The translations under genes were made by a program, and so were the position numbers. Source: Basidiobolus ranarum (taxonomy: Eukaryota). From it: a DNA stretch of 32,339 nucleotides. Below are positions 1 through 32,339 of this stretch, one piece after another. Below the pieces are notes generated by a model that saw only the letters and a list, made by a program, of their open reading frames with translations, did no database searches and was not told the DNA's origin. Numbering within the stretch: position 1 is the first letter of the stretch; the number at the start of each line of letters is the position of its first letter. The stretch spans positions 1 to 32,339 of the forward strand of contig JASJQH010000083.1 in NCBI GenBank assembly GCA_040143965.1, read 5' to 3'.

Positions 1-440
1 GTACATTTAGCAGTAGATTCAGTTTTCTGACTTCGATAGGTAGATCTAGTCACGTGAATGGTGAATGAAACTTTAATTTTTGGGACGAAACTTAATGAAT
101 ATTAACAGCAGTTTGAATGTTGTTGCCTACTTTTTATGCTCAACTTCTGTACAAAAAGCTTTTACACAAAACCTGGTACTACCGCGGGTATTAGGGAAAT
201 AGCTGTGGCTCAAGTTTTTGGAGACAAACCACTCCAAAATCCACCAATACTTGTTGGTAATCATCAATGAATAAAATTTCTCTTCTTATTTTGGAAGCGT
301 TGACGCAACTCTAAACAAATGATTTATTTACTATTGGAACCTCGACCAATCATCTAGCACGAGAGTTTAAACAAAACCCGCACGTCTGAACTCTCGTCCA
401 TTACATTCACAACAGCACACTCAATAGCAAAGACACCTAA

Positions 441-1124
441 ATGGTATGGTTGATTGTCTCCAGCTACTATATCCCTTTAACTAAACAATGTTCTATAGGC
501 TTGCAGTATCGCCAACATCTCCGAGAAACAACTTACAGGTATTGTTGAGTTTATTTCTTGGCTGACCTAATTCAGTGATTCTAATCCTTTCATAGAATTC
601 AAGGAAGTGTTTTCTCTACATGATATACGTGGTGATGGTTATATCCCCCACGAATCCATAGGGCAATTGCTCCGCGCGCTAGGCCAAAATCCAACTCAGG
701 CTGAATTATCCTCTATTGCTAGTGCTTTTGGTAAGGTCGTTTATGAGAAATTCCTTTGTCAATCCTGGTTTTTAACAATTTTACTAGGGAGAAAAAAGAT
801 CGACTTTGCCGTATTTCTTGATATTTTGTACACAACTGGAGGCTTCGATGTAGAGTATGGCCGTCAAAAGAACCCTGAAGCTTTTGAGATATTTAACCAA
901 GATGGTACTGGCCTTATATCAGCGGGCGAACTACGCTATGGTAAGTAGACACTGAACATCCATGTAATATTCATTTGCTAATGCATTGTTTACAAACAGT
1001 ACTGACTACACTTGGTGAACAGCTCTCTGAGGCCGAAGTAAATGAATTTATTCGTGATGTAGATATCAATAATACTGGGCTTATTGATTATAATGCTTTC
1101 GTCAATCTATTGATGAGTAGTTAG
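441..1124 (+). CDS. Myosin light chain (Mlc1/Cdc4-like), calmodulin-superfamily EF-hand protein, ~151 aa, 5 exons
   Basis: Exons 441-443 (ATG only), 499-538, 596-730, 788-940 and 1000-1124, all with GT..AG introns and 456 nt in frame. The protein reads [81 protein letters not shown] and ELRYVLT.LGE.L are typical of myosin light chains. Confidence 0.9.
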
Positions 1125-2011
1125 ATATATATGTTAATTGATACCTATACTTGCACATTTGTAACATTGATACCCTTTTGATCTGTATTTACCTTAATTT
1201 CAATAAATTTTAATCATCAAGCAATCCCCATTTCTCCCCGTTTCTTTTGAGCCTCCTCGTTTATTGATATGAAATATATGGTAAAGTCAAGAATTCAGTA
1301 AATACATGAGAGTTGCACGTATATTGGAGCCATATCGATCTGGTGGTATGTACATAATAAGGGGAGATTGCCGAAAGAAACCGAAAGAAGCCACAAATTG
1401 ATATAATAACATGCACAAAGGCCACATTAATGCAACATGAATTGTGTATTGAGCATATCTAACAATTGGGTTCTCCTCGTTATATTGCGAGTGTGGGGTG
1501 GGTGGTGATCTTAATATGAAAGCAATGTCTTGCATATATTTGCACTTGACAAATTATTCAGCAGATAATTGGAATTTGCAATACCAACAATACTCCTATG
1601 TGGAATATATTGTTCTCCTAGCATCACGCGAGCTGTTCTATTTTTAATTTCAAGCTTCTTCCCTATTTGTACGACCATCTGGAGTGAGGGGAAGTTGATC
1701 TTGATGAATTTTAGACCTGTTTCGCTAATTCAGTTATTCCAATAACGCTATCCTATTTTAGTCAACCAATCCCGACATTTAAAACGAAGCCCCCTTCTTG
1801 AGAGGACGGTGGTTTTTTTCATTTTGGTTACTGAAAAGTAGTCCCAACACTGGTTTTATCTCTTTTCAGTTATCCAAGGTTGTTTTTCATTCTGCATTCT
1901 GTTCATTTCCTTCGTGTAGTTTCTTGCGTTTCTATCAATCAAAAAAGATTGATATATATTCTACAAACTCTTTCTTGTGAGTCTCTTACTTTTACAGTGC
2001 TTTAGTCTGTC

Positions 2012-3499
2012 ATGTATTTAACAAACGTCACGACCACTGGGTGGTCAAACAGACACCGGCTGTTTGCATTTTGTCTCTTGTTGATTTGCTTCCACTTTCA
2101 GTTGACATCTGCTGGTTTATTTGGTGGAAAGAACCCCAGTATACGCCAAGAGACAGTTTATATGGATACCAGTACGAACCATATCAATCCTGACAAAGTC
2201 ACAGCTCCCAACGAAATCACTTCTAGTGTTCGTAGTGTTCCCAACACTAGCTCTTTGTACGACAAGAATCTTGAGGTAAATACAAAGACTTGTTACTAGA
2301 ACCGATCACGAATTACCCACTTTCCACTATATTCTTGAAGTCTACTTGATACCAATTCCTGTTGTTACTTTCTTTCCACTGCTCTCAACGATATACAGAA
2401 ATGATACAATCAATTTCTTATCAGTGCCCCAAGTCTTAAATTATCTAGTGGAAGATACTAATGCTTAGTTTTTAGGGCATTGGTTTTATTATAGATGTTC
2501 CTTGTGTAGGGCCTCCAAGGCCCAGCTCCATGTCCACCAGTCAACGCTTACCCTATTTCCGAATTGCTCTTGTAGCCCTGAAGAATTGTTCTCTTGATTG
2601 GCAAGTAATATACGCCCAAAATAGCCAGGCTCAGGGTGCGATTATTTACTCCGAAAGTGGAGACATTGATTTAGATCACGTTCACTTCTCCATCCCTATA
2701 GTTATTCCTGTGTTCGTTGTTGGTTCGGAAAAAGGACATCAAATGGCTCAAGATATCATAGATACCCAACAGCAGCAACACGCTGGCGTCTCAAATATAC
2801 TCAAGAAACAGATTAGATTCAAAATGCAGCCTAGCGAGCGAACATTGCCCAGTGTTTGGGAATTTACTCTGATTATCGTAGTGGTACTCCTATTCTTATC
2901 GTTAGCAATATCAGGTAAGCCCTCGTTTGTTTCTCACCACCAATACTGCTCATTGATACTGATCCCACTTAAAAGTGGCCATGCATTGCCATCTGTATCG
3001 CCTCCGTCGTAATTACGCACTTCGCAACAACATCCCTGATAGTACCGAGATGATGGTCATTCATAAGAGTGGATTAGATAGGTTCCCTATTAAAGTGTGG
3101 CATCCCAAAGGGGATTTGCATGCACTCTCTTCACATGGCAAGATCGAGAATAGTCAACATTGTGCTTTAGTCATGGAACCACCACCGGCGTACGATCCTC
3201 AAAATATGCTTCCTCCCCCTCCGTTTAAATCAGAGGATGAAGAATCCGCACAAAGCGTTTGTCCCATCTGTTTGGATGATTTCATTATTGGTGACGAGAT
3301 TCGCGAATTGCCTTGTTGTCATCACTACCACGTTGAGTGTATCGATCCATGGTTAACTACCAAGTCAGGCACTTGTCCCATGTGTAAATTGGCCATATCC
3401 TCTGACCTCACTCCTGCCTATCTTCCTCCTGAGCATTCTTCCTGGTGGTATAGCATTGGAGCAACTATATTCGCCCCTTGCATGATTATTTGTCGTTAA
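2012..3499 (+). CDS. PA-domain / transmembrane / RING-H2 E3 ubiquitin ligase (RNF13/GRAIL/RMR-like), ~408 aa, 3 exons
   Basis: Exons 2012-2275, 2476-2914 and 2976-3499 join in frame. N-terminal hydrophobic signal, PA-like segment (RIALVALKNCS..AQGAIIYS..IPVFVV), TM helix (FTLIIVVVLLFLSLAISVAM) and RING-H2 CPICLDDF..LPCCHHYHVECIDPWL..CPMCK. Confidence 0.9.
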
Positions 3500-4032
3500 C
3501 CTAGTGCTATACATATGTGATTTGTTGATATTACACATAAATATAATATACCCCAGCTCGAACGCTTTATTATGACACACTCTATATTACAACCTCCACT
3601 GCGCTGTTAGGATAGATTTTTTGTTTGCTAAATCACTTTGTATTTCTCTACCCCTCTGCTTCTACATCACCTTTGTTTCCACTGCCATTTTTGTCGACAG
3701 CCTGTAATGGGTTGAGCTTGTATTGATTTGATATTTAATTGAAAGTTCTCTGATCAAAGTGTCACCCCTCCCCTTTATCATGAACAATTCTACAAATGGG
3801 TAATTTTTAAATGGCTGAGATTTGAGAACGGGCTTGTATTGTTGTACAATGGCATCATAACATAATGAAATTCATCGAAAGCATTAACATCATAGAATCC
3901 AGTCAAGATTTATATCAACTATTTGGCTTAGAAGCCGCCCATTGATTTGGCCCACTCCGCCCAAACCACTGGTGTATCTAAATCAGATGATGAGGATAGC
4001 CAGAAAGGTAAAATACAAAGCCCAAACTACGT

Positions 4033-4041
4033 TATATAAAA
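4033..4041 (+). promoter_or_regulatory. TATA box of secreted protein gene
   Basis: TATATAAAA about 70 bp upstream of the ATG at 4103. Confidence 0.55.
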
Positions 4042-4102
4042 GGGATGGATATCCACTATCGAAGAACATCTTTTAGTCAACTACGAATCCAACCAGTACA
4101 AA

Positions 4103-4750
4103 ATGAGAATTTCCCCACTTTTCGCGATTCCTTTGGTGCTTTTCACTGGTATTTATGGATGTGAGAAAGATTGTAAGGTTGCTATGGATCACGAATTTGC
4201 TCTACGATATGTACCAGTGATTAAGGATTCCTTAACCTCACTAGAAACCGAACTTGTGACTGCTCTACAAACTGATATTCATGGAAACCCCAAATTAAGA
4301 GAAGCTATTGGTCAAGTGGTGTTGAAATTTCACACGGAACTTTCAAGTGATCTATCAAATATCATGCATCATGGTATATTTGATAAATATCACGCTAGAT
4401 GTCAACAAATTGAAGTCGAAGGCTGTCCAAATTATTATTGTTCGGAAGTATGCGGTTCACCTGGATCCATCATCTATTATTTAGATGATGTACTTGAGAG
4501 AACTCGGGCTGGAGTTATTGATAAGATGAAGATATTTACCGAAGAAAATGGTGAATTTGAACAGGAGTTTGATTCTCAAGTAAAGGAGAACTACCCCACC
4601 GATCACGGTCCCAATGAGATAGTAATTCTCAAGAAAACTCTTCGCTCACAACTAGTAGAATTTCACCAAAGAGTTGAGGATGTATGTTCAACCGGATGCT
4701 TTAAGGAATGGGCACCAGAATTGATAGCTAAACTTCAACAATATGACTAA
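4103..4750 (+). CDS. Secreted cysteine-patterned hypothetical protein, 215 aa, intronless
   Basis: Signal peptide MRISPLFAIPLVLFTGIYG followed by CEKDC. It has 8 Cys, including GCPNYYCSEVCGSPGS and CSTGC. Good start context (ACAAAATG), a TATA box, and AATAAA downstream (~4824). Confidence 0.85.
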   Translation: MRISPLFAIPLVLFTGIYGCEKDCKVAMDHEFALRYVPVIKDSLTSLETELVTALQTDIHGNPKLREAIGQVVLKFHTELSSDLSNIMHHGIFDKYHARCQQIEVEGCPNYYCSEVCGSPGSIIYYLDDVLERTRAGVIDKMKIFTEENGEFEQEFDSQVKENYPTDHGPNEIVILKKTLRSQLVEFHQRVEDVCSTGCFKEWAPELIAKLQQYD

Positions 4751-5358
4751 ATCACTCATTTTTAACTTCACTTTGACATAACCCATTTTTGACCCATGTT
4801 TCCACTATATTCCCTGCTATATTAATAAAATTCCCTAAAACCTTACTGAATTGAAAACCTGGCCTGTGCTTCTTGTTCTTGAAATATCTTAGTTGGATAT
4901 TGCTGAAGTCATATGTTCATTCCTAAGTGTTCATTATAGTTCACGCGGTTTTATGTAACCATTCGGGACCATTTCTCACCACAGGAATATGGAACTTTGG
5001 ACCCACCTTTGGAAATTCGTGAGCATAAGTGACGATATGAGCCAAATATGGGAGAATCATGTTTAGTATAGGGGGAGTGAATGGGGGATAATCAAAGACC
5101 CAGCTAACCCTAAATTATCATTGATGCTGAATATTTACCCACAAACACCGGGTGACAACACTTGGATAAGCAAAAAAAGGACATGATTCGGAAACATAAG
5201 TGGTGGATTATATCATGAGTTGACGGAATTATGACGTTTTCAGCAAATGATTTCGGAAAGCAAGGAAATATAGGTTATCACTGGGCAAGTGATCAACACT
5301 TTTTGTATATAATGTTGGCTAGCTCCATCATGTATCACTTAAATACCAACTCTACACA

Positions 5359-5616
5359 ATGACCAACAGCTACCATTATCGATCTGCTTCTGATCAAACC
5401 CACCAGAAAAGCATGGATTATTTCTACAATCAGCCTACGGAGAACCACCTACACCATTCAGCATCGGTGTCCACAAAGCGAAACGATCATTCCAATCCCA
5501 TCAAAATCAGATATTCACTCCATGGGCGTAAATTAAGCAATGAGGAGGCAAAATACCACCGGAGTATAGCTATGAAGTGCAAATATGTAGTCATGAAACT
5601 TACTGGCGACAATTAG
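5359..5616 (+). CDS. Small hypothetical protein, 85 aa
   Basis: ATG in ACACAATG context with TATATAA at ~5306-5312. The ORF sits alone in an intergenic gap and has no recognisable domain. Confidence 0.45.
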   Translation: MTNSYHYRSASDQTHQKSMDYFYNQPTENHLHHSASVSTKRNDHSNPIKIRYSLHGRKLSNEEAKYHRSIAMKCKYVVMKLTGDN

Positions 5617-6034
5617 CACTATCCGCTGTAATACTTTAGAATTTTAGATTGGCTACCCTGTATATATCTCAATGTCAACCATGTAAATGATCGGATATTT
5701 CATAACCCTGATTAAAATGATGAATTCTGCAATAACACCTTGATTATCACGGCTATGTGATACATATGGATCAATTTGAATTGTTTATTGATTGTTAAGA
5801 ATCAGCGAAACGATCTCTCTAAACATCACATTTATAAACAGACAGTAGGTCATTTAGAAATCTACTTGTAATATATAATCGATCCATAAGAAATAAAGAG
5901 AAGAAATTTTCATTACAAGGTTAACATTAAGGAAGAACTTTTTTGCGTAATAGAGATAGTACAATGGAGAGTGGAGAGTGGGAAATCATTGGAAAATGTT
6001 AAAAAGTTCCATTGGGTTTCTTAGGGAATCATGT

Positions 6035-6715
6035 TTACTCCTTATCTTCTGGAACTTGATAAGTTTGTGCTAATTTGGCTTTAAATTCTTCGGTACAATC
6101 CCATAACTGGGCTGCTTCAGGATTTAATGGACTATCGTTGTTAGGTTCACCTAATAGACTTTGTAGAGATAACAGAATGGTCTGGACGTTGTAAACAGCT
6201 GACCATTGTTCTTTGAGAATATCCAAACAGATAGCACCGCTACCCATATCTACATTGGGGTGGTAGCAAGGTGTGTCAAACTTGATGGTAGGCGCAGAGT
6301 AGGGGTAATTCGAAGGGAATTTCATGGAGAGTTTGAAAGTGAGCCCTTCATAATACTATACAAAGTGTAAACAACAAGTGGAAAGACGAAGCATACGACA
6401 TAACTTACTGTTCCTGCTACTCCGGTCAAGGTTCCGACCCAGCTCAACATATTATCGGAATCAGGGAAAGCAGAAATACCAGGGATAGCAGACATCTTTA
6501 AAACCATAGACTGATGAGCTCTTTGTTTTAGTGGAAATAGCAGAGTGTGGTGTACTTACCATTAATGACATAAGCTCGCTGCTAAGGCTGAGTTGGGGTG
6601 ACAATGTTATAAATTAGGAACAGCTGAATGAAATGGCACTGAAATAAACCTACCGTTTGGTAACTGAGAAACCATCAGGGGCGGAAGTCTGGGAAGAAGC
6701 AACGTTGCTGGTCAT
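6035..6715 (-). CDS. UBE2C: Ubiquitin-conjugating enzyme E2-C (UbcH10/Ubc11 type, APC/C E2), ~165 aa, 4 exons
   Basis: Exons 6715-6654, 6587-6560, 6495-6409 and 6355-6035. The protein reads [90 protein letters not shown]. The catalytic Cys is present. Confidence 0.93.
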
Positions 6716-7637
6716 AATATATGTGTCAAGGACGTGAGGTAAGGAGAGAAAGGCTTGATATATTCGAAAGGAACGGAGTGGCTCAATTTAAAGTGAATGA
6801 GTTTTTGATCCATCATAGTTCGGGATTTCCCAGGCCATTTGCAGGATAATACCCTTGGAAATCCCGCTAACAGTATACTTTTTTTCTTTGTTTTGACCAG
6901 ACTCCCTCCTGTCAACTTTTCAGTCTATCATCACAATAACTTTTGACTAGTAAATAATTACTTCAATCGGTAAATCAAAATATACAACGTTGTTTTCAAA
7001 ACAGTAAACAACATCCGTATCATAATAGCCAATCATTACCCCCAAAATAGCGAATTCTATAATATTACTTAAAGAGTACAAATTCACCTATCTCGATAAA
7101 AGATGTAACCTAAAAACAAAACAACTCATACGATCTTACGATTATTGCTCATAAATAGCTTAATAGTAATACCCTACTTGGCGCTTTTCTTCAGATGATA
7201 TCACACTATTAGTCAAGTGTGCTTTATATGGTAAAGTCTGATCTGATGTTACTATATATCTGGCGCCTTTACTGCTTGCATGTACTTGACATTGCCAAAC
7301 AGGTTAACTTTCACACCAACTCACTTCAATGATCTTTGTGCCAGCGCAAGATAAGTGAAGGAACTAAGACTGCCAAGAGTTAAGAATCGATGGATGATAA
7401 TGTATATTGTACACAAACAAGTAGAAAACAGGACCTTCGTTAAAGAATGAAATATTGATAGTTCAAATTGGAATTTATGAATTCAAACAAGTTGCATTGG
7501 GCTCTCTACCACGGATGATTTGCCGTTACTCAAAAATCTTGGTACATTGTCGGACGCAAATAAGTTGGTACATCAGATTCTCAATAGAAATTCCCATTCC
7601 TGAGTTCGAATGGTTCTATGAAATTTGATAGGAAATA

Positions 7638-9371
7638 TTAAAGATTCCACCGTGTTCTTGTCATCTCTAACGTCTCTTCGTCCCACTCCGCAGTAGCATT
7701 GACCACGTTAGCCATAAAGACACCATCCTCTCCCAAACTCACTTGATTAATTTTGCTATAGCCGGTGTCCATATTCTTACGTTTCATTTGATGGATCTTT
7801 AACCAGTTATACAGACCAATACCAAACAAAGTAACACATAAACCAGCAATATTAATCCCAGTTACTGTATCGCCAAAAGTAACAATGGAAACGAAGATTG
7901 TAACAACTTCCTGAAAATACAAAGTTCACCGTAAGAGACATGCAAGCATCTTTGGGATAATTCAGCACCTTACCTTAAAGATACCTGCCACGGAAAGAGT
8001 AACGACAGATGTACGAGAAATCAACATAAACTCGGCAGAAACCATTAAGAATGCCATTAATCCGCCAAATAAAATAGCCAACATGGTATAACACGAAGTT
8101 GAAAAATCGGCGAAAAACGATGAACTGAACATATCACCTAATCCTTCGATGACTATGGCGCAGATTAACAGGGATCCCCACATAATTGGGGCTAAGAAAA
8201 AGATAGTAACCATGGGATTGTGAAGGCCCATCGATTCTTTTTTCAATAGAATTTGAGTCAAGGACCAACGAAGACCACCAAGAAGAGCAGCGGTCATAAC
8301 TTGGATGAACCTATAAATATAGATATATATATATTAAGTCGATGTAATGCGAAATTTCTCCCTGTTCTACATTTATACTACTAACCCAATAAGTGCAAAA
8401 GAAGTCTCGGTTACAACCATCAGTAAAACACCAAGAGAAATAATAAGGATAACTCCGATCAATGAGAACGTAGGCTTTTCCAGTTTGAATATAAACGCAA
8501 ACATCAATACAAACGCCAAAGATGATGATTTACACATTGCTGCGAAATGGTGTTAATCACTTAACGATAGGATAAAGTTTAGAAGACATCAAAAACATAC
8601 TGTAAAATGATAAGGTGATAGTTTTAAGACTAGAATTAGAAAGTCCAATATCTAAACCAGTTGCTACCCCACAAGGTACAACTTTAGTACTATGGATCAT
8701 AAGTATGAATGTTAGTTTTACACATCCAAAATCAATAACTCTTCACGAATCTATCTATCCATATATATGCAAATGTACGTACACGTAATCTTTCTTAGAG
8801 GGATGTTTAGTCGGCCTTAAAGAAGGGAACACCAATAGACACAAACCAGAGCAAATAAACTGCATCACCTGATGCATAGAGGTGATGAAAAGTGGATAAG
8901 GAAAATTGAAGTGGTCTTTATCAACCATCCATTTGTTATATAAGGAAATGCCGGTAGAAAAGATATACCTATGGAGGGAGAAGTTTTCTTATAAATATGA
9001 AATAAATATATTAGAACAAGAAACCAACCAACTTACCAAGTGAAAATGTAAAACAAGTTGAGGCAAGTTTTCTTCAAAAAAGTTTCATTATTTAAGGAAA
9101 CAGCTGGATCGTGCGTATCTTTCTCAACTTCTGAAGGCAAAGGGACTTCATAACGATTATGTGAGAAATCGTCTTCCAAAGGGCTTATAGACAACGAGTT
9201 AAGTAAGTCTTCTTCAATAGACTCTCTGGGTGAACTAGATTTTGACAGGAGAGCTGCTTTATCGTTTTCAGCGACATAGTTCGAGGTGTTGGATTGTTCT
9301 TGTTCATCGTCATCAAAAGGAGAATCAATCTCGGGGGATTGTTCCTGTATTTGCTGATGTTTCGTGCTCAT
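7638..9371 (-). CDS. Triose-phosphate-transporter (TPT) family nucleotide-sugar transporter, SLC35C2/Ymd8-like, ~457 aa, 6 exons
   Basis: Exons 9371-9037, 8968-8783, 8689-8601, 8539-8386, 8310-7974 and 7910-7638 total 1374 nt in frame. Motifs: [84 protein letters not shown]. Confidence 0.92.
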
Positions 9372-10211
9372 CGCAGCTAAAAAGTAGAATAAGGTACAAG
9401 TATCGAGGGAATGAAAAAGAAGGTTATCTACAAGATTTCATGGAGTAACAAAAGAGAAAATAAGGAGTAAATAAGAAGAGGACACACAAGATACTTTGTC
9501 TCGATACCAAACAGAATTTACGGTCTTTTTGATTGATTCCTCGAGTTGCACTGCTACAGCCTTCAACTAATATGGTTAAGGTAAGGTGGTTGTATGAGAT
9601 TGGGGACAGGAAATGTGCAGGGTTTACTTTGAGGGGTACCTCAGTATCTTATTCAAGTTACCGTGTAGTTCGTTGACATATATAATATTATTATTGTTAC
9701 CACTTAATCAAAATCATTTATCGAATATTCGATGAACTTCAAATCAATCTTTGCAAGCGAAACACCAAGCCATTTGAGTCGAGAAACACATGAAAAACCC
9801 GTTTCACTTTCTTGGAACAATCAGTCTGTGATTAAACAGGAGAATTATGGTGTGCAGTTATTGGTCATATTTGTTAATTAATGATAATTGGCTAATATTA
9901 TAAGCTACTAAGAATGTTCGTGAATTATTCCTCTAGAAGCGCAAACTTGTATAAACCACCAGAACTAAGTTAAAGTTTAATCCAATCTGAACTGAGCATA
10001 TATCCACAATTCTAGTATGAAATTCATCCAGACATTTTATGAGTTACACTTTTTTTTCAAAATATAAGATCAAGGGGTCTCAGAATATGCGATCATCCTA
10101 TTGGTTCAAACAAAGATCAGGAAGCTCAGAATCACCTCAATTAATGCGTTCAACCGAAATTGTTATTCTTTCTCTCTCTCGCTGTTTCCCAACCAAGCGT
10201 CTGTATACTTG

Positions 10212-10303
10212 GTAAGAATTGGAATTTATCTAATGCAGAACAAGCGTAGTTGAACTCTCTCTGACATCAATATTCACCTATCTTCCATCCATCTATAATG
10301 TAG
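10212..10303 (+). other. 5'-UTR intron of RPL31
   Basis: GTAAGA donor at 10212 and TAG acceptor ending 3 nt before the ATG at 10307. A pyrimidine tract (10166-10190) upstream is typical of ribosomal-protein transcript starts. Confidence 0.6.
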
Positions 10304-10306
10304 AAA

Positions 10307-10731
10307 ATGGCCAAGGAACAAAAGGGTACCAAGCGTTCCACTCTCTCCGACGTTGTCACCAGAGAGTACACCGTCCATCTCCACAAGCTTATTCACGATC
10401 GGTAAGTCCAGCAATTGTTTATGGCCACGAACTATACTCTAACTGTTGGTGTATTTATAGCCAATTCAAGAAAAAGGCACCTACTGCCGTCAAAGCCATT
10501 AAGGCTTTTGCCGCCAAGCACATGGGTACTGTTGATGTCCGCTTAGATCCTTCTGTAAACAAGCAAGTCTGGAGCCACGGTATCCGTAACGTACAACGTC
10601 GTATTCGTGTTCGTCTCTCCCGCAGACGTAATGACGATGAAGATGCCAAGGAAAAGCTTTATACCTATGTCACTTTTGTTCCTGTTACCTCTTACAAGGG
10701 TCTCCAAACCGAAGTTGTTGAGGAGAACTAG
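10307..10731 (+). CDS. RPL31: 60S ribosomal protein L31 (eL31), 121 aa, 2 coding exons
   Basis: Exons 10307-10401 and 10461-10731. The protein reads [69 protein letters not shown]. Confidence 0.97.
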
Positions 10732-11677
10732 AGAATTTCACTTTCGTATTCTTCAATATGGTATTCTCTTTATTACGTCTATAAAATACAAATACATTTT
10801 GGAAAGATCATTTGAGCTCTATTTTTGGTTTTCCAAGTTTTGTCTTTTTCAGTCAGTAAAATAGTAATTTCAAAGTGCCTTCGTATAGTGAAATTCGCAT
10901 TAATATGGCACTGATAATATAGAAGAGTTATATAGTCTTCATGCAAGCTTTAGTAATGATCTTTGCTATGGCAGACATGATGCAGCCTAAATTCCGGTCA
11001 TATTGTTACCATCGAGGATTCATTGTAACGACAGATAACGGTACAAATGATAGTATATTCGTGATTGGTGGCAATGATAATATATTCGTGATTAAGATCC
11101 TGGCCATACTGGCTCATACATCTATACCTAACCCTAAACTATCAAACAAATGTGAATTTTAGCTTGTGAGTCTAGAACAAGACATTAAATTTACACAGCT
11201 CTGTACTCCTTAATCAGTGACTAAGTTGGTGTCGAATTAAGGCACGGAGTATTAACACTAAAACAGCCCTAGTCCAACCTTACTTGTATTGTAGCACACC
11301 ATTTATTCTTCTTGATGCATATACCAATCAAATTGAGTTACTGGTCAATAGACTGCTTTTTAGTCACTTCGAATAAACTAAAAATATCGATGTCCAATGT
11401 AAATTGCCAAAAGAGAGGTATAAGCCCATTTCGTGATACATGTATGCTCATAGGAGTTACACTGTTCGAACTATTTCAACTAATTAAGATTTGTCTCAGT
11501 GCAATGAATTCATACAAAGTTTCAAACGTGCTGTAAGCTTGGTTCTTTCCTGTTATTATCTAAACCAGACATTCCCACTGCTCACCTATATTGAAGTGTA
11601 TTTGTACCTTACTTATCTTGACCTACTACGTGAACATTATCAACCTTTGAACTATGAGTATTTAGACTTTCCAAGCA

Positions 11678-13089
11678 ATGAAGGTAGCTATTTTAAATTG
11701 TTTCTTTATTCGTATCGGTGTCGATTCTTTCCAGAATATACTATTCAAATCAACTCGTCTTGATTATTTTCTGTAAGTTCTTTCAACGAGTACGTGACTA
11801 AGCCAACCCCGTTAAATTACTAGAAAATCAAAGTCAATTATCCACGAACGACACTAATTTTGTCTATATTGGAAGCACTAATAGTTATAGCATTGGAGGC
11901 ACTTGTCGCATACACTTATTCTAAAAATGTTGGCTTAGGCACTAATGACAATGAGTACAACTCTCTATTGGTGTATTTCATTATTTTTATCAGTTCGCAG
12001 GTATTTCAAGTAGTACTGGTATGGGATGCTGTAAGTAATCTTTTTCAATTGTAACGTGCTTCCAAGATTTTTTCGACCGATAAATGGAGTCTTCAGTTTT
12101 ACAATAACATCTAATGTATGTCTGTATTTTCTTTAGTTACGAAATGAGAACACTATCCAAGTAATTGCTTTCGTCTTATTCAATTTGTCCTGCTTATGTT
12201 ACTCTGTAATTCAGTACAATCAACTGAGTAAAATGGGAATCAATACTTCGCCAATGAGGTTATGCCAGTATCTGACCATTAGCATCGCTGCGACCATGTC
12301 GGTTTTCTTTCTTCTTTACATATGGCTGGGTTACCGCCTTTATCGGGAATTTGGCTGGCAAATATACAAACGTATTGGCGCGGACGTTCGAATGACGGGT
12401 AAATAAGAATTATTAGGAAAATGAGGAATTAGATAGGTTAATACTTACTCTTACCTTTATGCTATACCAGCTCGATATCGTACATATCAAATCTTTCTTA
12501 CCTTGGTCAAACTAGATATATTTTTTTTCCTTGGTTTTTGCGTCCAATTCTTGGTATTGGTGCTAGTTGGAAGTGACCCCGAGATTCCCATCACAATCGC
12601 TTCGCTGCCTATTATCGTTATTACATTAGTTCTGGCTGTTTATTGTATTCGACGTGAAAATCGAGTGATAACGGTGATTTTCTTGTTTGGTTTGTGCTGT
12701 GGAGCTGGCTATTTTACATTCAAACTGATACGAATGCAACAAAGACGCCATGAAGACCAATATCGAAGTGTCATCATCTTTTTGACGTTCTTTGGTATGA
12801 GTCTATTATTTTATGTTTCATTGAACTTTCTTAGTGTTTATTACTGATTATTTCTATATTCAGCTGCTCTATCGTTGGTCATGATTGCCGTCACTATCGT
12901 GATGACTATCCAATGCTACATAAACTTCGGCAAAGGCCTCAAATTCCACCGTAAGTTCAACTTTGTAATTGCTATGACTGAAAGAAACCATATTAAGCAG
13001 GGATTTTACAAAAATATTTAGTGGACACTGCTCGTACTATGACTCAGGCACGATCTCCTACCGAGCGTAATTTAAACTTAATTGAGTGA
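11678..13089 (+). CDS. UPF0658-like multi-pass (Golgi) membrane protein, ~317 aa; first exon uncertain
   Basis: Exons 11678-11683 (tentative), 11824-12030, 12137-12398, 12471-12794, 12864-12950 and 13022-13089. Motifs: DALRNENTIQVI, LYREFGWQIYKRIGAD, LVKLDIFFFLGFCVQF, RRENR, NFGKGLK. About 8 hydrophobic segments. Confidence 0.8.
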
Positions 13090-13521
13090 ATGAAACCCTT
13101 TGGTCAACACTTACTATATTGATTTTTTTTGCTTTCATTAATCGATTGATTCCTGTCCCTTTTTCTCGACTGATTCGGATGCATTTGAAATATTTCTTTG
13201 TCTTCATTCTTTCACACTAATCTCATCTTAATGTTTATTCTTTAATATCACTCCATAAACACTTCACCACATTGGTTCATTCTCATGCTTGTTTCATATA
13301 TCTACCGTATAAAGTCAAATGCTTTGAAAATTAATGAGGACTGCAGCACTATGCAGCCATTATGCTTCCTATTTTATTAGTTGATGTTTTTATGTACATT
13401 AGGAATCAAGGTGTTCAATTGCCGTAGACAGGGTTGTTGGTCAACTGTCTGATAATCGCTCGGCATTGGCGGGCCATTCTTTGGTGATAGGCTACTTGGT
13501 CCAGGTTTACAGGCTGACCGT

Positions 13522-14666
13522 TTACAATAGGTTGTTGACCAGCGGTAAAGTAGCTGAAGACACTTCCATTGTCAAAGTATTGGCCATTTTGAGATTGTAC
13601 AGGAGTGAGTTGTTCAGACATTCTAGAGTGTCCGGAAAATGAGTGGAATCAGGACTGACTAAAGTTAGAGGTTGAATATTCGAAGATAAAGATGTTTCTG
13701 TATGCATCTTTATGTCCCTAGTAGAGATCATGTGGGGTTTTTTGGGAAGGGATGAGTTGGGGATTGGGGAAGAAGGTGAAGACATAGTAGCAATGGAGTG
13801 ACGACGATCTCTTGACCATTGATCTGAAGCACCTGCGGGCTCAGTCTGTCGGTATTCCTGATCCCACGAACGCTTGCGAGAAAGTACTTCTTCAATACAA
13901 GTGGAGTCCGATAAACCATTGATCATACGATGGCTTCCCCAAGTATCCTGAGACATACACACTCCAGATTCAATACTCTCGTTGGAAACTAAATGAAACG
14001 AGTCTACTTTAGTTGAGGAAAGTCGTTGATCGGCCAATTTTTGTGCCAACTTCTCCATCCCTTGGAGCTCATCTTGGTAGTCGGTCATATTCTTTTTATG
14101 ATAAAGACAAGTGGAATACATATCTGGCCGATAAGTGTCACAGTATTCTCCACGTTTGGGATTTTTCTGGACGGCTAAAGGAGTTGAATTGTACAGTACG
14201 TGTAGAGGATCAGGCTGTTCGAACTTTAGGTCCAACATAATAGGTGGCAATCTCAAATTACTATCTAAATCCAATGGATGTCGAAAGTGTTCTTCATCAG
14301 AATCGGAGCTGCCAGAGCGTTCATAGAAGGATGTGCATTTGGGCAGTTGTAGTTTAGACTTGATAGAACAAGCCGAGTATCGTTCGGAAAAGTCTGACCT
14401 TCTTGCCAAGTAATCTGATAGAGGTGGTAGTGAAGGCAGTTCGCTAATTTCTCTAGTTGAAAAAGGATCGCAATCTATAGGAGGGAGAGGCACGTCATGG
14501 TGAGATCTATTGAACTTCCCACCATCCAATCTTTCTATAGGAGGGAGATTGACACGAGGCGGGTCATCATCACCTTTGTAAATTACAGAGGATTGTTAAG
14601 GTGTGTTGAAAATGGGAAAAAGAAGTGATTTATCGTACCATAGCTGGAATTTCTCCAAGAGGACAT
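13522..14666 (-). CDS. Disordered Ser/Pro-rich putative regulatory protein with repeated LPxI/L motifs, ~359 aa; C-terminus may lie in an overlapping frame ending at 13415
   Basis: Exon 1 14666-14639 (MSSWRNSSYG), intron GTACGA..AAG, and exon 2 from 14573 in frame with the 335-aa ORF. TATA (CTATATAA on the minus strand) at ~14729-14736. No globular domain recognised. Confidence 0.75.
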
Positions 14667-17600
14667 TAGGTGTTTGGTGATAGCTTTGTTGGAAATGAGA
14701 GGTAATATACAAAACAATACACTAGAAATTATATAGCAGGACTACGCTTTCTTAGATAGAAAGTGGACTTTGAGTTCTCTGATAGTACAGATCAGTGTGT
14801 AGTAGTGGAATTAAGTAACAGATGAAGGTAAATTTAAAAAAATCAAAAAGGACCGGGGATGTCACAGGCTCATGTCGCGGATCGCCCTTTATAAAATACT
14901 CGGACGCAAGGGTACTTGGAGGGAATTGGTTCATTATGTAACCGGGGTTAATCCAATACAGATATGAAGAGAAATGCTTATTGTAATGTAAGCGGATCAT
15001 TCCAATGGCAGTAACCTAGATTCGGAATATCTATTGTTTAGGCAATCTAGCAACTGACTAGCCCAGGTTTACTTGGTTTAAGGGGCCAGCAAAAGAGACG
15101 GAGGACAGGAAAGTCAAAAATTGGTCAAACAAACTTGGCTCGGGTGCAAGGTTTACAGAGCCTACTGAAAATAGAAATAATAAATACGAGCAACCATTGA
15201 ACTTGTTTGGATCTTTTTGCACCAGCTTGAGTGATCAATTATCCCTCAAGCTACTGTATGCAGCGTTTCCACTTGGCAAGGTAACGAGATCAGCCGGGCA
15301 GCAAATAGAAACACGTTTGACGATACCAATGTGGAGTTCAATCATTATGTGGGTTTATGAAGTTGTAACACTCAGGGCCCACATAAGGATAATAATCCAT
15401 TCATTCTAGTTCACATGTTGCTCTCATAGACCATTTCTGTCTCCACCCTGGCTAAATCAACAGCTGAGATAGGAGTGTGACTGCATCGCCCACCATACAC
15501 CAATAAATATCTAGTGGTACAGAGCAATCAATCGAAAGAAGTAATCGCGAACAACAACTATGGCCACACGGCTGATTAGCAGACCTTGGAACATGTGTGC
15601 ATTGGTCTACTCACATATGTATTCACAATCACTTGATATGTTCAGAGGGACTTTGCAATTCAACCAAGTGTGGGCAAACGCTATGGGAGTCTACAAGATC
15701 CATCAAAGTGTATCGTTATCGTTAGGCCTGGGGGCCAATTAGTGGCAAACAAGTCTGTGGATGAATATTGGCGAGGAGTGTGAGAAATTATCATTTGGAT
15801 TGGAAGGTTCTATTTCCTAAGGATTATCCTAAACCTGTTCTCAGCTATCAATCCGAAAGTTGAGTCAGCATCTCAATTCAATGCTTTTTCTTGAGTGGTG
15901 ACCTCGCATTAAGATATTTCCTGTAGTATCGCAGCAAAACTCAAAGAATGGCTTTGAAACCATGGTAAATATAGTGATATACAGCTTTATACTGATCACA
16001 TGCAACACTCAAACTCCCACTTGTATTGTCTCATAAGTAGAGTTAAAATAGATGCTTGTCTGATATAGATTGAGGGTAATTTAGGGAGATTCCTATGGCT
16101 GCTCAAACATTGATCAGAGCTTGTTTGAACGAAGAAAATACCCCCAAATGAATGAAAGTGGGTTTATGAAAATTGAGAGTGTTAAGCATAAAGTTAGCGC
16201 GGGCAACAGTTGCTCTGAAAGATCGCTCGATCGCAACCGTTTGGCCATACCCAACCCCAAAATTCCTTCTGATGAATGTCACACAAACATACTTGAATAT
16301 GGTTCGTAGCCGAAGCCTGGACTAGGGTCAGTTCGAATGCAAGATGAGATTCGTCAAGAGAGGAATACTGATGATCAAACAAGGATGATTATCTACCATG
16401 GTTAGGCCGTAGCATTCTGCTGCCTTAGTTCATGACTCAGAAGACAGCATGCCAACTCTACGTAACCAAAAGTCTCGCTCATCTTTCATTATTGAAAAGT
16501 CTAAAGCAGTCTATATTTACTGAGATTTTATAAGTATCATTGGTCCAAACGCCAACACGCTATACAACAGAGTTGGAGAGGGCAAATTCGATTATATTAT
16601 GAATGTTTGTGAAAACCGAGCCTGAGTACCAAGGGGACCCTATTCCCCTCATCTACCCCACAAGTCTGACTATTGTATCATTCGTACGTGACATCGCCAA
16701 TACACTTATCTAGATATGTCGATTGTAGCCATCCCTGGTCCACAAGTTTGATGTAATTATTTATAAACTTTGGATTTATTACCCCTAGCTAACCGACCAA
16801 GAAGTGGAACTGTCAGTGTTGGTCACTGACTTTTGGTTCACAGCATACATCAGAGTTATGATGGAGAATCATGATCTGTGCATTAATGACTTGACAGAAA
16901 TGATTGGATTTTTCTTGTCCCACTTCACCGGAGCACTAGAAAAGGGCCGGCTTTCCTTCACCGAACCTATTTGGGAATTAAAATGCTCACCCTCCTCCAC
17001 TAATCATACACACTAGCCTAATTCAATATCAAATCTATTTGATCATAAATAAAAACACGTTTCTCCAATCACCATGGATGTTGATAATTTAGGTGTTGAA
17101 GAAACCGCTTTATTACTGGCTTGGATGTACTCTTATAATTGTAGAACACTGAAACAGATCAGCTCATTAGTGTCAAAAAGGAACTATTCTGATTGGTTTC
17201 CGACTACTATGACCGAATATTTCTATCAGCATGAGATCTCGTCCATCTACTAATGCGTCATTAAGCCCAAGTCCACTCATCCATACTCACATGTATTTTA
17301 CGTCAAATATATCCTGGCAACAACGCATAGTTAATAACGGTATATACTTCCTGTCTACCAGGGCGAACCTGTGTAGTTGCTTTTGCTTGTCAGAGCTTCC
17401 CTTCCAATCATGATCACTGTTGGGGCGTGAAGAGGTACCACCTCGTCTTGGAATACGTATGTGAATATATCAAGCTATCAGAACCTTCTATCATGCTACC
17501 AATAATAGGGAACCCTCACTAATCCACCTTGAGTTAAGACGACACTCGTTGGGAAAAGTTTAAATATAGATCTATTCCAAACTTAACAAGTTGCTGGACT

Positions 17601-18320
17601 AGGATTGTGATGAGTAGATTCAAGGATTGTTTGAGGTCATGCTGAAGGGCAATATTGAGCAAGTTTGAAAGATTCATAACATTACATTACAAGCTCTCTG
17701 CATTTTCTGACTATATTTATCAAATGGGCTGGCACATAAACTAGATGCTTAAGCCCCATCTCAGCTTAGTAAATATCCTAGTACTAGGTTTACCTTTCAT
17801 TTATCGCTAAAACACTAGCGATGAGCCTTCATATACTTTCGTATACATTCGAGCAGGTTGATAGGAATCTACGTGATTCTTGGAACATTGGGAGGCTAAT
17901 AATATCATCGTTGGCGTTAATGAGAGTAACTCAGATCATCTCCATAATTAAGTTGCTATCCAAACCCACTACCACATAAATCCGTGATGAACCATTTCAA
18001 GAGAATCATCATATTCCCCGGTAAAACTGCCCTGTTGGGTCCTCCAACTCCCTAGACCTAAAATAGAAGCATCGAAGGCTCAATGGCCTATTATTAAAAT
18101 GGTCATATTCATTCTTTTTGATCATGAGGTTTCTCATCATGTGAAGTTAAATATATGAAGAGGTATCACATGGGATAGTACATCCTGACAATATAAGCGA
18201 TGCTTAGGAAAGGTTTTCTTCTCTTATCGGGTTTCACCCAATTGAATGTTTATCTATACAGTTTAAAGGAATACACAGATGTAGGGTAGTAATGGTCTTA
18301 CAATCTATACTACTTTTTAT

Positions 18321-19145
18321 CTAACTACTGGTCTGTGTTGCTTCTAAAAGTGCTTTCCAATATACCTCATGAACGTACTCGAAATCGAATCTTCCGCCGA
18401 CATCCTTTTCTATGTAGTCCATGTCAAACTTGGCTTCCAATAGCTCAGCTTTCTTACGATCACCAAAGTTAATCTTGTTCCTTGTAACGGGGTCGATGAA
18501 TGGACTGACAAGCTTAAAGAAACCAGAAAAATACCATGGAGTATCTATCAAATACGCAAGACCAAGACGCTCAGGATAATGTGCATGAAGAATACCGAGT
18601 AGCTCAGCCGCTTGGGAAAGTGGGGGATTTTTGGACATGGAGGCACCTTTGTAGTCAATTAGTAAGCACACTTGTTCGCCGCCAGGAGGTAACAACTGAA
18701 GGGCTCTCTCCAAGGTAAAGACAGTAAATCGCAGTTGTCTTTCATAAGTTTTTGTATTTTGTCTTCCGGGACGTAAATACAATATAATTCTTCCCTCTCT
18801 ATCAAATCCGTTAATATAACTTTTACCAGTTTCGGACTCTTCCTCGATCTCAGCAGGTGGGATCTTATGTGGTTGATAAGTATGACGCCAAGTCAAAGTA
18901 TTTGCGATTTTTTTCTGTGCGTCAGCAAGGATCCATTTTGTTGCGCGTAAGTAACGTAGAAGGCAGGCATCAGTGAGAAACGATTTATCTTCTTCAGGTA
19001 CTGGAGAAGCCGAGATTAGTTCGGGGATTTTTGTACGAAATTCGTCGAGTTGCTTTTGCTGCGACTCACTTAGGGTGGCGGAAGCAGAAAGTTGTGAAGT
19101 AGGAGGTAAAGTAAAAATAGGAGTGTTGGGAGCTGAAAGAGCCAT
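18321..19145 (-). CDS. Sec14/CRAL-TRIO lipid-transfer protein (Pdr16/Sfh3-like), 274 aa, intronless
   Basis: LTDACLLRYLRATKW..TLTWR, ESETGK.YINGFDREGR.ILYLRP, HYPERLG, PWYFSGFFKLVSPFIDPVTRNKI. Confidence 0.93.
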   Translation of the reverse strand: MALSAPNTPIFTLPPTSQLSASATLSESQQKQLDEFRTKIPELISASPVPEEDKSFLTDACLLRYLRATKWILADAQKKIANTLTWRHTYQPHKIPPAEIEEESETGKSYINGFDREGRIILYLRPGRQNTKTYERQLRFTVFTLERALQLLPPGGEQVCLLIDYKGASMSKNPPLSQAAELLGILHAHYPERLGLAYLIDTPWYFSGFFKLVSPFIDPVTRNKINFGDRKKAELLEAKFDMDYIEKDVGGRFDFEYVHEVYWKALLEATQTSS

Positions 19146-19940
19146 ATTTTCTTTTATTTGAATGAGCCAGCAACAAAGGTCTAGAGCAAAGTGTAGTTAT
19201 AGAAGGAGCAGACGCAAGTACGGAGAGGATTGCGCTAACTCTTTAACTGAAAAAAATTAGGGAAACATCGCCATATTTGTTAATTCATCTCTCGGATTTT
19301 CGCGATATTTTGACAAGACTTCGGCTAATTTGTAATTTGATTTCTAATTATATCAAAATAATGGATGTCACCAATACAAAATACATGAGAATAGCAAAGA
19401 TCGACACATGTGTATTGATTTATTGACATTCTATTTGCTTTCGATTGAGTCAATAATTACCACATCCTGTGGAGTATCAACATCTCGTCATATTCTAAAT
19501 ATATTCAGCGTTGCGCCTATATCCATTTCCGACAAAAGATCCGAAATAGATCGGAATTTCATGTTGTCACGGAATTTCTTAAACCGGTAGAGTCATGGCA
19601 ATTTGTTGAGCAAGGCATCTAGAGATCCTTGTACGAATATATATAGTATATTTGAACAATGTTCACAATACCACCAGGGGTTATCGGGCCTTGGCTCAAT
19701 ATATTAGACAAGCGTTGATAAAAAATGATCAGAGCATCGGATAGCGGAAGGTTGACCCGCGTATTGTTTAGATTATGCTAGCCAACATATACGATACAAT
19801 CTGGCTCAATAAAACGGAACAAAACAAATAAAATTGAATGTGGCAAATCATGGATGTTTAATGAATGGACTATGCATGAGTGAAGGGATGAAGTAAATGT
19901 GAGCTGGTATATACATAAATGTTCATCCGGATTCCATCCT

Positions 19941-20845
19941 TCAGCCGCGGTACAATTCCGGAATAATTTCTTGGTTCTGAATAGATTTGACCAGGATCTC
20001 CTCTGCATGTTCCGGACGAACTCTGGCATACCAAATTCCAGCTTGAATACAGAGGTGTTAAAGAATTTAGTACTCGTTAAGAATGAATCAGCTGAAGAAG
20101 TATTACCTGGATATAATATAACGTTCGCTGCATACTTATGACCACCAATATGACTCACTAAGTTTACCTCTATCTGATCTTCTAGTCCTAGGGTTTTCTT
20201 AGCTTTCTCAAAAGCTTCTTTTAAAATAGGTGCAACTATACCACATCTAGCATCACGTTCCATGTGTCCACATATAAGGATCTGTGACTTCTTGAAAGGC
20301 TCAACCTTAATCCCAACGGAATTAAAGTCGATTGGCTCATCTAGCAATACATGGTTAACCAAGCTCGATATGTTATCCTCATTAACGTTCGAGCAGAGCC
20401 AGTTATTAGGATATACTACAAGTTGCGTAGAGTCAAGGGTGCTCTCTTCTGATTTGTCAGTTATGGGTCGATCCGTATTGCTATTAATGACTCTTAAAGT
20501 AGTGGGTTGCTTTTTACGAGCCTGAAGAGTGCTTCTCGATAGTAGACTTGTTAGAGTGTTGGGGATAAATTCCACTTTGGACGGCCACTTGGAATGACCA
20601 GTGGAAACCAAAAAATGGGCTGAATATGGAGATATATTAGGTAGAGGAGATTCAGTATCAATATCTAACCCTGGAGGGTATTCTATACTTTGGCAAGAGC
20701 ATTTATCACTACAGTCGTCTTTCTTAGTTTCATAGAACTCATTGAGAAAACTCAAGGGGCGTACTGATTGTTTTCCGTAAAGTATGGAAGTATTTTTCAG
20801 TAGAGAAAGTGGGAAGTTTCCACGCACAGCTTTTTTCCAAAGCAT
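19941..20845 (-). CDS. Apd1/Aim32-family sucrase/ferredoxin-like thioredoxin-fold [2Fe-2S] protein, ~279 aa, 2 exons
   Basis: Exons 20845-20107 and 20041-19941. Splicing the 65-nt intron restores the family C-terminus GIWYARVRPEH..ELYRG*. Ligand motifs are CGHMERDARC (C-x8-C) and SHIGGHKYAANV (H-x3-H). The basic N-terminus resembles a mitochondrial presequence. Confidence 0.9.
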
Positions 20846-21059
20846 TTTTGGCCAAATATTTGCGTTTGTTGTTAGCGAACAAGATTCCAAACTATATATT
20901 TTCCCTTCAGTTCATAATTTTCGTTGATTCATTATGATTAATGAATAATACACATGGCCGTTGAACAAACTGCTCACATTACATCAGCTTACCAAACATG
21001 GAAATACCAAAAGAGAAATTTGATCAAACCGCAATATGTGATTTAGTGTAAGTGATCTT

Positions 21060-22171
21060 GAGTGTGAACCTCACGCGGCGTTAAAAGAGCCGAGTATCAG
21101 CTTCGGCGATTTACCACGGATAGGCCACAGGCAGAATTCATGCTAGATTCGATCCGGTTGGGATTCGATGAAGGAGCTCAGGTATCGCCTTTCATGAAGG
21201 TAGTTCTTGTAAGCACGGAGAATTACGCGGACATATAGTAGCTACTGGAATCACCAACCATATATGTCTGGTATGACTGAAAAAACACTGCTTAAACAGG
21301 GCTAAAAAGTAATTGAGTATTGCGGATAAGCTCTGGGTTACTGAAATGAGGCTAACTACGATCCGTCCGAATCAATGGCAAGTTGCATGTTCAGGTTTAG
21401 CCCTAACCCTAATATAGGGATGAATTTAATTAATTCTATCAACGGCCACTTACAGAGGAAACAACCACTAGTTGCGAAGGAACACGGACAATCTTGTGGC
21501 CGAATGAAGAGTTTTCATCCGGCTCGTTTTGATGCTCGCAGTTATATGTATATGCAAATGAAGGATTTCGATTGTCTTGGCTCTCATTGAGCACAACATC
21601 ATAGTTAGGGACAGATCAAAGGCTGGGGGATTTTCTTTTTCAAAAGAAATCAACCTCTATGCCAGAAGTGCGACAGTTCACTCTGTATGGGAGTGTCGTT
21701 GAAAAGAGGTTTCAGATGAGAACCTCTGGCGAAACATGAGCAAAGCTTGCACCAGAGAGTGGGTGGGGTGTAGGGGCGGAATTTGGAGGGAGAGCCAATA
21801 GTTTGGGCTAGCGAATGGTGGCAATCCTTGAAGCAATCTGGCTTAAAGATAAATAGACTCTGACCAGCAGATTGGCTCAAACAACATCCAATCTAACTGT
21901 GTAGTCGTTTCTGGAGGGATGGGAGTTTGGCTTGGTATAGATGATGGCCATAATAAGTGCCCTATATAGTTGAAGAGCATTATATGCACGATAAACAAAA
22001 GAATGTCCATCTGAAGTAAGCCATAAAGGAAATCTACAAAAATTAAATCTCACACTTGACCGACCAAGACTCCCGAATGTAGTATTGAGGAAAGCTAAGA
22101 TAACAAGCAATGAATAATACCAGCACTCTGATTAGGTAAAGGCATTTTGTATGATCCTATTTTGAGCTGCT
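21060..22171 (+). ncRNA. Long structured non-coding RNA, candidate telomerase RNA (boundaries approximate)
   Basis: No credible ORF. Dense helices with G-U pairs that form only on the + strand: 21089-94/21102-07, 21168-74/21189-95, 21200-08/21218-26, 21228-37/21261-70 and 21308-18/21330-42. Further Watson-Crick stems: 21443-49/21496-502, 21792-99/21871-78 and 21921-36/22063-74. Also CCCTAACCCTAA at 21401-21412, a candidate pseudoknot at 21621-21708, and Sm-like ATTTTG next to 5' splice sites at 22144-22177. Confidence 0.5.
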
Positions 22172-22216
22172 GTAAGTAACATCAGGATTGACACGTACTC
22201 TCTAACGGCTGTTTAG
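22172..22216 (+). other. Orphan spliceosomal intron signature at the 3' end of the candidate ncRNA
   Basis: GTAAGT (22172-77), with an alternative donor GTATGA at 22149, branch point TCTAAC (22201-06) and acceptor TTTAG (22212-16). No + strand coding exons flank it. Confidence 0.5.
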
Positions 22217-24219
22217 CAAGGATTCTATACACCAGTTACTAAGCCAATAGTATCACTACAGCCTTGAGGATGCGAGTGTCTGGTCAGGACTCAAGATGCC
22301 GCACTAGCCTTTTAACAATGCTGATCAATGTTCAACATTCGCAGCAAGCTAGGATACAGTAATATTCCTCTGATTTTTTGCTGTGGCACTTCCCGGCTTT
22401 CACTGATAATGCCTCATTAGTTATTCCATTTCCGACGACACTTCTGACAACTTTGCCCTTCAGTCATCGTTCTTTTAGACTTGCTAGATTTGATGCTAAA
22501 TTTCCATAATCTTTTCCAATAACTAGCCATCTTTTTTTACTACTGTTCTCTTGGCTCCTTCAGTACTTGCTAGATAAGTTGATTTTCGAAGGTGGTTTGT
22601 ACATGAGTTCATCTTCAAAAACTAAACGTTTCCCTCCTTTTACTCCTGTTTTGGTAGAGTCCATCTTTTCAATTTTGGTAAACAGTCTTCCTAGTATTTG
22701 TTTAACATATGATTATGAAGTGACTATGAGCTAAAGATCCTAAAACCTTTATTATTTTACCACTCATCATTACTGAGATATATAAGTGACAAAATCCCAA
22801 TTATTCACTAAATAATATAAAACTCCCACCAAGGTTCTCTGGGTCATCACTGCATTTATATCTATAGTTGACTCCTATGAGCCTTAAATATTATTGAAAT
22901 GAATGTTAGTTTGTAGATTACTGCTTAATAGAACTATCTTTCCTTATAGTCGGCTTTGTAAGCCCTTCATATATGGGGCTCCTACAAAGTTAAACAAGAG
23001 CTGATATACAAATAACACTATGTTGGATAGATTACTTTGTGAGACAACGATATTTTTCCTTTATCATCATTCTCTATCCTTTCTTTGGCCGTGAAGTCAG
23101 AACTAGGGCTAGTGGTAAGAGGCGAGTAGGATTCTATGTAAATATCTACTGATTTAGTAATTAAGAGTAATTTTTGTAGTTGATACATTTGTATATTTCT
23201 CCCCAACAATTACGTTGCTCGAAGCGCCAGAAAGTTGAGGTGCTGACTATAGATTGTTTGTGAACAATCACATTGTTGCGAGAGATATATACGCTACTAG
23301 GCTTCTCTCATTCTCGTAAAAGGCTTCAAATTCAAGCTACTACTACGAACTTTTAATACATAGCACTGAAAATAGTGATGCTCTGCTGTTGGTTTTTTCG
23401 ATTTAATTCACGATTTTTACTTGAGTTGATTTCTGATTCCTGGGGACGTTCATTTCTAAAAATAGTGAGTCGAGCTAAATAAATAAATGACATTGTCAAT
23501 GAGCTCATTCGTAGGTCCAATGAAATGGTTATAGGCATCTAAAAAAGTCAATTTAATATTGGGATTTTCCAATAACGTTAGCAATTTGCCTTATTAACGC
23601 AACCCACTGTGTAGATAGGTGCCATCAATGCACACTTTTATCTTTTCATTTATCTCGCGAGAATACCCTATTTAATACTAGATTCACGATGATATCTCAT
23701 TTGTTTTGAGCGCTTACTCAAACTTAACAGTGGACGCTATTAAGACTTGCTAATGTAGAGCTCAATTTGAAATACCTCCTGCTCTACGGAATCCGGTGTA
23801 GTATAATCGTTAGGACTGAGTGCTGGCAGTACTTTGTTTACATTCTGGATTGTTTACCGAATTATCAATTAATCTTCATGGATTTTGTTGATGTTTATTT
23901 CCTTCATTTTTTTCTACTTGGAAAATGTATTTCAGTTGGTATTTGACAGTTCTTGACTTCGCTTTGTGTCCCATCTATCCCTCTTACCCCTTCTAAACAC
24001 TAATATCTGCGGAAAAGTAAAGGTTTTCCTGCTTATTCCTAAACCGTGAGTCATTTTTATCTAACCTCTCTAAGAATATAATTTTATATTTGATATACCT
24101 CATATACTAGTTGTAAAGAGTTCTGGAATTAAACACCTATTACATCTTCATTCGAACTTGTTATTTTTCAACCCCCTTCTAAAGCAAACTACTCAGTATA
24201 CTATTCTCGGTTATCAAAT

Positions 24220-25317
24220 ATGGTTTGTGTTGTTTGTGGAAAACCTTCTCGTGCTATCGAACTCGACCATGGAAACAACCCATTCTATGTTGGAAACTAT
24301 TTTTCACCACCTAAAGTGAATTTGTGTGGGTGCCAGGACGACACTATAGACGTTGCCGTAGATAAACCTACTAGTACCCGTTTAGCTTTTCAAGCTACCA
24401 AGATAGAGAAAGAGCCCGGTGCTCACAGAGTGTCGCAAGCTGACCAGTTGGTTTCTAAGGAAGTGACAGTTAAAACTACCTCTGGTGAATACACGCTAAA
24501 GACTGCTCGTTTTGTAAATAGCTTTAAAAGCTCTCCAAATAATCCATTTGATGTTACTTCGACTGCAGCCTTACCTAATGTTAAAAAGGTGGTCACTCAG
24601 GAGAAGAAATTTGATTTGAGGTGAGCTATCTAATAGTACCACACTTACAATAATGAGTTATCCTAAATTAGCTTTCTATTGTAACTCTATTTAAACATTG
24701 TCAGCTCCGAGAAACCAAGTAGAAGGTATTTTCTTTCGAAACAATGTAAAACTATGGAAATAATGCTAATATCTCCATTTTAGTATATGGGATATTATTA
24801 AAGATGCTGATTTATCCTGTCAACCACGGTATTTGTGGGATTCAGAGGTCATGTTTAAAAAAGCTACTGTCATCGATGATCAGCTTGAAACGAAGACCGA
24901 AATTGTCGTTACAGCACCATCTGAAAGTACGTGGGTATCGTCTGACAAGTCATCTCGGGCTTCGTACGCACCCGCCATCTCTGAACCGCAAGCTACTGCT
25001 CCCATTAGAAAGCATGCATCTCAACAGCCCAAAGTTGAAGTTGTTACGACCAAAATCAGAACGACAAGTTTCGTTGGCCCTCAAATGTCACCAAATAATC
25101 CTTTCGAAATTAGCGATAAACCGTTGAGAAAAGTAAATTTAGCGGCAATTAAATTTGGAATGTGCATGTAAGTCTTCACATACGACTTCTCATTGAATCC
25201 ACTATTCTAATATATATCCCTATTTTGGTGAATAGTCGTGGTCGTAAGTATCCCGCTCGTATGGAGAATTTAATAGACGGCTCACCTCTCAAGCCTCGTC
25301 TGCTATCTTTTCAATAA
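24220..25317 (+). CDS. Hypothetical protein with three NNPF motifs and an internal duplication, ~295 aa, 4 exons
   Basis: Exons 24220-24620, 24705-24725, 24784-25167 and 25236-25317 (888 nt) join with consistent phase-2 introns. N-terminal CVVC. Probable 5'-UTR intron at 24046-24110. Confidence 0.75.
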
Positions 25318-26214
25318 CATATACCGGCTTTTATATCAACAAAAGAGTTCTTTCTCTGGATTTTGTATCTTGGCTCAGAATCCACGGGACATTTACTTTC
25401 GATTTGATTGTATCAATGTACATATAGCCTCACCCATTGTTTTCGACTGATTATCGTATTTGAACCAAAATATCACCTCAGTTTTTATAAACAATCTTCA
25501 ACTTGAAATCATGTTATAGCTCTATAAAGCCATCTCTTAAACTGGATTATTTTTATATTCTCATGGTTGAGGTGGTAACGTCGTCGAGCTGCTCTGGGTG
25601 AGGTTTATTCCTGAGTTATTAGTATTCGCAAAGTAACACGATCAATCTATTTGAACACTATCATGTGTACAAAGATCAATCTTCTCGAACCTATATTCAT
25701 CTCTTGAAATTGTTTATTGTATCGGATTTGTCAAGTGTTGCGATGAATTCTGATGTCGTTTTGGCATTCTAAAGTTTATTAAAATCAATACTCCTTATGA
25801 AGTGCAGAAGTTACATGCTCCTAAACTGAAAGAGCCATCATATACTACAAGCCCCAACTCTTCGGAGTGGTTCAAAGTATGGGAATGAATCTAGGTGAAT
25901 CCATGACACAAGGGAAGACTACAAACAAATTATCTTGTTTAGTTGGTAACTTGTCTATTCCCTGTCCATTGGTAGCACTTCGGTGGGATCTGAGTCTATA
26001 TCTATTCACGATATACAAGGGTTTTATTCCTGGTATAAAGTTTTACACATTCCTGTTGAAATGAGAAGTTTGTACAAAAATGAGATAACAAGTATTAGGA
26101 CGAAACTGAAAAATTCGTTGATTATTCGCTGGATCGAAAGATTGTCAAATTGAAAAATAAAGGGGGAAGCACGTCTATCGAAATGGGATAACTTGGGGAG
26201 GTCATGGTATAATC

Positions 26215-27863
26215 TCAATAATCTAGTAGACCTTTCTTTTTCAAATTACGAGCTTTATCTTTTAAATTGACGGGAGTTCGTGTTGCAAAGAGCTCCGGGT
26301 GTTGGCTTTTGATATATACCCAATTAGTCCCAAATTTTTGGACACCGTCAATCAATACTTGCTCCTCTTCTGCCGTGAAAGGTCTGCGCTTGGGACATGG
26401 TGAGGCTATAGGAGAAGCTTCAGTGGTGCTTACTTTTTTATCCGGTTGAGCCGTACATCTCACTAATTGGGGCTTTGTTGTTGGCTTAGGTGTTGATCTT
26501 GAAGTGGGAAAATCCGCGCCATCCTGTGAATATTTGGTGACTGGAATATGATTAGCATGGTCAAGTTCAAAGAATACTTGAATGCATCATTAAAAACTGT
26601 TACTTATTGCAGGCTCATCGGGTGTTAAAGTTAGGTCAATCTCGATATATTTCTTTTCGGATAAACTGGCTGCATCGCTTGGACTGGCTTTACGTCGTGG
26701 TGAGAATACATCGGGATATCGTAGCTTTATGGAATCCCAATCTGTGTTGGGACCTTTCTCCTGTTCTTCGTAGGCAAGCATCGTACGAACCGCTTCATTC
26801 CAATACTTCTTTCGTTTCGCGTCATCCGGCACACTTTGAGTTCCTGAGATTGATATGTTGCCTAGAATTAAATCATTCCCTTAGTTTAGAATCAAAAGAA
26901 TTCGAGGTGATTCTGTTGACTCAACTTACCAGAGATTACTGTGCTTCTACTATTGCCGGATAATTGCCCAGACGATACGACTTGATGCACAACTCCTTTA
27001 AAAGTGGAGCTTGACTTAATATTTAACTTATTCTGGGGAATAATCAATCCTGGTGGGGGTTTCGGTGTGTTTTCATCAAGTCTATTGTCTAAATTTGAGG
27101 TAGATTCAGTAGTACGAGGAAGTAAACTCGAGTAATCTTTATCATGCACTTGTTTAGGAGGTTCAGATGCACCAATTTTTTTGTGGTTCCAGTATTTATG
27201 TAGGAAAGTTTGATCTTTGGGTAAGTTTTGCTTCTCTATTTTCCGCAAAGCTGCGCGCTCTGCATTTTCGCGTTTAGTTTCCTTATGATGGCAAGGCACA
27301 CATAATGTACGATAGTTATCCAAGGAGCATGCCCCGCCCCCTTTATACACACCTATGATATGTGCCGCCTCCCAGAACATACCGGGAGTGAAATGTTGAG
27401 TGAAATCTGAAAGAGGTTTTTTAACTTTAAGTCTCCATTTATCATCTAGACCACCAAAATAGCGCAGACGTATTTCCAAGTTGCTGCAACTTGCAGCCCC
27501 CTCAAAAATCCCGTGTGCGTTTATCCCACATTCCATACATATTCCTTTGTCGCGTTCAAAGAGTTTTAAACGAACATAACAAGGTTGTGTTTGCAGTTTG
27601 AAATTGTGAATGCAAACAGGGTTGCAGAAAGTACGGTATTCGTTATTAGTTTCTAAGATATTAAAAGGGAATTGGTGGTTTAGAAAGTCAGTTGGTTCAC
27701 GTCTTTTCAGAGTAAAATTCTAACCTTTTTGACAATATCGACATAATACAAAACCTCTCGGTCCTCTAGCTAGCTTATCGTCGATTATCCTATTTTCTGA
27801 ATCTTTTTTTACCCTCCCTCGATCCGCTCGCCAGCGGGAGTTTTTACTTACGGTAGTCGTCAT
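26215..27863 (-). CDS. ZRANB3-type HNH endonuclease fused to C-terminal TRF/telobox-type Myb domain(s), ~481 aa, 4 exons
   Basis: Exons 27863-27725, 27652-26930, 26861-26604 and 26540-26215, all phase-1 GT..AG, 1446 nt. N-terminal half: CRYC..RTFCNPVC..LFERDKGICMECG..WEAAHIIGVYKGGGACSLDNYRTLCVPCH. C-terminus: RRPFTAEEEQVLIDGVQKFGTNWVYIK..RTPVNLKDKARNL. Confidence 0.85.
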
Positions 27864-28961
27864 CTTCCAAGGAAACGCGAAAGTTTAACAAATTTACATG
27901 ATATTCAAACTGTGATTCTCACACCAATATTAAATGTGTTATCATAAACTAACAATTTAATTGTTTTGTACCTTAGGACGCCAATAACACTGAAAATGAC
28001 ATGTCACAGTGGATCAATAAATCCAGGGATACGATGATCAATTGTTGCAAAAAAAAAATTCACGAATTTCACCAACCAATGTGATGATCCATCGGTCAGA
28101 CAAAGACACAAAGAAGGAATGAAGCTAAGCAAATGTGACTTCCTTATCCGCACATTCATTTGATGCATCTACTTGACAAAAGCAATTAATCTATGTGGGG
28201 ACTGGAGATGAATCGAAGCAGAGCCATACACTCAGCAATTGGTGGTTGAAGGAACGTGTTTCCTACACCTGAATCATGCAGCTCGACTTCAACTTGATCA
28301 GATATACTTGCTGTTCTAGTGATAGGCGATATGCTTTTCGATAGATTATGACTTGGTGGGATGTTGGGCGAGGCTTATTGTTGGATCTATTACCGATACT
28401 TCCTTCGTTACCTTGAAGCGGTAGAGTTACCGATATTGACGCGGAATTCAATACAACTCACGCATCAAAAGCTCCCGATTTTAAATTGCCTACAGTCAAC
28501 TTTCCATGCCAAAAACCTGAGCTCCTTATACACTTTCTTGCTAATATATAAGGTTGAGTCATGGATACCGTAGGATCCCCCAATTATGGAGGGTTTGCCA
28601 TTCTCAAGGTGATCGGATTTGCTATGGCTTAAAGCTTAGGTCATTCCTGATTTGCATCAGCTTAGATGGCTGACACGCTGGTGGCTATCGATCCTCGATG
28701 ACATGCTAGTCTTTAGTGTGTTGATAGGAGCGCTTAATGCTCCTGCATATGTCTTACGAGTGAAATCAAATATATACATTCTGAGAAATAGTAGTAGCTT
28801 CGATATTCCCGTTGATGGTGAAATCAAGCGATATTGCAATTTATTTGAGAAAAAGGCCTCAACAAAATTATCTTGGGTTAATTATCAAGGTGTAAATATG
28901 CTAATGCTATAAAATACGATATGTGAGACAACCTCTATGTTGAATGGAGACTACAGGATTT

Positions 28962-30587
28962 TCAGCTCTTGATGGTGATACGACCATCAATGTAGGGGGT
29001 AATTGTACCCTTTTCTTTGATGTAGTTGGTCAAGACTGTATCCAGTGAATCCAATGGTACTGGAACAGATGCAGGTACTGGTGAGATATTATCCCCGCCA
29101 GTAACCACAAAGTCCAAGGTTACAAAGCGGTAGGAGGTATCGGGATTGATGGCCTCGAAGGATTTCTTGTCTTTGCTAGCGACCATCACGTCGCTGACTT
29201 TAGAACCTACTTGTGCGTTAGCATCAATGGTAAACTTAAGTCCAGAAACCTGAATAAAGCTGGTCACTGGTTTGTTGAATACTGAATTGGTACGGGCAGC
29301 AACTCCTTCCAACATCGTGACTACTTGCTTTCCAGTTAAAGTAAAGTCGGAAAGAGCATTACCAAATGGTGCAATGGTTAATACATCACGCACTTTCACT
29401 TCACCAGCATCAATTCCAGCTCTGATACCTCCAGAGTTAATCAATGCAAATCGTACATCTGGTAATTCACGGCGAGCCCAAAGCATCGCGTCAGTAACCA
29501 AGTTTCCGGCAGTACATTCCTTGGTTTGACAAGTAGATTGATCAAATGATTCGACGGCCTTTCCAATGACTACTTCGGCGAAAGCATCGAATGGCTTACG
29601 CCATTTCTTCACTGCGGCTTCAGTCTTGCGATCTTTAGGGATCTTATAGTCGAGGAAAATTGGCTCACCACCAATAGCGGCAATCTTACCTTTCTTGTCA
29701 TAGAAAAGATCAACATGACCAATGTATCTTCCCCATGCCCAGGCTTGAACAACGTAAGTATTTTCATTGGCAAGATTCTTTACATTGGTGGTGTAAGGGC
29801 CCTTAGCGGAGAGGTAGTTAGGGTCGTTCCATGTGCTAGAGAGGAATGTATGACTGTGTCCACCAACAATAAGATCTATTCCTTTGGTACGTTTGGCAAG
29901 ATCAATATCCTCTTGGTAGCCATTGTGACTAACGCAAATGATCTTCTTGATTCCCTTTTTACGTAATTCATTCACGTATTTCTGAACACGCGGAGCGGGG
30001 TCGTAAAAGGTGATGTTCGAGGCCTTTATGGCAATGGAGGCCGTGGTATTGGTGATATATCCTATGACGCCTAAACTGTGCTTAGGGAAGATATGATATG
30101 GCTTGATAGCTTTGTTGAAAGCTGGCTCCTTTCTCGCATCAAGATTGGAACTCACCACTGGAAATTTCAATTTTTTAATGAACTGGGCCAGATGGTTTGG
30201 TCCATCATCAAATTCGTGGTTGCCAACTGTCATGAGATTGTATTTGAAATCGTTCATTACTTGGGCAGTAACATTGCCTTTGTAGTAGGTATAGAAGAGA
30301 GTTCCTTGAAATTGGTCACCGGCATCAAATAAATACAGGTCAGGATACTTCTTGCGGAGACGATCGAGGATTGTCTTTTGACGGGCAATTCCACCCATAC
30401 ATTGTTGGTTCTTAATCTGGTCGGCAGTACAATCGGTACCATACTTGTTGAATTCGTCAAGATGAGCGTGAATATCATTTGTATGAACAATAGTAACACG
30501 TTCCAAGTTGTCTCGGCGAAGCAGATCGGCGTGAGTGGTACCGGCCACCAAAGACAAAATAGAAAGCGTCAAAGCCAAGTGCTTCAT
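28962..30587 (-). CDS. Secreted 5'-nucleotidase/apyrase (metallophosphoesterase + 5'-nucleotidase C-terminal domain), 541 aa, intronless
   Basis: Signal peptide. Metal-binding motifs HTNDIH, DAGDQFQG, GNHEFD, VSH.G and GGHSHT. C-terminal domain GNLVTDAM..NSGGIR..PFGN..QVSGL..DGRI. TATA-like CATATAAG on the minus strand at ~30682-30690. Confidence 0.95.
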   Translation of the reverse strand: MKHLALTLSILSLVAGTTHADLLRRDNLERVTIVHTNDIHAHLDEFNKYGTDCTADQIKNQQCMGGIARQKTILDRLRKKYPDLYLFDAGDQFQGTLFYTYYKGNVTAQVMNDFKYNLMTVGNHEFDDGPNHLAQFIKKLKFPVVSSNLDARKEPAFNKAIKPYHIFPKHSLGVIGYITNTTASIAIKASNITFYDPAPRVQKYVNELRKKGIKKIICVSHNGYQEDIDLAKRTKGIDLIVGGHSHTFLSSTWNDPNYLSAKGPYTTNVKNLANENTYVVQAWAWGRYIGHVDLFYDKKGKIAAIGGEPIFLDYKIPKDRKTEAAVKKWRKPFDAFAEVVIGKAVESFDQSTCQTKECTAGNLVTDAMLWARRELPDVRFALINSGGIRAGIDAGEVKVRDVLTIAPFGNALSDFTLTGKQVVTMLEGVAARTNSVFNKPVTSFIQVSGLKFTIDANAQVGSKVSDVMVASKDKKSFEAINPDTSYRFVTLDFVVTGGDNISPVPASVPVPLDSLDTVLTNYIKEKGTITPYIDGRITIKS

Positions 30588-30999
30588 GATACTTATTTCC
30601 TACGCAGTGAAGAGAGAAAGGGAGAGGAAAGAAGTAGAGGAAAGGGATATCGCAATGCAACCCCACGGACTGACAGGTGTACTTATATGCTACGGTGTTT
30701 AGGATCATCTGAAATAATGTAGATTAATTTGAGGATGATTTCTCTGCATTGGCTTAAGAGGTGTCACAACTTTGATCATTGGTGCATCCAGCACCTATTC
30801 TCATGTAGAGCCAAAAATTGACCATGTCACGTTATTCTGGGTACAAATCCGAAAAAGTTAAGAGAGCTGGGTGTAACATTCTGGCTAATCGGTAAAAAAC
30901 CATTACTAAAGTCCCTCAGCTAAAGCAAAATTACTGGATGGTGACCCAAGGCCTTACTGATCCCGGTTGGGAAGATTATCCTTTAGAATTCACATTGTC

Positions 31000-32339
31000 A
31001 CGTGCAGTGGAGTAATTATGACTGAGAAACTTTTCTTATTCGAGCTGCGAGTGAATGTAACCAGGGCGGCGGACATCAGGTAGTGCAACACACTGGAACG
31101 TTCTATGAAATAAGAGGCTTGTCTCCTGTGCGTATCTCCATAAGATGATAACAATAAATCAATCCGCTAGCACATAATGTCTTGCAGAAAACAACTTCAA
31201 ATCTATCCTCGTGATGAGCTTGATATGTGAAGCTCGGAAGCTTACTTGGCTCAAGCGGAAATAAGCACCCTGGATTACTAAATTTAATAACTCATTTGAT
31301 ACCAAAAAGGAGATCATTATGCAGACTACTTTCTCAATGCAGCGTATACACCACAGGGTTGACTGGACATATGCACGCGAATTGAGTCCCATATATTTTT
31401 TGGTGAAGTGAGATGAGGCGTTTAGCAATCATTTCTTTTAGCAGAAGCACGCCCTGCAACTTGTATCAACAGAAGCATGTCCTAGAATCGTCCCCGCATT
31501 CTGTTTCATATTATGATTGGATACGGAAGGCTGGAATTAAATCAGTAAACCGAGGCTACTTTTCACTAAAAAAGCTTTAATCTCTCCTGAAAATTAACAC
31601 TTCTAAATCAGCCACATTTTTATTGCTGGCTGGATTTGGCAAGGGTGGGCTTGCTTAGAGGTTAGTGACGAAGAAATTTGCTCTCGCCTTCTAATCGATT
31701 TTGCAAGCTAGCTATCCCGTATGTGGTTGGATTCGCGATCCTCTTGATCTTTGCGCATGTTTCGTCAACATCATCACTATGAAGTAGCGCCTCCCATGGT
31801 TCACAGGCTAAATAATTAATGCTGTGATTCATCTTATCTTCGATTGCCCTGATTGCCCTTGATCCAAGTGGGCAGAAGTGTGAAAACAATTTTTCGATCA
31901 ATCAATGATTTTGTGTCATTGTCGCTTGCTTATTAAGTGCGGGATCTACCGTAATGTAAGTCAATCTGCAGTTTGGGGGTCTTGGTGGCACATCGAGGCC
32001 TGTGAGAATAGTAAAATATCTTCTGTGCTACGTATTGATGTTTCTTGCCTAACTGGTTTCCGTATAAAGTTCATTTTAGGTTTTTAGATGCAAGCCTCAT
32101 TACAGGCAGGTAGCTGACCATGGAATTTTCTGAATGAACAGCCACTTGGTATGATGAACATCAAAGGAATTATTAGGAGTGTGTTGTGCAAAAAAATCCA
32201 ACTGAAAATAGCCATTAGCCTTGCCAGTAAGATTGCGTTTGGTAATGAAATCATGCCTCTTGCCCAGTAATTCCCCCATGTGGCTGAAAGAATTGACCAC
32301 AAATATCAGTAGGGATTTTCCCAGACCCAACAGGGTAAT
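31000..32339 (-). pseudogene. Possible decayed coding sequence of unknown family, running off the window edge
   Basis: Successive protein-like minus-strand segments (32339-32100, 31901-31662, and ~31460-31000 in shifting frames) broken by stops without clear splice sites. No family recognised. Confidence 0.25.

Follow-up and report, generated by a model that had tools for sequence, protein, structure and literature searches.

A candidate telomere-like promoter element, possibly with a spliced non-coding transcript, in the spacer upstream of an Apd1-like gene of Basidiobolus

The window is the whole 32,339-nt stretch of Basidiobolus ranarum DNA analysed here (the whole of contig JASJQH010000083.1), and the region of interest, 21060-22216, lies in the spacer upstream of a minus-strand Suc_Fer-like (Apd1/Aim32-type) gene, from which it is divergent, as described in an earlier sequence-only reading that proposed a telomerase RNA gene at this position. 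The first in-frame ATG of the Apd1-like gene is at 20845, and the distance from there to the telomere-like 12-mer at 21401 is 556 bp. The same reading called the region ORF-free; it is indeed ORF-poor, with a longest stop-to-stop frame of 84 codons, but the spacer is wider than had been described (~20,900-24,130), and on its far side the first ORF of at least 80 codons begins at 24074 (plus strand). The suggestion that the DNA comes from an early-diverging fungus is borne out by the relatives of a CRAL-TRIO protein encoded at 18321-19145 (minus strand), the nearest named one being from Basidiobolus meristosporus (78% identity over 100% of the length), followed by chytrid and zoopagomycete proteins at 39-48% identity. 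A tRNA scan of the whole window gave no genes. The features referred to below are as follows.

5104-5113, plus strand: second telomere-like site, CTAACCCTAA, followed by ATTATCA.
11127-11137, plus strand: third telomere-like site, CCTAACCCTAA, followed by ACTATCA, upstream of a spliced plus-strand gene.
19778-20890, minus strand: Suc_Fer-like (Apd1/Aim32-type) gene (Pfam PF06999, E 1e-35).
~21000-22450, no strand assigned: GC-elevated island (GC 0.41-0.48), purine-rich on the plus strand, with no coding signal.
21401-21412, plus strand: CCCTAACCCTAA, two complements of TTAGGG, proposed as template or as double telomere-like cis element (read directly).
21407-21419, no strand assigned: palindrome CCCTA-ATA-TAGGG, in which the second repeat unit faces an inverted TAGGG (read directly).
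21604-21610, plus strand: GTTAGGG, an oppositely oriented telomere-like unit, 192 nt beyond the 12-mer (read directly).
21785-21885, plus strand: sub-domain with a modest folding signal, containing UAGU-UUGG-GCUA at 21799-21810 (z -2.0, 3 of 200 shuffles as good).
22159-22164, plus strand: Sm-like AUUUUG (ATTTTG), 7 nt upstream of a 5' splice site.
22172-22216, plus strand: intron-like element of 45 nt, GTAAGT...CTCTAAC...TTTAG.
26218-26586, minus strand: C-terminal Myb domain, nearest to the Myb domains with which TRF2, TRF1, yeast TBF1 and zebrafish Terfa bind telomeric repeats (E 9e-06 to 1e-3).

To the right of the GC-elevated island the spacer falls to a GC content of 0.30-0.36. The CpG observed/expected ratio is uneven across the island (~1.05 at 20801-21400 and 0.38 at 21601-22200, against a window mean of 0.75), and it is also high directly upstream of the CRAL-TRIO gene (19201-19800) and of an HNH-domain gene (27601-28000). 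When calculated over 400-nt windows, the ratio reaches 1.05-1.43 in four zones (19201-19800, 20801-21400, 23201-23800 and 27601-28000), at least three of which sit directly upstream of gene starts, and is lowest (0.19-0.5) in 21600-23200; CpG depletion outside the promoter zones of the window is suggested. The most G-skewed and CpG-poor part of the island, at 21760-21790 on the plus strand, reads GGGTGGGGTGTAGGGGCGG...GGAGGG and holds four tracts of three to four G, a possible G-quadruplex former. Beyond the spacer, the plus-strand frames 24220-24624 and 24833-25171 are likely to be separated by an intron, another intron lies at 25168-25235, and the protein that these two frames encode has repeated NNPF/NPF motifs and no Pfam match.

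The stretch is non-coding. Ten ORFs of the region (eight spacer ORFs, the next plus-strand ORF and the naive Apd1-like ORF) had no exact counterpart on record, and a Pfam search of 10 ORFs of the region returned no match at E ≤ 1. For the 81-codon plus-strand frame and the 80-codon minus-strand frame there were no homologues among 5.8 billion proteins; the 84-codon minus-strand frame gave two weak matches (E 1e-5 and 1.5e-4) in an exhaustive search, both to internally repeated proteins aligned over at most 25 residues, which we judged to be due to chance. Most spacer frames had codon-usage scores lower than those of 17 real coding segments from the window, and 2 of the 13 scored frames, 21442-21615 (minus) and 22510-22731 (plus), fell inside the range of the genes. 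With candidate introns taken into account, the plus strand offers no spliced frame of at least 90 codons, and the best spliced ORF, of 100 aa, is on the minus strand. A protein-coding reading was rejected on the Pfam, homologue, exact look-up, codon-score and spliced-ORF tests, all of which were negative.

The two complements of TTAGGG that had been read as a template are present at 21401-21412, as is the GTTAGGG at 21604-21610 that had been noted as a possible pairing partner. The 12-mer occurs in a single exact copy in the window, a word rarely expected by chance (0.015 copies per window under a first-order Markov model), and it is one of three telomere-like sites of at least 10 nt on the contig. 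Shorter forms of the motif recur: the 9-mer TAACCCTAA is found in three copies in 32 kb, all on the plus strand (expected 0.43, with 1 of 100 dinucleotide shuffles reaching three), and 10-mers in telomere phase are found at six positions in three loci (expected 0.27). The sites at 5104 and 11127 have more in common than the repeat itself, since the 17-nt CTAACCCTAAAyTATCA is found at both (5104-5120 and 11127-11144) with one mismatch between them, which suggests that these two sites form a composite cis element. Site 5104 appears to lie between two gene 3' ends. Site 11127 is followed after 646 nt by the first intron of a real plus-strand gene (introns at 11773-11884 and 12031-12136); a telomere-like motif with an intron ~700 nt downstream is thus found here as well as at 21401, and the pattern arises without any need for telomerase. 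There are no telomere repeats at the contig ends. A metagenome scan with a 19-nt stretch gave four loci, for which blastn showed that the telomere-like motif alone is common to them and the window; when the Apd1-like protein was used for such a scan, 596 pattern stretches matched and not one was confirmed as a relative.

At the 3' end of the region, the Sm-like site and the signals of the intron that had been described there are both in place. The bare AT(4-6)G motif has little meaning alone, with 33 copies on the plus strand of the window and 31 on the minus strand. The composite GT[AG][AT]GT...CT[AG]A[CT]...YAG is more selective, with 11 matches on both strands of the window, eight of them on the plus strand, and most of these eight are at ORF ends of real plus-strand genes (941, 12031, 25168 and others), so the composite marks real introns fairly well in this organism. 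At least one match is a false positive, that at 19001-19069, inside a single-exon CRAL-TRIO CDS that was confirmed at 100% identity, and the match at 13605-13668 is antisense to a 335-aa ORF. The element at 22172-22216 is one of the 11 and, at 45 nt, shorter than the other such introns (57-124 nt). Only two intron composites on the two strands of the window have an AU4-6G motif in the 20 nt before them, and the AUUUUG at 22159 is one of these two cases. No frame flanking the element runs on for more than 16 codons; the intron, if real, belongs to a non-coding transcript.

In fission-yeast telomerase RNAs (TERs) the 5' splice site is reported to overlap the Sm site or to lie 14-27 nt beyond it, and the published Sm-to-5' splice site spacings range from a 1-nt overlap to 27 nt (PMC4299874). 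The same source describes three ways in which splicing is held after the first step: a perfect branch site set far from the 3' splice site, a 5' splice site that reads GUCAGU, and one that reads AUAAGU (PMC4299874). The intron-like element at 22172 has a canonical GUAAGU 5' splice site and a branch-to-3' splice site distance of ~11 nt, and none of these three published second-step blocking features was found in it.

A long series of helices had been taken as a sign of a structured plus-strand RNA, and their G-U pairs as favouring that strand. We compared folding energies with those of dinucleotide shuffles on both strands (40 shuffles for 200-nt windows, 20 for 991 nt and 200 for sub-domains), and there is no excess of structure over the stretch. 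Among 17 overlapping 200-nt windows per strand the lowest z was -1.74 (plus) and -1.48 (minus), and over 991 nt (21200-22190) z was -1.03 on the plus strand, with 2 of 20 shuffles as good, and -1.92 on the minus strand, with 1 of 20. In absolute terms the 1157 nt do fold better on the plus strand (-324.5 vs. -290.7 kcal/mol, a gap of 34 kcal/mol); this advantage is an effect of composition, because the plus-strand shuffles fold better by as much (mean energies for the 991-nt piece of -259.0 vs. -225.3 kcal/mol, a gap of ~34). The helices are thus no evidence of a structured RNA, and the G-U argument for the plus strand falls with the composition effect and with the lower z of the minus strand over the 991 nt.

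Among five sub-domains, 21785-21885 alone reached z -2.0. The template region (21355-21470) has z -0.09, with no stable helix abutting the 5' side of the template; 21921-22070, which is most of the second proposed 3' stem (21921-22074), has z -0.41, and the Sm/intron region z +0.72. The U-rich and A-rich tracts of the proposed core are present at 21631-21652, where they pair as one local hairpin (z of the region -1.13). The helix TCCGTCC/GGGCGGA (21362-21368 with 21774-21780), which had been put forward as enclosing template and core, does have seven complementary bases, one of them a G-U pair, but helices of this size are expected by chance in a stretch this long. The CCCTA-ATA-TAGGG palindrome forms a 5-bp hairpin in all plus-strand folds and pairs the 3' half of the template.

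Rfam gave no match at gathering score in the whole window. At E ≤ 10, the interval 20800-22700 gave three junk matches and none to a telomerase family; the telomerase RNA families of Rfam are lineage-restricted, and this absence is weak evidence. A strict scan for P6.1 (4-bp stem with a 5-nt NUNGN loop) found none in 21000-22400; across the whole window such hairpins number 37 (plus) and 22 (minus), and they occur by chance. There were no candidates for a P5/P6/P6.1 three-way junction in 21000-22400. With loops of 4-6 nt allowed, six overlapping matches appeared, for instance UAGU-UUGG-GCUA at 21799-21810, without an adjacent P6; its loop resembles the vertebrate P6.1 loop. A short Pol III-type telomerase RNA ending at the T-run 21633-21643 was also considered from the sequence and dropped, as there is no TATA-like element ~30 nt upstream of the template.

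Conservation of the P6.1 element, as defined above, is reported for groups as far apart as vertebrates, Pezizomycotina and fission yeast (PMC3592445), and the element is reported to be present in the U. maydis TER, for which the template 9-mer is given as TAACCCTAA and for whose genome 782 template-like loci are reported (PMC9564094). Mucor, another early-diverging fungus, is reported to have the telomere repeat TTAGGG (PMC11258239). The literature that our search returned, as far as it was available, held no report on Basidiobolus telomeres and no telomerase RNA described outside Dikarya.

The 12-mer is placed at the distal edge of a CpG-rich zone; the zone is like the other promoter zones of the window and would itself have promoter function. 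Plant teloboxes are comparable telomere-like promoter elements. The explanation that we prefer, at a confidence that we put no higher than even, is that the spacer upstream of the Apd1-like gene holds a telomere-like promoter element and possibly also gives rise to an unannotated spliced non-coding transcript. CCCTAACCCTAA would most likely be a binding site for a Myb factor that recognises TTAGGG, like Tbf1, Teb1 and Tay1, and probably does not serve as an RNA template. Downstream of it, the GC-rich kilobase ends in a good intron and may for that reason be transcribed on the plus strand into a spliced non-coding RNA that is not annotated; nothing links this possible RNA to telomerase.

Sites of such factors are described as clustered TTAGGG units in any orientation for S. 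cerevisiae Tbf1, and as a required TTAGGG/CCCTAA palindrome, TTAGGGN6CCCTAA, for C. albicans Tbf1 (PMC2834713), while S. pombe Teb1 is reported to need two TTAGGG units and to act at promoters (PMC12449055). A Myb site in this sense would be expected to have at least two clustered TTAGGG units and to recur above chance at non-coding sites. At 21401 two units stand in tandem, with an abutting inverted TAGGG and the GTTAGGG 192 nt off, and the motif does recur above chance at non-coding sites within the one 32-kb window. The frame of the TRF/TBF1-like Myb domain probably continues through 26593-26880 and 26895-27719 (minus strand), and an HNH endonuclease motif (PF01844) is present in the adjacent same-strand frames upstream of the domain.

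The recurrence, the inverted TAGGG, the clustered units, the CpG zone and the TRF/TBF1-like Myb domain within the window speak for a cis element, as does the high number of template-like loci in U. maydis (782). Against a cis element, 556 bp from the 12-mer to the Apd1-like ATG is far for a compact fungal promoter, the recurrence is that of three sites in one window, and the palindrome has the C strand first with a 1-3 nt spacer, which is not the layout published for C. albicans. A cis element also leaves two things unexplained: the ~1.4 kb of GC-rich surroundings of the motif, and the rare composite of Sm-like site and intron 750 nt downstream on the same strand.

A telomerase RNA gene, which we consider quite unlikely, would be a ~1.1 kb plus-strand Pol II transcript from ~21050 to ~22165 with its template within CCCUAACCCUAA, and its 3' end would be formed through the Sm-like site and the spliceosome at 22172, as in fission yeasts and filamentous ascomycetes. 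The GC-rich non-coding island and the Sm-like/intron composite substantially raise the odds of a telomerase RNA: all tests found the stretch to be non-coding, its GC-rich composition stands out from AT-rich flanks, and the best point in its favour is the 3' signals, with the AUUUUG 7 nt before a GTAAGT...CTAAC...YAG intron. The length and the order of elements are also like those of fungal TERs, with the template ~350 nt from the presumed 5' end; the 12 nt are the exact complement of two TTAGGG units, TTAGGG being the repeat reported for Mucor (PMC11258239), and the presence of a TRF-like Myb gene points to recognition of TTAGGG by this organism. Set against this, the absent P6.1, the absent structure signal and the inverted flank lower the odds. 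Neither a strict P6.1 nor a P5/P6/P6.1 junction was found in 21000-22400, the excess of folding is missing and z is lower on the minus strand, the U/A tracts are predicted to form a plain hairpin rather than a pseudoknot, and every fold has half of the template in a helix with the inverted TAGGG next to it. Rfam offers no family at gathering score and no telomerase family at E ≤ 10, and the intron, with its canonical GUAAGU and short branch-to-3' splice site distance, has none of the three second-step blocks. The template-like motif occurs three times on the contig; with 782 such loci in U. maydis and three here, the template-like word alone is weak evidence.

The rare 3' composite and the island could instead belong to a plus-strand transcript that is unannotated and unrelated to telomerase, either a spliced long non-coding RNA or a long untranslated leader, a view that we hold to be fairly unlikely. 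The telomere-like motif would then be incidental or promoter-proximal, and such a transcript is compatible with a cis element at 21401. The intron-like element matches the quality of the real introns of neighbouring genes, and the island is GC- and purine-rich with no coding signal; yet the intron pattern has at least one false positive (19001-19069) and a match antisense to the 335-aa ORF (13605-13668), and the next plus-strand coding ORF is ~2 kb away. The genome is probably large, at tens of Mb, the size known for the nearest named relative. In a large genome, tens of exact 12-mers are expected from composition at 0.015 per 32 kb, and the motif could be due to chance or be a short interstitial telomeric sequence without function, placed in ordinary intergenic DNA or in the remains of a decayed gene, for which the 84-codon minus-strand frame, with just its two weak repeat-protein matches, might be adduced. 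We consider this improbable: three telomere-like sites on one contig are not readily had by chance, and a protein remnant was not detected by the Pfam or homologue searches.

In the unlikely event that the region is a true TER gene, no earlier TER would come from a fungal lineage other than Dikarya, and this one would belong to a Basidiobolus-like zoopagomycete. Its template would span two repeats in 12 nt, its P6.1 would be divergent or missing, and behind its Sm site there would be an intron that is canonical throughout. Intron-coupled formation of the TER 3' end would then date to or before the base of the fungi, and the RNA would show whether the vertebrate-like core (pseudoknot, P6/P6.1) and such a 3' end date to the fungal ancestor. 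A promoter element, which we hold to be more likely than a TER, would be an ordinary result with a practical warning: the double CCCTAA is too common in this lineage to mark a TER gene, so that hunts for TERs need RNA or synteny evidence.

Compared with the Pol II TERs of fungi (S. pombe TER1, N. crassa TER, the Aspergillus TERs and U. maydis TER), the stretch is of the same ~1.1 kb size class and has an Sm-like site that closely precedes an intron, and its template-like CCCUAACCCUAA contains the 9-nt UAACCCUAA reported for U. maydis (PMC9564094). It differs from them in having no strict P6.1, three-way junction, supported pseudoknot or template boundary helix, in its canonical intron without a second-step block, in the lack of an Rfam match, and in a template-like motif that is not unique. 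From the promoter elements of Tbf1, Teb1 and Tay1 it differs in that the nearest ATG is 556 bp away and, with respect to the C. albicans Tbf1 site, in that the spacing and orientation of its palindrome depart from TTAGGGN6CCCTAA (PMC2834713). With those same elements it has in common two adjacent TTAGGG units, both orientations clustered together, an intergenic position upstream of a gene, and the recurrence of the motif at other non-coding sites of the contig.
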